This document shows positions 1-64,000 of a DNA stretch of 64,000 bases, piece by piece (the first letter of the stretch is position 1; each line of letters starts with the position of its first letter). The translations under genes and the position numbers were made by a program. Where the stretch lies: positions 3,374 through 67,373 of the forward strand of contig JAGQME010000002.1 in assembly GCA_020428795.1 (NCBI GenBank). The letters run 5' to 3'. Source of the stretch: Candidatus Kaiserbacteria bacterium. Lineage in GTDB: Bacteria; Patescibacteriota; Minisyncoccia; Phycocordibacterales; UBA918. A model generated the notes under the pieces. It saw nothing but the letters and a program-made list of their open reading frames with translations. It had not been told where the DNA came from and searched no databases.

Positions 1-2486
1 TCGCTGGTCACTTCGCTACTATTGTCTATATTTAGTTTCACCACTACATCGATGTCTTCATCTATAGTGGTTAGAGATGTAGCATCAACCCCAAAGACAG
101 CGCTTCTGGCAATCTGTGAAATTGTTAAAGCATTTAGACCAAAAGCAGCGGCCTTGTCACGGTCAAGTTCTAAGACATATTCAGTATTGTTATTGTTAGT
201 GCTGGTTTCAACATTGGTGACATGGGGCACAGACTTAAATATTTCAGCCGATTGATTACCAAGCTCAGTTAGCTCGGTCAAATCATCACCTAAGAATTTA
301 ACAATAATAGCAGCTCCGGTTGGTGGACCATCACTAAGTTGATTTATAGAAACCTTAACATCACGAATATCGGCAGTTTTGCTACGCAATCTCTCGACAA
401 TTTCCGTGCTGGTCTCTTTTCTGTCGTCAGATAGAGTAATGAAGATGTTAGCTAATTTTTCACCAGTCCCACCACCGCCATACTGGTTGCCACTACCAAC
501 AGTGACCACGTAAGACTCTATATCGTTTTCAGTATAGAGAACCTCTTCGACTCGTCTCACCGCAATATCGGTCACTTCTTTTGTGGTTCCTTCTGAGTTT
601 TCTATTTCAACAATTACATATTCGATGTCACCAGTTTCGAAAAATACCACTTTTACTAAATTGAAAGAAGGTAATACTGTGAAGGCTAAAACACCAGCCA
701 CTCCTACACTAAGAGCTGTAGTGATAAGCCAAAGGAATACATTTTTAAATAAACCGGAATTATGAGTGTCCAGATACTTATATCGCCATAAATAAGTCAC
801 GTATATCAATACTCCAGCCACAATACCAGCCAATGCATTAATAGTGGTGAATATCGCAACAAATAAACCAGCGTTTAGCAGAGCGATAAACTGCCACTGT
901 TTTTCTTTGCTGTAGATATAGGGAGTTAGCTTAGCCTTATACCATGTCTCAAGCCGGTGAGCATACTCTACTTGCATCTTTTCCATCTTGGTCTGACTCC
1001 GTCTTTTTAGAAAATTAGAAGCCAATAGCGGAATTATCGCTAAGGACACAAACATGGAAGCAAAGAGTAGGAAGATCAGAGTGAATGGAATACTAGCAAT
1101 AAATTGACCAATAACACCTGAAACAATGAACAGGCCAGCAAACATGGCTACTGTTGTTAAAGTACCTGATATCAATGGGGCGCTAAACTCCTTGATGGTT
1201 TCAATTGAAGCTTGTTTCTTGTCGATGGTTGGATAATCTTTCATTTTTCGATTGATTCCTTCAACCATAACAATGGCTGAGTCAACCAAAATACCAATTC
1301 CTAATATTAACGAGAAAAGGCTTAGGAAGTTGATGGTGTTGCCAGAAAAATACAGACCGATAAAACCAAACAAAAATGACAGAGGAATGGCGGTACCAGC
1401 CAATAATCCTTCTCGCCAACCAATCGCAATCACCAAAAGCAAGACAACTAATACGACGGTTTGAATACCCGAGGTTGATAGTCTGATTAGATCTGATTCG
1501 ATATCAGCTCCAGCATCAAGAATAGTTTTGCTTTTTACGTTATCCAAAATACCACCTGGTTCTTTCATTTCTTCAATCCTTGTATTAACCAGCTTGGCAA
1601 TAGTGGTTATGTCACCGCCAGTTTGCTTATAGACATCGAGTGATATGGAGTGACCAGATGGCTGTCCATCTAGACTCAAACGGGAAATAGATTTAGCCGG
1701 AGCTAATCCGTCAACCACTGTTGCCACGTCTCTTATGTAAACAGGCTGGCCACCCCTGGTTACGATGCCGATGTTAGCAATTTGCGAGGTGTCAGTGATA
1801 TCACCTTCAAAAGCCACGTTGTAGGAAACACCATCGTTAACAATCTGACCAATTGGGAAAGCAATATTAGCGTTTCTAATAGCCGAAGTTACCTCGGAAA
1901 TTGATAATTGGTAACGAAGTAAAGACGTTTGATCGATTATAATCGTAACTTCTCTGTCACGGACACCGCTGGTCACTACTCTAGATACACCAGAAAGTTC
2001 CTCCAGTTCACGTTCGACGTTTTTAGCCAAAGCGGTGAAGGCAAAGTCACTTATGTCAGCCGAAAGGGCAATCGTCATAATCGGCTGGTCAACAAAGTTA
2101 ACCTCACCTACAAACGGATCTTCAGCCTCGCTAGGTAAATCCTGCTTTATTTTATCGACTTGATCCTTCAAGTCCTGTATGGATGAGTCAATATCTGCGC
2201 TGGCTTCAAATTCAACTGTGATAGCTGACACCCCCTCGCTAGAATTAGAAGTTATCTTCTTTACATTCTCTAATGAAGTTAGACCTCTTTCTATTTCGTT
2301 AGTTATTAGAGACTCCACGTCGGCAGCTGGAGCACCAGGCAAAACGGTGGTAACAATTCCGACCGGTATTATCACTTCCGGAGCTGATTCTTTTGGTATT
2401 ATCAATACTGAATAAGTACCAAGTGAAATTAAAGCCGCTAAGAACAAGTATGAAAACTTGTTATTTTTAATAAAAAATTCCCACAT
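1..2486 (-). CDS. RND efflux transporter permease (AcrB/AcrD/AcrF family), C-terminal part truncated by the window edge
   Basis: The reverse complement from an ATG at 2486 reads MWEFFIKNNKFSYLFLAALISLGTYSVL..., an open frame down to position 1 with no stop. It is absent from the ORF track because it is incomplete in this window. TM-rich segments alternate with large periplasmic loops typical of HAE1 RND pumps. It sits 1 nt downstream of the HlyD-type adaptor on the same strand. Confidence 0.8.
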   Translation of the reverse strand, partial: MWEFFIKNNKFSYLFLAALISLGTYSVLIIPKESAPEVIIPVGIVTTVLPGAPAADVESLITNEIERGLTSLENVKKITSNSSEGVSAITVEFEASADIDSSIQDLKDQVDKIKQDLPSEAEDPFVGEVNFVDQPIMTIALSADISDFAFTALAKNVERELEELSGVSRVVTSGVRDREVTIIIDQTSLLRYQLSISEVTSAIRNANIAFPIGQIVNDGVSYNVAFEGDITDTSQIANIGIVTRGGQPVYIRDVATVVDGLAPAKSISRLSLDGQPSGHSISLDVYKQTGGDITTIAKLVNTRIEEMKEPGGILDNVKSKTILDAGADIESDLIRLSTSGIQTVVLVVLLLVIAIGWREGLLAGTAIPLSFLFGFIGLYFSGNTINFLSLFSLILGIGILVDSAIVMVEGINRKMKDYPTIDKKQASIETIKEFSAPLISGTLTTVAMFAGLFIVSGVIGQFIASIPFTLIFLLFASMFVSLAIIPLLASNFLKRRSQTKMEKMQVEYAHRLETWYKAKLTPYIYSKEKQWQFIALLNAGLFVAIFTTINALAGIVAGVLIYVTYLWRYKYLDTHNSGLFKNVFLWLITTALSVGVAGVLAFTVLPSFNLVKVVFFETGDIEYVIVEIENSEGTTKEVTDIAVRRVEEVLYTENDIESYVVTVGSGNQYGGGGTGEKLANIFITLSDDRKETSTEIVERLRSKTADIRDVKVSINQLSDGPPTGAAIIVKFLGDDLTELTELGNQSAEIFKSVPHVTNVETSTNNNNTEYVLELDRDKAAAFGLNALTISQIARSAVFGVDATSLTTIDEDIDVVVKLNIDNSSEVTS

Positions 2487-2487
2487 A

Positions 2488-4032
2488 CTAGTTGTTGTTA
2501 ATAGCTTCTACCTTTTGGCCGGCGACCAAACCTCTAGCATCAACGACGATTACATCCTCCTTGTTGACACCGCTGGTTATGGTCACATTTCCACCCACTA
2601 TCGGACCAACCTGGACTGATCTCGATACCAAGACACCTTCTTCAGATATGGTAAAGATGGAACCATCAGTGGCTGAAAACTTAACCGCAGTAATCGGTAT
2701 CAAAATTGGTGATTCCGGCTTTTCTAACAAGACCTCTTTGTTTAGTGAAACACTAGCGGTGTTACCGGTGGTTAGATCAGATGATTCAGTGGCTATTTTG
2801 ACCTCTGATTTAAGAGTGATCGGGTCAACGGCTGGAGCCACATTTGTAACTATTCCTTTTTGGGTCTCATTTATAACAACTTCATCACCAATGGCTATCG
2901 ACATCAAATCTTGCTCTCCGACAAAAATAGATATTTCTTGGGCATTATTATTAGCTACCTCGGCCACTGGGGCTGACTGGGAAATGTAGTCACCAGCTTT
3001 CACCTGAAGGGAATTGATAGTCCCAGCAATTGGTGTTCTGATGATAGTTTTGTTCAGCTGTGCCTCCGCCGCCCTTAAGGTACCAAGCGCCTGTTTAACC
3101 TGAGCTGATGACACTGAAATCGTACCATTAGTAGCCGCTATATTGGCACGAACCAGAGCTTCTTCAGCGTTACTAAGGTTAGACTTGGCGGTTCTGACGC
3201 TTTGAATCAATGAGTTTAAAGTAGACCGATCCGCAATAAGTGAAGTGGTATAACTAGCCACACTGACTCCTTCCAATACAGAAGTATCCTCGTTTGAGGT
3301 AATCTCAATAAAAACATCCAACATAGCCTGTTGTCTTAATAGCAAGGTTTCGGCTTCTGAAAGAAGACCAGGCAGGTCACTTTCTGTATTAGACATATCT
3401 AACTTTTTCTTAAACTCCGGCAATAGAGACTGAAAAGCAATTCTTTCGTTTCTAAGATGTGCAGTGTTACCTTTTCCGCTAATTCTCAGACCTGGCAGAC
3501 TAGTTTCTGGACCAGAGAAAAATTGATCAATTTGGGTAAGTAAAATATTGTTTAAAGTAGCATAAGCATTATTAGCCATGGCTAATGAAGCATTCTGAGC
3601 TTCCAATAAAGCGATTTCACTACTTCTAACACCACTACTATTTTGTTCAGAGTTGGCCAGAGCCGCTTCGTAAGCTCCTTCGGCCTGCAACACACTGGCT
3701 CTTTGAGCCGCATTTTCAAGCTGGGCAATTATAGTTCCAGCCGGCACATTTTGGCCAATAGACACCGGTACCGAAACCACTCGTCCGCTAGCTTCAGCCT
3801 CCAAGCTGGCCTGAGTAATGGCTTCAACGGTACCAATAAAATTCAAAGAAGAACCACTACTTAATGATGACACCGTAGACACCTTTACTTGCTTAATGTC
3901 AGTCTGAACTTCTTCGATTGAATTTGATTCACGAAAAAAACTAAATACCGCTACAATGGCCAATATAAATATCGTAAAGGCCACTAATCTGACATTTCTT
4001 TTTCCGTACCAACTGTATAATTTTTGTATCAT
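2488..4032 (-). CDS. HlyD-family periplasmic adaptor (membrane fusion) subunit for the RND pump
   Basis: 514 aa with an N-terminal TM anchor (VAFTIFILAIVAVFSFF), long coiled-coil/alanine-rich segments and a C-terminal beta-barrel-like region. It is in an operon with the RND permease. Confidence 0.75.
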   Translation of the reverse strand: MIQKLYSWYGKRNVRLVAFTIFILAIVAVFSFFRESNSIEEVQTDIKQVKVSTVSSLSSGSSLNFIGTVEAITQASLEAEASGRVVSVPVSIGQNVPAGTIIAQLENAAQRASVLQAEGAYEAALANSEQNSSGVRSSEIALLEAQNASLAMANNAYATLNNILLTQIDQFFSGPETSLPGLRISGKGNTAHLRNERIAFQSLLPEFKKKLDMSNTESDLPGLLSEAETLLLRQQAMLDVFIEITSNEDTSVLEGVSVASYTTSLIADRSTLNSLIQSVRTAKSNLSNAEEALVRANIAATNGTISVSSAQVKQALGTLRAAEAQLNKTIIRTPIAGTINSLQVKAGDYISQSAPVAEVANNNAQEISIFVGEQDLMSIAIGDEVVINETQKGIVTNVAPAVDPITLKSEVKIATESSDLTTGNTASVSLNKEVLLEKPESPILIPITAVKFSATDGSIFTISEEGVLVSRSVQVGPIVGGNVTITSGVNKEDVIVVDARGLVAGQKVEAINNN

Positions 4033-4166
4033 ATGAATCTATTTATTAAAGCGTTAAAATATCACAAAATATTTGTTCTGTCAACTAAAATCAGCTTATT
4101 CTTAGCCAATCCAGGTTCTACCTTAATGGTTTTTGCTTCTGATAAAAGATGCTACAATAGCCCTCT

Positions 4167-4478
4167 ATGTTTGGAAAAATCAAAAATTATGCGATGAAAA
4201 AGTTGTTGGATAAACAGCTAAAAAATGTACCAGCTGATCAAAGAGAGATGATCATGACCATGGTGGAAAAAGACCCAGCCTTATTTGAAAAAATTGCCAA
4301 AGAATTACAGGAAGAAACTAAGAAAGGTGGTAATCAAATGAACGCTGCTATGAAAGTGTTGCCTAAATACCAGAAAGAGATTATGGCCATCATGAGTCCC
4401 GAAATGAAGGAAAAACTAATGAAGCAACAGATGGGTACCCAAGGGCAATTTAATCCCAACGGCAGTATTAAAAGATAG
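4167..4478 (+). CDS. hypothetical small Lys/Met-rich protein
   Basis: 103-aa ORF downstream of a TACAAT -10-like element. There is no recognisable domain. Confidence 0.4.
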   Translation: MFGKIKNYAMKKLLDKQLKNVPADQREMIMTMVEKDPALFEKIAKELQEETKKGGNQMNAAMKVLPKYQKEIMAIMSPEMKEKLMKQQMGTQGQFNPNGSIKR

Positions 4479-4515
4479 TTAACCACATACAAAATCGAGT
4501 GGCTTTGATAATGAC

Positions 4516-5112
4516 ATGTATAATAACTTATACATGCAGAAAAAAATTTTAATTATTCTTGGTCACACTGATAAAGAAACTTACAGTGGAGCCATGGCTG
4601 ACCATTACCAAGCCGGAGCGGAAGAAGCTGGTCATGAGGTAGTGAGGGTAAACATCGGTGACTTAGAATTTGATCCCATTCTCCATAAGGGTTACAAAGA
4701 AATTCAACAGCTCGAACCCGATCTAATCAAACTACAAGAGACTTTTACTTGGGCTGACCATGTAGTAATAGTTTACCCAAACTGGTGGTGCACTATGCCA
4801 GCTATATTGAAAGGTCTATTTGATAGAATCTGGATACCAGGTTTTGCTTTTAATTTTGATAAAAAAACGAAGAAAGTCATCCAGCGACTTAAGGGTAAGA
4901 CAGCCAGAGTCATTATTGTGGCCGGTTCTCACAGCCCGTTTAAGACTTGGTGGATGTTTGGTGATTATACTAACGAAATTCAACACGGAGTTCTAGGTTT
5001 TGCCGGTCTTGAAACCGCTGTTTCTGCCTTTGGACCGTGTGAAAGAGTGACTGATGAGACTAGGTCTAAATGGCTAAAAAAGATAGAGTTATTAGGACGA
5101 ACCGGCGTTTAG
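4516..5112 (+). CDS. flavodoxin-like fold NAD(P)H dehydrogenase (quinone) family protein
   Basis: The KKILIILGH..ETYSGAMADHY N-terminus and VVIVYPNWWCTMPAILKGLFDRI match Flavodoxin_2/MdaB/YrkL-type signatures. The start may be the internal Met at 4534. Confidence 0.6.
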   Translation: MYNNLYMQKKILIILGHTDKETYSGAMADHYQAGAEEAGHEVVRVNIGDLEFDPILHKGYKEIQQLEPDLIKLQETFTWADHVVIVYPNWWCTMPAILKGLFDRIWIPGFAFNFDKKTKKVIQRLKGKTARVIIVAGSHSPFKTWWMFGDYTNEIQHGVLGFAGLETAVSAFGPCERVTDETRSKWLKKIELLGRTGV

Positions 5113-5248
5113 GCAGTTTTTAGGATACCAATTTAGTAACACCAACAAGAGATAGCCTGATTATTTAGGTGTTTATCTGTAATTTTGATATTTTACGCAT
5201 TGTAAATGATGATATAATTTTAGATATTAATTCAGGACCCATTTAGTT

Positions 5249-5926
5249 ATGAACAAGCAAATATATATAGGAGTAGGTGTAGTAGTAGTTTTGGCGGTGG
5301 CTGGTTTTATTTTCATCAATCAGTCTAATAAAGATGGTGCCCAAGCACTTTCCCAGACAACCAATGAAAATTCTGAGCAAAATTCGGCTGAAGATCAGAT
5401 GGAAAATAAAGAGACTGGTCTAAGCAATTTCAGAGCCTTAATGACAGCCGGCGGTAGTCAGCGTTGTGAGTTTAGCACCGATGCCCTAGATAGTGAACAC
5501 AAATCAAACGGTGTAGCCTATATCTCAAGCGACAAAATAAGAGTCGAGAGTCAGGTGATGTACGATGAGGCGGAGTATGAATCATCATTTCTTGATAACG
5601 GAGAGGAAATTTACGCTTGGGGTCAAACTCCCGACGGTGAGTTTGCTATAAAAATGTCCAAATCTGATATAGATGATTATTCAGAATATTATCCAACCGA
5701 TAATGGTTTTGATTATGATGAAGATGTTGAGTACGAATGTGTAAGTTGGACTGAAGTAGGATCCTTGTTTACTCCACCAAACAATGTTGAGTTTATGGAT
5801 ACCGCCAAAATGTTTGAAGACATTGGCGCCATGCAAAGCAGTATGGGTGTTGATGGTTATGACGGTCAAAACGCCGACATCGAAGCCTTACTACAGTACG
5901 ACAGTGTTGATCCAGTGGCTGAATAG
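5249..5926 (+). CDS. hypothetical membrane-anchored acidic protein
   Basis: N-terminal TM helix (IYIGVGVVVVLAVAGFIFI) followed by a strongly acidic D/E-rich soluble region. Confidence 0.5.
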   Translation: MNKQIYIGVGVVVVLAVAGFIFINQSNKDGAQALSQTTNENSEQNSAEDQMENKETGLSNFRALMTAGGSQRCEFSTDALDSEHKSNGVAYISSDKIRVESQVMYDEAEYESSFLDNGEEIYAWGQTPDGEFAIKMSKSDIDDYSEYYPTDNGFDYDEDVEYECVSWTEVGSLFTPPNNVEFMDTAKMFEDIGAMQSSMGVDGYDGQNADIEALLQYDSVDPVAE

Positions 5927-6051
5927 CAGGGTTACTCATTCAGAATTTAGAATTGTCCATAGCTTATAAAATAAGCCTAAACCGTTTAGGTCTAGAGTAA
6001 CATAGTAAAACCCTTTATTTAAGGTAATATTTTTGTTAATCTTCTACACAT

Positions 6052-7152
6052 ATGTCACTATCAGTCGGAATCGTAGGCTTGCCAAACGTTGGTAAATCAA
6101 CCCTATTTAATGCGCTTACCAAAAAATCAGTAGCGATGGAGAATTATCCATTTTGTACAATCGATCCTTCGGTAGGGGTAGTAGCCGTCCCCGATGGCAG
6201 ATTGCAGACCTTAGCAAGCATCTCTGGTTCTGAGCAAATATTACCAGCGGCGGTTGAGTTTGTAGATATTGCTGGTTTGGTTAAGGGTGCCTCAGCCGGT
6301 GAGGGATTAGGAAATAAATTTTTGGCCAACATTCGGGAAACAGATATGATAGTCGAAGTGGTTCGTATTTTTGAGGACGATGATGTACACCATGTCTCTG
6401 GCCTAGTAGATCCACTGGCCGACATTGAGATAATAAATCTAGAATTAATATTTGCTGACCTTGAAACTGTAAAGAAAAGACTAAATGGTCTGGAAAAAGA
6501 TGTGAAGCGAGGTGATAAATCAGCCATTAGTGAGAAGTTATGTTTAGAGAAAATACTGGTGGTTTTGGAAGTCGGAAAATTAGCTAATACAGTTGACCTT
6601 AATGCTGAGGAAAAAAAGATAGTTTCCGGTTTACATCTTTTGACCATGAAACCATTTTTGTATGTTTGTAACAAAAAAGCCGGCGCTAGAAACCTAGACG
6701 AAACAGACGACGATCGCTGGCGAGACTTAACTCAATACTTCGAGGATACGAACATGGATTACATCGTCCTAGACGCTGGTGTTGAACACGAACTGAAAGA
6801 TCTAGATGGCGATGAAAAAAATGAATTCAGAAGAGAGTACGGATCACAAGACGCTGGTGTAGACTCATTAATAAGAGCTTGTTACACCAGACTAGGTCTA
6901 ATGTCATATTTTACCACCGGTGAAAAAGAAACCCGAGCTTGGACAGTGCCAATTGGCAGCACCGGTCCGGAGGCCGGTGGTGCAATCCATACTGACTTTG
7001 TAAAAAAATACATTCGAGCTCAAGTTGTCACTTTTGATGACTTGGTTGAATGTGGCTCAATTAAGCAGGCTAGGGAAGAGGGGAAGCTTAGGTTTGAAGG
7101 TAAAGAATATATAGTTAAAGACGGTGACGTAATTGAGTTTATGCACTCATAG
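6052..7152 (+). CDS. ychF: ribosome-binding ATPase YchF
   Basis: GIVGLPNVGKSTLFNALT P-loop, NYPFCTIDP, and a C-terminal TGS domain. Confidence 0.9.
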   Translation: MSLSVGIVGLPNVGKSTLFNALTKKSVAMENYPFCTIDPSVGVVAVPDGRLQTLASISGSEQILPAAVEFVDIAGLVKGASAGEGLGNKFLANIRETDMIVEVVRIFEDDDVHHVSGLVDPLADIEIINLELIFADLETVKKRLNGLEKDVKRGDKSAISEKLCLEKILVVLEVGKLANTVDLNAEEKKIVSGLHLLTMKPFLYVCNKKAGARNLDETDDDRWRDLTQYFEDTNMDYIVLDAGVEHELKDLDGDEKNEFRREYGSQDAGVDSLIRACYTRLGLMSYFTTGEKETRAWTVPIGSTGPEAGGAIHTDFVKKYIRAQVVTFDDLVECGSIKQAREEGKLRFEGKEYIVKDGDVIEFMHS

Positions 7153-7167
7153 ATAAATCAGTCAGTT

Positions 7168-7530
7168 ATGAGCAAGCCACATTTTCGCAAAAAAGAAACT
7201 CATGAAAAATACCAAAATCTTATTAAAAATGGCTATATCAATGACGGATGTCGCTTATGCAAAATGGATGGTTTGACTTCATTTAAATATTGGAATATTA
7301 CCGAGAACGACTTTCCCTATGATGCTATTGCTAAAACACACCACATGTTGTGCATTAAGCGACATGTAGACGAAAATCAGATCACAAATGAAGAATGGCG
7401 AGAATTGAAAACCATTAAAAATAGCAAAGACTTAGAGCGGTATACTTTTATTTTTGAGACCCTGCCCCATCGAAAAAGTATTCCAAATCACTTTCATCTA
7501 CATCTAATTGAAGCTCTTGATGTAATCTAA
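7168..7530 (+). CDS. HIT-family (histidine triad) protein
   Basis: C-terminal HFHLHLIE matches the HxHxHxx triad. There is an N-terminal CxxC. Confidence 0.5.
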   Translation: MSKPHFRKKETHEKYQNLIKNGYINDGCRLCKMDGLTSFKYWNITENDFPYDAIAKTHHMLCIKRHVDENQITNEEWRELKTIKNSKDLERYTFIFETLPHRKSIPNHFHLHLIEALDVI

Positions 7531-7832
7531 CTACCTTCACTTGGTGGATTGGCTCTTTGTACTGGACTAAGGACATTGGGGTCCCATTTAGCTTCTATTT
7601 TGTGGTGTTTTTCCTCAAAATTCTTTATTTCATGTTCCAGATACTCATGTAGTCGTTTGGCGTGCTCGGGTGTTAAGGCGTAAATATTTGACTGCGAGCC
7701 TGAGCTTAGTCCAACCACGAAATATTCAGGCGAAAAACCAACTCTAATATTTTCACAAAATAATTTCGGCGCATTTTTTAAATCTTCTTGTTTCATATTT
7801 ATATGGTACATTGTATTTAATGAAAAATCCAA
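7527..7832 (-). CDS. hypothetical protein
   Basis: 101-aa ORF divergent from the HD-domain gene. No confident domain is seen, though it weakly resembles DUF3467. Confidence 0.4.
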   Translation of the reverse strand: MDFSLNTMYHINMKQEDLKNAPKLFCENIRVGFSPEYFVVGLSSGSQSNIYALTPEHAKRLHEYLEHEIKNFEEKHHKIEAKWDPNVLSPVQRANPPSEGS

Positions 7833-8404
7833 ATCAAAAAATATCAGACTTTCTATTTGAAGTGGGGACTATGCGTCGTTTACAAAGAATGCACAGACAA
7901 ACTCTTTTGGTTGAAGACTCATCAGATACGATTGCTTCTCACTCTTACCGAGTGACACTGATCGGTTGGCATTTAGCCAAGTTGGAAGGAGCTGATCCCT
8001 ATAAGGTGGTTATGATGTGTTTATTGCACGATCTTGGTGAGATCCGTAGTAATGACCACAACTGGGTACACAAACGCTACACCAAAGTCTTTGACGACGA
8101 GATCAACAAAGATCAACTTGGTGACATGCCATTTACAGACCTATACGATATTGTCGAAGAGTATGAATTAAGAGAAAGCCGTGAATCAATATTGGCTAAA
8201 GACGCCGATGTAATTGACCAAATTCTTTTGCTTAGGGAGTATGAATGGCAGGGAAGTGTTGAAGCTAAAAAATGGCTCTATCGTGATGAGCTTAGGCATA
8301 TAGATCAAATCAAGTCAAAGGCCGGAAAAGAATTAGGTCGCACACTGTACCAGCGTGATCCTTCAGCTTGGTGGCAAGATTTGTCTACTAATATCAATCG
8401 TTAA
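7811..8404 (+). CDS. HD-domain phosphohydrolase (YfbR-like 5'-deoxynucleotidase family)
   Basis: SHSYRV..(H) and LLHDLGEIRSNDHN (HD motif), then a downstream Asp. The start is probably the internal Met near 7820. Confidence 0.7.
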   Translation: MYLMKNPNQKISDFLFEVGTMRRLQRMHRQTLLVEDSSDTIASHSYRVTLIGWHLAKLEGADPYKVVMMCLLHDLGEIRSNDHNWVHKRYTKVFDDEINKDQLGDMPFTDLYDIVEEYELRESRESILAKDADVIDQILLLREYEWQGSVEAKKWLYRDELRHIDQIKSKAGKELGRTLYQRDPSAWWQDLSTNINR

Positions 8405-8531
8405 AAGTAGCGAAAAATCAACCAGGCTTAAAGACCAGTTTAAGCTTTAGACATTTTTAGGGACAAGATCACTACTTTTTATTGGCACAAAGTGGTTTAC
8501 AATAGAAAAATTAGTAGCATACTTAGAGTAT

Positions 8532-9428
8532 ATGGAACAAACAGCAAAAAACTTTGCCCTGCAACTAGGGGCCATCATAACTTTGTACGTAACAATTACA
8601 TCGTTAATAGTTTTACTATTTAATATTATTAATATTCTTATCCCAGATGTCGCCGACTACCGTTGGCAGCTTGAAAACTCCATGTCTGGCATCCGCTTTT
8701 CAATTGCCACCTTGGTGGTTTTTATGCCAGCCTATTTAACTCTTACCAGAATAGTAAATAAGGCTAGACGAGAAACTGATCGTGCTTACCTTAACCTAAC
8801 CAAGTGGCTAATCTATCTATCGCTATTGGCTGGTGGTTTGGTTTTGCTAGGAAACTTTGTCGCCACTGTCTATACCTTTTTAAACGGAGAAATAACTTTG
8901 CGGTTTATCCTAAAGGCCTTGTCTTTGTTTATCGTAGTTGGAGCGGCCGTCTTATACTACTGGTTAGATGCTAAACACTATTGGCAGAAAAAAGAGCGTC
9001 TTTCTATTTACTACGGAATCTTGGTCGCCACTGTCTCAATAGTAGCGATGATCGTTGGCTACACTCAGATTGACACACCAAGCATGGTCCGAGAGATGAA
9101 GATTGATCAAAATCAAATCACTGATTTGCAAAATATACAATGGAAAATCGAAGAATACATACGTAATGAAGATAGATTGCCAGAGTCTATCAATGAAGCT
9201 TACGGCTCACTTAAAGCGCCAGTAGCCAGTGATGGTCGCTCTGATTATATCTACCGTGTATCTGATAAAGGATTTGAACTATGTGCTGAATTTAAATCAG
9301 AATCGGGTAACAATAGTTACACCAGACCATACTTCGATGAAAAACTAGTCATACAAGACCCTGACAATTGGGATTATGTAAGTGGTGAATTTTGCTTTGA
9401 GAGAGTGGTAAATATCGAAAATGAGTAA
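8532..9428 (+). CDS. hypothetical multi-pass membrane protein
   Basis: Four to five hydrophobic helices in the first ~170 aa, then a soluble C-terminal domain. Confidence 0.5.
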   Translation: MEQTAKNFALQLGAIITLYVTITSLIVLLFNIINILIPDVADYRWQLENSMSGIRFSIATLVVFMPAYLTLTRIVNKARRETDRAYLNLTKWLIYLSLLAGGLVLLGNFVATVYTFLNGEITLRFILKALSLFIVVGAAVLYYWLDAKHYWQKKERLSIYYGILVATVSIVAMIVGYTQIDTPSMVREMKIDQNQITDLQNIQWKIEEYIRNEDRLPESINEAYGSLKAPVASDGRSDYIYRVSDKGFELCAEFKSESGNNSYTRPYFDEKLVIQDPDNWDYVSGEFCFERVVNIENE

Positions 9429-10044
9429 TAAGTATTTAATTTTTGATTTTGACGGTGTAATTGGCGACACTTGGGAAACCGTTATTTTGGCCCATATCAA
9501 AAAGGGCAACCGATCCAACCGTCAAGAAGCTATAGCTGAAATGAATAGCTATTTTAGTAAAAAGCCACACCATACTAAAACACACTCCTTGTCTGAAACT
9601 GAATTAGCAAATGAATATAAATGGACTAGTGAATTTGGTAGTATTATGCACGAAATCGGAGTAACCCTATTTGATGACTTCGTGAAAGAGATTGAATTAT
9701 TACCCACAAAGTACAAAGCGGTAGTCTCAAGTGGTTCCCAGAATTACGTATCGCCGGCCTTAGCTAAAACTAATATAAATCCAACCCACATACTAGCTTT
9801 TGAAGACCATCACTCAAAAGAAGAAAAGATCCAACTAGTCGCCAAAGACTGGGACGCTGAATTGTCTGAGATTTACTATTTTACTGACACTCTGGCTGAC
9901 ATTTATGAGCTAAGAGACATTATTAGCACCAATAGATTAATCGGTGTTAGTTGGGGATTCTGTTCAAAAGAACAATTACTCACCGAATTAGCCGAGGAGA
10001 ATATTCTAAATAGTCCAAGTGAATTAGCTGTTAAACTTAAATAG
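9421..10044 (+). CDS. HAD-superfamily hydrolase
   Basis: N-terminal FDFDGVIGDTWET is HAD motif I (DxDGT/V). Confidence 0.6.
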   Translation: MSNKYLIFDFDGVIGDTWETVILAHIKKGNRSNRQEAIAEMNSYFSKKPHHTKTHSLSETELANEYKWTSEFGSIMHEIGVTLFDDFVKEIELLPTKYKAVVSSGSQNYVSPALAKTNINPTHILAFEDHHSKEEKIQLVAKDWDAELSEIYYFTDTLADIYELRDIISTNRLIGVSWGFCSKEQLLTELAEENILNSPSELAVKLK

Positions 10045-10085
10045 TTGGACGAATATTCAATCAGTGCAGATAAATACTATCAACT

Positions 10086-10113
10086 TTGACTATTAAGGGA
10101 TATACGGCATAAT
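10086..10113 (+). promoter_or_regulatory. putative sigma70-type promoter for leuS (TTGACT-N16-CATAAT)
   Basis: Hexamers read directly about 40 nt upstream of the leuS ATG. Confidence 0.35.
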
Positions 10114-10151
10114 GTAAATTCGTTTAAAACACTTAACAGACTACGATTTAT

Positions 10152-12950
10152 ATGAACAAAAAGTTTAATCCTCAGGACTTCGAAAAAAAATGGCAAGCTA
10201 AATGGGCTGAAGATAATGTCTATCACACCACGGAAAGTAAAAAGCCTAAGACTTTTGTTCTAGACATGTTTCCTTACCCTTCAGGTGAGGGTCTGCACGT
10301 TGGACATCCCAAAGGTTATATAGCCACCGATATCTACTCACGCTTTAAGCGAATGACAGGCCACGAAGTATTGCATCCAATGGGTTGGGACGCTTTTGGT
10401 CTGCCAGCCGAAAATTTTGCTATTAAGCATAAGGTTCATCCTAGGGTAGCGGTAGAAAAAAACGTAGCTCGCTTTAAAGAACAATTACAGGTGTTGGGTT
10501 TTGATTATGACTGGGAGAGAGAGATAAACACCACCGATCCAGAATACTATAAATGGACTCAGTGGATTTTTGTGCAGTTGTTTAAAAAAGGTCTGGCTTA
10601 TGAAAGTCATGAACCAATTAACTGGTGCCCCGGTTGTCAGACTGGGCTGGCCAACGAAGACCTAGAGTCAGACGGTACTTGCGAACGTTGTGGTTCGTTA
10701 GTAGAAAAACGACCGATGCGTCAATGGGTACTTAAAATACGATCGTACGCTGATCGTATGTTGGAAGACCTAGACAGTCTTAAATGGCCGGAACACATAA
10801 AAGAAGCTCAGCGTAACTGGATTGGCCGTAGCGAAGGAGCCGAAATTGATTTTAAGCTTTCCACTAAAGACAGAGTGACTGTTTTCACTACTCGTCCCGA
10901 TACGTTATTTGGAGTTACATATCTAGTATTAGCCCCCGAACATCCCTTAATTCAAAAAAACAAGAGCCAGGTATCAAACTGGGACGAAGTGATGCAATAC
11001 ATCGAACTAAGTACCAACAAAAAAGAGCAAGACCGGTTAGATGATACCAAGGAGAAAACTGGGGTTAAATTAGAGGGAATCACGGCTACCAATCCAGCAA
11101 ATAACGAAGAGATTCCGGTGTATATTGCTGATTACGTACTAGCTAGCTACGGAACAGGGGCGATTATGGCTGTACCGGCTCACGATGAGCGTGACTACGC
11201 CTTTGCCGAAAAATTTAACATTCCTATCAAACAAGTCGTCAGAAAAGTATTCGGGGAAACGTTACCAAACGCCATCCCTAGAGTAGCGGCTGGTGCAATC
11301 GTATATAATCCTAAGACTGAAAAATATCTTGTTTCATTTAGTCATGAATTTAATAAGCACAGCCCGTGGTTTGGTGGACTTGAAGACGGAGAAGACTTTT
11401 CTGAGACTGCTGTCAGAGAAACCTTGGAGGAAAGTGGTTATAAAACAAAGTTTATTAGATATATTGGTGACGAAGTAGAATCTCATTTTTATCACCCCGG
11501 CAAAGATTTGAATCGTTCTCTAATTAGTCGTATGTGTTTACTAGAAATTATCGATCAAGAGCCTATCACTGTCTCAGAGGAAGAAAAGAAAAAACAGGAA
11601 CCAGTCTGGTTAACAAAAGAAGAACTTGTCTCAAAGTTTACTGAAGAACGTGATTCCTACGATGTCTCAATGTTATTTGACCCACGTCCTTTTACAGGAA
11701 TGGGTAATGTTTGTAATTCTGATGAATTCGATGACCTAAGTTCTAAAGAAGCCAAAGTCGCCATTACTGAAAAAGTGGGCGGTAGAATGACAGCTACTTA
11801 CAAAATCCGTGATTGGGTATTCAGTCGCCAAAGATACTGGGGTGAGCCTATTCCGATTATTCACTGTGAAAAATGTGGACCGGTGGCTGTTCCAGAGGAT
11901 CAACTACCAGTCGTTTTACCGGAAGTTGAGCATTACGAGCCAACTGGTACCGGAGAATCCCCTTTAGCCAACATTACTGACTGGGTAAACACTACTTGTC
12001 CAGAATGCGGAGAAGGAGCTAAAAGAGAGACCAACACCATGCCTCAATGGGCTGGTTCATCGTGGTATTACTTAAGGTTTATGGATAATCACAACAACCA
12101 AGCCTTAGTGTCTAAAGAAAAAGAACAATACTGGGCGCCAGTGGATGTTTACGTTGGTGGTGACCACGCTGTTAGGCACTTGATTTATGCTCGCTTCTGG
12201 CACAAGTTTCTTTATGACCTAGGTGTAGTGTCCACTATTGAACCTTTTCAAAGATTAGAGTTTCTTGGCTTTATCTTGGCTGAAGACGGACGCAAAATGA
12301 GTAAACGCTGGGGAAATATTATTAATCCTGATGACATTGTTAAATTAGTTGGCGCCGACACCCTTCGAGTTTATGAAATGTTTATGGGTCCGTTTGAAAA
12401 CACCATCGCTTGGAGTCAGGACGGCTTGGTTGGCGCTCGGCGGTTTTTGGAAAGAGTAAATGGCTTAAGCGAACACTTTATTGATAATGAAAATGAATTA
12501 AGTGAGAGACAGTTACATAAAACTATCAAAAAAGTCTGCGATGACATAGAAGAATTCAAATTCAATACAGCTATCAGCGCCATGATGGTGTATGTCAACA
12601 CTGTTGAAAAAGAGGGATTAACTCAGACAGCTTACGAGACCTTTTTGAAATTATTGGCTCCATTTGCTCCTCATCTAACTGAAGAGTTATGGTACGGACT
12701 AGGGTACACAAAATCAATCCACCTAGAAAGTTATCCCAAATACGAGCAGACTTTGGTGGTTGATAATGAAGTAACTATCGGTGTACAGGTAAATGGTAGG
12801 GTACGAGGGAACATAACTATATCCACTAGCGCCTCCGAAGATGAAGCGATAGCTTTGGCAAAAACTGTCACCTCAATTAAATCTCATATAACTGGCAACA
12901 TTAAAAAAGTGATTTATAAACCGGCCAAGATACTAAATATTGTGATATAA
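10152..12950 (+). CDS. leuS: leucyl-tRNA synthetase carrying an internal Nudix-hydrolase domain insertion
   Basis: HVGHPKGY (HIGH), the editing-domain AHDERDY motif, and RDWVFSRQRYWGEPIPII. An inserted block (about aa 375-520) contains the Nudix box GGLEDGEDFSETAVRETLEESGY. Confidence 0.95.
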   Translation: MNKKFNPQDFEKKWQAKWAEDNVYHTTESKKPKTFVLDMFPYPSGEGLHVGHPKGYIATDIYSRFKRMTGHEVLHPMGWDAFGLPAENFAIKHKVHPRVAVEKNVARFKEQLQVLGFDYDWEREINTTDPEYYKWTQWIFVQLFKKGLAYESHEPINWCPGCQTGLANEDLESDGTCERCGSLVEKRPMRQWVLKIRSYADRMLEDLDSLKWPEHIKEAQRNWIGRSEGAEIDFKLSTKDRVTVFTTRPDTLFGVTYLVLAPEHPLIQKNKSQVSNWDEVMQYIELSTNKKEQDRLDDTKEKTGVKLEGITATNPANNEEIPVYIADYVLASYGTGAIMAVPAHDERDYAFAEKFNIPIKQVVRKVFGETLPNAIPRVAAGAIVYNPKTEKYLVSFSHEFNKHSPWFGGLEDGEDFSETAVRETLEESGYKTKFIRYIGDEVESHFYHPGKDLNRSLISRMCLLEIIDQEPITVSEEEKKKQEPVWLTKEELVSKFTEERDSYDVSMLFDPRPFTGMGNVCNSDEFDDLSSKEAKVAITEKVGGRMTATYKIRDWVFSRQRYWGEPIPIIHCEKCGPVAVPEDQLPVVLPEVEHYEPTGTGESPLANITDWVNTTCPECGEGAKRETNTMPQWAGSSWYYLRFMDNHNNQALVSKEKEQYWAPVDVYVGGDHAVRHLIYARFWHKFLYDLGVVSTIEPFQRLEFLGFILAEDGRKMSKRWGNIINPDDIVKLVGADTLRVYEMFMGPFENTIAWSQDGLVGARRFLERVNGLSEHFIDNENELSERQLHKTIKKVCDDIEEFKFNTAISAMMVYVNTVEKEGLTQTAYETFLKLLAPFAPHLTEELWYGLGYTKSIHLESYPKYEQTLVVDNEVTIGVQVNGRVRGNITISTSASEDEAIALAKTVTSIKSHITGNIKKVIYKPAKILNIVI

Positions 12951-12969
12951 ACATACTAAGACAATAGTG

Positions 12970-12998
12970 TTGACGTATGTCAAGTATCATGATAACAT
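12970..12998 (+). promoter_or_regulatory. putative promoter TTGACG-N17-TAACAT
   Basis: Read directly. It precedes an AAGGAG SD and the 13081 gene. Confidence 0.4.
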
Positions 12999-13080
12999 CA
13001 CCGGTAACTGTCGGGATGAAGGAGCAGATGATTGTTAAGATTATCTCAAAATATATAGATTCAAATAGATTAAATTAAAT

Positions 13081-14106
13081 ATGATTTCGTTTAAACCTAA
13101 ACAAGTAACCAAAAAACTCCTTAGCGTGCTCCCACCAAGAGCCCGCGATGTGCTTGAAAAGCGCTATGGATTAGGAGCTGATGGTGCCACTCACACCCTA
13201 GAATCGATTGGTCAATCGTACGGTATTACCCGTGAACGAGTACGCCAAATTGAAAACTACGGTATTCAATCAATCCAAAAGTCTGAGGTATATAATGAAT
13301 TCGAGTCAGTCTTTACTGAAATGCAAGAGATCATAAATAAATTAGGTGGCGGTATCGTAGCCGAGCACGTGATGTTGGAAGAATTGAGTAGTAATCAAGA
13401 CCTACGAAATCATATTTACTTTCTATTTGTAATTGGTCATCCTTTCTATAGATCAAAAGAAAGTCCAGCCTATACTCATCGCTGGTACACCGAAAAGAAG
13501 ATTGCTGACACTGTTGAACAGGCTCTAAAGAATGTAAAAAAATCATTGAATCGTGATGATCTAATAACCGAAGAAGAAATTATCAACCGTTTCCGTGAAG
13601 AATTGATTGATTTGACCGATAAGTACGATGAGCAAATCCTAAAGAGATGGCTTCTAATCTCTAAAGACATCGCTTCAAACCCGCTTGGAGAATGGGGTCA
13701 CTCAGCTAGTCCAAATGTAAAAGTAAAAGGAATCCGTGATTACGCTTATTTGGTAGTTAAGCGACATGGCTCACCAATGCACTTTAGAGAAGTGGCAGAA
13801 GCGATCGAAGCTTTGTTTTCTAAAAAAGCCCATACGGCCACCACTCATAACGAACTAATAAAAGACGAAAGATTTGTTTTGGTTGGTAGGGGATTATATG
13901 CCCTCACTGAATGGGGTTACTCAGCGGGAGTTGTTAAAGATGTGTTAAGAGATATTCTTGAGCAACACGGTCCGCTTACCAAAGAAGAAATAATCGACAA
14001 GGTCAGAAAAGAACGCTATGTAAAAGACAACACCATTGTTGTTAACCTCCAAGACGTGAATTTATTTAAACGCCATAGCAACGGGACCTACTCATTGTCT
14101 GAATAA
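13081..14106 (+). CDS. sigma-70 region-4-like HTH DNA-binding protein with a C-terminal extension of unknown function
   Basis: LPPRARDVLEKRYGL...TLESIGQSYGITRERVRQIENYG is a classic sigma70_r4 helix-turn-helix. The remaining ~270 aa are uncharacterised. Confidence 0.55.
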   Translation: MISFKPKQVTKKLLSVLPPRARDVLEKRYGLGADGATHTLESIGQSYGITRERVRQIENYGIQSIQKSEVYNEFESVFTEMQEIINKLGGGIVAEHVMLEELSSNQDLRNHIYFLFVIGHPFYRSKESPAYTHRWYTEKKIADTVEQALKNVKKSLNRDDLITEEEIINRFREELIDLTDKYDEQILKRWLLISKDIASNPLGEWGHSASPNVKVKGIRDYAYLVVKRHGSPMHFREVAEAIEALFSKKAHTATTHNELIKDERFVLVGRGLYALTEWGYSAGVVKDVLRDILEQHGPLTKEEIIDKVRKERYVKDNTIVVNLQDVNLFKRHSNGTYSLSE

Positions 14107-14124
14107 TGAAACACTAGTTATCCA

Positions 14125-14159
14125 AGCAGCCCTCATTTTTAAAGAAAATGAGGGCTGCT
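14125..14159 (+). terminator. 14-bp perfect stem-loop (gcagccctcatttt-taaag-aaaatgagggctgc)
   Basis: Inverted repeat read directly, immediately after the stop of the 13081 gene. It overlaps the first ATG of the downstream ORF. Confidence 0.5.
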
Positions 14160-14162
14160 TTG

Positions 14163-15539
14163 ATGTACAATATACTGAATAGTATGGAAAAAATTCCGAT
14201 CATCGGTCCAATTTATAGTTTTTTTGGCGGGGAAGATATAGACATCGGTGTCTTCATTGCAATATTTGGTGTAATCCTGATCATCTACGGTCTTAGCTAC
14301 TTTGGGGTTGGTGAATCAAAAGTTGTCACCATTATGTTTGCTCTTAGTCCAATCTGGCTCCCAATAATGGCTTTTAATGTATTTTTTAGCAAATGGATGG
14401 ACACGGTTGGTCTATCATTTTATGTTTACAACGGTCGCACCACTCTTGAAATAAAATTGCCACCTGAAGTTTTTAAGTCTCCAGAAGCCATGGAGACAGT
14501 GATTGCTCAAATACACAACGTAGCTACTCCTGACAACTTAATGCAAACCTATATTGATGGTAAAAGGCCACTACCATATTCTCTGGAATTAGTCTCAACC
14601 GAAGGAGAGGTTAAGTTTTATGTAAACCTACCAACCAAAAAGACAACCGAGGCTTTTAAGGTTAGTCTTTACAGTCAGTACCCTGGAGTCGAGATTCATG
14701 AGGTAGCGCTAGATTACACTGCTCAAATTCCTAGTGATTTGAAGGGCTATAATTTGATGGGTTTTCATATGGGTAAGAAAAAGGATTCAGCCTATCCGAT
14801 AAAAAGCTACTATGAGTTTGGTCTAGATAAACTACCTAAGGAGGAGGAGAAACTCGATCCAATGACTCCGATGCTAGAAGCGCTTGGTTCTTTTAAAAAG
14901 AATGAGCATCTTTGGATTCAAATTTTGATCACCCCCCATCGTGAGAAAAGTTTTAAATTCGGGCAACTAAGAAGCGGTCCTAATTGGGAGCCAGCAGCTA
15001 GAGCTCAGATTGACAAAATAATGAACCGAGACCCAGCAACCAAACGGGCCGCTGGTATGGACGATCAGGAGTTTGGTATGACCTTACTCTCACCGGGTGA
15101 GCGGAGTACCTTAGAAGCTATGGAATTAAATCTCGAAAAGTACCCTTACGAAACTGGTATCAGATGGGTTTATATCGCACCGGAAGACAAATACCGATTC
15201 GACGCTATTTCAATGATGATCAGAACTTTCAGTCAGTGGGATGTATTAGGTCGAAACGCCATTGGAGTGAGGTGGCGAACCGACTTTAACTACAAGGCCT
15301 TATCAGACCCACTTGGTAGCCGACTTAAGGTCTGGAAAAAGGAAGAATTACAAAGATATAAGCTAAGAAAATACCTACCTCGCTCTGGAGCAGACCAAGA
15401 GAAAATATTTACTTCACTCGAATTAGCTACCATGTATCACTTACCAGGTAAGGTGGCTATCACCCCAGGCATAGACAGAATCACCTCAACCAGAAGCGAG
15501 GCGCCAAGCAATCTGCCGATTGGAAATTACGAACAATAA
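14163..15539 (+). CDS. hypothetical membrane protein
   Basis: Two N-terminal TM helices followed by a ~380-aa soluble domain. The start is taken as the ATG at 14163 because the ORF-track start at 14148 lies inside the hairpin. Confidence 0.5.
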   Translation: MYNILNSMEKIPIIGPIYSFFGGEDIDIGVFIAIFGVILIIYGLSYFGVGESKVVTIMFALSPIWLPIMAFNVFFSKWMDTVGLSFYVYNGRTTLEIKLPPEVFKSPEAMETVIAQIHNVATPDNLMQTYIDGKRPLPYSLELVSTEGEVKFYVNLPTKKTTEAFKVSLYSQYPGVEIHEVALDYTAQIPSDLKGYNLMGFHMGKKKDSAYPIKSYYEFGLDKLPKEEEKLDPMTPMLEALGSFKKNEHLWIQILITPHREKSFKFGQLRSGPNWEPAARAQIDKIMNRDPATKRAAGMDDQEFGMTLLSPGERSTLEAMELNLEKYPYETGIRWVYIAPEDKYRFDAISMMIRTFSQWDVLGRNAIGVRWRTDFNYKALSDPLGSRLKVWKKEELQRYKLRKYLPRSGADQEKIFTSLELATMYHLPGKVAITPGIDRITSTRSEAPSNLPIGNYEQ

Positions 15540-15547
15540 TTGATTAT

Positions 15548-16561
15548 ATGACTGAAAATGAAATATTTGATTTTGAGACATCTTCTTCATCGTATAAACC
15601 TAAAAAAAATCTAAAGAAGAGCGCTGTCTTAATGATAATAATCCTGATTAACTTGGTGCTTTTTGTCATTTACTTAATCAGCCTAACCAAGCCACCTCAT
15701 GCCTTCCATGATGATTCCGTATTTGAAATTGAAAATGGAATGTCAGTTAGTCAGATAGTAAAGAAGGCCAAGGATGATAATTTTGTTAAATCCGAATTGA
15801 TATTATACATAATATTGACCTACTACCATGAGCCAACCGAACTCTACGCTGGTGTTTATCATTTTCCTAACCCCGTAACAGTTAGTGGCTTCGCTAAAAA
15901 AATTGCTTCCGGCGAAATTCAGCACGAAAATATTCCTATCACCATACCGGAAGGTACCAGAGTGACTAAAATTGCCGAGATCACCAAGAAAGCTTTGCCA
16001 AACTTTGACGACAAAGCCTTTATCACCCTAGCTGAACCATATGAAGGTTATTTATTTCCTGAAACCTACTTCATTACCAAAGATTACGATTACCAACTTT
16101 TATTTGAACTTTTGACGGAAACGTTTAAGAATAAATTAGTACCGTACGAGTCTGGGATTGCTTCTTCTAGCCTGTCTTTAAATGACATAGTTATACTAGC
16201 CTCAGTTATAGAAAGGGAAGCCAATGACCCTGACTCTATGCGAATGGTATCGGGAATTCTGCAAAATCGGCTAGCTATCAATATGCCCCTACAGGCGGAT
16301 GCATCTATTGAATATGTCTTAGACAAACCACTAAATGAGCTAACTGCCGATGATCTAAAGATTGAATCGCCGTATAACACTTACCTAAACCAAGGTTTGC
16401 CACCGACCCCAATCGGTAACCCAGGTCTAGAGGCTATTTTAGCTGTCTTAGAACCAGCTCAAACAGATGACTTATTTTATATAACCGGTAACGACGGCGA
16501 ATTTTACTACGCTAAGACATTTGACGAACATCGACTTAATATTGCACGTTACCTAAAATAA
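15548..16561 (+). CDS. mltG: endolytic murein transglycosylase MltG (YceG family)
   Basis: N-terminal TM anchor and the C-terminal LPPTPIGNPGLEAI motif characteristic of YceG/MltG. Confidence 0.8.
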   Translation: MTENEIFDFETSSSSYKPKKNLKKSAVLMIIILINLVLFVIYLISLTKPPHAFHDDSVFEIENGMSVSQIVKKAKDDNFVKSELILYIILTYYHEPTELYAGVYHFPNPVTVSGFAKKIASGEIQHENIPITIPEGTRVTKIAEITKKALPNFDDKAFITLAEPYEGYLFPETYFITKDYDYQLLFELLTETFKNKLVPYESGIASSSLSLNDIVILASVIEREANDPDSMRMVSGILQNRLAINMPLQADASIEYVLDKPLNELTADDLKIESPYNTYLNQGLPPTPIGNPGLEAILAVLEPAQTDDLFYITGNDGEFYYAKTFDEHRLNIARYLK

Positions 16562-16601
16562 TCGGTTTGTTTAAGGAGTAGTCATATGCTAATTTACGCA
16601 C

Positions 16602-17672
16602 ATGAAAAACGAAAAAGAGACAGTATTCGTTGGGCTATCAGGTGGAGTTGATTCGTCAGTAGCCGCTCTTAGACTCCTAAAGCAAGGCTATTTTGTAGTT
16701 GGGGTTTTTATTAAGGTCTGGCAACCAGACTGGCTAAAGTGCAACTGGGAGGAGGAAAGGCTTGATGCCATGCGTGTGGCCGCTAAATTGAAAATTCCTT
16801 TTTTAACCTGTGACAGTGAACAAGCCTATAAACAAGAGGTGGCCGATTATTTTATAAATGAATACAAACAAGGTCGGACTCCCAACCCAGATGTAATGTG
16901 CAATAAATACGTTAAGTTTGGTAGCTTTTTAGATTTTGCCAAAAAGCACGGCGCTGACTACGTAGCTACTGGCCACTACGCTAGAAAAATACCATTTGAA
17001 ACAAAGGTGGGATCATACCTTGGTCGAGGAGCAGATAACAATAAAGATCAATCATACTTTCTCTGGACCCTGACCAAGGATCAAATAGAAAAAATATTGT
17101 TACCAGTCGGTGACTCGACTAAGGCAGAAATTAGGCAAGAAGCTAAGAAGGCTGGACTATTAACTAGCGACAAAAAAGACAGTCAGGGGGTTTGCTTTTT
17201 GGGTCACATAGATATAGCTGAGTTTTTGAGTCATTATATTGATTTAAAAACCGGTGATGTTCTAAATGAAGCTGGCGCAAAGATTGGTCAACATAAGGGC
17301 GCAATTATTTACACCACTGGTCAAAGACATGGTTTTGAAGTTTTTAACAAAGAGGCAGATTCTGAACCTCAGTACGTAATCAATAGAGATATCATAAGCA
17401 ACACAATTACCGTTTCCAATCAAAAACCAACCTTGGAGCGAAAAAACATCCGACTTAATGACTGTAGCTGGGTTAATGAACCACCTAAAGTCGGCCAAGA
17501 ATATTACATTCAAACTCGTTATAGACAAACTCCGGTTTTGGCCACCGTAGAATCGACAATAGACAATCAAGTCAAATTAAAGGTAGATAACACGACCGAT
17601 GAGCCGACTGCCGGTCAATCATGTGTACTATATAATGATCATATCTGTATCGGAGGTGGTATCATTTCCTAA
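16602..17672 (+). CDS. mnmA: tRNA-specific 2-thiouridylase MnmA
   Basis: VGLSGGVDSSVAA PP-loop, plus the CNKYVKF and GHYAR motifs. Confidence 0.9.
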   Translation: MKNEKETVFVGLSGGVDSSVAALRLLKQGYFVVGVFIKVWQPDWLKCNWEEERLDAMRVAAKLKIPFLTCDSEQAYKQEVADYFINEYKQGRTPNPDVMCNKYVKFGSFLDFAKKHGADYVATGHYARKIPFETKVGSYLGRGADNNKDQSYFLWTLTKDQIEKILLPVGDSTKAEIRQEAKKAGLLTSDKKDSQGVCFLGHIDIAEFLSHYIDLKTGDVLNEAGAKIGQHKGAIIYTTGQRHGFEVFNKEADSEPQYVINRDIISNTITVSNQKPTLERKNIRLNDCSWVNEPPKVGQEYYIQTRYRQTPVLATVESTIDNQVKLKVDNTTDEPTAGQSCVLYNDHICIGGGIIS

Positions 17673-18517
17673 TGCCAATCAACGTAATAAAAGCCGACGG
17701 GTCAACTGAGGAGTTTGTGGTTTCAAAGCTTCAGAAATCATTAAGACGAGCGGGGGCCAATCGGGATGAAATAGCTAGTATTGTTTCTGAAATAGAAGCA
17801 ATTATGCACGACGGTATTAGAACCCAAGAGATATATCGTAAGGCTTTTGAATTATTGAGATCCAGTAAAGCTCCGGTATCGGCTAGGTATTCTATGCGTA
17901 GAGCTTTATTTGGACTTGGGCCAACCGGTTTTCCGTTTGAGGATTTTTTAGCGAGGATATTTGAGGCCGAAGGTTATAAAACCAAGACCAGAGTCACTTT
18001 AAAGGGACGTTGTGCCGAGCATGAATTAGACGTAGCGGCTTATAATGAGAAGCACAGTTTTGTAGCTGAGGCAAAATTTCACTCTAGACCCGGCATGAAG
18101 TCTGATCTTCAAGTAGCTTTATACTCCTATGCCCGCCTAATAGACTTAGAAGCAGTAAGCATTTGCTCTGATGATGTCTGCAAAATATCTGAGCTAATGA
18201 TTGTCACTAATACAAAATTTACTAGTTCTGCTGAAAAATATGCAAATTGCACAGGATTGACTCTCCTCAGCTGGAATTATCCCAAAAACAACAATCTTCA
18301 CGACCGAATCCAGCGGGCTGGAATTTATCCAATTACAGTCTTACAGTCCCTCTCTCAGACACAAAAACAGGCCTTGATAAAAATCGGGGTCATAACCTGT
18401 AAAGATATACTTAAAGAACCTCAAATTCTTAAGCGACTACATCTAAGTTCCACCAGGGCCGAAGAGGTGGTTAAAGAAGCAACAGAGCTTTGTACTCAAA
18501 AAAGCAAAACCGTTTAA
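17672..18517 (+). CDS. ATP-cone domain fused to an Mrr-like PD-(D/E)XK restriction-endonuclease-fold domain
   Basis: The N-terminal ~90 aa resemble the NrdR/ATP-cone. FEDFLARIFEAEGY...ELDVAAY...VAEAKF supplies the D...ExK catalytic pattern. The C-terminal ~90 aa are a possible HhH-like module. Confidence 0.6.
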   Translation: MPINVIKADGSTEEFVVSKLQKSLRRAGANRDEIASIVSEIEAIMHDGIRTQEIYRKAFELLRSSKAPVSARYSMRRALFGLGPTGFPFEDFLARIFEAEGYKTKTRVTLKGRCAEHELDVAAYNEKHSFVAEAKFHSRPGMKSDLQVALYSYARLIDLEAVSICSDDVCKISELMIVTNTKFTSSAEKYANCTGLTLLSWNYPKNNNLHDRIQRAGIYPITVLQSLSQTQKQALIKIGVITCKDILKEPQILKRLHLSSTRAEEVVKEATELCTQKSKTV

Positions 18518-18530
18518 AACGGTTTTTGTC
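18505..18530 (+). terminator. rho-independent terminator (aaaaccg-tttaaaa-cggttttt)
   Basis: Hairpin plus T-run overlapping the stop codon of the 17672 gene. Confidence 0.55.
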
Positions 18531-18596
18531 AATCCACAACCTCAATATGGCTATGCTATAATCGCTGTCATATAAGGATTATATACAGTTTTTAGT

Positions 18597-19151
18597 ATGT
18601 CAGAACAAGAAAAACAGGAGGGTCAAAAGACAGTAGTAGCGTTTATTGCTGGTCTTTTGATTGGTGGATTATTAGTATGGATATTTGGTGGCAACCCTTC
18701 AGACGTAAACAATGACGATTTAACTCTAGAAGATGACTCAGTTGAACAGGTTGACCAAAAGGAAAACCAAACCGGTTCAGCCATGATGGAAAAAGAAGAC
18801 ACCGTGGTTGCTGAGGATAATAAACCTGAATTAGTTACTGGCGAAGGTAAAGTCAGTATCGGTAACCAAGAAGCTGGCAATATCGTTACTCTTGAAAGCG
18901 TCACCTTTCCTCTAGATGAGGGCTGGATTGCTGTCCGTTCATACAATGATGAGCAATTAGGAAATATCCTAGGCGCTTCAAGATTTAGTAAAGAGCAAGG
19001 TCTTGTCCCACAAGCAATACAATTGTTGGCACCGACTGTTTCTGGAACAACTTACGCTATTGTATTCTTTACAGAAAATGGCGACCGGACTTTCAATTTA
19101 GCCAACGATGTGCAAATAGACGGAGTGTTTGCTACTTTTGAGGCTAAATAA
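18597..19151 (+). CDS. hypothetical membrane-anchored protein
   Basis: N-terminal TM (VVAFIAGLLIGGLLVWIFG) and an acidic soluble C-terminal region. Confidence 0.5.
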   Translation: MSEQEKQEGQKTVVAFIAGLLIGGLLVWIFGGNPSDVNNDDLTLEDDSVEQVDQKENQTGSAMMEKEDTVVAEDNKPELVTGEGKVSIGNQEAGNIVTLESVTFPLDEGWIAVRSYNDEQLGNILGASRFSKEQGLVPQAIQLLAPTVSGTTYAIVFFTENGDRTFNLANDVQIDGVFATFEAK

Positions 19152-19167
19152 ACCAAAATTTAATAAA

Positions 19168-19209
19168 CACAACGTAAAATGAGCCTGATCAGGCTCATTT
19201 TACGTTGTG
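19168..19209. terminator. 42-nt perfect palindrome (cacaacgtaaaatgagcc tgatca ggctcattttacgttgtg) overlapping an extended -10 (TGcTATAAT)
   Basis: Read directly. It probably terminates the 18597 gene. The TATAAT lies immediately 3' of it. Confidence 0.5.
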
Positions 19210-19222
19210 CTATAATCTAAAA

Positions 19223-20008
19223 ATGGCTGAATACATAAACAGATACAACCCCAACCGTGGTAGTGACTGGAATTACGGAGGTTCAAAATGGCGATTATCA
19301 CGTTCGAAAATAGACTTATTTCATGAGTGTCCTCGCTGTTTTTACATAGACAACAAGCTAGGCACCAAACGGCCCAGTTTTCCAAGTTTTAACCTAAATA
19401 TAGCCGTAGACACTCTGTTTAAAAATGAGTTTGATACATATCGCAAAAAGCAAACATCTCACCCGATAATGAGCGAATATGATATTGAGGCCGTACCGTA
19501 CAGCCACCCTGATCTGGACAAATGGCGAGACAACTTTGTCGGCATTGAATATCACGATAAAGAGACAGGATTAGTGGTGTCAGGAGCCATTGATGATGTG
19601 TGGGTAAACAAGGGCGGTGAACTGATTGTGGTTGATTATAAATCCACTTCTAAAGAATCAAGAATAGAAAAACTAGGCGACAGTCCTTGGGAAACTCAGT
19701 ACGTTAGACAATTAGGAGTTTACAAATGGCTTTTTGAACAAAACGGATATAAAGTAAGTGATACAGGCTACCTTGTTTATGCCAACGGAATAGCTAACAA
19801 AGAAGCTTTTGCCAACAAACTAGAATTTGAGACTACCCTTATTAGCTGTTCACTTGATATCAGCTGGATACCAGACACACTCAGTGACATAAAGAACGTT
19901 CTTGAGGCTTCAGATTTTCCGGCGGTTGGTCAATTTTGTGAATTCTGTCCCTACCGAGAAGCGGCCGGAAAGAAATTATTGGCTATACATAATGGTAAAC
20001 AAAAATAA
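19223..20008 (+). CDS. Cas4/RecB-like PD-(D/E)XK nuclease with four Cys (probable Fe-S cluster)
   Basis: GAIDDV...ELIVVDYKS (D/ExK), the QYVRQLGVYKW QxxxY motif, N-terminal CPRC and C-terminal CEFCPY. The start is taken at MAEYINRY. Confidence 0.5.
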   Translation: MAEYINRYNPNRGSDWNYGGSKWRLSRSKIDLFHECPRCFYIDNKLGTKRPSFPSFNLNIAVDTLFKNEFDTYRKKQTSHPIMSEYDIEAVPYSHPDLDKWRDNFVGIEYHDKETGLVVSGAIDDVWVNKGGELIVVDYKSTSKESRIEKLGDSPWETQYVRQLGVYKWLFEQNGYKVSDTGYLVYANGIANKEAFANKLEFETTLISCSLDISWIPDTLSDIKNVLEASDFPAVGQFCEFCPYREAAGKKLLAIHNGKQK

Positions 20009-20011
20009 ATT

Positions 20012-20269
20012 ATGAGCAAATTTACCGACAAAGTTAAGCTGGTTGTTTCCAAAATTCCCGCTGGAAAAACCATGACTTATAAAGAGGTCGCTAGTCAGGC
20101 TGGTAATCCCAAAGCTGCCCGAGCCGTGGCTAATATTATGTCAAAGAATTACGACTCCGCCGTTCCTTGTCATAGAGTAATAAGAACGGACGGGTCGCTA
20201 GGTGGATATAATCGTGGCGGAGAATCAGCCAAGCGAAAAATATTATTATCGGAGGGGGTAAAACTTTAA
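20012..20269 (+). CDS. minimal MGMT-family (O6-alkylguanine-DNA alkyltransferase C-terminal DNA-binding domain) protein
   Basis: 85 aa with PCHRVI, the active-site Cys motif of Ogt/Ada-C, and HTH-like TYKEVASQAG. Confidence 0.65.
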   Translation: MSKFTDKVKLVVSKIPAGKTMTYKEVASQAGNPKAARAVANIMSKNYDSAVPCHRVIRTDGSLGGYNRGGESAKRKILLSEGVKL

Positions 20270-20273
20270 ATTT

Positions 20274-20573
20274 ATGAATCAGGATGACAAAAGACTGGCT
20301 GAAGCCGAGCGGGAGAGGACACGTCTACAAAACCTAAACGTAAAATTGATACAAGAAATTTCCTTGGCACAAAAAAATAAAATAAATGTTGTAGCCGAAA
20401 TCAGGCGTAAAGCGGAAAACGACATTCATGAATTTGAAAGAAAAGCCGATCGTGATATAGAAAAGTTAGAGCATGACCAAAAAAGATTAGAGAACCTGCT
20501 TCGAAGCAATAACATCACCATTATGAACCTAGAGCGGGAGATGGAAAATAAGCGTCGAACCAATCAACAATAA
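20274..20573 (+). CDS. hypothetical coiled-coil protein
   Basis: 99 aa, highly charged with heptad-like E/K/R-rich sequence. Confidence 0.4.
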   Translation: MNQDDKRLAEAERERTRLQNLNVKLIQEISLAQKNKINVVAEIRRKAENDIHEFERKADRDIEKLEHDQKRLENLLRSNNITIMNLEREMENKRRTNQQ

Positions 20574-20624
20574 GTCTAATTCTATTAAACAGATAAGGGT
20601 TTTAGTGTTACAATCATATTTAAT

Positions 20625-21224
20625 ATGTTGTACACTTACCGCATAGAACAAGCGATTAGAGCCGCCACCATTTTACACAAAGATCAGGTACGCAAAGGTG
20701 ACGCTCCCATTCCTTACATCAGCCACCTGTTTTCAGTAGCCTTAATAACCAGTGAATATGCTCCTGTTGAGGATTTGGTGATTACCGCTTTACTCCACGA
20801 CACTCTTGAAGATACGGATTATACGGCCGAAGAATTACAAGATGACTTTGGTGGTGAAGTTAGGGTAATGGTTGAAACATTGTCAGAACCACAAAGTAGT
20901 GGGGAAATTGAATACAGTTGGCAAGATAGAAAAAACCATTATCTCAAAAAATTGAAAGAGGCTCCGGAAGAAGTTCTCATCGTTGCAGCGGCTGATAAAA
21001 TCCATAACCTACGATCAATTGTGGAAGATTACTACGAAAATCACCAACAATTCCTCGCTGATTTCGGCAACACTCATGATAAAAGAATCAATTTTTACGA
21101 GAAATTGTCTGAACTTTTAAACGAGAGATTAAGCAATCCTATTATTAACGAATTCAATAACGTATTTGCAGAATACAAAAAATTTATCCATGACATCGAA
21201 AAATCTAGAGAAACCGAATTTTAA
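20625..21224 (+). CDS. HD-domain protein (RelA/SpoT-type (p)ppGpp hydrolase-like)
   Basis: ISHLFSVA...LLHDTLEDT is an HD_4-like pattern. The protein is 199 aa with no synthetase domain. Confidence 0.6.
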   Translation: MLYTYRIEQAIRAATILHKDQVRKGDAPIPYISHLFSVALITSEYAPVEDLVITALLHDTLEDTDYTAEELQDDFGGEVRVMVETLSEPQSSGEIEYSWQDRKNHYLKKLKEAPEEVLIVAAADKIHNLRSIVEDYYENHQQFLADFGNTHDKRINFYEKLSELLNERLSNPIINEFNNVFAEYKKFIHDIEKSRETEF

Positions 21225-23019
21225 AGACAGGGAAGAGAAAGGGTTGCCAAAATTAGGAAAAATCGAAACTAACTGGAATCTAAAAAAACATTTTTACAAA
21301 TCAGATAAAGATCCGCAAATCAAACAAGATGAGTTGGATTATCAAAAAGCGATTGCTAAGTTTCGTAAAGAATTTTATGGTAAACAATTTACGACTTCGA
21401 CTGAAAAATTACTAAAAGCTCTAACAAAATATGAGAATTTAATTAATAAATTTCAAGCTGACAAGATTCTCAGGTATTTCTCATTTCGTTCCACTCTAAA
21501 CGTAAATGATGATGTTGCCAACAAAATGCTAGCTCAGTATTCTGAGAAGTTTAGAACCCTGTCCAACGACTTACTTTTTTTCAAACTAGAGCTAGGAAAA
21601 ATTCCTAAAAAACAACAAAAAATTTACTTAGCTGATCCCAAACTAGCGGATTATCGTTACTTTCTTTCAACCTTGTTTAAAAATGCTGAACATCATTTAT
21701 CTGAGCCAGAAGAAAAGATTTTAACTCTTAGAGCCAACACTTCGGCAGAAATGTGGTACGAGGCAGTTGAGAAAATAATTTCCAATCGAGACATAAAGTT
21801 TAAAGGGAAAACTATCAAAATCCCCGAGGCCTTAGAAATGATTAGCCTGCTTAAGTGGCACGAAAAAGATAAGCTATGGAACCTTATTTTGGATGAGTTA
21901 ATACAGATTAGTGAAGTAGCCGAACACGAACTCACTGCCATTGTTAACCACGAAAAAGTCTCAGATAAATTAAGGGGTTTTAAAAAACCTTACTCGGCTT
22001 CAATCTTAAGTAACGAAAATAGCGAGAGCTCAGTTGAGGCCTTGGTTGACACCATCACTAAAGAAGGTTTTAAACTGAGTCGTCGTTTCTACAAACTAAA
22101 GGCTAAGATTCATAATCAAAAAACCATCCCCTACGTCAATCGTTATGATCCAATTGGTAAACTACCTAACCCAACCTTCCTAGATTCAGTTGAGATTTGT
22201 CGTGACACCTTTTATTCAGTTAAATCTGATTACGGCGAGATTTTTGACAGACTACTAAAGAACGGACAAGTTGATGTTTATCCCAAAAAGGGTAAACGAG
22301 GCGGCGCTTTTATGGCGGGTACCTTGAATCTACCGACCTTTGTTATGCTTAATCATACCAATGATCTAAAATCACAGGCTACGCTAGCTCATGAGATGGG
22401 TCACGCCGTACACGCTGAAAGAAGCAAGGGACAAAGAGCTATATATGAATCTTTTTCTACCACTACCGCCGAAACAGCCAGCACCCTGTTTGAACAACTG
22501 GTTTTAGACAGAATCTTCGAACGATTATCTAATAAGGATAAAGTTATTTTCTTACACGACAAATTGAATCGGGATATTGCCACCGTACAAAGGCAAATCG
22601 CTTGTTTTAACTTTGAACTGGAGATGCACAACCATATCCGTGAGAATGGGGTAGCCACCAAAACCGAACTGGCCACCATGATGAATAAACATCTCAAAGC
22701 CTACCTTGGTGAAGCTGTCTCACTTACTGAAAAAGATGGGTATTTTTACGTTGCTTGGCATCATATAAGATACGGATTTTATGTTTACACCTATACTTAC
22801 GGACACCTGATTAGTAACTTAATGGCCCAAAATTATCAAAAAGACAAAAACTACGTAAATCAAATTGATAAGTTTTTGTGTTCTGGTGGCGTGGATAACG
22901 TAGACAATATCTTTAAATCTATCGGGATAAACACTAAAAGCAACCAGACTTTTCTCCACAGCCTAAAAACTCAAGACAGAGAACTAAAAACTCTAGAATC
23001 ACTTTTGAAAAATAAGTAA
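21190..23019 (+). CDS. pepF: oligoendopeptidase F (M3B family)
   Basis: HEMGHAVH zinc motif and ~600 aa length. The start is uncertain: ATG at 21166 or 21190 (overlapping the upstream gene) or TTG at about 21244. Confidence 0.85.
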   Translation: MTSKNLEKPNFKDREEKGLPKLGKIETNWNLKKHFYKSDKDPQIKQDELDYQKAIAKFRKEFYGKQFTTSTEKLLKALTKYENLINKFQADKILRYFSFRSTLNVNDDVANKMLAQYSEKFRTLSNDLLFFKLELGKIPKKQQKIYLADPKLADYRYFLSTLFKNAEHHLSEPEEKILTLRANTSAEMWYEAVEKIISNRDIKFKGKTIKIPEALEMISLLKWHEKDKLWNLILDELIQISEVAEHELTAIVNHEKVSDKLRGFKKPYSASILSNENSESSVEALVDTITKEGFKLSRRFYKLKAKIHNQKTIPYVNRYDPIGKLPNPTFLDSVEICRDTFYSVKSDYGEIFDRLLKNGQVDVYPKKGKRGGAFMAGTLNLPTFVMLNHTNDLKSQATLAHEMGHAVHAERSKGQRAIYESFSTTTAETASTLFEQLVLDRIFERLSNKDKVIFLHDKLNRDIATVQRQIACFNFELEMHNHIRENGVATKTELATMMNKHLKAYLGEAVSLTEKDGYFYVAWHHIRYGFYVYTYTYGHLISNLMAQNYQKDKNYVNQIDKFLCSGGVDNVDNIFKSIGINTKSNQTFLHSLKTQDRELKTLESLLKNK

Positions 23020-23098
23020 AAAACCAGTAATCACAAAAAACAGTTGTTAACAAACAGCCGTTATTTGGTCGATCCTTACTGTTATAATCAAGTGGATT

Positions 23099-23827
23099 AT
23101 GTTAGACCTGCTTGGAAGGGCTCTTTTAAGCCCGATTGACTATCACCACTACCTTTACCGCCACAAATTATCATTTAAAGAAAGGATTAATGAAGGTAAT
23201 GGAGTCTTTTCTTTTATTTTTGAGACTGACCACAGCTTCACTTGGCTGGCTGGACAACACGGAGTTTTTAGGTTGCCAAATGAATCGATAACAGGGAAAA
23301 GTTGGCGTGCCTTTTCGGTAGCCAGTTCATCATACGAAAATGTAGTAAAGATCAGCACCAACATCCTACCTAAACCAAGCGATTTTAAAGCCAAACTACA
23401 AAACCTCAATGTTGGTGACTTAGCTACCATCAACGGTCCTTATGGGGAATTTCACACCAAGCAAAATGACGGTCAGTTGATTGGTATTGCTGGCGGTATT
23501 GGAATCACTCCTTTCCGGGCCATTCTATACGAAATTGCAAACAACCATCTTTCCGGTACCAGCCTAGAACTTATTTACGCTGGTAAAAACGATTATTTTA
23601 CCTATAAAGACGAATTGGACAGATTTGCAGACCATCCCGCTATTAAGATTCACTACGTAAACACACCCGAGGAGGTAAATCAGCAGATCGATATTTTGAC
23701 CAATCATTACAAAAACACGGCTAAATATTTTATCTCCGGTTCGCCTGGTATGATAACCGCTGTCAAAAACACCCTTAAGTCAAAAGGTATTAAACGCATA
23801 ATAAATGATCCTTTCAAAGGGTATTAA
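23099..23827 (+). CDS. FNR-like FAD/NAD(P)-binding oxidoreductase domain protein
   Basis: RAFSVAS is the RxYS-type FAD motif. GIAGGIGITPFRAIL is the NAD(P) GGxGxxP motif. Confidence 0.6.
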   Translation: MLDLLGRALLSPIDYHHYLYRHKLSFKERINEGNGVFSFIFETDHSFTWLAGQHGVFRLPNESITGKSWRAFSVASSSYENVVKISTNILPKPSDFKAKLQNLNVGDLATINGPYGEFHTKQNDGQLIGIAGGIGITPFRAILYEIANNHLSGTSLELIYAGKNDYFTYKDELDRFADHPAIKIHYVNTPEEVNQQIDILTNHYKNTAKYFISGSPGMITAVKNTLKSKGIKRIINDPFKGY

Positions 23828-23836
23828 AAAATATTT

Positions 23837-24889
23837 ATGAAGTCTTACCAAGCTAGATTAATCAAGGTATTCAGTATCATCACCACCTTTCTGTTGGCCA
23901 GTGAAGCCAAAGCGCACGAAGTCTACGTGCTAACCGCTGATCAGGTTAAACAATTAGAAACCGAACCGGCTGTTTCGTTCCTTGATATTTTTAGCAACCA
24001 TGTCAGCAATACCATTATCTGGGGCTTGATAGTGTCCTTCATTATAGTTTCGGTTTTTATAATCTCGATTTCAGTTCGCCTAGAGAACAAATTTGATAAA
24101 TATTTGGTCAGACTGAAGCATTATGCGCCATTTATCGCCAGAATAACCGTTGGTTTAGCTTTTATATTTTGTGCCTATGAGTCAGCTATGTTTGGACCAG
24201 AACTGCCATTTCAGGCCATGTACGGTCAGTTTAGCTTGCTAGTACAAATAGCCTTCTTTTTACTTGGTCTGGCTATGATCTTTGGGTTTTACAGTCGTCT
24301 GGCCGGTATAATTGGTTTGCTGTTTTTTGGAGTCGGAATCATCAACTATGGTGTCTATATGGTTACTTACCTAAACTACTTAGTTGAGTTGGTCGTGCTA
24401 GTTTTGGTTGGTGGCCATAAGTTTTCGGTAAAACACGAACACCATATCTGGTCCAGAGGTTCAAGATTATTAGACTATATATCTAATAAGTACGGTGAAT
24501 TTGCCTTCCTTATCCTAAGAGTTGGTTTTGGAGTTTCCTTAATCTACGCTTCCGCCTACGCCAAGATATTCCATAACCAATTAGCTTTAGCGGTGGTTGA
24601 GGAATACAATCTGGTTGAAGTATTTGGCTTTGCTCCGGAATTTATTGTCTTCGGTGCCGCTATTATCGAAATATTATTGGGTATCTTCTTCATCCTCGGT
24701 CTTGAAATTAGATTTACCTCTATTGTTTTGAATGTTTTTCTAACCCTGTCTTTGTTGTATTTTGGAGAAGCAGTTTGGCCACACATAATCCTGATTGGTG
24801 TTCCAATCGCCTTTTTCTGCTACGGCTATGATAAATACTCACTGGAAGGTTACTTCTTCAAGAAAGGGAACCGGGAACCAATCTTCTAA
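23837..24889 (+). CDS. hypothetical polytopic membrane protein
   Basis: Signal-like N-terminus and ~8 hydrophobic helices with His clusters (HEHH, WPH). It lies directly after the FNR-like gene. Confidence 0.5.
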   Translation: MKSYQARLIKVFSIITTFLLASEAKAHEVYVLTADQVKQLETEPAVSFLDIFSNHVSNTIIWGLIVSFIIVSVFIISISVRLENKFDKYLVRLKHYAPFIARITVGLAFIFCAYESAMFGPELPFQAMYGQFSLLVQIAFFLLGLAMIFGFYSRLAGIIGLLFFGVGIINYGVYMVTYLNYLVELVVLVLVGGHKFSVKHEHHIWSRGSRLLDYISNKYGEFAFLILRVGFGVSLIYASAYAKIFHNQLALAVVEEYNLVEVFGFAPEFIVFGAAIIEILLGIFFILGLEIRFTSIVLNVFLTLSLLYFGEAVWPHIILIGVPIAFFCYGYDKYSLEGYFFKKGNREPIF

Positions 24890-24960
24890 AAAACTGACCA
24901 AACACACTCAGAACCCAAAAAATGGCAAAAAAGAGTATTATTTAGTATAGTGGCTAATTA

Positions 24961-26904
24961 TTGCTTATGAACGGAAACCAAATCAGAAAAAAATACTTAG
25001 ATTATATGGCTGAGAGGGGACACGCCATCGTCCCGTCTTCAGCCCTAGTACCAGAAAACGATCCAACTACTCTTTTTACCGGTAGCGGAATGCAACCCAT
25101 GGTCCCTTATTTAATGGGGGAGACTCATCCTAAAGGAACCCGTATTGCCGACTCACAAAAATGTTTTCGGGCTGAAGATATTGATGAAGTAGGGGACAAT
25201 AGCCACACTACCTTTTTCGAAATGTTAGGTAATTGGTCCCTTGGTGACTATTTTAAGTCTGAACAAATTCCTTGGATTTATTCATTTTTGGTAGACGAAA
25301 TTAAACTTGATCCAGAGAGAATTTATGTAACGACTTTTATTGGCGATAAAGCTTTAGGTATTCCCAAAGATACCGAGTCAGTTGAACTATGGCAAAAACT
25401 TTTCTCTAAAAGAAATCTATCATCAGACGTGGCTGAAATAGGTTCAGCCGACAATGGTTACAAGCGTGGTATGAAGGAAGGGGAGAGAATATTTTATTAC
25501 GACGCCAAAGAAAACTGGTGGAGTCGAGCTGGTACTCCAGACAAAATGCCGATTGGTGAAATCGGGGGTGGGGACAGCGAAATGTTTTTTGACTTTGGTA
25601 CTCCGCACGATAAAAAATACGGAGAACACTGTCATCCAGCCTGTGATTGTGGCCGTTTCCTAGAAATTGGTAACTCTGTTTTCATGGAGTACAAGAAGAC
25701 CGAATCAGGTTTTGTTAAGTTACCCAAGCAAAACGTTGATTTTGGTGGCGGTTTAGAAAGAATTTTGGCAGCTGTAAATGATAACAACGATGTCTATAAA
25801 TCAGACTTACTCTGGCCGGTCATAGAACAACTACAAACCATATCCGGCAAAAAATACGAAGATAACCTTGAAGCTTTCCGAGTTATCACCGACCATATCA
25901 GAGGAGCTGTCTTCATGATTGGAGATGATGTTAACCCAAGCAACAGTGAACAGGGCTATTTTGTAAGAAGACTAATCAGAAGAGCCGTTAGATACACCGA
26001 TGTCCTAGGTGTCAACTCCGGACAATTATCAAATCTGGCTAGAGCTGTGATTACTATATATGAAGAACAGTATCCTAATCTAAGTAACAACGCTGAAAAT
26101 ATAAAAAATACTATCAGTAATGAAGAAGAACAATTCCGCAAGACACTGGAGAAAGGTTTGAAACAATTTAATAAAATATCCTTACAAATCCACCTAACTT
26201 CTAAAGAAGTTAATGGCAAAAAAGTGATTGACACCTCAGCTAAACCAATAGAAGTAAAGGCTATTAGCGCTAAAAACGCTTTCGACCTGTTCACTACTTA
26301 TGGATTTCCAATTGAACTAACCGAAGAAATCGCTCAGGAGAAGGGGCTCGTCGTTGACAAGAAAGGGTTCACTAAACTCATGGATGAACACCGAGCCAAA
26401 TCTAGAGCTGGCGCTGAACAAAAATTCAAAGGTGGGCTAGCCGATCATTCAAACAAAGTGGTGGAATACCACACCACTACTCATTTATTGTTGGCGGCCC
26501 TCAGAAAAGAACTTGGTGATCATGTGCATCAAGCTGGTTCAAATATAACCAGTGAAAGATTGCGCTTCGATTTTACACATCCTGACAAGATTGATAGTGA
26601 TACCTTAAAGAAAATTGAAGATGAAGTAAACAAAACAATCAGCGACGGCGGGTCAGTCAATATTGAATTTATGCCAAAATCAGAGGCCGAGAATGATGAA
26701 ACCATAGAAGCCAGTTTTTGGGATAGGTATCCAGATGAAGTTAAGGTCTATACAATCAAAAACCCTAGCAACAAAATCGTATCAAGAGAGCTCTGTGGTG
26801 GTCCCCACGTTAATGATCTATCACAAATAGACGGTGTATTCAAAATTAAAAAAGAAGAATCTTCAGCGGCTGGCATAAGGCGAATTAAAGCTGTTTTGGA
26901 ATAG
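24961..26904 (+). CDS. alaS: alanyl-tRNA synthetase (short form lacking the C-terminal C-Ala/DHHA1 region)
   Basis: FTGSGMQPMVPY, FRAEDIDEVG..HTTFFEMLGNWS, and the editing-site HTTTHLL...H motifs. It is 647 aa. Confidence 0.9.
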   Translation: MLMNGNQIRKKYLDYMAERGHAIVPSSALVPENDPTTLFTGSGMQPMVPYLMGETHPKGTRIADSQKCFRAEDIDEVGDNSHTTFFEMLGNWSLGDYFKSEQIPWIYSFLVDEIKLDPERIYVTTFIGDKALGIPKDTESVELWQKLFSKRNLSSDVAEIGSADNGYKRGMKEGERIFYYDAKENWWSRAGTPDKMPIGEIGGGDSEMFFDFGTPHDKKYGEHCHPACDCGRFLEIGNSVFMEYKKTESGFVKLPKQNVDFGGGLERILAAVNDNNDVYKSDLLWPVIEQLQTISGKKYEDNLEAFRVITDHIRGAVFMIGDDVNPSNSEQGYFVRRLIRRAVRYTDVLGVNSGQLSNLARAVITIYEEQYPNLSNNAENIKNTISNEEEQFRKTLEKGLKQFNKISLQIHLTSKEVNGKKVIDTSAKPIEVKAISAKNAFDLFTTYGFPIELTEEIAQEKGLVVDKKGFTKLMDEHRAKSRAGAEQKFKGGLADHSNKVVEYHTTTHLLLAALRKELGDHVHQAGSNITSERLRFDFTHPDKIDSDTLKKIEDEVNKTISDGGSVNIEFMPKSEAENDETIEASFWDRYPDEVKVYTIKNPSNKIVSRELCGGPHVNDLSQIDGVFKIKKEESSAAGIRRIKAVLE

Positions 26905-26966
26905 CTATCCACCTCATTTGTGGTGAAAACAAACTGTATCGATACAAAACTTGTATACTGTACGTA

Positions 26967-28151
26967 ATGTTTTGGAAACATAAATCACACAAAGATATTA
27001 CTGGTGGAGTAGTGATAGATATTGGATCCGGCAGCGTAGGGGTGGCTTTGGTCGTATACGACGCTCTGAATGACGACCTTAAAATTATCTGGACGCACCG
27101 TGAACACGTCCTCACCAGAAATATATCAAACCTAAAAGAGGCCGAGCGGGCTGTTCAAACTGCCTTGGTAAACGTGTTTCTTGAGTTAGGAAATCAAGGT
27201 TTACGTACCCTAAGTGAGGTATACAAAAACCAAACCATTGACTATATCCAAGCTTCTATTTCAGCACCTTGGCAGTATACCAATGCTAAGAAGATACATT
27301 ATACGGACGACCAAGAGTTTGTGGTTGATAAAAAACTTATTGAAGACCTAACCAAGCTAGCCGAACAAGACGCTTTAAACACCATTTCCGAAAACGGTAG
27401 CTTTAAAGACTTTAATATCACCCTAACCGGCCAAGAATCTATCGGTGTCTCCCTAAACGGCTACCTTCTTGAATCTTACTTAAAGAAAAAAGCTAGCGAA
27501 ATTTCCTTTGTTCACCTCACCACCTTGGCCACCGAATCAATAATTGACACTCTCAAAGATTCTCACCAACGAATCGCTCCTAATGCCGTACTCGATATTG
27601 AACCTTTCATGACCATATTCTACAAGGTAATAATGTCACTTTACCCAAGTACCTTGGAGTGTTGCTTGGTTGATATAACAAACGAAGCCACCGAAATCGG
27701 TATTGTTAGAAATGGTACTCTGCAACACATCAACCATATTCCAATCGGTGTATCTACTCTGACTCAAAAAATTGCCACTTCGCTTTTCATACCAACCGAA
27801 GAGGCCTACACCTATCTAAAAGCCAACACTGAGTACGCTCTAGCTTCGGTCGGTAGCGCCAAACAAACCTTGATTTCCGAGATCTATGATAGTTATACAA
27901 CCGAATTAGTAAATCTATTTAGAGAAACGGGCGACACCTTATCAATTCCGCAGTCTGTCTTTATGCATACAGACCTTCAGACCGAATCAGTTTTGAGAAT
28001 GCTTTTAAAGACAGCTACCCACGTTGTTACTACCACTAACCATAATGTCTATACCGTAACCTCAGACTTAATCTCAGACTCCCATACCGGCGATACACCA
28101 ATATTACTGGGAGTTAATTACCTTGAGCAAAAATTCCGTGATGCACAGTGA
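26967..28151 (+). CDS. hypothetical protein, possibly actin-like ATPase fold (PilM/FtsA-like)
   Basis: The N-terminal VVIDIGSGSVGVALVVYD resembles the phosphate-1 motif of sugar-kinase/actin-fold ATPases. Nothing else is diagnostic. Confidence 0.35.
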   Translation: MFWKHKSHKDITGGVVIDIGSGSVGVALVVYDALNDDLKIIWTHREHVLTRNISNLKEAERAVQTALVNVFLELGNQGLRTLSEVYKNQTIDYIQASISAPWQYTNAKKIHYTDDQEFVVDKKLIEDLTKLAEQDALNTISENGSFKDFNITLTGQESIGVSLNGYLLESYLKKKASEISFVHLTTLATESIIDTLKDSHQRIAPNAVLDIEPFMTIFYKVIMSLYPSTLECCLVDITNEATEIGIVRNGTLQHINHIPIGVSTLTQKIATSLFIPTEEAYTYLKANTEYALASVGSAKQTLISEIYDSYTTELVNLFRETGDTLSIPQSVFMHTDLQTESVLRMLLKTATHVVTTTNHNVYTVTSDLISDSHTGDTPILLGVNYLEQKFRDAQ

Positions 28152-28197
28152 AAACATAGGTAAAGCTGGCTAATTTGTTATAATGTTATAAAGATTT

Positions 28198-29511
28198 ATG
28201 TCACAAAAATGGAACTTACAAGATATCCGTCCCGCTCAACCAAAAAGACGGCGTGCTAGCGAAAACGTTAGTACCGTTTCAGTTAGTAATAAAGTAGTTG
28301 ATAGAGAAGAAGCTGACGATGTCAATATAAGAATAGTGGATGGTAACAAAAAAAAGCGCCGAACCTACCTCTACGCCTTTATAATATTTTTTGTAATTGT
28401 GGGTGGTAGTTTATTAATAAGTTATTTGATCAGTGGGGCCGAAGTAACGGTTTATCCTCGTAATCGTGAACCAAATGTGAACGCTACCGTTGTCGCCTAC
28501 AAAACACCACAGGCTGGTGAGTTGTCTTACGAGATTATGTCACTTGAAGCTACTGGCGAACGACAGGTCAGCGCCACTGGTGAAGAGCAGGTGGTGGAAC
28601 AAGCTACCGGCGTAATACTGGTGTATAACAAACACTCAACCGAACCAATCAGACTAATTACCAACACCCGATTTGAAACTAATGATGGCAAGATTTATCG
28701 ACTAAAAGATTCAATTGTAGTACCAGGCTATACCAAAAGTAGCGAGGGAGTGATAGCACCGGGAGTGATAAGTGCCGACGTATTCGCTGATCAACCAGGG
28801 GATGAATACAACATTGGTCCATCTAAGTTTACTATACCGGGCTTTGCTGGCTCAGCCGAATTCGATAACGTCTACGGAGAATCCATAGAATCAATGCGAG
28901 GTGGATTTAACGGTGCTAGATTTATCATTGATGAAGCCGAATTACAGACCGCCAAACAAGCCCTACAACTTGAACTTAGAAATTCACTACTGGAGAGAAT
29001 AGACGCTGAAAAACCAGCTGGTATGGAGTTGTTTACTGGTTCAATAACCTTTACCTTTGAAACATTACCGGCGGTTGAATATGGGCCAAACCTAGCTACC
29101 ATCAAGGAGAAGGCTACTTTACGCATACCATTGTTTAAGAAATCTGATTTTGCTTCTTACGTAGCCAAGGCCACTATACCCGGTTACGAAGATGTACCAG
29201 TTAGAATAGAAGATATAAACACCCTAACCTTTAGTTACACCTCAGCCACCACCTCTTCTACCAATATTGCGGCTGTGGATTCAATCGAATTTACCTTAAT
29301 CGGACGACCTCTTATTGTTTGGGAATATGACGACGACAAACTAAAATCTGATTTAGTTGGTAAAAACCGAACTGCCTTACCAAGTGTCTTGGGTGGCTAT
29401 CCAGCTATTGAAAAATCTGAAGCTATAACAAGACCATTCTGGAACCTATCTTTTCCTGATCAGCCGGACGATATTAAGATCACCGAAATAATTGCCAATA
29501 AGTCTGAGTAG
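28198..29511 (+). CDS. hypothetical membrane-anchored protein
   Basis: Basic N-terminus, then a single TM (LYAFIIFFVIVGGSLLISYLI), then a ~360-aa extracytoplasmic domain. Confidence 0.5.
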   Translation: MSQKWNLQDIRPAQPKRRRASENVSTVSVSNKVVDREEADDVNIRIVDGNKKKRRTYLYAFIIFFVIVGGSLLISYLISGAEVTVYPRNREPNVNATVVAYKTPQAGELSYEIMSLEATGERQVSATGEEQVVEQATGVILVYNKHSTEPIRLITNTRFETNDGKIYRLKDSIVVPGYTKSSEGVIAPGVISADVFADQPGDEYNIGPSKFTIPGFAGSAEFDNVYGESIESMRGGFNGARFIIDEAELQTAKQALQLELRNSLLERIDAEKPAGMELFTGSITFTFETLPAVEYGPNLATIKEKATLRIPLFKKSDFASYVAKATIPGYEDVPVRIEDINTLTFSYTSATTSSTNIAAVDSIEFTLIGRPLIVWEYDDDKLKSDLVGKNRTALPSVLGGYPAIEKSEAITRPFWNLSFPDQPDDIKITEIIANKSE

Positions 29512-29533
29512 GGGATAAATCAAGTGTTTAGTA

Positions 29534-29562
29534 TTGACCTTTTGCTAGACTTTTGCTAAACT
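29534..29562 (+). promoter_or_regulatory. promoter TTGACC-N17-TAAACT upstream of infA
   Basis: Hexamers and 17-nt spacer read directly, 14 nt before the infA ATG. Confidence 0.45.
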
Positions 29563-29575
29563 CACACACGTTTAA

Positions 29576-29797
29576 ATGGATCAAGAAAAAGATAACGAAG
29601 AACTCGTCTACGCCACAGTAGAGGAAGCGCTACCAAATGCGCTTTTTCGCGTAATAGTAGACGGCGAAGATGAAACACAAATTGCCTATTTAGCAGGTAA
29701 GATGCGGAAGTTTCGTATCAGAGTGTTAGTCGGAGACAAGGTTGCTATTGTTCCTGACCCATACGGAGGTAAAGGTAGAATAACAAAAAGACTATAA
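29576..29797 (+). CDS. infA: translation initiation factor IF-1
   Basis: LPNALFRV...[16 protein letters not shown] is the S1-like IF-1 signature. Confidence 0.9.
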
Positions 29798-29804
29798 ATT
29801 TAAT

Positions 29805-29921
29805 ATGAAAGTAAGATCATCAGTTAAAAAAATGAGTCCTGACGACAAAATCGTCAAGCGTAGAGGTAAGGTCTTTGTTATCAACAAGCTAAAACCTCGC
29901 CACAAACAAAGACAGGGTTAA
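29805..29921 (+). CDS. rpmJ: 50S ribosomal protein L36 (Cys-less, non-zinc form)
   Basis: Manual translation gives [38 protein letters not shown]. It matches the L36 consensus, but the three Zn-ligand Cys are replaced by S/D/N. It is below the ORF-track length cut-off. Confidence 0.8.
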
Positions 29922-29933
29922 TTATTTCAAAAT

Positions 29934-30311
29934 ATGCGTATCGCCGGTATTACAATCCCAGACAACAAACACCTAGAATTCGGTCTAACCACCGTTCATG
30001 GTATTGGTAGAACCAGAGCTAAAGAAATTTTAGCTGAGTTAAATATTTCTGAATTCACCAAGCCAACTGACATTACGACCGATCAGGAGAATGCAATTCG
30101 TGAAAAAATTGAATCCTTTACTATAGAAGGTGAATTAAAGCGACAAGTTTCTAGTCATATTAAGCGCTTAAAGGATATCAAAAGCTACCGAGGCTCTAGA
30201 CATGCCAAAAGACTACCTTCTCGCGGTCAACGAACCAAGACAAACGCCAGAACACTTAAAGGTGTTAAGAAGACTATGGGTTCAGGTAAGCGTAAGTTGG
30301 AAAAGACTTAG
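29934..30311 (+). CDS. rpsM: 30S ribosomal protein S13
   Basis: MRIAGITIPDNKHLEFGLTTVHGIGRTRA. Confidence 0.95.
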   Translation: MRIAGITIPDNKHLEFGLTTVHGIGRTRAKEILAELNISEFTKPTDITTDQENAIREKIESFTIEGELKRQVSSHIKRLKDIKSYRGSRHAKRLPSRGQRTKTNARTLKGVKKTMGSGKRKLEKT

Positions 30312-30344
30312 TCTTAATTTATTAGTAATATTGATTAAATTCCT

Positions 30345-30776
30345 ATGGGTAAGAAAAGAATCATGAAGAAGAGTGGCGGCTCAGATATTGCGGGAACCTC
30401 GCGAGCTTTGAACCGTATTCCAAAAAAGAAGGTTGTAAATGGGCGACTGAATATTTTAGCTACCTTCAATAACACCCTACTAACCCTATGTGATCCTAAG
30501 GGTAACGCTGTTATGGCAGCCAGTAGTGGTGCTCTGGGCTTTAAAGGCTCAAGAAAAAGTACCCCTTTTGCCGCTGCTAAAGTGGGTGAGATAATTGGTG
30601 ATAAAGCTCTTCAGATGGGTATGAAGGACGCTGAAGTTATTATCAGGGGTGTCGGCGCTGGCCGTGAATCAGCCTTAAGGGCCTTTGCTGGTAAAGGTAT
30701 CACTGTTACCAAAATAATGGACAAAACACCGGTCCCACACAATGGACCAAGAGCTCCTAAAGCTAGACGTGTCTAA
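30345..30776 (+). CDS. rpsK: 30S ribosomal protein S11
   Basis: ATFNNTLLTLCDPKGNAV...GSRKSTPFAA. Confidence 0.95.
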   Translation: MGKKRIMKKSGGSDIAGTSRALNRIPKKKVVNGRLNILATFNNTLLTLCDPKGNAVMAASSGALGFKGSRKSTPFAAAKVGEIIGDKALQMGMKDAEVIIRGVGAGRESALRAFAGKGITVTKIMDKTPVPHNGPRAPKARRV

Positions 30777-30788
30777 TCTTGTATAAAT

Positions 30789-31394
30789 ATGAAAATAGGA
30801 CCTAAATTTAAAATAGCCAAAAGACTGGGAGCACCAATTTTTGAGAAAACACAAACTCAAAAATTCGCTCTTTCACAAGCCCGTGGTGGAAAAACGCTAA
30901 AACGCCGAGCACAGGTAAGTGACTATAAGCGCCAACTTATCGAAAAGCAAAAAATGCGTTTGACCTATGGTATAACCGAAAAACAGTTGCGTCGTTACGT
31001 TGATGAATCATTAACGAAAAGTCACCAACCGATTTCGTTGTTAATGTCCAGACTGGAATCTCGTCTTGATAACGTAGTTTATCGAATGGGTTTGGCTAAA
31101 ACCCGTCGTCTAGCTAGACAAATGGTAGCTCATGGTCACATCGTGGTAAATGGTAGAAAACTTTCAATACCATCTTACAAGGTTACTCCAGCAGACGTAA
31201 TAAGCGTCAGGGAAGGTAGTAAGAACAGTGGTCTTTTTGTAGGATTAGCAGAAAATCACGACCAAGCCAGCATTCCAGCTTGGGCTAGTTTTGACCTTAA
31301 GAAAATGGAAGGAAAATTATCAGCGCAACCGACTTACGATCCTAAGGAAGCAATGTTTGACCCGGAACAAGTATTTGAATTCTACAGTCGATAG
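30789..31394 (+). CDS. rpsD: 30S ribosomal protein S4
   Basis: LESRLDNVVYRMGLAKTRRLARQMVAHGHIVVNG S4-domain. Confidence 0.95.
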   Translation: MKIGPKFKIAKRLGAPIFEKTQTQKFALSQARGGKTLKRRAQVSDYKRQLIEKQKMRLTYGITEKQLRRYVDESLTKSHQPISLLMSRLESRLDNVVYRMGLAKTRRLARQMVAHGHIVVNGRKLSIPSYKVTPADVISVREGSKNSGLFVGLAENHDQASIPAWASFDLKKMEGKLSAQPTYDPKEAMFDPEQVFEFYSR

Positions 31395-31438
31395 TTCAAG
31401 TTCAATTAATAGAGGTAACCATAACTAATAACAAGCAT

Positions 31439-32404
31439 ATGTTAGAAACAAATGTAGCCCTACCGTCAAAGCCACGCATAATTAGCGAAGAAGATTTTCG
31501 TGGTATCTACGAAATTGATGGACTCTTTCCGGGCTATGGTCATACATTAGGTAACTCACTAAGAAGAATCATTCTTTCATCATTACCTGGTGCGGCTATC
31601 ACAAAAGTCAAGATAGAAGGTGTTGAACATGAATTTTCTACTATCGACGGAGTAAAAGAAGATGTCTTAGCCATACTGTTAAACATCAAGAAAATCCGTT
31701 TGGCTCTACATAGTGACGAACCGGTCTTAATTCAATTAAAGAAAAAGGGAGTTGGAGTGGTTTCTGCCAGCGATATAGACGCACCTTCACAAGTTGAGAT
31801 TCTAAACGGTGATCAACCAATAGCAGAGATTACTAGCAAATCTACTTCTCTAGATATTGAAATGACAGTTGAGAAGGGAATGGGTTATGTAGCTCGCGAA
31901 GTTCACCAAAAAGAAAAGGTGGAGATCGGAGTTATCGCCCTAGACGCTGTCTTTACACCAATCAGACGAGCCAATTATGAAGTCGAAAACATGCGAGTCG
32001 GTGATAGAACAGACTATAACCGTCTGAGGGTATTTATCGAGACCGATGGTACACTTACCCCTAAGGATGCCTTAGAAAATTCTATCGAGATAATGATTCA
32101 TCAATTGAAATCAATCATTGGTTTTCAAGAACAAGTCGCTCCTGAAAAAGTGGAGGTAGAGGTTGAGTCCACCAGCTCAGAAAGCTCACAAGAAATTGAT
32201 CCGGATATTCTTAAAACAAGAATCGAAAATCTTAATCTTAGCGCCAGAACTATGTCTGCTTTAGAGGAAGCCAACATCAGAACAGTTGGTGGCCTTGTGC
32301 GAAAGAAAAAAGATGATATTCTAGCGCTCGATGGTATTGGTCCTAAAGGACTAGACGAAATAATAGACCTACTCAAGGAGATGGGTACTTCACTAAACGA
32401 ATAG
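31439..32404 (+). CDS. rpoA: DNA-directed RNA polymerase subunit alpha
   Basis: [22 protein letters not shown] N-terminal domain and a C-terminal alpha-CTD ([22 protein letters not shown]). Confidence 0.95.
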   Translation: [321 protein letters not shown]

Positions 32405-32414
32405 TTTTATAAAT

Positions 32415-32771
32415 ATGCGACACGGAAACCAAAACAGAACACTAGGACGACCACGTAGCCAAAGAACAGCTCTTTTACGAGGTTTGGCTATTTCGTTGAT
32501 TCGCGACAACAAAATCAAGACTACTTTGGCAAAAGCTAAAGAAGTGAAACCTCTGGCTGAGAGATTAGTAACATATGCTAAATCTGGTTCTATTGCCGAC
32601 AGAAGAAGAGCTTCGTCAGTGCTAGGAGAGCCTGATGTTAAGGTGATCAACAAATTATTTAATGAGATCGCTCCTCGTTATAAGGAACGTTCTGGTGGAT
32701 ACACTAGAATAATCAAGATGGGTCGTACCTTAGCTGGTCGTGATGAAGCAGTAATTGAATATATTGATTAG
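32415..32771 (+). CDS. rplQ: 50S ribosomal protein L17
   Basis: MRHGNQNRTLGRPRSQRTALLRGLA. Confidence 0.9.
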   Translation: MRHGNQNRTLGRPRSQRTALLRGLAISLIRDNKIKTTLAKAKEVKPLAERLVTYAKSGSIADRRRASSVLGEPDVKVINKLFNEIAPRYKERSGGYTRIIKMGRTLAGRDEAVIEYID

Positions 32772-32775
32772 GTTT

Positions 32776-33138
32776 ATGAAAACTGAAACAAATACAACAG
32801 AATATACAATTGACGCTACCGACAAAAGACTTGGTAAGGTTGCTACTGAAGCAGCTTCTGTTTTGATCGGGAAAAATCGCACTGATTTCGCTCGACACAC
32901 CGTTGCTCCAGTAACTGTTGTTATTACAAACGCTAGCAAGATGGATATTTCTATAAGAAGAGGTAAGGAGATTTATCAGTCATACTCTGGTTATCCAGGT
33001 GGTAGACGAGAAGAGACTTTGGACCACCTTGGAAAAAGACTAGGTTACAGTGAAGTTTTGCGAAGGACTATCAAAGGTATGTTGCCAAAAAATAAATTAC
33101 AGGCGCTTCGTATGCATAATTTAAAAGTTTCTGAATAA
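32776..33138 (+). CDS. rplM: 50S ribosomal protein L13
   Basis: DATDKRLGKVATEAASVLIGKNRTDF. The start is taken at the Met just after the rplQ stop. Confidence 0.9.
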   Translation: MKTETNTTEYTIDATDKRLGKVATEAASVLIGKNRTDFARHTVAPVTVVITNASKMDISIRRGKEIYQSYSGYPGGRREETLDHLGKRLGYSEVLRRTIKGMLPKNKLQALRMHNLKVSE

Positions 33139-33142
33139 TTTT

Positions 33143-33544
33143 ATGGTTACTACAAAATACACAGAAGGAATCGGAAGACGTAAAACAGCCACCGCTAGAG
33201 TGCGTATAATACCTGCCAAAGCAACTACTGTAACCGTTAACGACAAACCTATAAGTGAATATTTCACTATAGAATCACATGTAAAAGATGTTATGTCTGT
33301 ACTAGACACAAAAGAAGCTGGTATCGAGGACTACACCATTACGGCCAAAGTATCTGGAAGCGGCCTATCAGCTCAAGCTGAAGCCATCAGACTAGGAATT
33401 GCTAGAGCTTTAGTTGGTGAAAAGAAAGATAGAAGGAGCATTCTCAAGCCACTTGGTTTCCTCAAGCGTGACCCACGTTCAGTTGAAAGAAAGAAATTCG
33501 GACTACTTAAGGCGAGACGTAAACCACAGTGGTCTAAACGATAA
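33143..33544 (+). CDS. rpsI: 30S ribosomal protein S9
   Basis: GIGRRKTATARV...GLLKARRKPQWSKR. Confidence 0.95.
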   Translation: MVTTKYTEGIGRRKTATARVRIIPAKATTVTVNDKPISEYFTIESHVKDVMSVLDTKEAGIEDYTITAKVSGSGLSAQAEAIRLGIARALVGEKKDRRSILKPLGFLKRDPRSVERKKFGLLKARRKPQWSKR

Positions 33545-33582
33545 GAAGTACAATAGACCCACTCACACTAATCAGTGTATTA

Positions 33583-33613
33583 AAGAAGGACCCTTAAAAG
33601 GGTCCTTCTTTAC
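33583..33613 (+). terminator. rho-independent terminator after rpsI (aagaaggaccc-ttaaaa-gggtccttcttt)
   Basis: 11-bp GC-containing stem with a trailing T-run. A -35/-10-like pair (TTACAT...TATAAT) for grpE follows. Confidence 0.7.
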
Positions 33614-33646
33614 ATAGCACCTTTTTATCGTTATAATACTGTCGCT

Positions 33647-34249
33647 ATGATGAATGACAAAAATGATAGTGAGGTTGAAATCGATATTGAAACAGAAAAC
33701 CCTGACCAGATGGATGTCTCACTTGAGGAGATTGAAAACAATAGCGAAGAAAAGATAAAGAAATTACAAGCCAAAATAAAGCATTTAGAATCTGAAAAAG
33801 CTACCTTAATGGAAGATTTCCAGAGAGCTAAAGCTGAGTTTCTAAATGCTAGACGACGGTTGGAAGACCAAAAAATAGAAGATATTGAGAAGGCTACTAC
33901 TCGTTTTATCGAGTCTATCTTGCCAATGGCAGACAGCTTTCATATGGCGATGACAAACGAGGAACAGTGGCAAAGCGTTGATGATGTTTGGCGCAAGGGA
34001 GTAGAAAGTATAAACAATCAACTAAAATCAGTATTTACTCTTTATGGTGTAATCGAGATAAATCCAACTGGTCAAACCTTTGATCCCCAAAAACACGAAG
34101 CTGTTTCTAATCTACCAGTGTCTGAAGAGACTGAAAACGATAAGATTCAAAATGTAGTACAACTAGGTTATGAACGAGTTCGTAAAGACAACAGAAGCGA
34201 ACTGATACGACCAGCTAAAGTAACCGTGGGACAATATATTACTAACTAA
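33647..34249 (+). CDS. grpE: nucleotide exchange factor GrpE
   Basis: Coiled-coil N-terminus, then the RRRLEDQKIEDIEKA...SILPMADSF GrpE core. Confidence 0.85.
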   Translation: MMNDKNDSEVEIDIETENPDQMDVSLEEIENNSEEKIKKLQAKIKHLESEKATLMEDFQRAKAEFLNARRRLEDQKIEDIEKATTRFIESILPMADSFHMAMTNEEQWQSVDDVWRKGVESINNQLKSVFTLYGVIEINPTGQTFDPQKHEAVSNLPVSEETENDKIQNVVQLGYERVRKDNRSELIRPAKVTVGQYITN

Positions 34250-34258
34250 AAAAATATT

Positions 34259-36178
34259 ATGGCAAAAATACTTGGAATTGACTTAGGAACAACAAACTCA
34301 GCGATGGCAATTATTGAAGCGGGGGAGCCGGTGATTATTGAAAACGCTGAAGGCAACCGGACCACACCTTCAATCGTAGCCATCTCTAAGACGAAAGAAC
34401 GCCTAGTTGGACAGATCGCTAAACGACAGGCAGTAACCAATCCTAAAAACACCATTTATGGCATTAAACGTTTCATGGGTCACAACTTTGATGAAGAAGC
34501 GGTCCAAAAAGATAAAAAATTCGTCTCCTATGAGGTTAAAAAGGGTTCAGACGACGGTGTGTTAGTGACTTTGGCAGATAAAGATTACCGACCAGAAGAA
34601 ATATCAGCCATGATTCTGTCCAAGCTAAAGGCTGACGCTGAAGCTAAAACTGGAGAAACTATAACTGAAGCCGTCATCACTGTACCAGCCTACTTCAATG
34701 ACTCACAAAGAAAGGCCACTCAAGACGCTGGTAAGATAGCTGGTCTAGAGGTTAAGCGTATTATCAACGAGCCAACGGCTGCCGCTTTGGCTTATGGTTT
34801 CAACAAAAAGAAAGAGGAGAAGATTGTAGTGTACGACTTTGGTGGTGGTACATTTGACGTGACGGTTCTTGAAGTTGGCGATGATGTTGTTGAGGTTCAG
34901 TCAACCGACGGAGACGCTCATATGGGTGGTAGAGATATTGATCAAGAAATTGTTAAATACCTAATCGCTGAATTCAAAAAAGTAGAAGGGATTGATCTTA
35001 GCACAGACAACCTGGCCTTACAAAGACTTGATGAAGCTGCTGAAAAAGCCAAGCTTGAATTATCATCATCAGGTGATACTGAAATAAATATTCCATTTAT
35101 TACATCAGGTAGCGAAGGACCGAAGCACTTACTAATTACACTAACTCGCTCCAAACTAGAAGAACTGGCCGAAGAATACATTGACCGTTCGATTGAAATC
35201 ACTAAGAGAGCTTTGGAAGCATCCTCTTTCAAAAAAGAAGATATTGACGAGATTATTCTAGTTGGTGGTCAAACTAGAATGCCTAAGATCGTATCAGCGG
35301 TGAAAGAGTTATTTGGCAAAGAACCAAACAAATCAATCAACCCTGACGAAGTAGTGGCTCTAGGAGCAGCTATTCAAGCCGGAATTTTCCAAGGTGATGT
35401 ACAAGACATTACTTTAGTAGACGTAATTCCACTATCACTTGGTATCGAAACTATGGGTGGTGTGGCCACAAAATTAATAGAGAAAAACACCCACATACCA
35501 ACCAAAAAAGAACAGGTTTTCTCCACAGCCGCTGACAACCAAACCTCAACCGAGATTCACATTGTACAGGGAGAGCGGGCTCAGGCCGTTGACAACAAAT
35601 CACTTGGTAAATTTGTGCTCGATGGTATTCCACCAGCCCCAAGAGGGATGCCGCAAATTGCTGTCACTTTTGATGTCGATAGTAACGGAGTTCTGAATGT
35701 AACGGCCAAGGACAAATCAACCGGCAAAGAACAATCTATTCGAATCGAAGCTAACTCTGGTCTATCTAGCGACGACATCGAGCGAATGAAAAAAGACGCC
35801 GAAGATCACGCCGAAGAAGATAAGCGTAAGAAAGAAATTATTGAAGCCCGCAATATCGCCGACCAGATGATCTATACCGCCGAAAAATCACTAAAAGATT
35901 ACGGGGACAAAGTTACTGACGAGATAAAAACAGCCGTTAATACTAAAATCTCCGCTCTTAAAGAGGTAAAAGATAAAGACGATAAAGGTGCCATCGATAA
36001 AGCCAGTGAGGAATTATCAAACGAGATGCAAAAAATCGGTGAAGTAATGCAAAAAGCTACCAGCGAAGCAGGAGGGGAAACACAGCCAAGTGATTCTGGA
36101 AACAAAAATGATAATGAAGAAAATGTCAGAGACGCTGAGACCACCGATAAAGAGACTGGGGAAGACGAAACTAAGTAA
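34259..36178 (+). CDS. dnaK: molecular chaperone DnaK (Hsp70)
   Basis: [18 protein letters not shown] and [13 protein letters not shown] motifs. Confidence 0.95.
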
Positions 36179-36248
36179 TTGATTTTTAGAGCGGAAGACA
36201 TTGTTTTCCGTTCTATAAAGTAGCTTACAATGAAACTAAAATAACTTT

Positions 36249-37322
36249 ATGTCACAAAAAGATTATTACCAAATACTAGGACTACAAAAAGGAGCCTCAA
36301 GAGATGAGGTTAAGAAGGCTTTTCGTAAATTAGCAGCGGTGTATCATCCAGATAAAAAGACTGGCGACGAAGCAAAATTCAAAGAATTAAGTGAGGCCTA
36401 TGCTGTTTTGGGTGACGAGAAGAAAAAAGCAGAGTACGACACCTACGGACACGCCTTCTCCGGAGCGGGTGGTGGCGGAGCTCAAGGTTTTGGTGGTGGT
36501 TTTAATTGGCAGGATTTTCAAAATGCTTCCGGAGCTCAAGGTTTTGAATTTGATCTCGGTGACATATTTGGAGACATGTTTGGTGGACAAAGTAGACACC
36601 AAGCTCGCGGTCGTGACATATCGATAGACATCGAACTTACCTTCGAAGAGTCTATTTTTGGAGTAACTAGAAAAGTCTTACTAAGCAAAATGAATAAGTG
36701 CGACGAATGTAAGGGTAGCGGTGCTAAGGCTGGTACAGAAATGACTGCTTGTAGTGTCTGTAACGGTAACGGCCGAATCCGAGAGACCAAACAAAGCATC
36801 ATGGGTACTTTCCAGACCGTTAGAGAGTGTTCAACCTGTCACGGTACCGGAGAAGTTCCTAAGGAAAAATGTCCGCACTGTGCCGGTGCCGGTATACGAA
36901 AAACTCAAGAGGAGATAGAAGTGAAAATACCGGCCGGTATCCAAAATGGCGAAATGATTCGTATGACCGGCCGTGGTGAAGCTATCGCCAGAGGAGAAGC
37001 TGGGGACTTATATATAAAAATCCACACCAAGTCTCATTCTAATATTGTTAGAGATGGTAGCACCCTCACCACTAAACTACACATAAAGCTTTCTGATGCT
37101 CTACTCGGCAACGAATATAAAGTAACTACTTTAGATGGTGATGTGAATATCAAAATACCGGCTGGTATCAAACATGGTGAACTACTGCGCATAAAGGGTA
37201 AGGGTGTACCCCAAGGAAGTGGGAGAGGTGACTTTATGGTAAAAATCATGATCGATATTCCACAACGATTATCAAGACGAGCTAAGAAATTGATTGAGGA
37301 ATTAAAGAACGAAGGGATATAA
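36249..37322 (+). CDS. dnaJ: molecular chaperone DnaJ
   Basis: J-domain HPD (YHPDKK), a G/F-rich linker, and four CxxCxGxG zinc-finger repeats. Confidence 0.9.
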
Positions 37323-37331
37323 AATAGTTAA

Positions 37332-37751
37332 ATGGTTCGCCAAAGTACACAATTGAATTTTGGCGATAGTCGCCAACCAAAGACCGCTTTCATGCTTTAC
37401 GAAAAGATAATTGAAGACCGCGGCAGTAAGTATTCGGTTAGCCTTGGACGAGTTGAGTCTAGTCAAGAAATAAAAAATTTTTTGAAAGAACTAAAGCAGA
37501 ACAAGAAGTACGCCAAAGCCACCCATAACTCTTGGGCAGTTCGGCTAGCCAAAGACGAAGCTATCTACGAAACCAAAAGCGACGATGGAGAGACAGGGGC
37601 GGGTATGGTAATCCTTAGAGTAATGCAAAAAGAAAATATCACTAACTGTATCGTCTGTGTCACCAGATGGTTTGGCGGTGTTAAGCTTATGGGTGACAGA
37701 TTCAAACACATTCAAGACGCTACAAAATACGCCCTTGAAAGAATACCTTAA
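37332..37751 (+). CDS. YigZ/IMPACT-family (UPF0029) protein
   Basis: RGSKYSVSLGRV...THNSWA...DDGETGAGMVIL matches the IMPACT N-terminal domain. Confidence 0.6.
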   Translation: MVRQSTQLNFGDSRQPKTAFMLYEKIIEDRGSKYSVSLGRVESSQEIKNFLKELKQNKKYAKATHNSWAVRLAKDEAIYETKSDDGETGAGMVILRVMQKENITNCIVCVTRWFGGVKLMGDRFKHIQDATKYALERIP

Positions 37752-37885
37752 TTTAGGGCAGTCAAGGCAAACTAGTCAAACCACTCCTTTGTAAATTTAA
37801 ATGATGCCTGAAGATACTATTTTTTCGTCCACAACTTGTGTGAAAAAAACTTTTATACGATTTTGATAGGTTATAATTTACAAAT

Positions 37886-38371
37886 ATGGATACTGCTTCG
37901 TTAGTTGGCTTTTTGCAAGAGTCGTTGTTTTTGATAGTTGTCTTCACGTCTTTCTTAGTTATCACACTTGCCTTTGGCAGACAAACCATCACTAATATAA
38001 TCTTGGGTCTTTATCTGGCCTTTTTGATATCGCTTAAATTTCCTTACTACAATGCTTTACTATCAAAAACCAATGGTGTAAAAGGCGAGGCTATATTGTT
38101 ACTTGGTATTTTTCTAATCTTTGCCGCCGTGACAACTTTTTTATTTATCCATGTTTTACCGAGAGAATACGACGAAAAAGCCTTTGAGGGTTTTTGGAAG
38201 AAAATTTTGCTAGCTGGTGCAGCCACTGTCTTAGTCACAGCTTTTAGTTATCACGCCCTCCCCGTCACAGAACTTATCACTCCAGGGTCTCCGGTCACTT
38301 TTCTCTTTGGCTCAGAACATTCATTTTTCTGGTGGCTCCTCGCACCGATTTTAGTTTTGTTTATTGTTTGA
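37886..38371 (+). CDS. hypothetical membrane protein
   Basis: Four predicted TM helices and no recognisable domain. Confidence 0.45.
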   Translation: MDTASLVGFLQESLFLIVVFTSFLVITLAFGRQTITNIILGLYLAFLISLKFPYYNALLSKTNGVKGEAILLLGIFLIFAAVTTFLFIHVLPREYDEKAFEGFWKKILLAGAATVLVTAFSYHALPVTELITPGSPVTFLFGSEHSFFWWLLAPILVLFIV

Positions 38372-38419
38372 TTAGCTACTCCAATTAGACAAAACAGCGT
38401 ATAAAAGTATTTTAAATTT

Positions 38420-39082
38420 ATGTTACCTGACTTATCCCTACCTTTGCTTCTAAGTATACTTGTCTTCTGTCTTCATCTTACTGGGTACACTATATACGCA
38501 ATTCATACACTAAGAGAAAAAATAAAGCCTAATGTAGCCAGCTGGTCAATGTGGATTTTTGGTGGGGTTGTTGAGTATCTTACCTACGATGCTATAGACA
38601 CTGAAAACTGGTTTAGTTCGAGTCTTCCTTTAGCTTGTCTGATCGGACTTTCCATGATATTTACAGCTACTCTTTTTTTACAGATCAAGAGTTATTTGAA
38701 AACCAAATCCTTTGATAAAAACCTACACCCACCGGAAAGGGTGGACTATTATTTAATACTCTTTGATGTTTCGGCTGGGTTTATTTGGTTAGTGCTTCAT
38801 TTGCCAACTTTAGCCAACATAATTGCTGTTGGTTCTTCGATTGTTACTTTCATACCAATATGGAGAACCACTCTAAAAACCGGTGAGGAGAAGGCTCTAC
38901 CATGGATATTTTGGTGTTTGGCTTACACCGGTATGGCTATCATAGTAATTCTAGAAGGTGGAGATAAAATTTTTGATAAATTATTTTACCCACTATATTA
39001 TCTATTATTGCATTTTGTTGTTTTGATTTTATGCTATCCTGTAATTAGGGTTTATATACGATATCTGATTAAATTTGAATAG
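38420..39082 (+). CDS. hypothetical membrane protein
   Basis: Six predicted TM helices and no recognisable domain. Confidence 0.45.
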   Translation: MLPDLSLPLLLSILVFCLHLTGYTIYAIHTLREKIKPNVASWSMWIFGGVVEYLTYDAIDTENWFSSSLPLACLIGLSMIFTATLFLQIKSYLKTKSFDKNLHPPERVDYYLILFDVSAGFIWLVLHLPTLANIIAVGSSIVTFIPIWRTTLKTGEEKALPWIFWCLAYTGMAIIVILEGGDKIFDKLFYPLYYLLLHFVVLILCYPVIRVYIRYLIKFE

Positions 39083-39083
39083 G

Positions 39084-39557
39084 ATGAAAAAAATTTCTGT
39101 CGTCAAAAGCGCAATTCATGGTAGGGGATTGGTTGCCAAAGAACCAATCAAAAAAGGAGAGTTTATAGGAACAATCAAAGGTCCAGTCATGTATAAAGTT
39201 AACAAGACCATCAAGGATACTTTCTCACACCCTGACTGGGTTGGTTTTAAAAAGAATTACTGGACAGATCCATTACCACCAGCTAAATATCTAAATCATT
39301 CGTGTGAGGCAAACAGTGGCATCAAAGGTACCAGAACACTACACGCAGTAAAGGACATAAAAGAGGGCGAGGAAGTAACTATAGATTATTCAACAACCGA
39401 GTTAGATCTCAATTGGTTTTTAGACTGCCAGTGTAGTAGCAAAAAATGCCGTAACAAGGTTACTTCTATTCAAAATTTACCGAAAGAGGTTTTTAACTCG
39501 TACCTACCGTTTGTACCTACGTATAACAAGACTTATTATATTAAATATTGTACATGA
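39084..39557 (+). CDS. SET-domain protein (putative protein-lysine methyltransferase)
   Basis: GRGLVAKEPIKKGEFI, NHSCEAN (NHSCxPN), EEVTIDY and post-SET-like CQCSSKKC. The start is taken at MKKISVV, right after the upstream stop. Confidence 0.7.
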   Translation: MKKISVVKSAIHGRGLVAKEPIKKGEFIGTIKGPVMYKVNKTIKDTFSHPDWVGFKKNYWTDPLPPAKYLNHSCEANSGIKGTRTLHAVKDIKEGEEVTIDYSTTELDLNWFLDCQCSSKKCRNKVTSIQNLPKEVFNSYLPFVPTYNKTYYIKYCT

Positions 39558-39703
39558 AACTAAACCCGTCTATAGTAATTAGAAGCCTGCTGTTAGCCCT
39601 GATATTGATTTCTATTGCTATTACTTTCGTATCAAAAATCATTTTAAAAGATTATGATATTGAATTTAATCCAGACGGATTACCAACACTTGATGAATAA
39701 TGT

Positions 39704-41383
39704 ATGAATGAAATTGATCCAATATATTGTTCTTGGGACACCTCCTCAAAACTGATGATTTTCTCAGACAATGTTTTTGGTGGTTTTATCTACTACTCAC
39801 ATTTATTACCAGTAATTTGTGTATTGTCATTTATTATTTTGCTACTTTGGCAAAATAGACGTGACCCAATAATTAACTCATTGGTGATAGTTTCTATATC
39901 ATTCACACTTTGGAGCTTAAGTGATTTGGTGCTATGGGCTACGGCCAACCCTGACCACACAATGTTTTTCTGGTCAATCATTATCCACTTTGAGCTATTA
40001 ATATACATCGCTTCTTTATATTTCATACACTACTATGTAAGCCATAGGCCTCCTAAAATTTACGTTGAACTAATACTCTTGGCCGCCTATGTTCCAGTTG
40101 CTATTTTTGCTCATACTAGTCTAAATTTAGTAGCTTTTGACTACACTAATTGCTGGCGAGAAGCGATTGAGGGACCTCTGCTGGCCTACGTCTATCTCTT
40201 TGAGATATGTATAGCTGTCTATATTTTAACTTATGGAATTTACCATGTTCTTAAAAGACCGGTCTCTTTAAACAAAAGGGAGATGCTGTTAGCGACCGCC
40301 GGCACATTCCTATTTCTAATATCATTTTCTTTAGGAAACATCCTCGGCACACTTGAGGTTGACTGGGAGTTGGGTCAATATGGACTTTTTGCTATTCCAT
40401 TCTTTATTGGTTTACTTTCCTACCTGATTATCAAATACAAAGGAGTCGAGGTTAAATTATTTAGTACAGAGGTACTGGTAGTGGCTATTTTAATATTAGT
40501 AGCCTCAATCTTATTTATAAGAAAAATAGAAAATGTAAGAATTGTTACTTTTATAACTATATTTCTGATTACTAATTTAGGTATTTTCTTGGTAAGAAGT
40601 GTTAGACGTGAAATTAAACAACGTGAACAAATTGAAAAATTAGCTAAAAATTTAGCTAGAGCAAATAAAAGACTTAAGGAAATAGACAAACTCAAATCTG
40701 AATTTGTATCAATTGCTTCACATCAACTCCGTAGCCCACTAACAACCATCCGAGGCTTTACCTCTATGCTACTCGAAGGTTCATTTGGAAAACTTAATCC
40801 CAAAGTGCAAACTGCTGTAGAACACATAGCTGACTCTAGCAAGTTCATGGCTTCGTCGGTAGAGGATTATCTTAACGTATCTAGAATCGAATCTGGCAAC
40901 ATGAAGTACGAGTCAACTGACTTTAATCTTAAAACAGAGACTGAACAGGTCGTGGAAGATTTCAGACAACAAGCTACCAAGAAAGGTATTTTGTTGATGT
41001 TTAAAAGTGATCTAAATAAAAAAGGGATTGTTCACGCTGACGTAGGTAAAGTTAGACAAATCCTCCATAACTTAATAAACAACGCCATTAAATACACTCC
41101 AAGAGGTAGCGTAACGCTACTTTTGCATGACAGCCCGAAGTTAAAGAAAGTTTACCTAGATGTGATTGACACCGGTATCGGCATCAGTGACGAAGCTCTG
41201 GAGCATTTATTTGCCAAATTCGAAAGAGCTGCCAACGCTCATCACATAAACGTAGTCGGGACTGGTCTGGGTCTCTATGTAGCTAGAAAAATGGCTCAAG
41301 ATATGGGTGGTAATATTACTGCCAAATCAGATGGGGAAAACTGTGGCTCTGTATTCACACTCGAATTACCACTAGAGATGTGA
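39704..41383 (+). CDS. sensor histidine kinase with a polytopic N-terminal sensor region
   Basis: Seven or more TM helices, then HisKA (SIASHQLRSPLTTIRGF) and HATPase_c (N, G1 DTGIGI, G2 GTGLGL boxes). No response regulator is adjacent. Confidence 0.85.
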   Translation: MNEIDPIYCSWDTSSKLMIFSDNVFGGFIYYSHLLPVICVLSFIILLLWQNRRDPIINSLVIVSISFTLWSLSDLVLWATANPDHTMFFWSIIIHFELLIYIASLYFIHYYVSHRPPKIYVELILLAAYVPVAIFAHTSLNLVAFDYTNCWREAIEGPLLAYVYLFEICIAVYILTYGIYHVLKRPVSLNKREMLLATAGTFLFLISFSLGNILGTLEVDWELGQYGLFAIPFFIGLLSYLIIKYKGVEVKLFSTEVLVVAILILVASILFIRKIENVRIVTFITIFLITNLGIFLVRSVRREIKQREQIEKLAKNLARANKRLKEIDKLKSEFVSIASHQLRSPLTTIRGFTSMLLEGSFGKLNPKVQTAVEHIADSSKFMASSVEDYLNVSRIESGNMKYESTDFNLKTETEQVVEDFRQQATKKGILLMFKSDLNKKGIVHADVGKVRQILHNLINNAIKYTPRGSVTLLLHDSPKLKKVYLDVIDTGIGISDEALEHLFAKFERAANAHHINVVGTGLGLYVARKMAQDMGGNITAKSDGENCGSVFTLELPLEM

Positions 41384-41458
41384 TTCAATACCAAGGCCTT
41401 TATCACAACAGATTTTACCAAAGTGGTAATATACCCTTGATTTTGTTATTATTTTGCC

Positions 41459-42409
41459 ATGACGAATGATTCAAGATTAAGAATGTTAACCGGCCTACAA
41501 CCATCCGGTGATCTACATATCGGTAACTATTTTGGAGCCTTGGCGCCTTTTTTGACCATGGCAAAAGAACACGAAACTTTTCTGATGGTGGCCGACTATC
41601 ATGCCCTAACCTCTGTTAAAGATGGGAATTTGCTTCGACAGAACATTTACAACATCGTACGTGACTATTTGGCTGTTGGAGTAGACCCTAATGAAGTCAC
41701 CCTCTTTAGACAATCCGACAATTCTGACCATATGGAGTTGGGTTGGGTACTAAATTGTATGGTGACAGTTCCTTTTTTAATGCAGGGCCACTCATACAAG
41801 GATAAAGTAGCCAAAGGTCTCGAAGCCAACGCCGGTTTATTTACCTATCCCATGCTGATGGCGGCCGATATTGTGCTTTATAATACCGACGTAGTGCCGG
41901 TCGGCGAAGATCAAAGACAACATCTCGAATACACCAGAGAAGCGGTAACAAAATTCAACAACAATTACGGCGACATCTTGAAAGAGCCAAAAGAGGCCAT
42001 TATGAAATCAGTCGGGGTTGTACCGGGTACCGATGGACAAAAAATGAGCAAAAGCTATAAAAACACCATTCCTTTGTTTGGCAGTCGGGAAGACATTCAA
42101 AAGGCGGTTATGAGCATAGTCACCGACTCAGCAGGAGACAGACCACAAAATGTCTACGACATCCACACCCTGTTTAAATCTGAGTCAGAATTAAATACCT
42201 TGTATGAAAACAACGCCGGTAAATACAAAAATCTTAAAGAAGCCTTGGTCGAGGATATCGACCAATTTATAAGCCCTATGCGAGAGTTACGAGACAGTAT
42301 TTCAGACCAAGATGTCATAAACGTACTTCAAGTCGGTGCCAAAAAGGCTAGGGCTGTCTCTCACGAAACCCTTGAGCGAGTTAGGGATGTTATCGGTATT
42401 AATTTATAG
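41459..42409 (+). CDS. trpS: tryptophanyl-tRNA synthetase
   Basis: GLQPSGDLHIGNYFGA (HIGH-like) and KMSKS. Confidence 0.9.
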   Translation: MTNDSRLRMLTGLQPSGDLHIGNYFGALAPFLTMAKEHETFLMVADYHALTSVKDGNLLRQNIYNIVRDYLAVGVDPNEVTLFRQSDNSDHMELGWVLNCMVTVPFLMQGHSYKDKVAKGLEANAGLFTYPMLMAADIVLYNTDVVPVGEDQRQHLEYTREAVTKFNNNYGDILKEPKEAIMKSVGVVPGTDGQKMSKSYKNTIPLFGSREDIQKAVMSIVTDSAGDRPQNVYDIHTLFKSESELNTLYENNAGKYKNLKEALVEDIDQFISPMRELRDSISDQDVINVLQVGAKKARAVSHETLERVRDVIGINL

Positions 42410-42412
42410 CTT

Positions 42413-42799
42413 ATGGAAGGAATGAATAATAATGATAATACTGAGCGAGGGCCGGAAAGATCAGACACCTATAGGTGTGCAGATATCCTAACCAACAGAC
42501 TGATCGAAACCGAAGTCATAAATATAAAGGTCTTTAATCTACTATATTCTGAAGACACAGACGTTCCGCCCGAAAAAGCTACTACTCGCATATCAATTGC
42601 CTGCAATATTGAAGACAACACAATAAAGGCAAAATCCTGGCAACAGATCATTACGGGTTGTGAAATAGAAATAGAATATTTAAGACGTGATCATCCGATA
42701 TTTAATGAAGTCCATATTTCTTACCATGAATCAGACCCACACTGTGAGGGATACCACACCATCGTAATAGAACCTAAAGAAAATATTAAACATGTCTAG
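42413..42799 (+). CDS. hypothetical Cys/His-containing small protein
   Basis: 128 aa wedged between trpS and the class IIb synthetase. It overlaps the downstream start by 8 nt. Confidence 0.4.
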   Translation: MEGMNNNDNTERGPERSDTYRCADILTNRLIETEVINIKVFNLLYSEDTDVPPEKATTRISIACNIEDNTIKAKSWQQIITGCEIEIEYLRRDHPIFNEVHISYHESDPHCEGYHTIVIEPKENIKHV

Positions 42800-44156
42800 A
42801 ATACTAATAAAAAACTTAAAAGAGCAGATTGAGAAAGAAGTCACTATTAAAGCTTGGGTGGATGTAGCGAGACAACAGGGTAAGCTGGCTTTCTTTGATT
42901 TTCGGGACCGAAGCGGAAAGGTGCAAGGGGTCGTCTTTGGTAAACCAGAAGTTTTAGAGATTGCCAAAACCCTAAAGCCAGAATCAGCCGTGACCATTAC
43001 CGGCCTAGTCAATAAAAGACCGGAAAAAATGATAAATGCGGAAGTCCAAAATGGTGATATTGAACTTGAGATTACCGATATTAAAGTCCTAAACGAGGCC
43101 GAATCACTACCGTTTGATCTAGAGACTGATCTAACAATTGACACCATCCTAGACTTCAGACCACTAACTATCAAAAGAAAGCGTGAGCAAGCCATTTTCA
43201 AAGTCCAAAGTGAAATAGTAAATGCCTACGGTACTTTTATGCGCAAGGAAGGCTTTACTGAATTTCAAGCTCCAAAGTTGGTCGGGGGCGACGCTGAGGG
43301 TGGGGCCGAGGTTTTTAAAGTGCCATACTTTAAAAAGAAAAATGCCTACCTAGCGTCCAGTCCACAACTCTACAAACAAATCATGGTTGGCGCCTACGAA
43401 AGAGTCTTCTCCTTCGCCACCGCCTTCAGAGCCGAGAAGAGTGCCACCACTAGACACTTAAGCGAGTACACTTCGCTTGACGCTGAAATGGGCTTCATCG
43501 AAGACCACACTGACGTAATGAAAGTGGAGACCGCTTTAATGAGATACCTAGTGTCGCATCTAAAAGAAGTGGCTCAAAACGAACTAAAAGAACTCAAGAT
43601 TGAGTTACCAACCACTGGCGACGAAACTAGCCCGACTTTCCCTTACATGAAACTAAGAGAAGCTCAGGAGCTAATCAAGAAAGAGACTGGAGTTGATAAA
43701 ACAAATGAACCCGACCTTGAGCCAGAAGACGAAAGGTGGTTGTGTGAATACGCCAAGAAAGAACTCGGTAGTGATTTCATTTTTATCACTCATTACCCAG
43801 TCTCTAAGCGGCCGTTTTATACTTATGAAGATGAGAATGATCCCGGCTTTACTAAGAGTTTCGACCTTTTGTTTAGAGGAGTGGAGATCACAACCGGCGG
43901 CCAACGAGTACACAAGAAGGCTGAGTTATTAAAACGAATGAGCGATAAAGGTTTAAATCCAGACAACTTCAGTTTCTACCTTCAAGCCTTTCAGTATGGC
44001 CTACCACCACACGGCGGTTGGGGCATGGGGTTGGAAAGATTGACCCAGAAATTCTGTGGTCTACCAAACGTAAAAGAAGCTACTCTATTCCCACGCGACA
44101 TAAACCGTATCGACACTTTAACCTCCAAAGACCAAACCGACACCGCTGAATTATAA
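42792..44156 (+). CDS. class IIb aminoacyl-tRNA synthetase, archaeal/eukaryal-type AspRS (possibly non-discriminating) or AsnRS
   Basis: N-terminal OB fold, FRAEKSATTRHLSEYTSLDAEMGF (motif 2) and GLPPHGGWGMGLERL (motif 3). The ~450 aa length fits the short AspRS/AsnRS type. Asp versus Asn cannot be settled by eye. Confidence 0.8.
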   Translation: MSRILIKNLKEQIEKEVTIKAWVDVARQQGKLAFFDFRDRSGKVQGVVFGKPEVLEIAKTLKPESAVTITGLVNKRPEKMINAEVQNGDIELEITDIKVLNEAESLPFDLETDLTIDTILDFRPLTIKRKREQAIFKVQSEIVNAYGTFMRKEGFTEFQAPKLVGGDAEGGAEVFKVPYFKKKNAYLASSPQLYKQIMVGAYERVFSFATAFRAEKSATTRHLSEYTSLDAEMGFIEDHTDVMKVETALMRYLVSHLKEVAQNELKELKIELPTTGDETSPTFPYMKLREAQELIKKETGVDKTNEPDLEPEDERWLCEYAKKELGSDFIFITHYPVSKRPFYTYEDENDPGFTKSFDLLFRGVEITTGGQRVHKKAELLKRMSDKGLNPDNFSFYLQAFQYGLPPHGGWGMGLERLTQKFCGLPNVKEATLFPRDINRIDTLTSKDQTDTAEL

Positions 44157-44157
44157 A

Positions 44158-44195
44158 AACAGACCCGTAGCCTTCGGCTACGGGTCTGTTTTTGC
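44158..44195 (+). terminator. rho-independent terminator (agacccgtagcc-ttcg-gctacgggtct + TTTTT)
   Basis: GC-rich 11-bp stem, UUCG loop and T5 run directly after the synthetase stop. Confidence 0.75.
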
Positions 44196-44228
44196 TATAC
44201 TATCCTCATTAAAATCAGAAAACTAGTT

Positions 44229-45653
44229 ATGAAAATCTCTACCAACAAAAACTCTATCGAAAAAATTGACCAAAAATTCTGTCGATTAGTGATTACAGAA
44301 GACAAACCAAATGTACATCGCTTGGTAGAAACAAAAGATAACAGATTGGAATATCGTCTAGGAGCCGGTAAGTTTTCAAAAATGACTGCTCGCAAATTTA
44401 GGCTTTTTACTCGTAGTATCATTCAAGCAACCAAAAGTCACCAGCTAGAAAACCTAGCCATTGATATCAACGCAATTCCTTTTCCAAAGACCGACTACGA
44501 GGCTAGCTGGAACCTATCTACCTTAGTGGAAAACCTCATCTTGGCTGACTACACTTTCACAAAGTATAAATCCTCGACCAAAGAAGATCCCGTCATTAAA
44601 GAAATTCTACTTTGTGGGAATCTGTCCAAAGCTGACACAGTGGGCCTAAAGAGGGGAATTATCGTGGCTGAATCCACCAACCTAGCCAGAGACATCGCCA
44701 ACACCACCGCTGATGATCTAACTCCTGATCTTCTGGCCAAAGTGGCCAAAAAAGCGCTTCTTGGTACCAATGTAAAATTGTCGGTCTTAGATAAAAAAGC
44801 CATTAAGCAAGCCAAAATGGGGCTTCTAGAAGCGGTTGGTAAGGGTTCACACAATGATCCTCGTTTCATTATTATGGAATATTACGGAGCCGGAAAACCA
44901 ACTAAAGATAATAAGGGCAAGACCAAACAACCAGTCATCTTGATCGGTAAAGGAATTACTTTTGATACCGGTGGTCTAAATGTCAAACCAAGTGGTTATA
45001 TGCACGACATGCACCTAGATATGTCCGGTGGCTCATCAGTAATCGGTACCATGGTAGCGGTAGCCAAACTAAAATTGAAACAAAACATCGTCGCTCTGAT
45101 CCCAGCGGCTGAGAACGCCGTCTCCGATAAAGCCATGCGAGCTGGTGACATTGTAACCGCTATGAATGGCAAAACCGTTGAAATCCTCCACACCGATGCT
45201 GAAGGGAGGCTAGTTTTGGCAGATGCCTTAACTTATTCAGAAAGATTCAAGCCTAGAGCGATTATTGATGTCGCTACTCTGACCGGAGCTGCTCTAGTCG
45301 CCTTGGGGCAATACGCCAGCGCCATCATGACCAAAGATGAAAAGCTACAAACCACTTTACAAAACTTAGGAGAACAAAGCGGTGATTATGTTTGGCCTCT
45401 ACCACTTTGGTCAGAGTACCAAAGTGGATTAAAAAGCCATCGCGCCGACTACTCCAACATCGACAAAAACTTTTCACGCTACGCCGGCAGTATCGAAGGT
45501 GGTACTTTTTTGTCATTCTTTGCTCCTAAAAATGTACCGTGGGCCCATATTGATATCGCCCCGAGAATGGATTCGGTAGCCCATGATAAGTTAACCAAGG
45601 GTTCAGCCGGTGAACCGGTCAGACTCTTGGTCTCATACCTTGAACAAGCCTAG
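44229..45653 (+). CDS. pepA: leucyl aminopeptidase (M17 family)
   Basis: NTDAEGRLVLADAL signature and the upstream DMSGG metal-ligand region. Confidence 0.85.
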   Translation: MKISTNKNSIEKIDQKFCRLVITEDKPNVHRLVETKDNRLEYRLGAGKFSKMTARKFRLFTRSIIQATKSHQLENLAIDINAIPFPKTDYEASWNLSTLVENLILADYTFTKYKSSTKEDPVIKEILLCGNLSKADTVGLKRGIIVAESTNLARDIANTTADDLTPDLLAKVAKKALLGTNVKLSVLDKKAIKQAKMGLLEAVGKGSHNDPRFIIMEYYGAGKPTKDNKGKTKQPVILIGKGITFDTGGLNVKPSGYMHDMHLDMSGGSSVIGTMVAVAKLKLKQNIVALIPAAENAVSDKAMRAGDIVTAMNGKTVEILHTDAEGRLVLADALTYSERFKPRAIIDVATLTGAALVALGQYASAIMTKDEKLQTTLQNLGEQSGDYVWPLPLWSEYQSGLKSHRADYSNIDKNFSRYAGSIEGGTFLSFFAPKNVPWAHIDIAPRMDSVAHDKLTKGSAGEPVRLLVSYLEQA

Positions 45654-45676
45654 ATCAACACTATAATAAAGCCAAC

Positions 45677-46294
45677 ATGATTAACACCTTTACTACCGAA
45701 AAAATAATCTCTGAGGTGAAGAAACTGCTTTATTTATACAGTCTCAAACAAACCATTCGCTACGGTCAGAGCAGAGACAAGAATGATTACACTGAGTCGG
45801 TGGCCGATCATGTTTACGGTATGCATTTAATTAGTGACTATTTTTTACCTCTGGAAGACCCTGACTATAAAATGAACAAGACCAGAATACAAGAACTGAT
45901 TACTTGGCACGATATTGTAGAAGTCGAAACCGGTGATATACCAAGAGTGAGAAAAACCCAAAAAGACAATGACTATGAACTGATCGCTATCAAGGAAGTG
46001 GTCCAGAAAGCTCCTGATTCTTTAAAACTGATCATAAAAGAACTCACCACCGAATACGAAACCCAGACAACTCCCGAATCAAGATTTGTAAAGGCCATAG
46101 ATAAAATTGAACCACTAATTCATTGTTATCACCCTTTAGGAAAATTTACTCAACAAAATTTGAAACTGACTGTCGAAAGTTCCCGTGAGGTTAAAGAAAA
46201 ATATATAGCAAATTTTCCGTACATAAAGCTATTCTCTGACACTCTTCATAAAGTTATGGAGAGTGAGGGGTATTTTTACAAAAATAAAATATGA
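45677..46294 (+). CDS. HD-domain phosphohydrolase (YfbR-like), tandem paralog 1
   Basis: VADHVYGMH and WHDIVEVETGD motifs. Confidence 0.7.
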   Translation: MINTFTTEKIISEVKKLLYLYSLKQTIRYGQSRDKNDYTESVADHVYGMHLISDYFLPLEDPDYKMNKTRIQELITWHDIVEVETGDIPRVRKTQKDNDYELIAIKEVVQKAPDSLKLIIKELTTEYETQTTPESRFVKAIDKIEPLIHCYHPLGKFTQQNLKLTVESSREVKEKYIANFPYIKLFSDTLHKVMESEGYFYKNKI

Positions 46295-46905
46295 TAGATA
46301 AATTTGATAAAGAGAAAATAATCTCTGAGGTGAAAAAACTCCAGTATTTATATCGCCTTAAGCAGGAGATTCGTTACAATTGTGTGAGGCCGACCTTGGA
46401 CCTGACAGAATCAGTGGCCGAACATGTTTATGGCATGCAAATTTTGGCTTTATACTTTTTACCACTTGAAAATCCGACCGGTGATTGGGATCGAGCCAAG
46501 ATATTCGAGATGATAACCATTCACGACATAGACGAGGTCGAAACCGGTGATATGTTGGGTTATCAGAAAACACCGGAAATAAGAGCCAAGGAAGCCAATG
46601 CTATGAAAATAGTAATCGACAATTCTCCGGAACACCTGAAAGCTCACTGGATGGAATTGGTTAATGAATACGAAGCTCTTACATCACCGGAAGCCAAGTT
46701 TGTAAAAGCAATTGATCGCTTTGAACCTTTAATCCACCTTTATACGGCTCATGGTAGGGAAATCTTAAAGAAAAATCACACCACCAGAAATCAATCACAA
46801 GGCCTTAAATATCCCTACGTTAAAGATTTTCCTTACATGAGTAAATTTACCTACGCCATTGATGAAGTAATGACCGAAGAGGGCTACTGGTGTGACGAAG
46901 ACTAG
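46291..46905 (+). CDS. HD-domain phosphohydrolase (YfbR-like), tandem paralog 2
   Basis: VAEHVYGMQ and IHDIDEVETGD. The N-terminus EKIISEVKKLQYLYRLKQEIRY is near-identical to paralog 1. Confidence 0.7.
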   Translation: MIDKFDKEKIISEVKKLQYLYRLKQEIRYNCVRPTLDLTESVAEHVYGMQILALYFLPLENPTGDWDRAKIFEMITIHDIDEVETGDMLGYQKTPEIRAKEANAMKIVIDNSPEHLKAHWMELVNEYEALTSPEAKFVKAIDRFEPLIHLYTAHGREILKKNHTTRNQSQGLKYPYVKDFPYMSKFTYAIDEVMTEEGYWCDED

Positions 46906-46932
46906 TCCTTATTACGTGCTACAATTTAAACA

Positions 46933-47670
46933 ATGAATCCAGCTACCGAATCATTTGCCATCAAAACCGAAGTCTTTGAGGGACCTTTGGAGCTTCTACT
47001 TGAATTGGTTGAAAGACGAAAACTATTGATCAATGACATCTCTTTAGCCAGTGTGACTGACGAATATATGCGTACCGTAAGTGACATGCAAGAGCGCTCA
47101 CTACCAAACACCACCCAATTCATACAGTTGGCTGCCACACTTTTGTTGATTAAATCAAAATCACTTTTGCCGGTTTTAAAACTAACCGAAGAAGAGGAGG
47201 AAGGAATAGACGACCTAGAAGAGAGACTGCGTCGCTACAAAATATTTAAAGACGCTGCTGAAACTCTAAAGACTCAGTTTGGAGTCAATATTATGCATGA
47301 AAAGCAATACGTAGCCGATAAAGTACCTTTGTTTGTAACCGACTCCTACACCACCTTAGAGTCTCTTCGTCAAGCCATTGGTGACGTCCTACAAAATCTT
47401 CCTTACAAAGAAGTTAAACCCAAGGTACAGGTAAAAAAAGTTATTTCACTCGAAGACATGATCAGTCGACTCCAATCAAGGATAGAAAAACAACTAAAAC
47501 TAACTTTTAGTGAATTACTAGAAGACAACTACGAGCGGACCCACGTCATCGTTGGTTTCTTAGCTGTACTGGAGTCTGTTAAGCAAGGTAGTCTCTTAGT
47601 GGCCCAGACTGAGCGCTTTGCCGATATACACCTAGAACAAGATCGTCCGCAATTACCAAAATATTATTAA
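46933..47670 (+). CDS. scpA: segregation and condensation protein A
   Basis: FEGPLELLLELVERRKLLINDISLASVTDEY. Confidence 0.8.
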   Translation: MNPATESFAIKTEVFEGPLELLLELVERRKLLINDISLASVTDEYMRTVSDMQERSLPNTTQFIQLAATLLLIKSKSLLPVLKLTEEEEEGIDDLEERLRRYKIFKDAAETLKTQFGVNIMHEKQYVADKVPLFVTDSYTTLESLRQAIGDVLQNLPYKEVKPKVQVKKVISLEDMISRLQSRIEKQLKLTFSELLEDNYERTHVIVGFLAVLESVKQGSLLVAQTERFADIHLEQDRPQLPKYY

Positions 47671-48059
47671 GAAAGGGCTAGAGGGAATTGTTGTTTTCAA
47701 TTACAAAACAGACTGTTACTAAACAACAACTCTGCTTGAAAAATAGTATACCTATTTTCTTCTTTACCAAGCAAAGAATCAAATACAGTAATAGTTTGAT
47801 CCTCTTTCGAACTAGTTATTAACTGGGTAAATTGTTTAGAAAGTTTGTTTAGTTGAGTGATAGAAAGTTTGCTTTTATTTAGTCTTACCATATAAAGATA
47901 CTAGCAAACCTTTCAATCGATTGAAAGGTTTGGGGCGTAGGTATTTTTAGTATCTGATGCCTCTTATGCTGGAGTTTTGTGCTGGAGTCTTGGAATCTAA
48001 GGTATCAGGCACAAAAAAACCGCATACATTTTGGTTTAATCTAAACAAAATCATTCATT

Positions 48060-48475
48060 GATTAGTCAAACCGCAGTTGCGGCCGTGGTGCGGACGGAGC
48101 TCACGCCCCGTCCGCCCGATTGGGGGGGGATTTTGGGGACTTTACTTTACCCCGGACTCTTGCCGTTGGCAAGAAATGCCATGGGTTCCTCCCTTGTTAG
48201 TGGTTTCATTGTCCGACCCCGACCCCTGACGACAGGGGTCGGGATGGTCGGCGTCGGCCGGTGAGGCTAGGCCAGCGCCGCCCGCCGCCGGCTCGACCGA
48301 TCGCGCGAGGGATCGCTCGCCCACGGCGGGCGGGCCTTGGCGTCGGACGGCGAAGAGCACATGTAGGCGCCGAAAATCAGTGCGGAAGTGGGGGGTGCGT
48401 GTTCCATCATCGTGGTCTCCTTGTTTAGTCGCCCTCAGCCCTTTACCTTCGGTAAAAGGTGGGCGACCTCAATAT
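48060..48475. other. GC-rich island of unknown identity (~415 bp, roughly 70% GC) inside the scpA-scpB spacer
   Basis: Abrupt composition shift read directly. Several stable hairpins are present: gaccccgacccctg-acga-caggggtcggg, gcggacgg...ccgtccgc, and gtcgccc...gggcgac. A minus-strand 47-codon ORF (48267..48410) has an AAGGAGA SD five nt from its ATG. Confidence 0.4.
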
Positions 48476-48598
48476 ACTAACACAATAAAAATAACTGTCA
48501 AGCAGTTTTCAACAGCCTAACTTTAGAGCAAATTAGACTAATTTCGATATACCCAGAAAATGATTAAAAGGCCTTATTTTATGGTATTATTCTGCTAT

Positions 48599-49135
48599 AT
48601 GAAACTCGATCTACAAATCGAAGGTTTGCTTTTTTATAAAGCCTCACCAATAAAGATAAAGGCTCTATCTAAACAATTGGCGGTTGAGGAGAGTGAGGTC
48701 AAGGTGGCGGCCGAGGCGCTCAAAGAGCGCCTCGGCCAAGGTGCCACCAGACTAATTATGACCGAGACTGATTTGGAATTAGTGACCGCCCCAGAGCTTG
48801 ACCCTCTAATTGAAACTATTCGTCGTGATGAAATGAAGCGTGACATTGGTAAAGCCGGCGCTGAGACTTTGGCTATTATTCTATACAAGGGTCCAGTCAC
48901 TCGTTCTGAGATAGACCGAGTTCGCGGTGTGAATTCATCTTTTATTCTCCGTAATCTACAGATCAGAGGTTTGGTAGCTAGGGTTCAGTCGGACCGAGGC
49001 AACGAATACAATATCACTCCAAATCTACTGGCTCACCTCGGAATTGAAAGCAAAAATGATCTACCGGAATACAGTAGTGTCTTAGACACCTTGGAAAAAT
49101 TTGAAGCAGAAGTTGCCAAGGAAGCCTCTGAATAA
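48599..49135 (+). CDS. scpB: segregation and condensation protein B
   Basis: IEGLLFYKASPIKIKAL N-terminal winged-helix and two wHTH repeats. The start is taken at MKLDLQ. Confidence 0.8.
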   Translation: MKLDLQIEGLLFYKASPIKIKALSKQLAVEESEVKVAAEALKERLGQGATRLIMTETDLELVTAPELDPLIETIRRDEMKRDIGKAGAETLAIILYKGPVTRSEIDRVRGVNSSFILRNLQIRGLVARVQSDRGNEYNITPNLLAHLGIESKNDLPEYSSVLDTLEKFEAEVAKEASE

Positions 49136-49146
49136 AAATAATAACT

Positions 49147-50187
49147 ATGGAAGAATCTACCACCGACAACCAAAACAACGACCCGATCACTCTACCGTCT
49201 CAAGCAGAGCCACAGGCCACTTCGGGTATACCGGTCACACCATCACTAATCATTCTTGGTGTTTTTATGTTTATCTTACTCGGTGGCGCTTTGACTCCAA
49301 AAGTAATTTCGTATTTCTCAGGCCAGAAAAATATCGAATCTACACCGATAATAAATAATGAAACAAACACCCTAAAACCCTTCACCAAGACCGAACAGGA
49401 TCTCGCCTACAGTGAGGTCAAGGTAAGGGCTCAATCAGCCTACGTATGGGATATAGCTAATCAGCAAGTCTTGTACGCCAAAAACGAGGCGGAGGTGCTA
49501 CCAATTGCTTCCATCACCAAGCTTATGACCGCACTCGTTGCTGACGAGATCCTAGCCAAAGACGAAACCGTAGCCATCGGGACTGAAGCCACCAGACAAG
49601 ACAGCCCGCTTGGTTTAGTCGCCGGACAATCTTACGACCGCCAATCCCTGACCGACCTCACTCTTATTTCCTCTGCCAACGACGGTGCTTACGCTTTGGC
49701 GGCCAGTGCTGGCAGTTTGTTGTCAAAAGAAAATCCGGCCGGCGCTTTTGTGGCGGCTATGAATGTCCGAGCTGAAGAAATCGGACTACACCAAACAGTT
49801 TTCAAAAACCCTACCGGTCTTGATATGTCGGCAAGTGAGGCAGGGGCGGTAAGTTCGGCCCGTGACGTGGCTTTTTTGATGGAATATATATTACAAAACG
49901 AACCGGACATCTTAACCTTCACCCAAGACGAGGAAGCTAGAATCTACTCAAATGAAGGTTCTTATATCGACGCCAACAATACCAACTTCTACATTGATGA
50001 AATACCCGGTCTACTTGGTTCAAAAACCGGTTACACCGACCTAGCCGGTGGTAATTTGGTAGTAGCCTACGATGCGGGCCTAAACCGACCGATTGTCGTA
50101 GTCGCTCTAGGCTCTACTCAGCACGAAAGATTTACCGATGTCATGAAACTTATAGAAGCCACCAACAACTTAATAAGTAAAGAATAA
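49147..50187 (+). CDS. D-alanyl-D-alanine carboxypeptidase (S11, PBP5/6-like)
   Basis: SITKLMT (SxxK), SSANDG (SxN) and KTGYT (KTG). There is an N-terminal TM/signal segment. Confidence 0.8.
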   Translation: MEESTTDNQNNDPITLPSQAEPQATSGIPVTPSLIILGVFMFILLGGALTPKVISYFSGQKNIESTPIINNETNTLKPFTKTEQDLAYSEVKVRAQSAYVWDIANQQVLYAKNEAEVLPIASITKLMTALVADEILAKDETVAIGTEATRQDSPLGLVAGQSYDRQSLTDLTLISSANDGAYALAASAGSLLSKENPAGAFVAAMNVRAEEIGLHQTVFKNPTGLDMSASEAGAVSSARDVAFLMEYILQNEPDILTFTQDEEARIYSNEGSYIDANNTNFYIDEIPGLLGSKTGYTDLAGGNLVVAYDAGLNRPIVVVALGSTQHERFTDVMKLIEATNNLISKE

Positions 50188-50194
50188 TATAGTT

Positions 50195-51256
50195 ATGGAA
50201 TCCATTTTACTAATCAAGGTATTTGCTCCAACGGCTCTGACTTTTTGTATTGGAATATTCATTACGCCAATTGTTACCCATTATTTATTTCAATATAAGG
50301 TTTGGAAGAAAGTCGGTGGCAAAACAGCTATCGGTGGGCAGGCGGCTGTGGAATTTAATCGACTAAAGGGAAGCAACGAAACAAAAACTCCTCGCATGGG
50401 TGGAATCGTAATCTGGGGAAGTGTCTTTATGACTGTCTCACTCCTGTTCACCCTAAAGACATTATTACCACACAGTATCTTTTCGCAACTGGATTTCTTT
50501 AGCCGTTCACAAACCTGGATTCCTTTATCAACCTTTGCGATTGGGGCTTTGATTGGTTTTTTAAATGATTATTATGATGTGACCCACACCGGTCGAGGAC
50601 TTACTTTGCGAGTCCGTGTCACTCTGACCACCATCTTGGCTGGAGCCATCGGTTGGTGGTTCTATTCCAAACTAGGGGTAGAGACAATCAATCTGCCTTT
50701 TGGTCACGAAATATTTCTTGGTATTTTGATTATTCCATTTTTTATTTTACTAACCAACGGACTCTACGCCAGCGGCGTCATCGACGGCATAGACGGCCTA
50801 GCTGGGGGAGTGTTTGCTTCGATTTTTGGAGCCTACGCCGGAGTGGCTTTTATCCAAGACCAATACGATATAGCCGCTCTCTCAGCCACTATTGCTGGTG
50901 GTGTCTTGGCTTTTTTGTGGTTCAACATTCCACCGGCTCGTTTTTGGATGACTGAAACCGGTACTATGGCTCTGACCCTGACTTTGGCGGTGATTGTTTT
51001 TATGACTGACAGCCTAGCGGATGGTCACGGGGTGTTTTTGTTATTTATCATCGGCCTACCTCTGATCGCTACTGTAACTTCAAATGTCTTGCAAATTTTG
51101 GCTAGAAAAGCTTTTAAGCGAAAATTATTTAGAATCGCACCCCTTCATCACCACTTTGAAGCCATCGGTTGGTCGAGCGAAAAAGTAACTATGCGCTACT
51201 GGGTAATCAGTATTATTTCCGCTGTAATTGGGATATCTTTAGTTGGTATCATCTGA
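50195..51256 (+). CDS. mraY: phospho-N-acetylmuramoyl-pentapeptide transferase
   Basis: NDYYDV and NGLYASGVIDGIDGLAGG motifs. It has ten TM helices. Confidence 0.9.
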   Translation: MESILLIKVFAPTALTFCIGIFITPIVTHYLFQYKVWKKVGGKTAIGGQAAVEFNRLKGSNETKTPRMGGIVIWGSVFMTVSLLFTLKTLLPHSIFSQLDFFSRSQTWIPLSTFAIGALIGFLNDYYDVTHTGRGLTLRVRVTLTTILAGAIGWWFYSKLGVETINLPFGHEIFLGILIIPFFILLTNGLYASGVIDGIDGLAGGVFASIFGAYAGVAFIQDQYDIAALSATIAGGVLAFLWFNIPPARFWMTETGTMALTLTLAVIVFMTDSLADGHGVFLLFIIGLPLIATVTSNVLQILARKAFKRKLFRIAPLHHHFEAIGWSSEKVTMRYWVISIISAVIGISLVGII

Positions 51257-51263
51257 TTTTAAT

Positions 51264-52358
51264 ATGCCTAAAAGTGTCGATAAAACCTTATTAGTTATTG
51301 TAGTGACCTTAGTGGTGATTGGCTTTCTGATTTTTTCTTCAGCCTCCTTAGGTCTATTAGCCAGAAGCGGAGCTCCCTTATCGTCCGTCGCTTTCAGCCA
51401 GCTGGTTTTTGGTTTGATTGGTGGCTCAATAGCGATGTTTATTACCAGTCAGATACATTATCGAAATTGGCGAAAATACGCCTTTTATATATTTTGTGCT
51501 TCTATACTTTTGACGCTACTGGTCTTTGTTGACGGAATTGGCTTTAGTCACGGCGGAGCCAGACGCTGGATTGTAATCGCCGGTTTTTCGATGCAACCGT
51601 CAGAAATATTAAAGATTGGATTTATTATCTATATTGCCACCTTTTTATCAGGTATACATAAAAATATTGACGATTTTAAGAAGAGTGTTATTCCATTTTT
51701 GTTAATAATCGGTGGGGTGGGGGTGGTAATGTTGCTTCAGCCGGACACCGACACTTTTATGCTAATGGGTATATCGGCCATGGCTATGTTTGCTACCGCT
51801 GGTGGTAAGTTGCGAGATATTTCTCTGATTGTCTTGTCGGCAGTGATTGTGCTGGCTATTTTAGCTATGACCAGACCTTACATTATGGATAGATTTACCA
51901 CCTTTCTTCACCCTGAGGCGGACCCACGTGGCTCTGGTTATCAAATTCAGCAATCCCTAATAGCAGTCGGGGGTGGGGGACTGGCCGGTCGTGGTTTTGG
52001 GCAAAGTGTCCAGAAATTTAATTTCCTACCAGAACCAATCGGTGACTCTATCTTCGCTGTTTACTCAGAAGAATTTGGGTTCCTAGGTAGCACGTTTTTG
52101 ATAATCCTTTTGGCTAGTTTTACTTTTCGGGGCTATCGTATTGCTAGCCATTCACTCGATGTCTTTGGTATGTTATTGGTGGTCGGATTTATGACCCTAA
52201 TTGTTGTTCAAGCCTTTTTGAATATCGCAGCCATGATTGGACTAGCTCCGCTCATGGGTCTACCGTTACCGTTTATTAGCCACGGCGGGACCGCCTTAAT
52301 GGCCACTTTGGCCTCGGTCGGAATTGTCTTAAATGTGTCAAAACATCAAAAAATCTAG
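51264..52358 (+). CDS. ftsW: SEDS-family peptidoglycan glycosyltransferase FtsW/RodA
   Basis: Polytopic membrane protein with PSEILKIGFIIYIATFLS and a C-terminal GG..LPFISHGG-like region. It sits between mraY and murG. The start is taken at MPKSV. Confidence 0.85.
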   Translation: MPKSVDKTLLVIVVTLVVIGFLIFSSASLGLLARSGAPLSSVAFSQLVFGLIGGSIAMFITSQIHYRNWRKYAFYIFCASILLTLLVFVDGIGFSHGGARRWIVIAGFSMQPSEILKIGFIIYIATFLSGIHKNIDDFKKSVIPFLLIIGGVGVVMLLQPDTDTFMLMGISAMAMFATAGGKLRDISLIVLSAVIVLAILAMTRPYIMDRFTTFLHPEADPRGSGYQIQQSLIAVGGGGLAGRGFGQSVQKFNFLPEPIGDSIFAVYSEEFGFLGSTFLIILLASFTFRGYRIASHSLDVFGMLLVVGFMTLIVVQAFLNIAAMIGLAPLMGLPLPFISHGGTALMATLASVGIVLNVSKHQKI

Positions 52359-52399
52359 TTCCAACATGATACACTTAAACATATATTTTATTTAGTATT

Positions 52400-53521
52400 A
52401 TGAAGCGAATCGTATTAGTTGGTGGGGGAACCGGTGGACATTTCTATCCCTTGATTGCCGTAGCTGAACACCTAAGAGCCCACACCGAAATAAGTTCACA
52501 GATGGATTTATATTATTTGGGTCCCAATCCTTATAATAAAACCGATCTCGATACTCATGGCATTAAATACGTTTGGTGTCCAGCTGGTAAAAGACGTAAA
52601 TATTTTTCGCCACTTAATGTAATTGATTTCTTTAAGAATATTATTGGTATATTCGTGGCCGTTTGGAAGCTATACGTAATTTACCCAGACCTTGTATTTA
52701 GCAAAGGTGGTTACACCAGTGTACCGGTGGTGTTGGCAGCTTGGTTTTTGCGGATCCCAATCGTCATCCATGAATCAGACAGTCGCCCTGGCAGTGCCAA
52801 CAAACTAGCCGCCAAATTTGCTAGATACATTGCTATTTCCTTTGATGAGGTAGCTGAATTTTTTCCCGCCCCTAAAACAGCTCTGACTGGCATCCCGATC
52901 CGAACTGAACTAACAGTACCAGTCACTAACCCAGCCGAGACGCTTGGTTTACCAACTGATAAACCAATTATTTTTGTCACCGGTGGCTCACTAGGAGCTG
53001 AGAGAATCAACTTCTTGATACTACAGACTCTCGATGAATTACTGCCTCACTTCACCATTATCCACCAGACCGGACCGGCCGAACAAGAAAAAGTAAAGAC
53101 GATGGCTGTCTCATTGATCAAAGACGAGGCTTTACTAGCCAACTACTTTATCAAAGGTAGCCTAACCGCCGCCGAAATGAATTGCGCCCAATTGGCCGCC
53201 GAACTAATAATCTCCCGAGCCGGTGCTGGTTCGATTTTTGAAATTGCTTACAAGAAAAAACCGTCGCTCTTGATACCAATACCGGAAGATATCAGCCACG
53301 ACCAAAGGTCAAACGCCTATGCCTACGCCCGTACTGGAGCGGCGGTGGTGCTGGAAGAGGGTAATCTAACCGACGGCTTGCTCACAACCGAAATATTGAA
53401 TATACTCAATAATCGTGAAAAATACGAAACTATGTCAAGAGCAGCCACCGAATTCACGACTGGCGATGCGGCCGAAAAGATACTAGCTTTAATGGTTGAG
53501 ATAGCTGACGAACACATATAA
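52400..53521 (+). CDS. murG: undecaprenyldiphospho-muramoylpentapeptide beta-N-acetylglucosaminyltransferase
   Basis: VLVGGGTGGHFYP N-terminal G-loop and GT28 C-terminal domain. Confidence 0.9.
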   Translation: MKRIVLVGGGTGGHFYPLIAVAEHLRAHTEISSQMDLYYLGPNPYNKTDLDTHGIKYVWCPAGKRRKYFSPLNVIDFFKNIIGIFVAVWKLYVIYPDLVFSKGGYTSVPVVLAAWFLRIPIVIHESDSRPGSANKLAAKFARYIAISFDEVAEFFPAPKTALTGIPIRTELTVPVTNPAETLGLPTDKPIIFVTGGSLGAERINFLILQTLDELLPHFTIIHQTGPAEQEKVKTMAVSLIKDEALLANYFIKGSLTAAEMNCAQLAAELIISRAGAGSIFEIAYKKKPSLLIPIPEDISHDQRSNAYAYARTGAAVVLEEGNLTDGLLTTEILNILNNREKYETMSRAATEFTTGDAAEKILALMVEIADEHI

Positions 53522-53524
53522 TCT

Positions 53525-54973
53525 ATGAACGATAAGATAATAACCAGATTTGCCCCGTCACCGACTGGGTTTATGCACATTGGCAGTATCAGAACCGCCT
53601 TGTTTGCTTACTTATACGCACGCAAAAACCACGGTGATTTTATTTTGAGAATCGAGGATACTGATAAGAGTCGGGAAGTAACAGGAGCGATTGAACACAT
53701 CCAAGAATCATTAGAGTGGCTTGGTATCAGTTGGGATTATGGACCAAACAAACCGGGTCCCTTTGGCTCTTGTATCCAGTCGGACCGATTGGATAGTTAT
53801 AGGAAGTACGCCAGAGTGCTTATTGATAAAGGTCTAGCCTACCCAGACCCCTACACGGCAGAAGAACTGGATGTTTTTAGACAACAAGCCAAGGACGCTA
53901 AGAAGCCATTTTTATACCGTCTGCACAGACCTGAATCTTTTGCTGAGTGGGATGGGACCAAGGCTTTGCGACTCAAGGTACCGGAGATAAAGCGCTACAC
54001 TTGGCATGACGAGGTGAGAGGGGAGTTGTCAGCTGGTGAAGAAATGCTCGATGATATTATCTTGATAAAAGCTGACGGCTACCCAACTTATAATTTTGCT
54101 CATATTATTGATGATCTTGAGATGGGAGTGACGCACATTATGCGAGGAGATGAGTTTATCTCCAGCACACCTAAATTCTTGAGTATTTATGACGCCCTTG
54201 GGATACCGTACCCAAAATTTGTCACATTACCACCAATCCTAAAGGACGATAAAAGCAAGAAGCTAGGGAAGCGAGATGGAGCTAAAGATATTTTAGACTA
54301 CCGTGAAGACGGTTATCTGCCAGAAACCATGCTTAATTTTTTGGCTTTAATCGGTTGGAATCCAGCTACTGAACAGGAATTTTTCTCACTTACTGAATTG
54401 ACAGAAGCCTTTTCTATAGACCATATCCAAAAGAGTGGGGGAGTCTTCAATAGTGAAAAGTTACTCTGGATGAATAAACGCTACCTAGACAAATTATCAA
54501 TAGAAGATTTTATCGAGTACCTAAAACCGGCGGTAGCGGAAACCATTTCTAAATTACCACTCTTTGACGAAGAAACTTATCATCGACTATTGCCAACCAT
54601 ACGAGAGAGAACCCACTTGCGCCAAGCCGTAAAAAACGAATTCGAAGCCGGGGAGTATGATTGGGTTTTTAAAGATATTGACCTTGATACTAAAATTTTG
54701 GCTTGGAAAAATGATTCTGGATTAAGTGACGTATTACCAAGACTCGAAAAACTCATAAATATCCTTGAAACCACAGATTTTTCCAGCCCTGAAGCCATTA
54801 AGGAAGCTGTCTGGCCTTACGCTGAAGAAATTGGACGAGGCGAGGTCCTGTGGCCAATGCGGGTAGCCATCACCGGTCGAGAAAAATCACCAGACCCCTT
54901 TAATTCTGCTTATATCATGGGAAAACCACAGACCCTAGAAAGACTTAAAAAAGCCTGTGCTAAAATAGTATAG
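53525..54973 (+). CDS. gltX: glutamyl-tRNA synthetase
   Basis: RFAPSPTGFMHIGSIRTALFAY (HIGH), RIEDTD, and a KLGKRDG KMSKS-equivalent. Confidence 0.9.
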   Translation: MNDKIITRFAPSPTGFMHIGSIRTALFAYLYARKNHGDFILRIEDTDKSREVTGAIEHIQESLEWLGISWDYGPNKPGPFGSCIQSDRLDSYRKYARVLIDKGLAYPDPYTAEELDVFRQQAKDAKKPFLYRLHRPESFAEWDGTKALRLKVPEIKRYTWHDEVRGELSAGEEMLDDIILIKADGYPTYNFAHIIDDLEMGVTHIMRGDEFISSTPKFLSIYDALGIPYPKFVTLPPILKDDKSKKLGKRDGAKDILDYREDGYLPETMLNFLALIGWNPATEQEFFSLTELTEAFSIDHIQKSGGVFNSEKLLWMNKRYLDKLSIEDFIEYLKPAVAETISKLPLFDEETYHRLLPTIRERTHLRQAVKNEFEAGEYDWVFKDIDLDTKILAWKNDSGLSDVLPRLEKLINILETTDFSSPEAIKEAVWPYAEEIGRGEVLWPMRVAITGREKSPDPFNSAYIMGKPQTLERLKKACAKIV

Positions 54974-54982
54974 AAGCAAAAT

Positions 54983-56281
54983 ATGTACAGTAGAGCATAC
55001 GTGGCCTTTATAGTTGGCCTTATGATTTTTCCGGTGATGTATTTCGGAGTTAATTCGGTATTTGCACAATCAGAATTGGAAAAACTACAAGACCAAATCT
55101 CTGATCGTACCAATCGTCTTGATGAAATCCAGAAGGAAATTGCTAAGTATGAAAGCGCCTTAAAAGAAGTGGGGGCTGAAAAAAACACCTTACAATCAGC
55201 TATCAACAAACTGGAACTCGAACGCAAAAAAATCCAAGCTGATATTAAATTCACTGAAAACAAAATTGAATCCACCGACCTGACCATCGACAAAATCTCA
55301 TACGAGATTAAAGAGACTGAAAAATCAATTGATACCAACGAAGACACCATTAAGCACGTCTTAAGGCAGATGAATATCTCTAACAACGAGTCTCTGATAG
55401 AGATATTATTACAGCATGACAACATCGCTGAGTTCTGGGACGAATTTGAAGCCCTTGAAACGGTTAGAGTCAGTATTGGTGAAAAGATAAATGAACTGTC
55501 GGACCTAAAAACGGCTTTAGAAAACAACCGTTCCTTAAACACCAGACAGAAAGAGCAATTGTTAAATCTTAAAAGTCAGTACGACGATCAGCAGACCATT
55601 TTATCTAATAACAAAGCCGAGAAAGCAGAGCTCTTATCGGCTACCAAAAACGAAGAGGCTAACTACCAACAATTACTAAAAGACAAACAAGCGGCCCGTG
55701 ATCGATTGATGGCGGAGGTAAGAGACATCGAATCTCAGATCAAGTTTATCCTAGATCCAAATACCATTCCAGCCAAAGGTACCGCTGTCTTTATTTGGCC
55801 ACTCGACAATCCAATTATTACACAGCGATTTGGCTACACTCAGTTTGCACTATCTGGTGCCTACAATGGCAGTCAGCACAATGGTATGGACCTAGGAGCC
55901 CCAATTGGAACTAAGATTTATGCTCCTTTGACCGGTACGGTTCGTATGACCGGTAACACCGATAGCGTACCGGGTTGTTACTCATGGGGTAAATGGGTTT
56001 TGATAGATCATCCTAATGGACTATCTAGCATGTTTGCACACTTGAGCCAGATCGCCGTCTCAGCTGGTCAAAAAGTTTCAACCGGGGACGTGGTGGGTTA
56101 CGTCGGTAACACTGGTTATTCAACCGGGCCACACCTACACTACACCTTATACGTAACTAAGGGAGTTCAAGTTATGCAGTTCAATCAATTTAAATCTGTG
56201 ACCGGCTGTGGGGCGGCTCTGTCACCATTTGCCGGTATCGATGCCTACCTTGATCCACTGGATTACTTACCTAAAATTTAA
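54983..56281 (+). CDS. M23-family peptidoglycan metalloendopeptidase with N-terminal coiled-coil (EnvC-like)
   Basis: Signal/TM N-terminus, ~250 aa of coiled coil, then HNGMDLGAPIGT (HxxxD) and GPHLHY (HxH). Confidence 0.8.
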   Translation: MYSRAYVAFIVGLMIFPVMYFGVNSVFAQSELEKLQDQISDRTNRLDEIQKEIAKYESALKEVGAEKNTLQSAINKLELERKKIQADIKFTENKIESTDLTIDKISYEIKETEKSIDTNEDTIKHVLRQMNISNNESLIEILLQHDNIAEFWDEFEALETVRVSIGEKINELSDLKTALENNRSLNTRQKEQLLNLKSQYDDQQTILSNNKAEKAELLSATKNEEANYQQLLKDKQAARDRLMAEVRDIESQIKFILDPNTIPAKGTAVFIWPLDNPIITQRFGYTQFALSGAYNGSQHNGMDLGAPIGTKIYAPLTGTVRMTGNTDSVPGCYSWGKWVLIDHPNGLSSMFAHLSQIAVSAGQKVSTGDVVGYVGNTGYSTGPHLHYTLYVTKGVQVMQFNQFKSVTGCGAALSPFAGIDAYLDPLDYLPKI

Positions 56282-56333
56282 TCAACCCAAAACTTACTGT
56301 GGGTACAAACAGAAAGTAACAGTAAGGTACGAC

Positions 56334-56389
56334 AAAAGCAATAAGCCGAGTCCTTATATTTAAATATAAGGACTCGGCTTATTGCTTTT
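56334..56389. terminator. 56-nt perfect palindrome (28-bp arms), probable bidirectional terminator
   Basis: aaaagcaataagccgagtccttatattt | aaatataaggactcggcttattgctttt, read directly, 50 nt after the M23 peptidase stop. Confidence 0.6.
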
Positions 56390-56443
56390 AATTTCATAGC
56401 TTAAAAGACTTAACAAAAATGAATCCAAAAATTCATTTCATCA

Positions 56444-56499
56444 CACCTCATCTATATATCATCATCTATATATCATTAATGATATATAGATGAGGTGTA
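56444..56499. repeat. inverted repeat with an internal tandem copy of catctatatatcat (alternative hairpin registers)
   Basis: acacctcatctatatatca ... tgatatatagatgaggtgt arms, with a second direct copy of the left arm core. Confidence 0.5.
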
Positions 56500-56650
56500 T
56501 AAAAGGTGGTCTAAAGGGTGAGGGTTAGTGACAGTTGGTACAACATAATCTAATAGCACCTACATATATCATATTCATTAGGCACTAAAATCTTTTAGAC
56601 TATCTTTACACCATCCCTAATTCTGATTTATAGAATAGAATTGATTAAAA

Positions 56651-56692
56651 AGCCAACTGAAACTTACAGCTAGCTGTAAGTTTCAGTTGGCT
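56651..56692. repeat. 42-nt perfect, loop-less palindrome (agccaactgaaacttacagct|agctgtaagtttcagttggct)
   Basis: Read directly. Confidence 0.55.
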
Positions 56693-56849
56693 TAGTTTGT
56701 AAACATGCGAATTTAAAGTTACGACCATACCATCACAAACATGACCAAAAGCAGAGTCACTCGCTTTTTAATCTGATTAACTAATTCAATTAACGTAGAC
56801 TATCTAACCTTATCTACTACCAAAAGACCCAGTAAGGGAAGTGGGCTAG

Positions 56850-56896
56850 AACAACAAACCCATTTTGCAAATCATTTGCAAAATGGGTTTGTTGTT
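56850..56896. repeat. 47-nt palindrome with 23-bp arms (aacaacaaacccattttgcaaat c atttgcaaaatgggtttgttgtt)
   Basis: Read directly. Confidence 0.55.
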
Positions 56897-57383
56897 GAGA
56901 TAGGTAATCTAGGTGGTCCAGATAGACAAAATAGAGTTAGTTAGAGTTAGCTATATAAAAAATAAAACTTAAAAAGCGCAAAGACTGAGCGCAATCTAGA
57001 GATTGTTAGAAATGACTCTAAACTAAACCACAAGTATTTAAACGCCTTAGAAGCCAATTTTAAGCCTCATAACTAAGAGCCTGAATTCATAATAATAACA
57101 AAAGCTAGTATAATATTATCCGTCGTAAAAGATATATTGTGCGACATTAAGGAATATAAATGTTATTTAAGCTAGCCATACTTCTCTACCGATTCTCCAT
57201 CAGAAATGTGTGATCGGATTATTTAATCAACTACCAGACAATTACCTCACTCGACTACGTACATCATTCATCTATAGTCACCAATCTTTATCTGGTCAGT
57301 TGTCGTTTATATAAACCTGTAGGGTTTTAGCTCTTAGGTAACAAAGAGGTCATCACTCTCTCCCCCGCTTTTTTCTTATGGTA

Positions 57384-58169
57384 TTAGTCGGCTAGTAATT
57401 TACCTCCCAACAAAGTTTCAATTACCGAATCATAGGCCGGCTGGTGTTTGGTCAATTTAATATTCCGAGTCCCATTAGTAGTCAGTTTGCTTCGATGCTC
57501 AGGGTGATTGGTTAAATAGTCAGCCAGTTTGGCTGGCACTATTTCATCTTGCGAGAAGACTTTTATTTTTTCTTGGTAGCGATTCTTGATTCCCTCCTTC
57601 AAAACTGTGTAATGGGTACAGCCCAAAATAATGGAGTCGATACTATTTACAAGAGCTTCATCTACACTGGCAAACACCGCTGTCAAAGCCAGCTCCAGTT
57701 GACCATCTTCAATCAATGGCACCAGAAGTGGTGTCGCCTCTTTATACAGGATTGGTTTACGAGAAAACTTATCCAGTTCTTTTTGGTACTTACCAGAACT
57801 AACGGTCCTTTCGGTACCAATCAAAAATGTTTTAGCGACCCTAGCTTCAATCAATGATTCTATAGTCGGAATAATTACTCCTAAAATTCGGCGGTCCGGA
57901 TAATTTTCGACTAAGTAGGTATCTTGCAGACGACGCAAAGTCTCAGCTGAAGCCGTATTACAGGCAATAATAATAATTTGACAATCCTTCTCAAATAGAG
58001 ACTCCACTCCTATCTTGGTCAGATTGTAGATTTGCTCTTCGGTCTTATCACCATAGGGCAAATTAGCGGTATCACCATAAAATTCATAATCGTACTGAGG
58101 CAACAGCTCTACAATTGCTTTCAATATAGTTAACCCACCAAGACCAGAATCAAACACACCGATTTTCAT
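57384..58169 (-). CDS. murI: glutamate racemase
   Basis: KIGVFDSGLGGLTIL, IIIACNTASA and LGCTHY motifs. Confidence 0.9.
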   Translation of the reverse strand: MKIGVFDSGLGGLTILKAIVELLPQYDYEFYGDTANLPYGDKTEEQIYNLTKIGVESLFEKDCQIIIIACNTASAETLRRLQDTYLVENYPDRRILGVIIPTIESLIEARVAKTFLIGTERTVSSGKYQKELDKFSRKPILYKEATPLLVPLIEDGQLELALTAVFASVDEALVNSIDSIILGCTHYTVLKEGIKNRYQEKIKVFSQDEIVPAKLADYLTNHPEHRSKLTTNGTRNIKLTKHQPAYDSVIETLLGGKLLAD

Positions 58170-58191
58170 ACCAATATTATATCGCTAATTA

Positions 58192-58677
58192 TTAACCAAC
58201 TTCAGCCAATGCTTTTACAGCTTCATATTGCTCCTTACTTATTTCAAAAACTGACAGTCTGTTTCCTCTACTAACCAGCCTACTATCCTTCATTACTGGC
58301 AAAGACTTTATATCTTTAAGTAAAATTATCTGGTTGTACTTTTCTATGAATTTAACATCAAGACAAAGCCAAGTCGGATCATCCTTACTTGATTTGGGAT
58401 CGAAGTGACTGTCTTTTTTATTGAACTGAGTCAGATCGGCGTAAGCCTGACTAATCACCTCCATCTCCCCTGCTACCCCAATCGAATCTGAACTAGAATG
58501 ATAAAACAAAGCAATATCGCCAACTGAAATTTCATCTCTGATTAAATTCCGAACCTGATAATTACGTATACCGTCCCAACTCGTTTTTCTCTGTTTTTTT
58601 AAGTCATCAATGGAGAAAGCACTGGGTTCACTTTTCATTACCCAATAACGTCTGACCTGTTTATTAGTAGCAGTCAT
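58192..58677 (-). CDS. EVE-domain (PUA-like) protein
   Basis: RRYWVMKSEPSAFSIDDL...WDGIRNYQVRNLIRDEISVGDIALFYHS is the canonical EVE N-terminus. The start is taken at MTATNKQ, 40 codons inside the ORF-track ORF. Confidence 0.6.
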   Translation of the reverse strand: MTATNKQVRRYWVMKSEPSAFSIDDLKKQRKTSWDGIRNYQVRNLIRDEISVGDIALFYHSSSDSIGVAGEMEVISQAYADLTQFNKKDSHFDPKSSKDDPTWLCLDVKFIEKYNQIILLKDIKSLPVMKDSRLVSRGNRLSVFEISKEQYEAVKALAEVG

Positions 58678-58707
58678 TCGATAAGTATACAAGAAATATC
58701 TCAGATA

Positions 58708-58737
58708 GAAAAAACTCCCCTTTAGGGGAGTTTTTTC
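58708..58737. terminator. bidirectional terminator (gaaaaaactcccc-ttta-ggggagtttttt)
   Basis: 12-bp stem flanked by A- and T-runs, lying between the lytic-transglycosylase-like gene and the EVE gene. Confidence 0.65.
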
Positions 58738-58748
58738 TATGGAGAATT

Positions 58749-59075
58749 TTAAAGAGAAGCTAGTTCTCGACTCCAACATGGAGCTGACGCATTCCAAGGT
58801 TTGGTACCTTGTTGCTCATAGAGCATTCTGGCGTACTCCATATTGTCGTAAATATTTTCAAGATTGAGTCCCAGTTCTTTAGCTTTCGCACCGTGGTAGT
58901 AAGAGTTAATTTGCATTACTCCCGTGTCTCGACTATCAACCTTTCCGCGTAGGACTGAACCGTCAGCTAAGGTATGTCTGAACATTGACTCACATTTTGC
59001 TACTTGCACCATTACTGGTATGTCACTAAAGTAATCTCTTACAATTCCTTCAGTGTCAGCCGTTGTCACATTCAC
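58749..59075 (-). CDS. lytic-transglycosylase-like (SLT-type) small protein; 5' end uncertain
   Basis: CESMFRH...DTGVMQIN follows the E-S...G-x-MQ pattern of SLT catalytic domains. The annotated start is GTG. A signal-peptide-like in-frame upstream extension has no canonical start codon. Confidence 0.45.
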   Translation of the reverse strand: MNVTTADTEGIVRDYFSDIPVMVQVAKCESMFRHTLADGSVLRGKVDSRDTGVMQINSYYHGAKAKELGLNLENIYDNMEYARMLYEQQGTKPWNASAPCWSRELASL

Positions 59076-59478
59076 TTCTACTACCTTATTCGAATCAATA
59101 GTAACTTGACCATAAGCGGTCTCCCCTTGAACGAACGATCCGGTAGCAGTTACAGCAATAATTGCTGAAATGACAGTGGATATAATAAGCCGTTTGTCTT
59201 ATCTAACAAATAAGCGAGCGAAGTTGTAGCCACCCTACCCTGTCTAGGATATTTAAATAGCTATAACAAAACGAGCGCCATATGTATAACCTATTACAGC
59301 CATACAAATGCCAGCTTTCGCTGACAACCGCACAATACTATCACAAATTGCGGATTTTTATTATTATAGCATAATTTACTATTTATGTCAATATAAGCTA
59401 GCTAAATGTGTCTGGTTTTACATGAGCCGATTTGCGTATAAATAAACTATAATACGCCTATTAATTAGATTTATGTAA

Positions 59479-60318
59479 CTAAACTTTTTCGCTTAAAATA
59501 GCCATAGCACCATACAGTCCACCAGTATCTTTAAAGGTAGCATCTAGTATCAAAGGGCACGGTACCACGTCATCAAGAACAGCGTTGGTGTGTCTGATAA
59601 TATCATCTAAAAGAATCCGAGGATCACCAATAATCATTGAGCCACCAAGCACAATCACATCCGGCGACCAGTACAGTATCGTGTTGCGAAGGCCGTGGGC
59701 CAAATAAAAAGCCAGCTGGTCCCAAATAGCATCTTCTTGTGGTATCTCGTAAGGCTCTACTCCCATCCGTTCTTTAATGGCGCCACCAGAGACCAGATTT
59801 TCTAGCGTCGGTTCTTGATCTTCGCCTAAGATAGTATGGTCAATATCTAGTATTTGGTGACCCGGTTCAAAACCAGTAGAAAAATCATCTATCTTTCCCC
59901 TTTCGATTTTAACCCCTCCGACTCCGGTACTAACAGTGTGATAAACTACAATCTCATGACCTTGACCAGAGCCAAAGTGCACCTCACCCATCCCCACTAC
60001 GGCCGTATCGTTTTCTAAAAATATCTTTGTATTTAATTTCTCTTCCAGTTGCTTTATAAAAGGTTCATCCACCCAACCAGTCAAAACGGTATCGTGGACC
60101 ATCTCAGTTTTATCGGCATTTAGAGTGCCCCTAATACCACCAGCCATACCTCTAATTGGTTCACTGGTAAGTGACGAAATAGCTTTAACCATTTCCTCGA
60201 CTCCTTTCTTGGCGGTTTTCGGTGTTTTATATTTAACCACCTCACCCAAGGTTTTTAGATCATCACTTAAGGCGACTCTGGTCTTAGTGCCACCGATATC
60301 AAATAATACATAAGTCAT
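59479..60318 (-). CDS. ROK-family sugar kinase (glucokinase-like)
   Basis: VLFDIGGTKTRVAL N-terminal ATP motif and an actin-fold sugar kinase layout. The classical ROK zinc motif is not obvious. Confidence 0.7.
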   Translation of the reverse strand: MTYVLFDIGGTKTRVALSDDLKTLGEVVKYKTPKTAKKGVEEMVKAISSLTSEPIRGMAGGIRGTLNADKTEMVHDTVLTGWVDEPFIKQLEEKLNTKIFLENDTAVVGMGEVHFGSGQGHEIVVYHTVSTGVGGVKIERGKIDDFSTGFEPGHQILDIDHTILGEDQEPTLENLVSGGAIKERMGVEPYEIPQEDAIWDQLAFYLAHGLRNTILYWSPDVIVLGGSMIIGDPRILLDDIIRHTNAVLDDVVPCPLILDATFKDTGGLYGAMAILSEKV

Positions 60319-60334
60319 AACTATCCCAAGGTCA

Positions 60335-61084
60335 TTACACCTGTCTTACTGAATTACAATTTACATTTTTCAAAATATACTTGTAGGCATCGTCAACGGT
60401 ATCTACCAAGTGAAATATTTCCAAATCTTCCGGACTGATGGTTTTATATTTCTTGAGCATTACCTTTTCAGCAAAAGCTAACATTGGTTCCCAGAAATCT
60501 TTACCGTAAAGCACTACTGGAATCGGTTCGATTTTTTTGGTTTGTATCAGAGTCACTATTTCAAATAATTCATCCATGGTTCCAAAACCACCGGGGAAAT
60601 AGATATAAACCTCAGAAGCCAAGGATAACATCACCTTACGTGAAAAAAAGAAATCAAAATTTAATGATTCAGTGGTGTAAGGATTTAGTTTTTGTTCAAA
60701 CGGTAATTGTATATTAAAACCAATCGACTTCCCACCTACCTTAAAACCACCAACATTAGCCGCTTCCATAATACCCGGCCCTCCACCAGTCATAATCGTA
60801 AAGCCCTTTTTAGCTAATCTAGACGAAAGTTCTTCAGCTGCTTTATAGTAAGGATCAGCCGGATTAGTTCTAGCGCTACCAAATACAGTGGCCGCCAACC
60901 CGTGTTTTCTCAATATTTCAAAGCCCTGCACAAACTCAGACATGATTCTGAAAATTCGCCATGACTGAATAGCATCACCATTTTCTCCACCCGGATCAAG
61001 CAGATCAGTTACTACCCGACAATGCGGTACGATCTTACTTTTATGTACCTTAACCTTACCTCTACCAAATAACTTTTTTACCAT
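60335..61084 (-). CDS. LOG-family protein (TIGR00730; cytokinin riboside 5'-monophosphate phosphoribohydrolase-like)
   Basis: VFGSARTNP...MTGGGPGIMEAAN...PGGFGTMDELFE are the LOG signature motifs. Confidence 0.8.
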   Translation of the reverse strand: MVKKLFGRGKVKVHKSKIVPHCRVVTDLLDPGGENGDAIQSWRIFRIMSEFVQGFEILRKHGLAATVFGSARTNPADPYYKAAEELSSRLAKKGFTIMTGGGPGIMEAANVGGFKVGGKSIGFNIQLPFEQKLNPYTTESLNFDFFFSRKVMLSLASEVYIYFPGGFGTMDELFEIVTLIQTKKIEPIPVVLYGKDFWEPMLAFAEKVMLKKYKTISPEDLEIFHLVDTVDDAYKYILKNVNCNSVRQV

Positions 61085-61174
61085 TATGAATAGTGTATCA
61101 CTAAGAACAACCGACTAAGAAAAATTACGTGTATAAGATTAAGATTTTGAGTCAGACAGACTCTAAGAAACTGT

Positions 61175-61768
61175 CTAAAGCCACGGAATTGGTAAATGAG
61201 AAAATTCTGCTAGCAAAGGTTTGTCATATAACAAACGAGAAGTGACCTCGGCGTGAGAGAGAGCGCCCGTTAAAGCATTGTGTGGTTTCGGTTCTTCTGG
61301 TATACCGCAGTAATTTAAGACAGCATCGAGATCTAGGGCTGATCTTTTGTGTTGAGGATCAATCGGTGGCTTTAGACCTCGTTTAATCATATGCATGTAG
61401 CACATAGTATGAGTGTCCAGAGTACGGTAAGCCAACATCCAAGACAAATGGGCACGGAAAGCCGCTGCTCGTAAAAAATCTCTGTCAAAAGACGGATTTT
61501 GTCCGACAATCGTTTTGTCTCCCAAATGCTCGGACCACTCCAAAAACTGTGTAACAAGCTCCCCTTCAGTCATTTTGGTCTCGTCCAATATTTCAGCTTC
61601 AGTAAAACCATTAACGGCTAAGGCTCCGTCCATTATATGAGCCCCGTCCCAAATCTTGCACTCACCATAAAAACGATTGTCGGGATTGTTAAAATCAATA
61701 GCCCCGATTGAGACTATCGAATGAACGTTATACTCAGTTCCTGATCCTTCAACATCTACTATTAACAT
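61175..61768 (-). CDS. DEDDh-family 3'-5' exonuclease domain protein (DnaQ-like)
   Basis: IVDVEGSG (Exo I D-x-E), a DRDF region (Exo II), and HNALTGALSHA (Exo III H-x4-D-like). Confidence 0.6.
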   Translation of the reverse strand: MLIVDVEGSGTEYNVHSIVSIGAIDFNNPDNRFYGECKIWDGAHIMDGALAVNGFTEAEILDETKMTEGELVTQFLEWSEHLGDKTIVGQNPSFDRDFLRAAAFRAHLSWMLAYRTLDTHTMCYMHMIKRGLKPPIDPQHKRSALDLDAVLNYCGIPEEPKPHNALTGALSHAEVTSRLLYDKPLLAEFSHLPIPWL

Positions 61769-61770
61769 AT

Positions 61771-62607
61771 CTAATTGTCTATATTATTTTCAATTCTAAT
61801 ATCAATCTGACGGTTTTTCATTTCATCATGTACCTTGGCAAAAGCGGCTCCAAAATAAACAAAAGAGGTGCTGACATAAACCCACAACAACAAAACCAAA
61901 GCTACTCCGGCGGCTCCAAACAAATCAGGAATGGGAGTAACCGCAATATGAAAAGAGACAAAAGTTTTACCCATCACAAAACACAAAGCAGCGATAAGAC
62001 CGCCATAAACCCGACTCTCCAAGCTCGGTATATCAGACAGGGGTAAGACACTAAACAAGAGAACCACCAAGACTGTAAAAGCAAAAACGTAAAGAATATT
62101 AATAAGATAAGTAGCAAAAGGGGCTCCTTCAAAAATGAGAGCGAAGGCGAATTCGGCTGCAATCAAGGCAATAATAAAAATTTGCAAGATAAAAACGTAG
62201 ACCAAAGCTCGAACAGATTTTTGAAAAGTGGCCAAAAAGCCAATGTGTGAACTACCCCAGATATTATGCAACCCCTTGGTAAAGGTGTTCATAAATATCA
62301 GTACCGCCAAAAGTAGAAAAGTTGCTCCCACCACCGGCGCAAATAACACAGGTGGATTATTAGACAGATTAGCTACCGCTTCCTTCAACAAGAGAACGAC
62401 ACCGGTTCCCATACCACTCCCCCAGGCCAACATTACTTCGACCACATATTCCTCACCGTAGAGAATACTAACCACGTAGAGTGAGAACAAAATCAGGGGC
62501 ACTAAAGCAAACATGGCGTAATAAGAAACCGCCGCCGCCATAGTATCGGCACCAGAGTGATACCATAATAAACCGGCTTGTTTAAATAATTTAATCACAG
62601 TCTTCAT
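61771..62607 (-). CDS. YihY/BrkB-family membrane protein
   Basis: The N-terminus MKTVIKLFKQAGLLWYHSGADTMAAAVSYYAMFALVPLILF is typical of YihY (formerly called RNase BN). It has six TM helices. Confidence 0.8.
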   Translation of the reverse strand: MKTVIKLFKQAGLLWYHSGADTMAAAVSYYAMFALVPLILFSLYVVSILYGEEYVVEVMLAWGSGMGTGVVLLLKEAVANLSNNPPVLFAPVVGATFLLLAVLIFMNTFTKGLHNIWGSSHIGFLATFQKSVRALVYVFILQIFIIALIAAEFAFALIFEGAPFATYLINILYVFAFTVLVVLLFSVLPLSDIPSLESRVYGGLIAALCFVMGKTFVSFHIAVTPIPDLFGAAGVALVLLLWVYVSTSFVYFGAAFAKVHDEMKNRQIDIRIENNIDN

Positions 62608-63017
62608 AAACCTTTACAATTACCGGCCGGAGTATAGCCCTTACTTTCGGCTTCAGCAATTGAACTAAAGTATACCTTATTTTCTTCCTTTATTTGCTTG
62701 GCCCCCGGACAACTAAGAAGATGATACTTGGAGCCGTTTTTTGAACCAACATAAGCCTTTTCTGAGACCGGCTCCGAACTAACCGGATTTATAGGATCAG
62801 TTACCTCCGCCTTAGCGGTTGGTGGCGACACTGTAACCATGGCCGACTGCTCAATATCGACGACTGGGCCAACAATATGGCTAGAATCAACAACCGATAA
62901 TCGTCCTAAACCAAAAGAGGTCGCCCCAATTAACAGAATCAACCCACTGTAGAATAACGAATCTTCAACCAATAAGGCCTTGAATTTATTGAACTTATCT
63001 TGTATACTCTCACCCAT
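62604..63017 (-). CDS. membrane-anchored protein with a Cys-depleted Ada-N-like (metal-binding-domain-like) C-terminal module
   Basis: N-terminal TM. The C-terminal YVGSKNGSKYHLLSCPGAKQIKEENKVYFSSIAEAESKGYTPAGNCKG aligns with the Ada N-terminal Zn domain pattern (YxGxK...SCP...ENxVxFxSxxEA...GYxPCK). Only two of the four Cys are present. Confidence 0.45.
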   Translation of the reverse strand: MGESIQDKFNKFKALLVEDSLFYSGLILLIGATSFGLGRLSVVDSSHIVGPVVDIEQSAMVTVSPPTAKAEVTDPINPVSSEPVSEKAYVGSKNGSKYHLLSCPGAKQIKEENKVYFSSIAEAESKGYTPAGNCKGL

Positions 63018-63045
63018 TATATTTCATTTATTATAACGTAATTAT

Positions 63046-63324
63046 ATGTCAACTAAGAAAGCCGGTGGTACTTCCAAAAACCTGCGTGACTCCAAGCCAA
63101 AATACCTTGGAGTAAAACGTAACGACGGACAGCGAGTGAAAACTGGCGAAGTTTTGGTCCGACAACGAGGAACTAAAATTGAGGCCGGAAAAAACGTTAA
63201 GGTAGCTAACGACCATACCCTATTTGCTTTGTGTGATGGTGTGGTAGCCTTCAAGAATGTGCGCAAGACAAAATTCGACGGTACTACTAGATCAAAGAAA
63301 TCTGTCGAGGTGATTGCTTCGTAG
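63046..63324 (+). CDS. rpmA: 50S ribosomal protein L27
   Basis: [23 protein letters not shown]...[14 protein letters not shown]...DHTLFAL. Confidence 0.9.
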
Positions 63325-63340
63325 GTTTGAGATCGACAGA

Positions 63341-63384
63341 AAACAAAGAGGGCGCCCATACATGGGCGCCCTCTTTGTTTTATC
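63341..63384. terminator. bidirectional rho-independent terminator (acaaagagggcgccc-atacat-gggcgccctctttgt + TTT)
   Basis: 15-bp GC-rich stem between convergent rpmA and ppiB. Confidence 0.75.
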
Positions 63385-63405
63385 TATTATCGAGTCTTAA
63401 CAACC

Positions 63406-63930
63406 TTAATTAGAACCACCTCGCTCAATGGTAACTGACTCAATAACCACTGGTTCCACCGGCAAATCGTTGGGACCAGTCTCTGTAGTCGATATAGCAT
63501 CGACCACCTCCATACCACTAAGAACCTGACCAAACACCGGGTGTTTAGAAGTTAGTGGTTGTTTATCAAAGTCTAGATTCACATTGTCTCTAGTATTGAT
63601 AAAGAATTGACTACCACCTGAATTTGGTTGACCGGTGTTAGCCATTGAAATGGTGCCTCGAACGTTTGATAACTTAGGATTATCCACAAATTCATCTTGG
63701 ATAGTAAAACCTGGACCACCTTGGCCATAAGTTGATTTGTCCGGACCTTTTGTATTAGGATCACCGGCTTGGATCATGAAATTAGGAATCACCCGATGAA
63801 ATTGGATTCCGTTATAAAAACCTTGTTCGGCTAAAGTGATAAAGTTACCGGTCGTAATCGGCATCACATCTTCAAAAAGTTCAATTTCAATTACTCCTTT
63901 ATTTGTATTTATTATAGCTGTTGGATTCAT
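63406..63930 (-). CDS. ppiB: peptidyl-prolyl cis-trans isomerase, cyclophilin type
   Basis: GNFITLAEQGFYNGIQFHRVIPNFMIQAGDP is the cyclophilin core. Confidence 0.9.
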   Translation of the reverse strand: MNPTAIINTNKGVIEIELFEDVMPITTGNFITLAEQGFYNGIQFHRVIPNFMIQAGDPNTKGPDKSTYGQGGPGFTIQDEFVDNPKLSNVRGTISMANTGQPNSGGSQFFINTRDNVNLDFDKQPLTSKHPVFGQVLSGMEVVDAISTTETGPNDLPVEPVVIESVTIERGGSN

Positions 63931-64000
63931 AGCGTTGGCTGTTTCTATACTTTTAAGTTTCCTCTCTATTTCATCTATTGTCAGTGGGGTATCAGTCGCA

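What the first reader, a model, noticed from the sequence alone, without database searches (positions are those of the whole stretch)
11275..11700. Nudix hydrolase domain inserted in-frame inside leucyl-tRNA synthetase
Between the conserved AHDERDYAFAEKF editing-domain motif and the RDWVFSRQRYWGEPIP catalytic-core motif, LeuS carries an extra block of about 145 aa. The block starts with a Nudix-like beta-strand (RVAAGAIVYNPKTEKYLVSF) and contains a complete Nudix box, GGLEDGEDFSETAVRETLEESGY, which fits GX5EX7REUXEEXGU. The ORF is continuous at 932 aa, versus roughly 800-880 aa for typical bacterial LeuS, so this is a domain fusion and not a neighbouring gene. Class I and II aaRSs can make Ap4A and related dinucleotides. 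A Nudix (Ap4A/NDP-X pyrophosphatase-type) module embedded in an aaRS would be a functionally coherent but, to my knowledge, unusual architecture. It might instead act on mis-activated aminoacyl-adenylates or on an NAD-derived tRNA cap. That is speculation.
Basis: partly seen in the sequence, partly recalled or inferred. Interest (0 to 1): 0.65.

Follow-up and report, generated by a model that had tools for sequence, protein, structure and literature searches.

The report
Swappable Nudix cassette inside leucyl-tRNA synthetase
The leucyl-tRNA synthetase of this candidate-phyla-radiation bacterium carries a complete, apparently active Nudix hydrolase domain nested in a loop of its editing domain, and related genomes gain, lose and swap this domain (and other small hydrolase domains) like an exchangeable cassette.

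Summary
The leuS ORF (10152-12950, 932 aa) is continuous and carries a Pfam-significant NUDIX domain (residues 376-500, E 1.6e-11) with a complete Nudix box. About 136 aa are inserted at one point of the CP1 editing domain, relative to T. thermophilus LeuRS. AlphaFold2 folds the insert at pLDDT 96. It is not an artefact: an independent assembly and more than 150 related LeuRS clusters, all from Parcubacteria-group bacteria where named, show the same architecture.

The unexpected part is its behaviour. LeuRS genes that are 93-99.9% identical outside the insert carry unrelated Nudix cassettes, or none, with sharp junctions and recombination-tract signatures. Yet the metal-binding glutamates are invariant in 81 of 81 inserts. 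Two further LeuRS loops host Nudix, Ham1/ITPase, HAD or alpha/beta-hydrolase domains. The same Nudix and HAD families also occur as separate genes directly upstream of leuS; in this window the HAD one does.

The best reading is an autonomous nucleotide house-cleaning pyrophosphatase module that uses leuS as a carrier. I do not think it is a step in aminoacylation chemistry. The Ap4A idea is not excluded. I found no published description.

The parts
10152..12950 (+). leuS: bacterial-type leucyl-tRNA synthetase, 932 aa, the host protein
   Evidence: Continuous ORF. TIGR00396 leuS_bact scores 980.5 bits against a cutoff of 548.4. E = 3e-221 to T. thermophilus LeuRS. HIGH motif HVGH at residues 49-52 and KMSKS motif KMSKR at 715-719. 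The full-length AF2 model has pLDDT 83.4.
11277..11651 (+). Nudix hydrolase domain (residues 376-500), the guest domain, nested in CP1
   Evidence: Pfam PF00293 at E = 1.6e-11, 44.8 bits against 21.1. The AF2 model of residues 358-524 has pLDDT 95.9 and pTM 0.89. Foldseek matches Nudix enzymes at TM 0.78-0.81.
11373..11441 (+). Nudix box GGLEDGEDFSETAVRETLEESGY (residues 408-430), with E414, R422, E423, E426 and E427
   Evidence: G408, E423, E426 and E427 are invariant in 81 of 81 aligned inserts, while the insert is only 22% identical overall. The pattern G-x5-[EQDK]-x7-xE-xx-EE is found in 149 of 155 site-B inserts.
11223..11705 (+). Exchangeable cassette as defined by comparison of near-identical alleles (residues ~358-518). 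This is the Nudix domain plus its two linkers, and it is 'site B'.
   Evidence: Similarity between 93-99.9% identical LeuRS pairs stops just after FAxKFxI and resumes just before NSxEFDG. DNA-level breakpoints were seen. GC content is 0.36 here against 0.43-0.47 in the flanks.
10812..11249 (+). CP1 editing domain, N-terminal part (residues 221-366). It includes the T-rich motif TTRPDT (246-251) and AHDERD (343-348).
   Evidence: PF13603 profile positions 1-143. T246-T251, D345 and D348 are invariant across 49 relatives. I infer from this that the editing site is intact.
11682..11786 (+). CP1 editing domain, C-terminal part (residues ~511-545), resuming after the cassette
   Evidence: PF13603 profile positions 153-183 match right after the insert. 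The region aligns to Tt LeuRS from residue 377 onward.
10857..10880 (+). 'Site A' hairpin (residues 236-243; a sub-site lies near residue 209). It is empty in this window but holds Nudix, Ham1, HAD or alpha/beta-hydrolase cassettes in relatives.
   Evidence: Core-HMM mapping of 204 LeuRS sequences found 17 with at least 80 extra aa here. The contents were identified by Pfam.
11997..12017 (+). 'Site C' (CPECGEG, residues 616-622, a Cys-x2-Cys knuckle). It is empty in this window but holds Nudix, HAD, alpha/beta-hydrolase or unassigned cassettes in relatives.
   Evidence: 16 of 204 LeuRS sequences have at least 80 extra aa at HMM position 499, which is window residue ~621. Contents were identified by Pfam.
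9421..10044 (+). Free-standing HAD-family hydrolase gene directly upstream of leuS. It is a homologue of in-frame site-C cassettes found in other LeuRS proteins.
   Evidence: 45% identity over 195 aa, E = 8e-61, to the site-C insert of LeuRS P0167. That insert matches HAD_2 and Hydrolase. NCBIfam gives only weak PpaX and HAD-IA matches.
7811..8404 (+). HD-domain protein, YfbR-like 5'-deoxynucleotidase type, in the same gene string
   Evidence: Pfam HD_3 at 6.9e-17 and YfbR-like at 2.9e-7. The NCBIfam 5'-deoxynucleotidase match is weak only.

Best explanation
**What it is.** The window encodes a complete, probably fully functional LeuRS. Its catalytic HIGH and KMSKS motifs and its editing-site motifs are intact. 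An independently folding, catalytically competent Nudix pyrophosphohydrolase domain of about 125 aa, plus two short linkers, is nested in a surface loop of the CP1 editing domain.

**How it behaves.** The guest belongs to a Parcubacteria-group Nudix family that exists in two interchangeable genomic states:
- a small stand-alone gene abutting the leuS start codon;
- an in-frame cassette in one of three permissive LeuRS loops (A ~residues 209-243, B residue 376, C ~residue 621), sometimes in two or three copies.

The same loops accept other small hydrolases: Ham1/ITPase, HAD phosphatase and alpha/beta serine hydrolase. Cassettes are gained, lost and replaced much faster than leuS diverges, by homologous recombination that uses the highly conserved halves of leuS as flanks.

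**Inferred function.** The module hydrolyses a nucleoside-diphosphate-X compound on its own. The most likely substrates are non-canonical or surplus (d)NTPs or dinucleoside polyphosphates. On this view it is nucleotide-pool house-cleaning in an organism that depends on salvaged nucleotides. LeuRS serves as a constitutively expressed, insertion-tolerant carrier and not as a catalytic partner.

**Shown versus inferred.** Shown here: the architecture, the fold, conservation of the catalytic residues, cassette polymorphism, the recombination signatures, and the dual stand-alone/embedded states. Inferred: catalytic activity, substrate class, and independence from LeuRS chemistry.
For: - **Architecture and fold:**. 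In the full-length model the CP1 plus Nudix block is the most confident part, at pLDDT 85-96.
- **Catalytic competence:** G408, E423, E426 and E427 are invariant in 81 of 81 inserts, although the insert has a median 22% identity to the query against 74.7% for the rest of the protein. The box pattern is present in 149 of 155 site-B inserts. Within the window's cassette sub-family pN is 0.21-0.32 against pS of 0.73-0.82.
- **Cassette behaviour, protein level:** presence of the insert is not monophyletic on the core tree, and core distance does not predict insert distance (Spearman -0.10). Among LeuRS pairs with cores at least 90% identical that involve a cassette, 6 of 7 are discordant: 4 carry unrelated cassettes and 2 are presence/absence. 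The junctions are sharp.
- **Cassette behaviour, DNA level:** in L001 versus L002 the flanks are 98.1% and 99.6% identical, including the next gene, yet 480 nt replace 151 nt with no similarity. All 37 mismatches lie within about 1.1 kb of the cassette and none in the outer ~2 kb. In L005 versus L004 the flanks are 96.0% and 98.0% identical and the cassettes are unrelated. In L006 versus L007 the flanks are 90.6% and 86.6% identical and the cassettes are unrelated.
- **Other sites and other guests:**
- **Dual state:** Nudix P0252 lies directly upstream of a cassette-less leuS. Nudix P0234 lies directly upstream of a cassette-bearing leuS. These free-standing proteins are 43-50% identical to site-A and site-B cassettes. 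The window's own upstream HAD gene is 45% identical to site-C cassettes.
- **House-cleaning theme:** the guests are Nudix, Ham1/ITPase and HAD. A YfbR-like HD nucleotidase lies nearby. Relative P0262 lies 4 nt downstream of Fpg/MutM.
- **No defence-system or viral affinity:**
Against: - No enzymatic data exist, and the substrate class cannot be read from sequence. Profile and fold searches give near-equal scores to Ap4A/Ap6A hydrolases, MutT-type enzymes, NudI, DIPP and RppH. No NCBIfam equivalog reaches its cutoff.
- The persistent physical association with leuS, of all genes, both as upstream neighbour and as guest, is what a functional partnership would also predict. The carrier idea does not explain why leuS in particular.
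- A sub-clade of about 15-22 inserts has E414Q together with R422A/S, so not every cassette need be active.
- The counts of cassette-bearing relatives are biased upward, because the cassette itself adds score to database hits.
- How an upstream gene becomes an in-frame internal insert, or the reverse, is unexplained. No repeats or mobile-element footprints were found.
Confidence: 0.6

Rival explanations
1. The Nudix domain degrades dinucleoside polyphosphates (Ap4A, Ap4N) or other adenylate-derived by-products made by LeuRS itself. The fusion would place the clean-up enzyme next to the source.
For: - Ap4A and Ap6A hydrolases are among the closest solved relatives: lupin Ap4A hydrolase at 4.4e-12 by profile, and Aquifex Ap4A hydrolase (rmsd 2.4 A, TM 0.80) and T. 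thermophilus Ndx1.
- The best, though sub-threshold, NCBIfam matches of free-standing relatives are RppH-type enzymes.
- The family is repeatedly tied to leuS, both embedded and as the gene abutting the leuS start. This is a Rosetta-stone type of argument.
- The catalytic residues are conserved.
Against: - Alleles 99.6-99.9% identical exist with and without the cassette. Cassettes of under 30% identity replace each other.
- Up to three copies occur per protein, in three different loops.
- Ham1, HAD and alpha/beta hydrolases occupy the same loops.
- One relative is paired with Fpg and not with leuS.
- From general knowledge, not tested here: class II enzymes such as LysRS and PheRS are the main Ap4A producers, and LeuRS is a weak one.
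Confidence: 0.2
2. An RNA-directed Nudix. On this view the module is an RppH/NudC-like pyrophosphohydrolase or decapping enzyme that acts on 5' ends of RNA (triphosphate, Np4N or NAD caps), possibly on tRNA(Leu) or its precursor held by LeuRS.
For: - RppH models are the top NCBIfam matches for free-standing relatives. P0252 scores 39.8 bits over the full model length.
- YtkD and NudC appear among the weak hits of the window cassette.
- The host is an RNA-binding enzyme.
Against: - All these scores are far below the family cutoffs (116-259 bits).
- The cassette sits in three different loops on different faces of LeuRS, so there is no fixed geometry towards a bound tRNA.
- The presence/absence polymorphism applies here as well.
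Confidence: 0.08
3. A conflict or immunity module. On this view the fast-turnover cassettes protect LeuRS or the cell against a nucleotide-like toxin, an antibiotic that mimics leucyl-adenylate, or a phage-made signal. Diversifying selection would explain the swapping.
For: - Turnover is very fast and allelic diversity is high at a fixed site. This pattern is typical of conflict loci.
- LeuRS is a known antibiotic target: agrocin 84/TM84 appears in the abstract of PMC5059758 (listed).
- NCBI curates an IleRS family with a guest acetyltransferase domain (NF040702, listed).
Against: - There is no PADLOC match for the cassette or its neighbours.
- There is no special similarity to viral Nudix proteins.
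- The guest families are classic metabolic house-cleaning enzymes.
- Nudix chemistry cleaves pyrophosphate bonds, which leucyl-adenylate mimics lack. This point is from general knowledge.
Confidence: 0.07
4. A non-catalytic passenger. On this view the Nudix fold is a structural spacer, a binding domain or a selfish in-frame insertion with no enzymatic role.
For: - The loop tolerates anything from 4 to ~300 aa.
- A sub-clade has E414Q and R422A/S.
- Two site-B inserts have lost a box glutamate or changed RE to RK.
Against: - The three metal-binding glutamates and G408 are invariant in 81 of 81 inserts at 22% overall identity.
- pN is well below pS.
- Free-standing homologues are kept as separate genes.
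Confidence: 0.04
5. An artefact: an assembly chimera, a frameshift fusion of two genes, or an unspliced intron or intein.
For: The sequence comes from a metagenome-assembled genome, and the GC content dips in the insert.
Against: - The same architecture appears in an independent ENA assembly and in more than 150 clusters from NCBI, JGI, ENA and Logan.
- The frame is open through both junctions in all of them.
- No Hint, intein or homing-endonuclease domain is found. There is no Rfam intron hit.
- Host and guest both fold confidently as one chain.
Confidence: 0.01

Closest known systems
Free-standing Nudix pyrophosphohydrolases of the MutT / Ap(n)A-hydrolase / RppH group. Examples: E. faecalis MutT/nudix protein 2azw, Aquifex Ap4A hydrolase 3i7u, T. 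thermophilus Ndx1 1vc8, lupin Ap4A hydrolase 1f3y.
   Same: They share the fold (TM 0.78-0.81), a complete Nudix box and a size of about 130 aa. Stand-alone members of the very same family exist in related genomes.
   Different: Here the domain is nested in-frame in another enzyme. Sequence identity to any characterised enzyme is only 16-25%. No curated equivalog model reaches its cutoff, so the substrate is unknown.
The LeuRS CP1 editing domain as a classic inserted domain (PF13603 inside the Rossmann fold)
   Same: The host here is an ordinary bacterial-type LeuRS whose CP1 is itself an insertion in the catalytic domain.
   Different: A 2026 survey of 48,551 insertion events lists PF13603 as insertion-only, with zero instances as a host (PMC13114784). 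Here CP1 is the host, which gives a two-level nest: Nudix in CP1 in Rossmann fold.
NCBIfam NF040702 'isoleucine--tRNA ligase, N-acetyltransferase domain-containing'
   Same: It is a class Ia synthetase that carries an unrelated small-molecule enzyme domain and is curated as a family (listed).
   Different: The synthetase and the guest are both different. I did not examine its architecture or variability. Nothing I saw indicates cassette swapping there.
Inteins (in-frame mobile insertions in conserved sites of essential genes)
   Same: They are in-frame, sit in conserved essential genes, are sporadically distributed and are present or absent between close relatives.
   Different: There is no Hint or endonuclease domain and no splice-junction residues were identified. 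The guest is an enzyme retained in the mature protein. Spread appears to be by ordinary homologous recombination, not by homing.
Accessory-gene hot spots between conserved core genes, where replacement occurs by recombination in the flanks
   Same: Unrelated or absent cargo lies between flanks that are more than 96-99% identical, with elevated divergence next to the cargo.
   Different: Here the flanks are the two halves of one essential gene, and the cargo must stay in-frame and fold inside a loop of the host protein.
The set of nucleotide house-cleaning enzymes: MutT-type Nudix, Ham1/RdgB ITPase, HAD and HD nucleotidases. This grouping is from my own knowledge of the literature and was not retrieved here.
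   Same: The guest repertoire (Nudix, Ham1, HAD) and the neighbouring YfbR-like HD protein match this set. One relative is paired with Fpg/MutM.
   Different: No member here is assignable to a characterised specificity. The alpha/beta serine hydrolase and two unassigned guest families do not fit the set.

Membership tests
Nudix hydrolase superfamily (Pfam PF00293) | Profile match above the curated gathering score | tested here: met
   44.8 bits in the full protein and 48.1 bits for the insert alone, against a cutoff of 21.1; E = 1.6e-11 and 1.5e-12.
Nudix hydrolase superfamily (Pfam PF00293) | Nudix box GX5EX7REUXEEXGU with the metal-binding glutamates | tested here: met
   Residues 408-430 are GGLEDGEDFSETAVRETLEESGY. 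The only deviation is Thr at the first U position. G408, E423, E426 and E427 are invariant in 81 of 81 homologous inserts.
Nudix hydrolase superfamily (Pfam PF00293) | Alpha/beta/alpha sandwich fold | tested here: met
   AF2 pLDDT 95.9. Foldseek gives 525 PDB matches at E <= 0.001, and every one of the 50 best listed is a Nudix enzyme; the best TM-scores normalised by target length are 0.78-0.81.
Nudix hydrolase superfamily (Pfam PF00293) | Divalent-cation-dependent hydrolysis of a nucleoside diphosphate linked to X | not testable with these tools
   This needs an enzyme assay.
Ap4A hydrolase (Nudix type) | Specific sequence or structural similarity that separates it from other Nudix classes | tested here: inconclusive
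   Ap4A and Ap6A hydrolases are among the top hits, but their scores are indistinguishable from those of MutT, NudI, DIPP and Dcp2. As a single sequence, 3i7u scores only 5e-4.
RppH RNA pyrophosphohydrolase (NCBIfam PRK00714 models) | Score above the curated cutoff | tested here: not met
   The window cassette scores 14-16 bits against cutoffs of 116-259. The free-standing relative P0252 scores 39.8 against 118.
MutT 8-oxo-dGTP diphosphatase (NF008044 / MutT1 NF052459) | Score above the curated cutoff | tested here: not met
   15-16 bits against 148 and 475. The only other support is a contextual hint: relative P0262 lies next to Fpg.
Bacterial leucyl-tRNA synthetase (TIGR00396) | Equivalog model above its cutoff, with HIGH and KMSKS motifs | tested here: met
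   980.5 bits against 548.4. HVGH is at residues 49-52 and KMSKR at 715-719.
Bacterial leucyl-tRNA synthetase (TIGR00396) | CP1 editing domain with the T-rich motif and the conserved Asp | tested here: met
   PF13603 at 203 bits. TTRPDT is at 246-251 and AHDERD at 343-348, and both are invariant in relatives. Editing activity itself is not testable here.
Bacterial leucyl-tRNA synthetase (TIGR00396) | Leucine-specific domain before KMSKS (present in most LeuRS, not all) | tested here: not met
   Tt residues 580-637 have no counterpart, and EDGR precedes KMSKR. Mycoplasma mobile LeuRS is a precedent, with a GKDG tetrapeptide (abstract of PMC3643597).
Intein | Hint domain, with or without a homing endonuclease, at the insertion | tested here: not met
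   No such Pfam family is found even at E <= 1. The insert is wholly accounted for by the Nudix fold.
Known anti-phage defence proteins (PADLOC-DB 2.0) | Match to any defence-system model | tested here: not met
   The cassette, the HAD gene, the HD gene and the DUF5671 gene have 0 families. The downstream gene has only a sigma-70 region-4 resemblance to MzaA.

The most novel reading that the evidence does not exclude
In Parcubacteria-group bacteria, leuS may be a dedicated docking platform for a polymorphic set of small hydrolases: Nudix, Ham1/ITPase, HAD, alpha/beta hydrolases and two unassigned families. These move between an intergenic slot just upstream of leuS and at least three in-frame slots inside the protein, and they are exchanged between lineages by recombination in the conserved halves of the gene. 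That would be an 'intragenic accessory-gene island', a way of organising the flexible genome that I have not seen described. It may also physically link tRNA charging and proofreading to quality control of the salvaged nucleotide pool.
Probability: 0.4. Interest if true: 0.85.

Novelty: new variant of a known kind. Interest (0 to 1): 0.68.

Why it matters
Aminoacyl-tRNA synthetases are among the most conserved and best-studied enzymes. The LeuRS editing domain is regarded as a guest that never acts as a host. Here it hosts a second enzyme, and the guest is a population-level variable cassette, not a fixed fusion.

If confirmed, this would matter in four ways:
- It gives a natural map of three insertion-tolerant loops in LeuRS, which is useful for protein engineering.
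- It shows that ultra-small genomes can place accessory enzymes inside essential genes and shuffle them by recombination.
- It offers a testable link between nucleotide-pool sanitation and translation in organisms that depend on scavenged nucleotides.
- It warns that leuS, a common phylogenetic marker, contains recombining segments in this group.

Tried and rejected
- **Searching with the insert alone.** The 5.8-billion-protein index returned nothing, not even the protein itself. This is a limit of the word index and not evidence of absence; the full-length query found everything.
- **GTDB genome scan.** The scan used poorly conserved peptides as patterns and returned only distant LeuRS genes (22-48% identity).
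- **Mobile-element footprint.** One inverted repeat (I1, 23-nt arms, 74% complementary) coincides with the cassette borders. Junction inverted repeats are at chance level in 5 of 6 loci when compared with shuffles, so I rejected this.
- **Intron or intein.** There are no Rfam hits in the window and no Hint or endonuclease domain. Rejected.
- **Defence system.** There is no PADLOC hit and no closer similarity to viral Nudix proteins than to cellular ones. Not supported.
- **Substrate assignment.** I tried NCBIfam, PDB sequence, PDB profile and Foldseek searches. No class stands out.
- **My first insertion-site mapping.** BLAST HSPs made it unreliable, because HSPs run through similar inserts. 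I replaced it with a core-HMM mapping. hmmalign still splits some long inserts into pieces, so counts per site are approximate.
- **dN/dS.** Synonymous sites are saturated (pS 0.73-0.87), so only pN well below pS can be stated.

Full report

Yes. The ORF 10152..12950 (+) is a single 932-aa frame. It is a bacterial-type LeuRS: TIGR00396 scores 980.5 bits against a cutoff of 548.4, and the match to T. thermophilus LeuRS has E = 3e-221.

Pfam NUDIX (PF00293) matches residues 376-500 at E = 1.6e-11, 44.8 bits against a gathering score of 21.1. The excised segment alone gives 1.5e-12. The box GGLEDGEDFSETAVRETLEESGY (residues 408-430) fits the Nudix consensus apart from Thr at one hydrophobic position.

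The phmmer alignment to T. thermophilus LeuRS breaks cleanly. Query 3-377 aligns to Tt 2-375, and query 514-710 aligns to Tt 377-579. So about 136 aa are inserted at one point.

The Pfam editing-domain profile PF13603 is split by the insert: positions 1-143 lie before it and 153-183 after it. It is also not a divergent leucine-specific domain. That domain (Tt 580-637) is simply absent, replaced by EDGR in front of KMSKR.

The catalytic motifs (HVGH, KMSKR) and the editing motifs (TTRPDT, AHDERD) are intact and invariant among relatives.

**2. Is it an artefact?**

No. The identical protein is NCBI MCA9361048.1, annotated 'leucine--tRNA ligase [Candidatus Kaiserbacteria bacterium]' (Parcubacteria group). 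An independent ENA assembly encodes the same 932-aa architecture with four C-terminal substitutions.

AlphaFold2 folds the insert with its linkers at mean pLDDT 95.9 and pTM 0.89. In the full-length model (pLDDT 83.4) the CP1 plus Nudix block is the most confident part of the protein. The low-confidence segments are the usual mobile catalytic loops.

Foldseek against the PDB finds 525 matches at E <= 0.001, and every one of the 50 best listed is a Nudix enzyme. The best are E. faecalis 2azw, Aquifex Ap4A hydrolase 3i7u (rmsd 2.4 A, TM 0.80), T. thermophilus Ndx1, the mycobacterial MutT1 enzymes and human Ap4A hydrolase.

**3. How widespread is it?**

Of the 120 best LeuRS relatives, 81 carry a 135-168-aa insert at exactly this site. 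The other 39 have a loop of 4-79 aa. This proportion is inflated, because the insert itself adds score.

A profile of 34 inserts was searched against 1.84 billion cluster representatives. It found 156 proteins at E <= 1e-30, almost all of them LeuRS or LeuRS fragments.

The few source names available are Kaiserbacteria, Paceibacteria, Pacebacteria and Parcubacteria. There is one MAG labelled Bacteroidetes.

**4. The unexpected behaviour.**

The insert is far more divergent than its host. Median identity to the query is 22% in the insert and 74.7% elsewhere. Yet G408, E423, E426 and E427 are invariant in all 81 inserts, and the box pattern is present in 149 of 155 site-B inserts in the larger set. 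Within the window's own cassette sub-family, pN (0.21-0.32) is far below pS (0.73-0.82, saturated). So the guest is under purifying selection on its catalytic core.

The guest does not evolve with its host. On a core-only tree, insert presence is scattered, and core distance does not predict insert distance (Spearman -0.10).

Direct pairwise checks show the following:
- P0005 (Nudix, 951 aa) and P0108 (no Nudix, 841 aa) have essentially identical cores (99.6-99.9% depending on the columns used).
- P0023 and P0027 have cores 98.4-98.7% identical and carry Nudix domains with no detectable mutual similarity.
- P0008 and P0076 have cores 93.6% identical and cassettes 29% identical.

In all three pairs the similarity stops just after FAxKFxI and resumes just before NSxEFDG.

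Among all near-full-length LeuRS pairs with cores at least 90% identical, 7 involve a cassette and 6 of those are discordant. The single concordant pair is the window and its ENA twin.

The DNA picture is the same:
- **L001 versus L002.** The flanks are 98.1% and 99.6% identical, including the downstream sortase gene, but 480 nt replace 151 nt without similarity. All 37 mismatches fall within about 1.1 kb either side of the cassette, and none fall in the outer ~2 kb. That is the signature of an imported recombination tract.
- **L005 versus L004.** The flanks are 96.0% and 98.0% identical, and about 511 nt are replaced by about 517 nt of unrelated Nudix sequence.
- **L006 versus L007.** The flanks are 90.6% and 86.6% identical and the cassettes are unrelated.

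No repeats or inverted repeats mark the junctions beyond chance. There is no intein, intron or endonuclease signal.

**5. It is one slot of several, and Nudix is one guest of several.**

I mapped 204 LeuRS sequences onto a core HMM built from cassette-less relatives. Three insertion hot spots appear:
- site A (window residues ~209-243; 17 proteins with at least 80 extra aa);
- site B (residue 376; 155 proteins);
- site C (residue ~621, in a CPxC knuckle; 16 proteins).

Guests identified by Pfam:
- **Site A:** Nudix, Ham1/ITPase, HAD, alpha/beta serine hydrolase, a weak nucleotidyltransferase-like match, and an unassigned family.
- **Site B:** Nudix, single or in tandem.
- **Site C:** Nudix, HAD, alpha/beta serine hydrolase, and two unassigned families.

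P0179 additionally has a full Ham1 domain in front of the anticodon-binding domain. Some proteins carry three Nudix copies. A non-LeuRS host was also seen: P0217, an M17 aminopeptidase with two GNAT and two Nudix domains.

In this window, sites A and C are empty. The other synthetases in the window (AlaRS, a class IIb enzyme, GluRS) and its M17 peptidase carry no guests. No other Nudix is encoded in the 64 kb.

**6. The same families also live just outside leuS.**

The closest free-standing relatives are 160-183-aa proteins that are 43-50% identical to some site-A and site-B cassettes, and 28-35% identical to the window's. Their contexts are:
- P0252 is the gene immediately upstream of a leuS that has only a ~20-aa loop at site B. 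The order is YchF - DUF5671 - small ORFs - Nudix - leuS, with the Nudix stop codon 2 nt before the leuS start.
- P0234 occupies the same position in front of a leuS that also has a Nudix cassette.
- P0262 lies 4 nt downstream of an Fpg/MutM gene, near polA and ruvA.
- P0259 lies next to another Nudix in an unrelated context.

In the window itself the upstream slot holds a HAD gene (9421..10044). It is 45% identical (E = 8e-61) to the HAD domain inserted in-frame at site C of P0167. Two genes further upstream there is a YfbR-like HD nucleotidase.

The gene order YchF - DUF5671 - (variable slot) - leuS - sigma70_r4/HARE-HTH protein - DUF8128 - YceG is conserved across these genomes and in the window.

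**7. What it most likely does.**

Shown here: a folded Nudix domain with a conserved catalytic core, sitting in a loop of an otherwise intact LeuRS, and behaving as an exchangeable cassette that has a stand-alone form next to leuS.

Inferred: it is an active pyrophosphohydrolase that works independently of LeuRS chemistry. Four results argue for independence:
- alleles with and without it coexist at 99.6-99.9% core identity;
- guests of under 30% identity replace one another;
- it can sit in three different loops and in multiple copies;
- unrelated hydrolases use the same loops.

The guest repertoire (Nudix, Ham1/ITPase, HAD, with an HD nucleotidase nearby) and the Fpg pairing of one relative point to sanitation or turnover of nucleotides. 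From general knowledge, this would be plausible for bacteria that lack de novo nucleotide synthesis.

The substrate cannot be named. Ap4A/Ap6A hydrolases, MutT-type enzymes, NudI, DIPP, Dcp2 and RppH all match at similar levels, and no curated equivalog reaches its cutoff. It is helped by the repeated tie to leuS, which the carrier model does not explain. A defence role is not supported.

**8. Comparison with what is known.**

I found no paper that describes a Nudix-LeuRS architecture. The search covers only the open-access library. A 2026 survey of domain insertions lists the LeuRS editing domain as insertion-only, with zero host events, and does not mention Nudix.

Database annotation pipelines already record PF00293 on these proteins, so the bare architecture is visible in public data but is called only 'leucine--tRNA ligase'.

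The nearest analogues are guest-enzyme-bearing synthetases such as NCBIfam's IleRS with a GNAT domain (listed), inteins, and intergenic accessory-gene hot spots. The case differs from each of them, as set out in the Closest known systems entries.

I rate it a new variant of a known kind (domain insertion or fusion). The cassette behaviour and the dual intergenic/intragenic residence are the new elements.

**9. Verdict.**

Interest is moderately high, mainly because of what emerged beyond the original finding.

Noticed in passing
window 9421-10044 (+): The free-standing HAD-family gene directly upstream of leuS overlaps the end of the DUF5671 gene by 8 nt. It is 45% identical (E = 8e-61) to a domain inserted in-frame at site C of LeuRS in other genomes (P0167, P0185, P0239).
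   Followed up: yes
window 12279-12308 (+), LeuRS residues 710-719: The leucine-specific domain is absent. Only EDGR precedes KMSKR, and this is invariant in the relatives. It resembles the GKDG tetrapeptide reported for Mycoplasma mobile LeuRS (abstract of PMC3643597).
   Followed up: partly
window 7811-8404 (+): An HD-domain protein with YfbR-like 5'-deoxynucleotidase similarity (Pfam HD_3 at 6.9e-17) lies in the same gene string. It fits the nucleotide house-cleaning theme, but the NCBIfam scores are far below the cutoff.
   Followed up: partly
P0052, P0111, P0178, P0187, P0190, P0212, P0236, P0268 (LeuRS site A, window residues ~209-243); P0167, P0181, P0185, P0228, P0237, P0239 (site C, window residue ~621): Other LeuRS loops host Ham1/ITPase, HAD and alpha/beta serine-hydrolase (PF06821) domains in-frame. 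P0179 has a full Ham1 domain (984-1167) just before the anticodon-binding domain, which would be a fourth site.
   Followed up: partly
P0163, P0201, P0231, P0273, P0179 (site C inserts of ~110-135 aa); P0186 (site A) and P0266 (site C): Two recurrent guest-domain families have no Pfam match at E <= 0.01. One begins '...ERYFG.(I/V)K.GD...'. The other contains '...GFWNE.VG...F.FK..(N/D)G...'.
   Followed up: no
P0217 (1318 aa); compare window 44229-45653: P0217 is an M17 leucyl aminopeptidase whose catalytic domain is interrupted by two GNAT and two Nudix domains. Nesting of small enzymes in housekeeping proteins may therefore not be limited to LeuRS. The window's own M17 peptidase (474 aa) has no guests.
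   Followed up: no
P0021, P0124, P0130 (site B); P0125, P0126, P0134: Some LeuRS proteins carry tandem Nudix domains at site B, or three Nudix domains spread over several sites.
   Followed up: partly
window 13081-14106 (+); P0083: The conserved downstream gene encodes a sigma-70 region-4 plus HARE-HTH/delta-like protein. P0083 (1120 aa) is a LeuRS that carries these same two domains within a ~350-aa C-terminal extension, which looks like a read-through fusion or a sequencing error.
   Followed up: no
about 15-22 site-B cassettes, e.g. P0032, P0035, P0036, P0039, P0045, P0048, P0049, P0053: One cassette sub-family has E414Q together with R422A/S and often G429A in the Nudix box, while keeping E423/E426/E427. 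This could mean altered chemistry or reduced activity.
   Followed up: no
window 11300-11750: GC content falls to 0.36 across the cassette, against 0.43-0.47 in the flanking leuS sequence. This is consistent with weaker constraint or a foreign origin.
   Followed up: no
window 24961-26904 (+): The alanyl-tRNA synthetase is only 647 aa and ends right after the tRNA_SAD domain, so it apparently lacks the usual C-terminal domain.
   Followed up: no
window 1-64000: No tRNA genes (ARAGORN) and no Rfam family at gathering threshold were found in the whole 64-kb window.
   Followed up: yes

Follow-up and report, generated by a model that had tools for sequence, protein, structure and literature searches.

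Introduction

Dual-function sRNAs, exemplified by SgrS/SgrT, RNAIII/hld and SR1/SR1P, are structured RNAs that bear small open reading frames (ORFs), and they offer the nearest point of comparison for the element discussed herein. In AT-rich genomes, the templates of structured RNAs stand out as long GC-rich intergenic regions (PMC8632094). A GC-rich block of this sort lies between scpA and scpB in a 64 kb stretch of Candidatus Kaiserbacteria DNA (the window, to which all coordinates refer). The reading preferred here, held with middling confidence, is that its core would be the transcribed body of a minus-strand gene for a structured, small-ORF-bearing RNA, lineage-specific and probably replaced horizontally.

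The scpA-scpB spacer and its flanking genes

The following features frame the spacer and occupy its left part.
46933..47670, plus strand: scpA, the upstream flank (Pfam SMC_ScpA, E=5.8e-20)
47697..47891, minus strand: orphan 64-codon ORF taken from the ORF list (NCBI hypothetical KC845_00875)
47898..47906, minus strand: extended -10-like element TGCTAGTAT, read from the sequence and ending 6 nt ahead of the 64-codon ORF's ATG
47905..47932, no strand: perfect 14+14 palindrome, CAAACCTTTCAATC followed directly by GATTGAAAGGTTTG (arms 100% complementary, 0 nt between them)
48582..48590, plus strand: extended -10 of scpB, TGGTATTAT, a consensus match ending 8 nt upstream of the ATG
48599..49135, plus strand: scpB, the downstream flank (Pfam SMC_ScpB, E=1e-32)

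Counted up to the first ATG in frame (48560), the spacer measures 889 bp, in agreement with the gap of ~890 bp given in an earlier note on this DNA; it measures 928 bp up to ATG 48599, which is aligned with residue 1 of ScpB in relatives. The scpA gene is identical across contigs L001-L003, and its product is 100% identical to an NCBI protein from 'Candidatus Kaiserbacteria bacterium'; the neighbouring genes that were scanned are of the housekeeping type (HD-domain protein, ScpA, ScpB and D-Ala-D-Ala carboxypeptidase), and relatives have syntenic MraY-like and FtsW-like genes further downstream. Given the position of its -10 element, the scpB mRNA would be leaderless or nearly so.

The left part of the spacer is AT-rich and contains the 64-codon ORF and the local palindrome, as the earlier note had it. 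Codon usage in this ORF is host-like (CAI-like score 0.76 versus 0.70-0.75 for scpA/scpB). Its product found only itself among 5.8 billion proteins, matched no Pfam, NCBIfam or PADLOC family, returned nothing below E=0.69 against PDB sequences and yielded an AF2 model whose low confidence (pLDDT 58) made it unfit for a fold search. The mRNA of the ORF is probably leaderless; the -10-like element before it is a putative one, absent from the sites of the consensus promoter scan. The palindrome occupies the -35 position of this putative promoter, is conserved in L001 and is likely an operator.

A divided scpA-scpB locus across the clade

In distant Patescibacteria, scpA and scpB lie next to each other, most often with 0-40 bp between them. 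Each of the close relatives, at 57-73% ScpA identity, has a spacer of 66-1618 bp between the two genes; a scan of genome contigs with ScpA patterns, which were too general, added only two clade members (L010 and L011). An extended -10 (TGnTAnnnT) of its own lies 15-30 nt upstream of scpB in nine of the 11 loci, and an antisense promoter of the form TTGACA-N16-18-TAnnnT, 52-98 nt from scpB, is likewise present in nine of 11; all 14 matches to the antisense pattern in 149 kb-strands fall within scpA-scpB spacers. The promoter and the scpA/scpB split are conserved across the clade, and because the close relatives share spacers and promoters in this way, the split is clade-wide and only its content is specific to this genome. 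The earlier view of an insertion interrupting a co-transcribed scpA-scpB operon is only partly supported: the alien, lineage-specific core stands, but neither a recent insertion of ~890 bp nor a broken operon fits the spacers, scpB -10 elements and antisense promoters of the close relatives.

Putative antisense units were found in L005, L007, L008, L011, L090, L092, L093 and L094, and those of three are enriched in GC (62% in a 41% locus in L005, 62% in 44% in L008 and 57% in 49% in L011). In the closest relative, L005, the unit is RNA-like, ORF-less and about 170 nt long, behind the same promoter type. A 5' GGT(T)CG motif occurs in five of nine loci, and the layout that the island has in common with relatives runs from this motif through a Shine-Dalgarno (SD)-led ORF1, a hairpin and (TAAC..)GGGAGG to a tiny ORF2; both motif and layout were chosen after inspection of these same loci and are weak as a membership test. 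The relatives' small ORFs differ from one another by synonymous changes, for example in IRGPT and MPNAPN, on the author's reading.

The 3' domain of the relatives' units was captured in a model, R1, consisting of four helices and an intrinsic terminator, with covariation support (pairing in 94% of cells, double changes at 12 of 25 pairs and none of 500 shuffles reaching the observed value). R1 scores 42-140 bits in L007, L008, L090, L092 and L093 and is missing from L005, L011 and L094; in the window spacer, searched with filters off, it is absent (best score 7 bits). A gene for a CxxC protein of about 105 aa follows the unit in four relatives, and this protein family is absent from the window.

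A GC-rich island behind a predicted antisense promoter

The features of the island, in minus-strand order, are as follows.
48474..48501, minus strand: sigma-70-type promoter TTGACA-16-(TG)TTAGTAT, with 10/12 consensus matches and TG before the -10
48060..48470, minus strand: GC-rich core (~410 bp), 61-65% GC as a whole and reaching 81% within 100 nt
48428..48468, minus strand: 5'-terminal hairpin D (GGTCGCCC...GGGCGAC), at the predicted transcription start
48267..48410, minus strand: ORF1, 47 codons, with SD AAGGAGA (48416-48422) 5 nt before its ATG
48212..48253, minus strand: hairpin B, CCCGACCCCTG-NNNN-CAGGGGTCGGG, between ORF1 and ORF2, with an outer CCGAC/GTCGG extension
48147..48182, minus strand: ORF2, 11 codons (MAFLANGKSPG)
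48090..48115, minus strand: hairpin A, with a GUGA loop on an 11-bp stem that includes one G-U pair
48013..48019, minus strand: U7 run, the latest plausible 3' end of the predicted island transcript

Positions 48050-48491 are the sole stretch in the 64 kb with 200-nt segments above 58% GC, peaking at 72.5% against a background mean of 40.4% (sd 4.8%). The ~70% GC core in a ~40% GC setting described earlier is thereby borne out, as are the hairpins quoted with it, the G8 run (48122-48129) and the 47-codon ORF with AAGGAGA 5 nt before its ATG. For a 40% GC genome, 72-81% GC is far above the usual demand of structure alone. Inside the island, annotation pipelines called no ORF. Contig L002, from a different sample and another strain, spans 46483-48946, including the island and both junctions, and lies 12 SNPs from the window, with two differences inside the island. 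Known in these two near-identical copies only, the island is no artefact; it is unique in the window, specific to its lineage and of alien composition.

The antisense promoter points into the island and ends 6 nt from its edge; the promoter and SD assignments are consensus matches only. Hairpin D, whose first bases are the GGT(T)CG motif common to relatives, is more stable on the minus strand (-25.0 kcal/mol) than on the plus strand (-22.1), and the sole stem SNP between the strains falls within it: the change 48431 G>A in L002 costs 1.9 kcal/mol on the minus strand, where G-C becomes G-U, and 5.4 on the plus strand, so that pairing is kept on the minus strand only. Hairpin A behaves similarly, its G-U pair becoming an A-C mismatch on the plus strand (-27.4 kcal/mol minus versus -22.8 plus). 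Hairpin B has an 11-bp perfect stem of about -32 kcal/mol, a long hairpin E (48278-48333) lies inside ORF1, and CTTGCC-GTT-GGCAAG (48159-48173) forms a hairpin within ORF2. Summed over five hairpins, the energies are -140.1 kcal/mol for the minus strand and -127.7 for the plus strand. Folding of each strand, a check that the earlier note had proposed, places both below dinucleotide shuffles (z=-4.6 plus, -6.2 to -6.5 minus). RNA structure is asymmetric between the strands, the minus strand being the more stable, and the evidence points to the strand that carries the 47-codon ORF. A terminator scan returned 0 canonical intrinsic sites.

ORF1, whose predicted peptide begins MMEHAPPTSALIFGAYMCSSPSDAK, has a GC content of 0.60/0.69/0.83 at the three codon positions and a CAI-like score of 0.37, versus 0.70-0.76 for host genes; the period-3 GC signal in the island is weak (p about 0.03-0.04). 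ORF2 is preceded by AAGGGAGGAA (48186-48195), 3 nt before its ATG. The minus strand of the island has only five ATGs, two of which are paired with an SD at proper spacing, and SD sites are absent in 47 of 53 housekeeping genes of the window and in 46 of 48 of relatives.

Likeness between the island and the relatives' units is no more than suggestive of homology. The C-terminal NG[KE]SP of ORF2 resembles that of a tiny ORF in the corresponding position of L008 (p=0.017), and the N-terminal PPT[SA]A.I of ORF1 resembles ORF1 of L011 (p=0.054), both matches being short and borderline. An nhmmer profile of the relatives' units aligned the promoter alone in the window (E=1.9), and pairwise alignment to the units gave z about 2, with nothing significant beyond the promoter.

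Searches for relatives of the island

At gathering scores, no Rfam family matched anywhere in the 64 kb, and at E<=10 the region 47500-48700 returned nothing except two chance eukaryotic snoRNA/sRNA matches; ARAGORN found 0 genes. The earlier failure to recognise RNase P RNA, tmRNA or SRP RNA by eye is thus upheld by the Rfam covariance models, which also gave no island match for 6S RNA, OLE, GOLLD, ROOL, HEARO/omega RNA, raiA, riboswitches or group I/II introns. A ribozyme or self-splicing element, one of three candidates raised at the outset, is unsupported (no Rfam match, no flanking exon halves); the other two, an uncharacterised structured RNA and a horizontal cassette, are both alive and mutually compatible.

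Searches by DNA and protein were equally barren. The island had no match by blastn in distant mode against plasmids and phages, exact 24-31-mers from three of its parts were not found in JGI metagenome contigs or IMG/VR, and its six frames, concatenated, matched none of 5.8 billion proteins. A phmmer search with the 47-aa product of ORF1 against 1.84 billion representatives returned one match, spread over four stretches of a 4127-aa protein and read as repetitive or low-complexity and spurious, and the exact peptide is annotated nowhere; the notion of a conserved 47-aa protein consequently finds no homologue in either collection. A second copy of the island was found neither in the window nor in any fetched locus. 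Around the island there are no convincing terminal inverted repeats, direct repeats or target-site duplication, and no attC-like imperfect palindromes bound it; a transposable element, MITE or REP was accordingly rejected, with no flanking repeats, target duplication or further copies. Composition, codon usage and distribution of the island are in keeping with horizontally acquired DNA, and no donor was found in the searches.

The proposed gene and its alternatives

According to the preferred reading, scpA and scpB would be separate transcription units in this Kaiserbacteria clade, and a strong sigma-70 promoter, back-to-back with that of scpB, would fire towards scpA and drive content that differs between lineages. 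In the window, the predicted RNA would be about 400-460 nt long, starting near 48468 and ending somewhere around 48075-48012. A stable 5' hairpin would be followed by SD-led ORFs of 47 and 11 codons, with very stable hairpins between and after them, and the whole would be a structured small-ORF RNA, either a dual-function sRNA or a micropeptide mRNA in type. The island would then be what fills a clade-wide slot locally, extremely GC-rich and an orphan in sequence. Both its composition and its SD use are foreign to the host; therefore the cargo was most likely acquired or replaced horizontally, possibly from a higher-GC relative with the same kind of unit. We infer the transcription, translation, transcript ends, origin and function of this gene from its DNA. 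Several observations weigh against it: a GC content beyond what structure usually demands, the lack of a canonical terminator and of the R1 domain, the short and borderline peptide matches, the failure to find significant nucleotide homology to the relatives' units past the promoter, and the fact that annotation pipelines called no ORF there.

The strongest rival, unlikely but serious, holds that the island is a functionless scrap of foreign high-GC DNA, illegitimately recombined into a tolerant, variable spacer, its SD sites, ORFs and hairpins being leftovers of donor gene starts and terminators that came to lie behind a native promoter by chance. Alien composition and codon usage, as well as SD use foreign to an SD-less host, would suit such a scrap, as would the weak period-3 signal, which is typical of high-GC coding DNA; any likeness to the relatives' units is no better than borderline (p=0.05 and 0.02, with nhmmer and R1 not significant). 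A means of entry is conceivable, com DNA-uptake genes being conserved across Patescibacteria phyla and natural competence having been shown experimentally in Saccharibacteria (PMC10633639).

The sister-strain contig L001 also speaks for a scrap, as it has other DNA of about 65% GC at the same place.
47995..47996, no strand: point at which L001 diverges from the window and continues into different DNA
Positions 1-2098 of L001 align to 45898-47995 of the window at 99.4%; past 47995 there is no significant similarity, and the part beyond includes a truncated mgtA-like P-type ATPase gene whose product is 45-48% identical to cyanobacterial and rhizobial MgtA. Nevertheless, L001 ends before rejoining scpB and may carry an extra insertion or be a chimeric contig; look-ups of its right-hand side through ScpB and the downstream carboxypeptidase returned short contigs only. 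Derivation of the window allele from the L001 allele (mgtA plus leader) by deletion is unsupported, as the two have no significant similarity past 47995. Against a scrap stand the failure to find a donor by protein (all frames) or DNA, the start of the GC-rich block within a few nt of the conserved promoter's predicted +1 in the hairpin-favoured orientation, the ORF1-hairpin-ORF2 layout and 5' GGT(T)CG motif that match relatives, and the one stem SNP, which preserves structure on the minus strand.

Improbable, in turn, is a purely non-coding structured RNA, in which the purine tracts resembling SD sites would serve as RNA motifs and the ORFs would be incidental; such an RNA could be regulatory, a scaffold or an antisense insulator between scpA and scpB. 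The strong fold z-scores and strand asymmetry, the ORF-less L005 unit behind the same promoter and the covariation-supported R1 domain of relatives all fit this proposal, but two properly spaced SD-ATG pairs among five minus-strand ATGs do not, nor does the synonymous variation read in the relatives' small ORFs.

Very improbable is a highly divergent housekeeping RNA (RNase P, tmRNA, SRP or 6S), a known large ncRNA or a type I toxin-antitoxin system. The island is GC-rich, structured and strongly promoted, ORF1 ends in ...AALA, recalling tmRNA tags, and a short ORF with a structured 5' end is found in hok-like mRNAs as well. Nevertheless, Rfam at E<=10 over 1.2 kb and ARAGORN were negative, and the element cannot be an essential RNA because it is absent from relatives at the scpA-scpB locus. 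ORF1 has only about 13 hydrophobic residues and no transmembrane helix, followed by a charged Pro/Ser/Arg-rich tail; the island has no plus-strand promoter-like site or overlapping antisense promoter, and the proteins scanned gave no toxin-antitoxin match in PADLOC or Pfam. Finally, an assembly chimera or a contaminant joined into a Kaiserbacteria contig, which abrupt composition change in metagenome assemblies might suggest, is the least credible explanation, because an independent assembly of another strain from a different sample, 12 SNPs apart, shares the island and both junctions.

If the preferred reading of an RNA gene holds, scpA and scpB form no operon here, the spacer hosts a fast-evolving, strongly promoted antisense gene, and its micropeptide ORFs rely on SD sites, unlike the rest of these genomes, all of which would provide a concrete and easily testable entry into small-RNA and small-protein biology and horizontal exchange in the Candidate Phyla Radiation. 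A bolder proposal is decidedly doubtful, namely that the spacer is a dedicated expression slot whose conserved, unusually strong outward promoter expresses exchangeable structured RNAs with SD-led micropeptide ORFs, in genomes with SD-less or leaderless genes of their own, the cargo here having been swapped for DNA from a much higher-GC source. Were it true, these dual-function RNA or micropeptide genes would form a class not yet characterised, perhaps with a link to chromosome segregation or to specialised SD-dependent translation, and a member of the Candidate Phyla Radiation would possess a natural locus for capture and expression. Should the island be captured junk instead, it documents foreign high-GC DNA fixed in a reduced, 40% GC genome of the epibiont type. 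On either reading the element stays an orphan, and its immediate impact is moderate.

Comparison with known systems

Like the dual-function sRNAs, the island appears as a stand-alone unit with a strong promoter and a predicted structured RNA of a few hundred nucleotides, which would have a 5' hairpin and one or two very short SD-led ORFs. Unlike them, it has no sequence or structure homology to any of their number, exceeds its genome by 25-30 points of GC and is known from sequence alone, in two near-identical copies.

The antisense units of other Kaiserbacteria share its slot, strand, promoter type and distance from scpB, together with the GGT(T)CG motif, small ORFs with SD sites in genomes whose other genes lack them, and the succession of hairpin, (TAAC..)GGGAGG and tiny ORF. 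The island differs from these units in lacking the R1 3' domain and an intrinsic terminator, in its far higher GC content and, compared with four of them, in having no CxxC protein gene after it.

Unlike typical horizontally acquired genomic islets, the island is only about 410 bp long and has no mobility gene, repeats, target-site duplication or identifiable donor, yet it has in common with them an abrupt GC jump, alien codon usage and translation signals, and a species-specific presence, absent from the related loci sampled, in a strain-variable region. Likewise, although the locus has no integrase nearby, no attI/attC sites and no cassette array, it resembles the capture platform of an integron in that a conserved resident promoter faces content that differs between lineages and perhaps between strains.

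The GC-rich island and its setting

The GC-rich, hairpin-rich block between scpA and scpB (the island, ~48060-48470) is read here as lineage-specific, probably horizontally replaced cargo of an antisense slot found across the clade, its most likely product being a structured RNA that bears two small open reading frames. This predicted composite, which we hold with about as much belief as doubt, retains two candidates of the earlier note, a structured RNA and a horizontal cassette, and gives up insertion into an operon.

Features of the scpA-scpB region (window positions)
46933-47670: scpA, with the expected Pfam domain; product 100% identical to an NCBI Candidatus Kaiserbacteria protein
47697-47891, minus strand: 64-codon ORF in the AT-rich left part of the spacer
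47905-47932: perfect 14+14 palindrome (28 bp) in the AT-rich left part
48501-48496 (-35) and 48479-48474 (-10, with TG), minus strand: putative antisense promoter, consensus match
48582-48590, plus strand: extended -10 of scpB, TGGTATTAT (TGnTAnnnT pattern)
48599: scpB start codon, the one aligning with relatives; expected Pfam domain in the product

The spacer measures 928 bp to the scpB start codon, and its left 390 bp are AT-rich. The GC-rich core described earlier is borne out, as it is the sole place in the 64-kb window where 200-nt windows exceed 58% GC (peak 72.5% versus 40.4 ± 4.8%); likewise, the reported hairpins, G8 run and 47-codon ORF with its AAGGAGA are all present in the sequence. 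The possibility of a chimera or contaminant is removed by L002, a contig from a different sample that covers 46483-48946, including the entire island and both junctions, with 12 differences from the window, just two of them within the island; the island is therefore real and no assembly artefact.

Other peculiarities of composition occur in the window. The two lowest-GC stretches are 21248-21459 and 40377-40730 (200-nt minima 26% and 23%), the latter within a long ORF (39704-41383), and the 8-mer TTGTTTAG/CTAAACAA has 10 copies in 64 kb, 6 of them inside the 1-kb region 47719-48676 (minus strand at 47719, 48041 and 48669; plus strand at 47832, 47845 and 48421). Some copies lie within the 64-codon ORF and scpB, and one belongs to the ribosome-binding context of ORF1 (the island's 47-codon ORF). 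Neither tRNA genes nor Rfam families at gathering score were found across 1-64000, and genes up to ~56 kb are nearly all on the plus strand.

The 64-codon ORF, an orphan without a family match, has host-like codon usage and resembles a native gene in style; the model predicted for its structure was too poor to be informative. An extended -10-like element, TGCTAGTAT (47898-47906, minus strand), ends 6 nt before its ATG, and the palindrome at the corresponding -35 position would be a putative operator-like site. Together, these elements look like an operator plus leaderless promoter for the ORF, which may encode a small DNA-binding protein regulating its own gene. In L002 (1185-1409, equal to window 47667-47891, minus strand), a gene caller runs past the TGA at 47697-47699 and lengthens the ORF to 74 codons; this is probably no recoding but an artefact of an alternative-code model.

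A split shared by the clade

The earlier note held that the island interrupts a conserved operon, a view contradicted by the closer relatives. Distant Patescibacteria do mostly keep the two genes adjacent (gaps of 0-39 bp in 9/11 loci; 107 and 301 bp in the other two), whereas every locus with a ScpA 57-73% identical to that of the window has 66 to 1618 bp between them. On the plus strand, 9/11 loci have an extended -10 (TGnTAnnnT) 15-30 nt before the scpB start codon, and with TGGTATTAT in this position the window's scpB mRNA would be leaderless or nearly so. Facing the other way, at a distance of 52-98 nt from scpB, nine of eleven loci likewise have a canonical TTGACA-N16-18-TAnnnT promoter; the pattern has 14 matches in 149 kb-strands of these loci, every one of them in a spacer. 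The separation of scpA from scpB, with a predicted antisense unit in the gap, is thus a feature of the clade; it is no insertion peculiar to the window's genome, and since scpB has its own predicted promoter across the clade, no operon appears to be interrupted.

In five relatives, the antisense promoter precedes a unit of 350-590 nt that comprises short SD-led (Shine-Dalgarno-led) reading frames (one of 13-43 codons, a hairpin, then a tiny one of 4-14 codons) and a conserved 3' domain with an intrinsic terminator at its end. The covariance model of this domain, R1, scores 42-140 bits in all five and describes ~130 nt with four helices and the core GCGGWUCUUGAUWCCGAGAGACAAAAAUCAAGACAGG, running into the terminator. 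The structure is paired in 94% of cells, with compensatory changes in 12/25 pairs (0/500 shuffles as good), and has no match in Rfam. The closest relative, L005, has a unit of ~170 nt (62% GC) without an ORF, that of L011 carries a 41-codon ORF, and four relatives have an extra gene for a ~105-aa CxxC protein.

Conserved elements in the relatives' loci (all minus strand)
R1 domain: L007 3747-3869, L008 4706-4832, L090 4275-4405, L092 3746-3876, L093 4209-4332
CxxC protein genes: L008 4334-4633, L090 3857-4189, L093 3802-4125, L094 3844-4167

Several of these units exceed their own genomes in GC by 8-21 points, in agreement with the rule that, in AT-rich genomes, templates of structured RNAs are conspicuous as intergenic regions of high GC (PMC8632094). 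The CxxC family (~100-110 aa, CxxC then W[YF].F) lies downstream of the antisense RNA unit, each gene with a separate TTGACA promoter and a strong SD; it has no Pfam domain and is not present in the window. The first small ORFs of L007 (unit 3745-4092, minus strand) and L011 (4218-4875, minus strand) have N[FI]DIS[AT]G[AG] in common, which overlies a nucleotide motif (ATCTC..GCCGGCG-like) also seen in L090, L092, L093 and L094, such that either peptide or RNA may be the conserved entity. In front of an Asp/Asn-tRNA synthetase-type gene, L005 additionally has a sub-threshold T-box leader match (134-298, plus strand; 44.8 bits against a gathering score of 93, E=5e-7), with no equivalent in the window.

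Origin of the cargo

By the searches performed, the island is an orphan. Rfam, scanned as the earlier note had proposed, gave no family at gathering scores and none at E<=10 in the region, and ARAGORN, in keeping with the earlier inspection by eye for tmRNA, found no tRNA or tmRNA; the proposed blastn, run in distant mode against plasmids and phages, yielded no relative. Exact 24-31-mers of the island were absent from JGI metagenome contigs and IMG/VR, its six concatenated reading frames matched none of 5.8 billion proteins, and the 47-aa ORF had one match, a spurious one, among 1.84 billion representative proteins. No pipeline annotated an ORF inside the island, and neither terminal repeats, target duplication nor a second copy was found.

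The cargo is compositionally foreign: ORF1 has a CAI-like score of 0.37 versus 0.70-0.76 for scpA, scpB and the 64-aa ORF, and a GC3 of 0.83 versus 0.38 in host genes. In-situ evolution to 72-81% GC within a 40% genome seems unlikely, while a replacement unit from a higher-GC relative and captured unrelated high-GC DNA are both possible sources. CPR phyla share conserved com genes for DNA uptake, and Saccharibacteria have been shown to be naturally competent (PMC10633639). L001, a sister-strain contig with identical scpA, shows 13 differences from the window, concentrated in 47714-47967, and no similarity past 47995, where its own DNA (L001 2099-2799) comprises 165 AT-rich bp, two GC-rich terminator-like hairpins, and ~65% GC DNA that is the 3' part of an mgtA-like P-type ATPase gene, truncated and with a premature end. 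The L001 sequence points to entry of foreign DNA into the spacer; the divergent L001 DNA could be a true alternative allele or, because the contig ends inside it before rejoining scpB, an additional insertion or chimera. The main rival to the expressed-RNA reading, that the island too is inert foreign DNA, would accommodate this composition and is in our judgment rather unlikely.

Predicted expression and comparison with relatives

The expressed-RNA reading begins at the minus-strand promoter (48501-48474), which would give an RNA starting at hairpin D and carrying ORF1, then ORF2, each SD-led. The promoter ends 6 nt from the GC-rich block, and the predicted +1 is the foot of hairpin D (48468-48428), whose first bases, GGTCG, recur 6-24 nt past the -10 in L005, L008, L011 and L090.

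Order of features after hairpin D (minus strand)
1: AAGGAGA, 5 nt, ATG of ORF1 (47 codons)
2: hairpin B
3: TAACAAGGGAGGAA, 3 nt, ATG of ORF2 (11 codons)
4: hairpin A
5: small hairpin with U-rich tail, plus a U7 run

The SD sites are notable because host genes do not use them: an SD-like motif is missing in 47/53 window genes and 46/48 genes of the relatives' loci (L005-L094). In several housekeeping genes of the clade an apparent -10 element directly precedes the start codon, as leaderless mRNAs would have it, and the accessory minus-strand spacer ORFs all have a strong SD. Folding of both strands, proposed earlier, favours RNA-level structure on the minus strand (whole-region z -6.5, versus -4.6 for plus): four of the five hairpins fold more stably on it (sums -140.1 versus -127.7 kcal/mol), since C-A mismatches of the plus strand become G-U pairs, and the single stem SNP between both strains (48431) costs 1.9 kcal/mol on the minus strand and 5.4 on the plus.

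Homology of the island to the relatives' units is only suggestive. An nhmmer profile of six units aligned the promoter and nothing else (E=1.9), pairwise alignment with L008 found the promoter alone, and the R1 domain is absent from the window. ORF1 has PPT[SA]A.I in common with ORF1 of L011, at the same N-terminal position and with synonymous codon differences (p=0.054), and ORF2 has a C-terminal NG[KE]SP in common with ORF2 of L008 (p=0.017; both values from shuffles, as the maximum over the set). Given these peptide similarities and the common promoter, 5' motif and layout, there is about an even chance that the island belongs to this kind of unit, as a member that has diverged or is xenologous; its order of features resembles the relatives' arrangement of ORF1, hairpin, (TAAC..)GGGAGG and tiny ORF.

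Follow-up and report, generated by a model that had tools for sequence, protein, structure and literature searches.

The window analysed here is a stretch of 64,000 nucleotides (64 kb) from a Candidatus Kaiserbacteria contig, and the spacer under study occupies its positions 56282-57383, between two convergent genes. Upstream, the plus-strand gene for an M23 peptidase (54983-56281; Pfam Peptidase_M23, E = 2e-28) ends a plus-strand block that extends over 4167-56281; downstream, the minus-strand murI gene for glutamate racemase (57384-58169; Pfam Asp_Glu_race) opens a minus-strand block. About 80 species keep the gene order MurG-GltX-M23, and on the minus strand relatives keep the order MurI-EVE-ROK-LOG. 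The first-pass annotation described the spacer as devoid of open reading frames of 60 aa or more, and the ORF listing bears this out: the longest frames within it have 39, 36, and 34 aa, and a 51-aa frame that starts inside the M23 gene (56208-56363) reaches 82 nt into it. The median spacer in the window measures 41 bp, and besides the 1.1-kb spacer three exceed 400 bp (422, 889, and 403 bp). A tblastn search of the spacer, with pgl proteins and 699 ORFs taken from the corresponding gaps in relatives as queries, found no coding remnants, only spurious translations of the dif-like site described below. No tRNA or tmRNA was found by ARAGORN. Rfam 15 gave no match at the gathering score in the whole window, and at an E-value threshold the spacer yielded only generic hairpin matches (microRNA and plastid 3'UTR models); by Rfam, then, no known RNA family lies at the spacer, where sRNA genes had been suggested. 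The GC skew within the window changes from positive to negative at the spacer, but it tracks gene orientation and is thus no independent marker of the terminus. The other strand switch, at about 4.1 kb, was considered as the replication origin and rejected; it is a minus-strand AcrB/HlyD efflux operon with no dnaA.

The spacer carries four long palindromes, P1 to P4, each of which had been noticed in the first-pass annotation. P1 (56334-56389) begins 52 nt past the M23 stop codon and is, as then described, a 56-nt perfect palindrome with 28-nt arms; the arms are 100% complementary with no loop, and the palindrome is preceded by A4 and followed by T4. The terminator scan found it terminator-like on both strands, and its RNA fold has an energy of -40.8 kcal/mol (z = -11.2). 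P2, reported as an inverted repeat with an internal tandem duplication, is confirmed at 56443-56498. It is AT-rich with 20-nt arms, the left of which contains a 14-nt tandem duplication (TCATCTATATATCA twice, 56448-56475), and the same region can alternatively form a loop-less palindrome with 16-nt arms (56462-56493). P2 folds at -28.3 kcal/mol and has no U-tract, so it is not terminator-like. P3 is indeed a loop-less perfect palindrome, but its length is 44 nt (56650-56693, 22-nt arms) and not the 42 nt first given. On the minus strand UUUUU follows the stem, and on that strand P3 passes the terminator scan and folds at -31.7 kcal/mol. P4 (56850-56896) is the expected 47-nt palindrome with 23-nt arms and 1 nt between them; its outer arm segments (AACAACAAA and TTTGTTGTT) are A/U-rich, like those of gene-end hairpins of the same genome, its fold has -31.2 kcal/mol, and its U-rich stretch sits within the stem, so that a U-tract is present only in part. 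The further repeat gagttagttagagttag is also present, at about 56934-56950. As RNA, the four palindromes have folding energies between -28 and -41 kcal/mol, and against shuffled sequences their z-scores lie between -6.8 and -11.2; palindromes this long cannot be explained by chance. They have no sequence in common with each other.

Perfect palindromes of this length had been considered unusual for simple terminators. In this genome they are not, since the hairpins at its gene ends are also perfect palindromes, with arms of 14-21 nt and comparable energies. The rest of the window holds seven of them, all non-coding by the gene calls used, six in short gene-gene spacers and one in the 889-bp spacer; one of the seven falls inside an extended TTG-start ORF (58192-58797), and the two that were folded gave energies similar to those of P1-P4. 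The density of palindromes per kb of non-coding DNA is 3.6 in the spacer versus 1.7 elsewhere, an excess that is not significant. Clustering of palindromes was also considered as a property of the locus and rejected, since in relatives the density of perfect palindromes is 0.13 per kb within the gap and 0.10 outside it. P1-P4 are absent from the equivalent locus in about 80 related species, although many relatives have a different hairpin after M23, at the place equivalent to P1. No further copies were found in the 64-kb window, in 105 related loci, or in phage or plasmid collections, and one scan of viral contigs per palindrome gave a single 20-nt match, to an arm of P3 and inside a phage ORF, which was rejected because chance alone gives a few tenths of a hit (a rough estimate). 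The earlier idea of MITE-like, many-copy repeats therefore fails in all of these collections, and that of binding sites for dimeric proteins is not borne out either, as the palindromes are conserved in no relative.

The comparison within the species consists of four short contigs obtained from exact-protein look-ups, none of which spans 56368-56754. Three short-read assemblies of the species, made independently, break off at 56353, 56368, and 56754; two contigs end inside P1, and one of the contigs (L001) passes the centre of P1 by 7 nt. P4 and the initial 35 nt of P1 are corroborated by independent assemblies, and P2 and P3 are supported by the window alone because of these three stops. P4 and all of 56754-57383 recur without a difference in L104, an independent contig of the species, which says little given the overall identity of 99.8-99.9% for that strain. 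In a metagenome scan with MurI, no match exceeded 60% identity. The assembly breaks inside the region could reflect population heterogeneity rather than a fixed structure.

The sole element of the spacer that is conserved across the clade and alignable with relatives is a 28-mer on the plus strand at 57120-57147, CCGTCGTAAAA-GATATA-TTGTGCGACAT. Its layout is 11-6-11, with 11-bp arms that form an imperfect inverted repeat (10 of 11 positions complementary in the clade consensus) around a 6-bp centre. Across 59 loci there is hardly any variation at positions 3-26, the outermost positions (1-2 and 27-28) do vary, and the flanks are unalignable; the M23 proteins of the relatives that share the 28-mer are only 51-78% identical. 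Variability at the outer ends of the arms is also the published pattern of dif sites (PMC2731167). The asymmetry between the arms (A9/G20) is invariant, and thus the site has polarity. It occurs once in the 64-kb window even when three mismatches are allowed, and exactly once in each of 89 loci (each up to 21 kb), always where plus-strand and minus-strand genes converge: 97.7% of the long-ORF bases upstream of the site are on the plus strand and 85% of those downstream are on the minus strand. The 28-mer has no significant fold of its own (z = -1.3), and hairpin-type covariation at its outer positions is not significant. A sigma-70-like promoter match on the plus strand (57086-57114, TTCATA-17 nt-TATAAT, 10 of 12 positions, a consensus match only) ends 6 nt ahead of the site, and a TATA-rich stretch lies immediately upstream of the site in many relatives. 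The weak dif-like motif of the first-pass annotation, ggaatataaatgttatttaag (57151-57171), is a different sequence from the site; the end of the conserved 28-mer precedes it by 3 nt, and only the first few bases of the motif overlap a partly conserved flank, GAATAT, of some relatives. The suggestion made alongside it, that the convergent junction has features of a replication terminus, fares better, as about 80 species retain the junction, which contains a dif-type site; this support does not come from the palindromes. A sequence some 600 bp upstream of dif in relatives, considered as a second half-site, was rejected, being located inside pgl coding sequences or pseudogenes and absent from the window.

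The 28-mer resembles the dif sites of the XerCD system (E. coli, B. subtilis, and the proteobacterial consensus) in its 28-bp length, 11-bp imperfect inverted arms, AT-rich 6-bp centre, and low G+C, as well as in its single occurrence per locus, where the replichores would converge, and in the conservation of its inner arm positions relative to the variable outer ends. It differs in the inner arm bases, which are AAAA/TTGT and not ATAA/TTAT, and no XerC/XerD pair was seen. Its almost symmetric arms suggest a single recombinase. Compared with 13 published dif sites, it is identical at 14-20 of 28 positions and ranks third among the 28-mers of the window by mean identity. The published Geobacter and Francisella sites share 19-20 of 28 positions with it in register, which is not statistically distinctive in this AT-rich window, where three other 28-mers also reach 20 of 28; similarity to canonical dif was rejected as a detector on this ground.

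No Xer gene was found in the 64-kb window, nor within 10 kb of any site of the same variant (variant 1), so the cognate recombinase of this genome is unseen. Two sister variants in relatives are located close to such genes. Variant 2, TTCGTTTTACATATATTGTGCGAA, lies 14-310 nt upstream of an Xer-like gene, a distance that is 14-76 nt in 10 of the 11 loci; at the same junction, a third 28-mer, ACTGAGTATTA GAGWTA TTATACTCAGT, precedes the matched part of a second Xer type by about 25-190 nt. The Xer-like genes beside variants 2 and 3 have Phage_integrase and SAM-like domains, with XerC/XerD as best matches. For the single-recombinase systems XerS/difSL and XerH/difH, a site linked to the recombinase gene has been put forward as a possible hallmark (PMC5357621). 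The two variants of the relatives, each directly upstream of one Xer-like gene, are arranged as in XerS/difSL of streptococci and lactococci and XerH/difH of Helicobacter and Campylobacter. However, the centre of the 28-mer is 6 bp and that of difSL 11 bp, the recombinases of the relatives (about 320 aa) score best with the XerC/XerD models, below the cut-offs, rather than resembling XerS, and the variant present in the window is not linked to a recombinase gene, unlike the XerS and XerH modules.

Six contigs of a viral catalogue carry a full site and a hybrid site 5.1-5.9 kb apart in direct orientation, the hybrid lacking all but the right arm and the 3'-terminal TATA of the centre. Among the ORFs annotated between the two sites in one of them (L124) are a Zot-like ATPase and a G2P-type rolling-circle replication protein, and an Xer query matched none of the six contigs. 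The position of these filamentous-phage-like, integrase-less prophages between a full and a hybrid site marks them as putative users of the host Xer system, and the arrangement in all six contigs indicates that recombination probably takes place at the site. They are comparable to the IMEXs of Vibrio (CTX-phi, VGJ-phi, and TLC-phi): the elements of these other Patescibacteria are likewise filamentous-phage-like with no integrase match, and likewise have a full dif on one side and, on the other, a hybrid site in which one arm and part of the centre are shared. The window differs in that it holds no such element, no hybrid or second site, no second match to the right arm, and no phage genes, and the spacer has no similarity to the prophage contigs at the DNA or translated level except for the dif site. 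The comparison with IMEXs thus supports the identity of the 28-mer, not that of the palindromes.

On these grounds we consider it highly probable that the spacer is a dif/terminus locus and the 28-mer the chromosome-dimer-resolution (dif) site of this Patescibacteria bacterium. The spacer would be the dif locus of a genome of the Paceibacteria type, placed where the plus- and minus-strand blocks converge, and we take this convergence to be where the two replichores meet. On the model of other dif sites, an Xer-family tyrosine recombinase would bind both 11-bp arms and exchange strands across GATATA, and such exchange would resolve chromosome dimers at cell division. The DNA around dif appears to be a zone of fast turnover. 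In relatives, the equivalent zone contains different genes, pgl pseudogenes, a small structured RNA-like element, and Xer genes or Xer-dependent prophages; in this lineage it is gene-free, with only four strong hairpin palindromes like the gene-end terminators of the genome.

As for the palindromes, we give about even chances to their being terminator-type hairpins in the fast-evolving DNA next to dif; the combined reading of a dif locus with terminator-type hairpins, a blend of the two judgements, is reasonably likely. P1 has the features of bidirectional intrinsic (Rho-independent) terminators, namely an A-tract, a GC-containing stem, and a U-tract on both strands, and P3 has them on the minus strand; the energies of both match those of the gene-end palindromes of the same genome. 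P1 most likely ends the M23 transcript as a bidirectional intrinsic terminator, and P3, probably together with P4, most likely stops minus-strand transcripts that run from murI across dif. P2 would be an AT-rich hairpin altered by replication slippage, with no evident role. The arms of the terminator-like palindromes (22-28 nt) are longer than those of the gene-end hairpins (14-21 nt). Several observations speak against the terminator reading: P2-P4 follow no ORF, P2 lacks a U-tract and P4 a clean one, the scan found no promoter-like sites between the palindromes, and relatives manage without such a cluster.

Foremost among the other explanations, although unlikely, is that the palindromes are young, functionless and neutral, produced by template switching or snap-back synthesis during replication or repair of unconstrained terminus DNA, and are not removed by this small genome. 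Their perfect, nearly loop-less form, their absence from all relatives, the fresh 14-nt slippage duplication in P2, and a spacer that has no coding remnants and is otherwise unalignable would all be expected under this explanation. However, P1 and P3 show the exact A-tract/stem/U-tract layout of working terminators, the palindromes share the form of the gene-end hairpins of the genome, and P4 with the rest of 56754-57383 is unchanged in the second sample, although the near identity of that strain gives this last point little weight. Next in likelihood, and already improbable, is that they are leftovers of mobile DNA inserted next to dif, either the intergenic region of an Xer-dependent filamentous prophage or a non-autonomous, hairpin-ended element of the IS200/IS605 type. 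Filamentous-phage intergenic regions bear several large hairpins. The locus is a proven insertion site of integrase-less inovirus-like elements in other Patescibacteria, the content of the gap varies even among the closest relatives, and the same-species assemblies break here. Yet the missing second or hybrid site in the window, the restriction of similarity with the prophage contigs to the dif site, the lack of long perfect palindromes in the prophages, and the failure to find other copies of the four mutually unrelated palindromes in the window, relatives, phages, plasmids, or viral contigs do not fit such an origin. Somewhat more doubtful still is a cluster that serves as a functional companion of dif, with cruciforms or hairpins pausing converging forks or shielding dif from transcription, or that is the scar of a novel hairpin-based mobile element targeting the dif neighbourhood; in that case, the three assembly breaks would represent a real population-level rearrangement in 56368-56754.

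It is very unlikely that the spacer encodes one or more small RNAs of which the palindromes are terminators or structural cores. Small transcription units do occur at this locus, as a structured RNA-like element is conserved immediately behind M23 in 23-25 relatives, where it shows compensatory base changes and a -10-like box of its own, and P1 and P3 are terminator-like. However, this element is absent from the window, where its covariance model finds only generic terminator hairpins; the Rfam matches are equally generic, the stretches between the palindromes have no promoter-like sites, and no sequence of the spacer outside the dif site is conserved. We assign an equally low likelihood to the 28-mer being something other than dif, for example an operator to which a dimeric regulator binds, or an attachment site that serves mobile elements alone. 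It is palindromic, with a promoter-like -10 box ending 6 nt upstream, no Xer gene is visible in this genome fragment, and its similarity to canonical dif is not statistically distinctive. On the other hand, variant-1 sites sit in a convergent gap with no downstream gene to regulate, the 89 loci have the site once each where gene orientations converge, the two sister variants are each beside their own Xer type, and the integrase-less prophages leave a hybrid site composed of part of the centre and one arm, as Xer-mediated exchange at dif produces. It is scarcely credible that the palindrome cluster arose artefactually during assembly, from fold-back chimeras joined at the ends of contigs: three same-species assemblies do stop in the region and P2 and P3 are seen in the window alone, but L001 crosses the centre of P1, the sequence from 56754 onward including P4 recurs in L104, and equally perfect palindromes lie in normal gene spacers throughout the window.

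The palindromes matter little in themselves, being lineage-specific and resembling the ordinary terminators of the genome. A literature search of incomplete coverage found no paper on a Patescibacteria dif site, its Xer system, or Xer-exploiting elements, and the dimer-resolution system of Patescibacteria may be described here for the first time, as a family of three dif variants of which two have linked Xer genes and one is exploited by inovirus-like IMEXs. Read as dif, the 28-mer is a sequence marker of the terminus/dif locus across a large clade of uncultured Patescibacteria, the genomes of which are almost all metagenome bins. It can be used to orient and check assemblies, to place the terminus for estimates of replication rate, and to flag the adjacent hypervariable zone. 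Furthermore, it points to an Xer system that in some lineages is a linked module of site and gene, as in XerS and XerH, and the presence of integrase-less, filamentous-phage-like elements at the site in Patescibacteria would extend the Xer-exploiting lifestyle to this group.

The M23 peptidase gene (plus strand, 54983-56281) converges with murI (minus strand, 57384-58169) across an interval of 1102 bp that contains no open reading frame (ORF) of at least 60 aa, in agreement with the first-pass annotation, which had also reported four long perfect palindromes in it; these (P1 to P4) were found to within one base of the reported positions. In a blastn comparison of this spacer with all of the related loci, window positions 57122-57147, sometimes slightly beyond, matched about 60 loci, always inside the M23-MurI gap and in constant orientation, and no other segment of the spacer aligned with the relatives. 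The matched sequence belongs to a 28-mer (57120-57147) with an 11-6-11 layout, CCGTCGTAAAA GATATA TTGTGCGACAT in the window (variant 1) and ATGTCGCAAAA GATATA TTGTGCGACAT in the clade consensus. The window has a single copy, even when three mismatches are allowed; with all variants counted, exactly one site is present in 89 loci and two sites in none. Across the 59 loci with variant 1, the sequence hardly changes at positions 3-26 but varies at positions 1-2 and 27-28. Published dif sites consist of two 11-bp arms and a 6-bp centre and are low in G+C; their inner positions are conserved, whereas the outer ends vary and the flanks show no conservation (PMC2958812; PMC2731167), and both the architecture and the conservation pattern of our site match this description (PMC2958812; PMC2731167). 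Covariation at its outer positions is not significant. Because its fold is not meaningful (z = -1.3), the site seems to behave as a protein-binding site, not as a hairpin. It agrees with proteobacterial dif at 14-20 of 28 positions (highest in Francisella, 20, and Geobacter, 19), a similarity that is not distinctive, since two other 28-mers of the window score equally.

Further support comes from sister versions of the site. Variant 2 (TTCGTTTTACATATATTGTGCGAA) is in every case followed, after 14-310 nt (14-76 nt in 10 of 11 loci), by a gene of about 320 aa with Phage_integrase and SAM-like domains, whose best family matches are XerC and XerD. Most loci without variant 1 or 2 have a second type of Xer, about 32% identical to the first, and a third 28-mer with the same 11-6-11 layout (ACTGAGTATTA GAGWTA TTATACTCAGT) was found in 18 of 19 checked loci, approximately 25-190 nt upstream of the matched part of the second-type Xer gene. 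This version occupies the M23/MurI junction at L020:9924-9951 and in 17 more loci (L006, L009, L019, L024, L026 and others); locus L041 has both Xer types. Since variant 2 and the third 28-mer each adjoin a Xer gene, one junction appears to host three versions of a recombinase site, two of them beside their own recombinase. Such linkage may, according to a review, be characteristic of systems with a single recombinase (XerS/difSL and XerH/difH; PMC5357621). No variant-1 site has a visible Xer gene within 10 kb, and none was found elsewhere in the window.

The 19-nt core of variant 1 also occurs in 26 contigs of the viral catalogue, six of which (L122, L124, L128, L130, L131 and L132) contain a full site and a hybrid site 5.1-5.9 kb apart in direct orientation, the hybrid being reduced to the right arm TTGTGCGAC and TATA, the four bases at the 3' end of the centre. 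In the annotated contig L124, the element between the two sites (L124:2200-7632) encodes a Zot-like ATPase, a G2P-type rolling-circle replication protein (Rep) and DUF2726. A tblastn search with the Xer query gave no match in any of the six two-site contigs. In other Patescibacteria, then, the dif-like site is occupied by integrated elements of about 5.1-5.9 kb that show no integrase match, and an integrase-less filamentous prophage between dif and a hybrid site, likewise the arrangement here, is the defining picture of Xer-exploiting elements. The flanking MurG proteins encoded in these contigs are only about 32% identical to that of the window; thus, the site is shared well beyond the window's family.

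Taken from sequence comparison, the 28-bp site is very probably a new member of the dif family. Our literature search, which was incomplete, found no paper on dif in Patescibacteria, and as far as we found, dif has apparently not yet been described in this phylum. The first-pass annotation had suggested a terminus feature at this junction; such a feature is present, but the evidence for it is the 28-bp site, which had been overlooked, and not the palindromes. The dif candidate named there (57151-57171) sits just beside the conserved site. In a subset of relatives, GAATAT is found just past the site (57148-57160 in the window), overlapping the start of that motif. On the other side, a promoter-like TTCATA-17-TATAAT (57086-57114) stops 6 nt short of the site, and many relatives have a TATA-rich stretch upstream of it. 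Long-ORF bases are 97.7% on the plus strand upstream of the site and 85% on the minus strand downstream. The GC skew changes sign at the site; within the window it follows gene strand, and thus the change is not independent evidence. At about 4.1 kb, the window's second strand switch merely reflects an AcrB/HlyD operon, and dnaA is absent there.

A search with the M23 protein yielded about 80 genomes at species level (with the labels Paceibacteria, Kaiserbacteria, Nomurabacteria, Parcubacteria and Patescibacteria); the best match was only 78% identical, and therefore the window's species is absent from the reference genomes. Nearly all of them share the gene order MurG-GltX-M23 on one strand, facing MurI-EVE-ROK-LOG on the other, with a gap of 0.2 to 8.5 kb between M23 and MurI. 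The content between M23 and the site differs by relative: zwf-gnd-pgl genes in some, pgl pseudogenes at varied stages of decay in some, unrelated ORFs even in the window's two closest relatives, and a conserved RNA-like element or almost nothing in others. The DNA around dif thus appears to turn over quickly. In relatives such as L060 and L063, the gap is 0.8-0.9 kb long, poor in genes and free of ORFs above about 70 aa, and therefore a long, nearly ORF-free junction spacer is not special to the window. In the relatives, perfect palindromes number 0.13 per kb in the gap versus 0.10 outside; the palindrome cluster, unlike the ORF-free spacer, is special to the window.

The RNA-like element, of about 75 nt, lies 70-130 nt past the M23 stop (L038:11363-11456 and 22-24 other loci; alignment A1) and is absent from the window. 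Its parts are a TATTAT box resembling a -10 element, a 5' hairpin (GCGATGCA...TGCATCG) and a long 3' hairpin, together with an invariant GTAGGAACTTACC that is single-stranded; there are compensatory changes in 9 of 20 predicted pairs and no match to an Rfam family. The element may be a new small RNA that Paceibacteria carry next to dif. The best window match of its covariance model (25.4 bits, 14108-14200, minus strand) coincides with the gene-end palindrome 14124-14160 and probably reflects nothing more specific than a hairpin. In 33 loci, a 14-nt inverted copy of the dif right arm (ATGTCGCACAATAT) occurs within the pgl coding sequence (motif ECRTIF), approximately 550-680 bp upstream of the dif-like site (for example, L038:11741-11754). 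Even pgl pseudogenes in decay retain this copy, including its synonymous positions, and its distance from dif changes little; it may reflect either chance or function.

The palindromes of the spacer are P1 (56334-56389, loop-less, 28-nt arms), P2 (56443-56498, 20-nt arms, with a 14-nt tandem duplication in the left arm), P3 (56650-56693, 22-nt arms) and P4 (56850-56896, 23-nt arms). Their arms are 100% complementary, and their RNA folding energies (-28 to -41 kcal/mol) are far below those of shuffled controls. The rest of the window has seven further perfect palindromes with 14-21-nt arms, all non-coding by the gene calls used, although that at 58705-58740 is so only under the shorter gene call of L104 and otherwise lies inside an extended TTG-start ORF (58192-58797). 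Six are in short spacers directly after a gene and one in an 889-bp spacer. In several, the stem contains GC and is flanked by A-rich sequence on the 5' side and by U-rich sequence on the 3' side, the latter lengthening the pairing, and two fold at -31.6 and -36.8 kcal/mol, within the range of P1-P4. Because of this layout and these energies, long perfect palindromes are the normal gene-end hairpins of the organism, and the view that palindromes of this length are unusual for terminators does not hold here. Their density per kb of non-coding DNA is 3.6 in the spacer versus 1.7 elsewhere, an excess that is not significant. What is unusual about P1-P4 is the arm length and that P2-P4 follow no gene. 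Spacers in the window have a median length of 41 bp; besides the M23-murI spacer, three others measure 400-890 bp. The longest of these (47671-48559, 889 bp, ORF-free) has an unusually high G+C of 0.47 (window overall roughly 0.40), a 14-nt-arm palindrome (47905-47932), a GC-rich imperfect inverted repeat (48278-48333) and no Rfam match at E <= 0.01; the other two (29512-29933 and 59076-59478) lack ORFs of at least 80 aa.

Judged from form and position, P1, which starts 52 nt past the M23 stop and passes the terminator scan on either strand, is most likely a bidirectional terminator of the M23 gene. On the same grounds, P3, which passes the scan on the minus strand and is followed there by UUUUU, is most likely a canonical minus-strand terminator. 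P2 has no U-tract and resembles an AT-rich hairpin of recent origin, altered by slippage, and the outer arms of P4 are A-rich/U-rich, like those of gene-end hairpins. Since the segment from murI to dif lacks a strong hairpin, transcription leaving murI on the minus strand would cross dif and end at P4 or P3. That the palindromes are neutral products of template switching, or small RNA genes, has a lower probability than these readings. The same applies to scars of mobile DNA: the similarity of the spacer to prophage contigs is confined to dif, and no gap gene has left protein-level remnants in the spacer. An assembly artefact is unlikely, since an independent contig extends 7 nt beyond the centre of P1 and another (L104) is identical over 56754-57383, including P4 and dif; nevertheless, three same-species short-read assemblies stop in or near the palindrome region. 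Their contigs (99.8-100% identity) end at 56353 (L002), 56368 (L001) and 56754 (L104), so that 56368-56754 is spanned by none of the three, and these stops may reflect coverage loss at hairpins or population heterogeneity. The palindromes are ordinary in kind for this genome and not conserved.

A dif-like site at this junction would not surprise a specialist, and it is useful as a marker of the terminus. Furthermore, the site provides evidence of Xer-exploiting phages in Patescibacteria.
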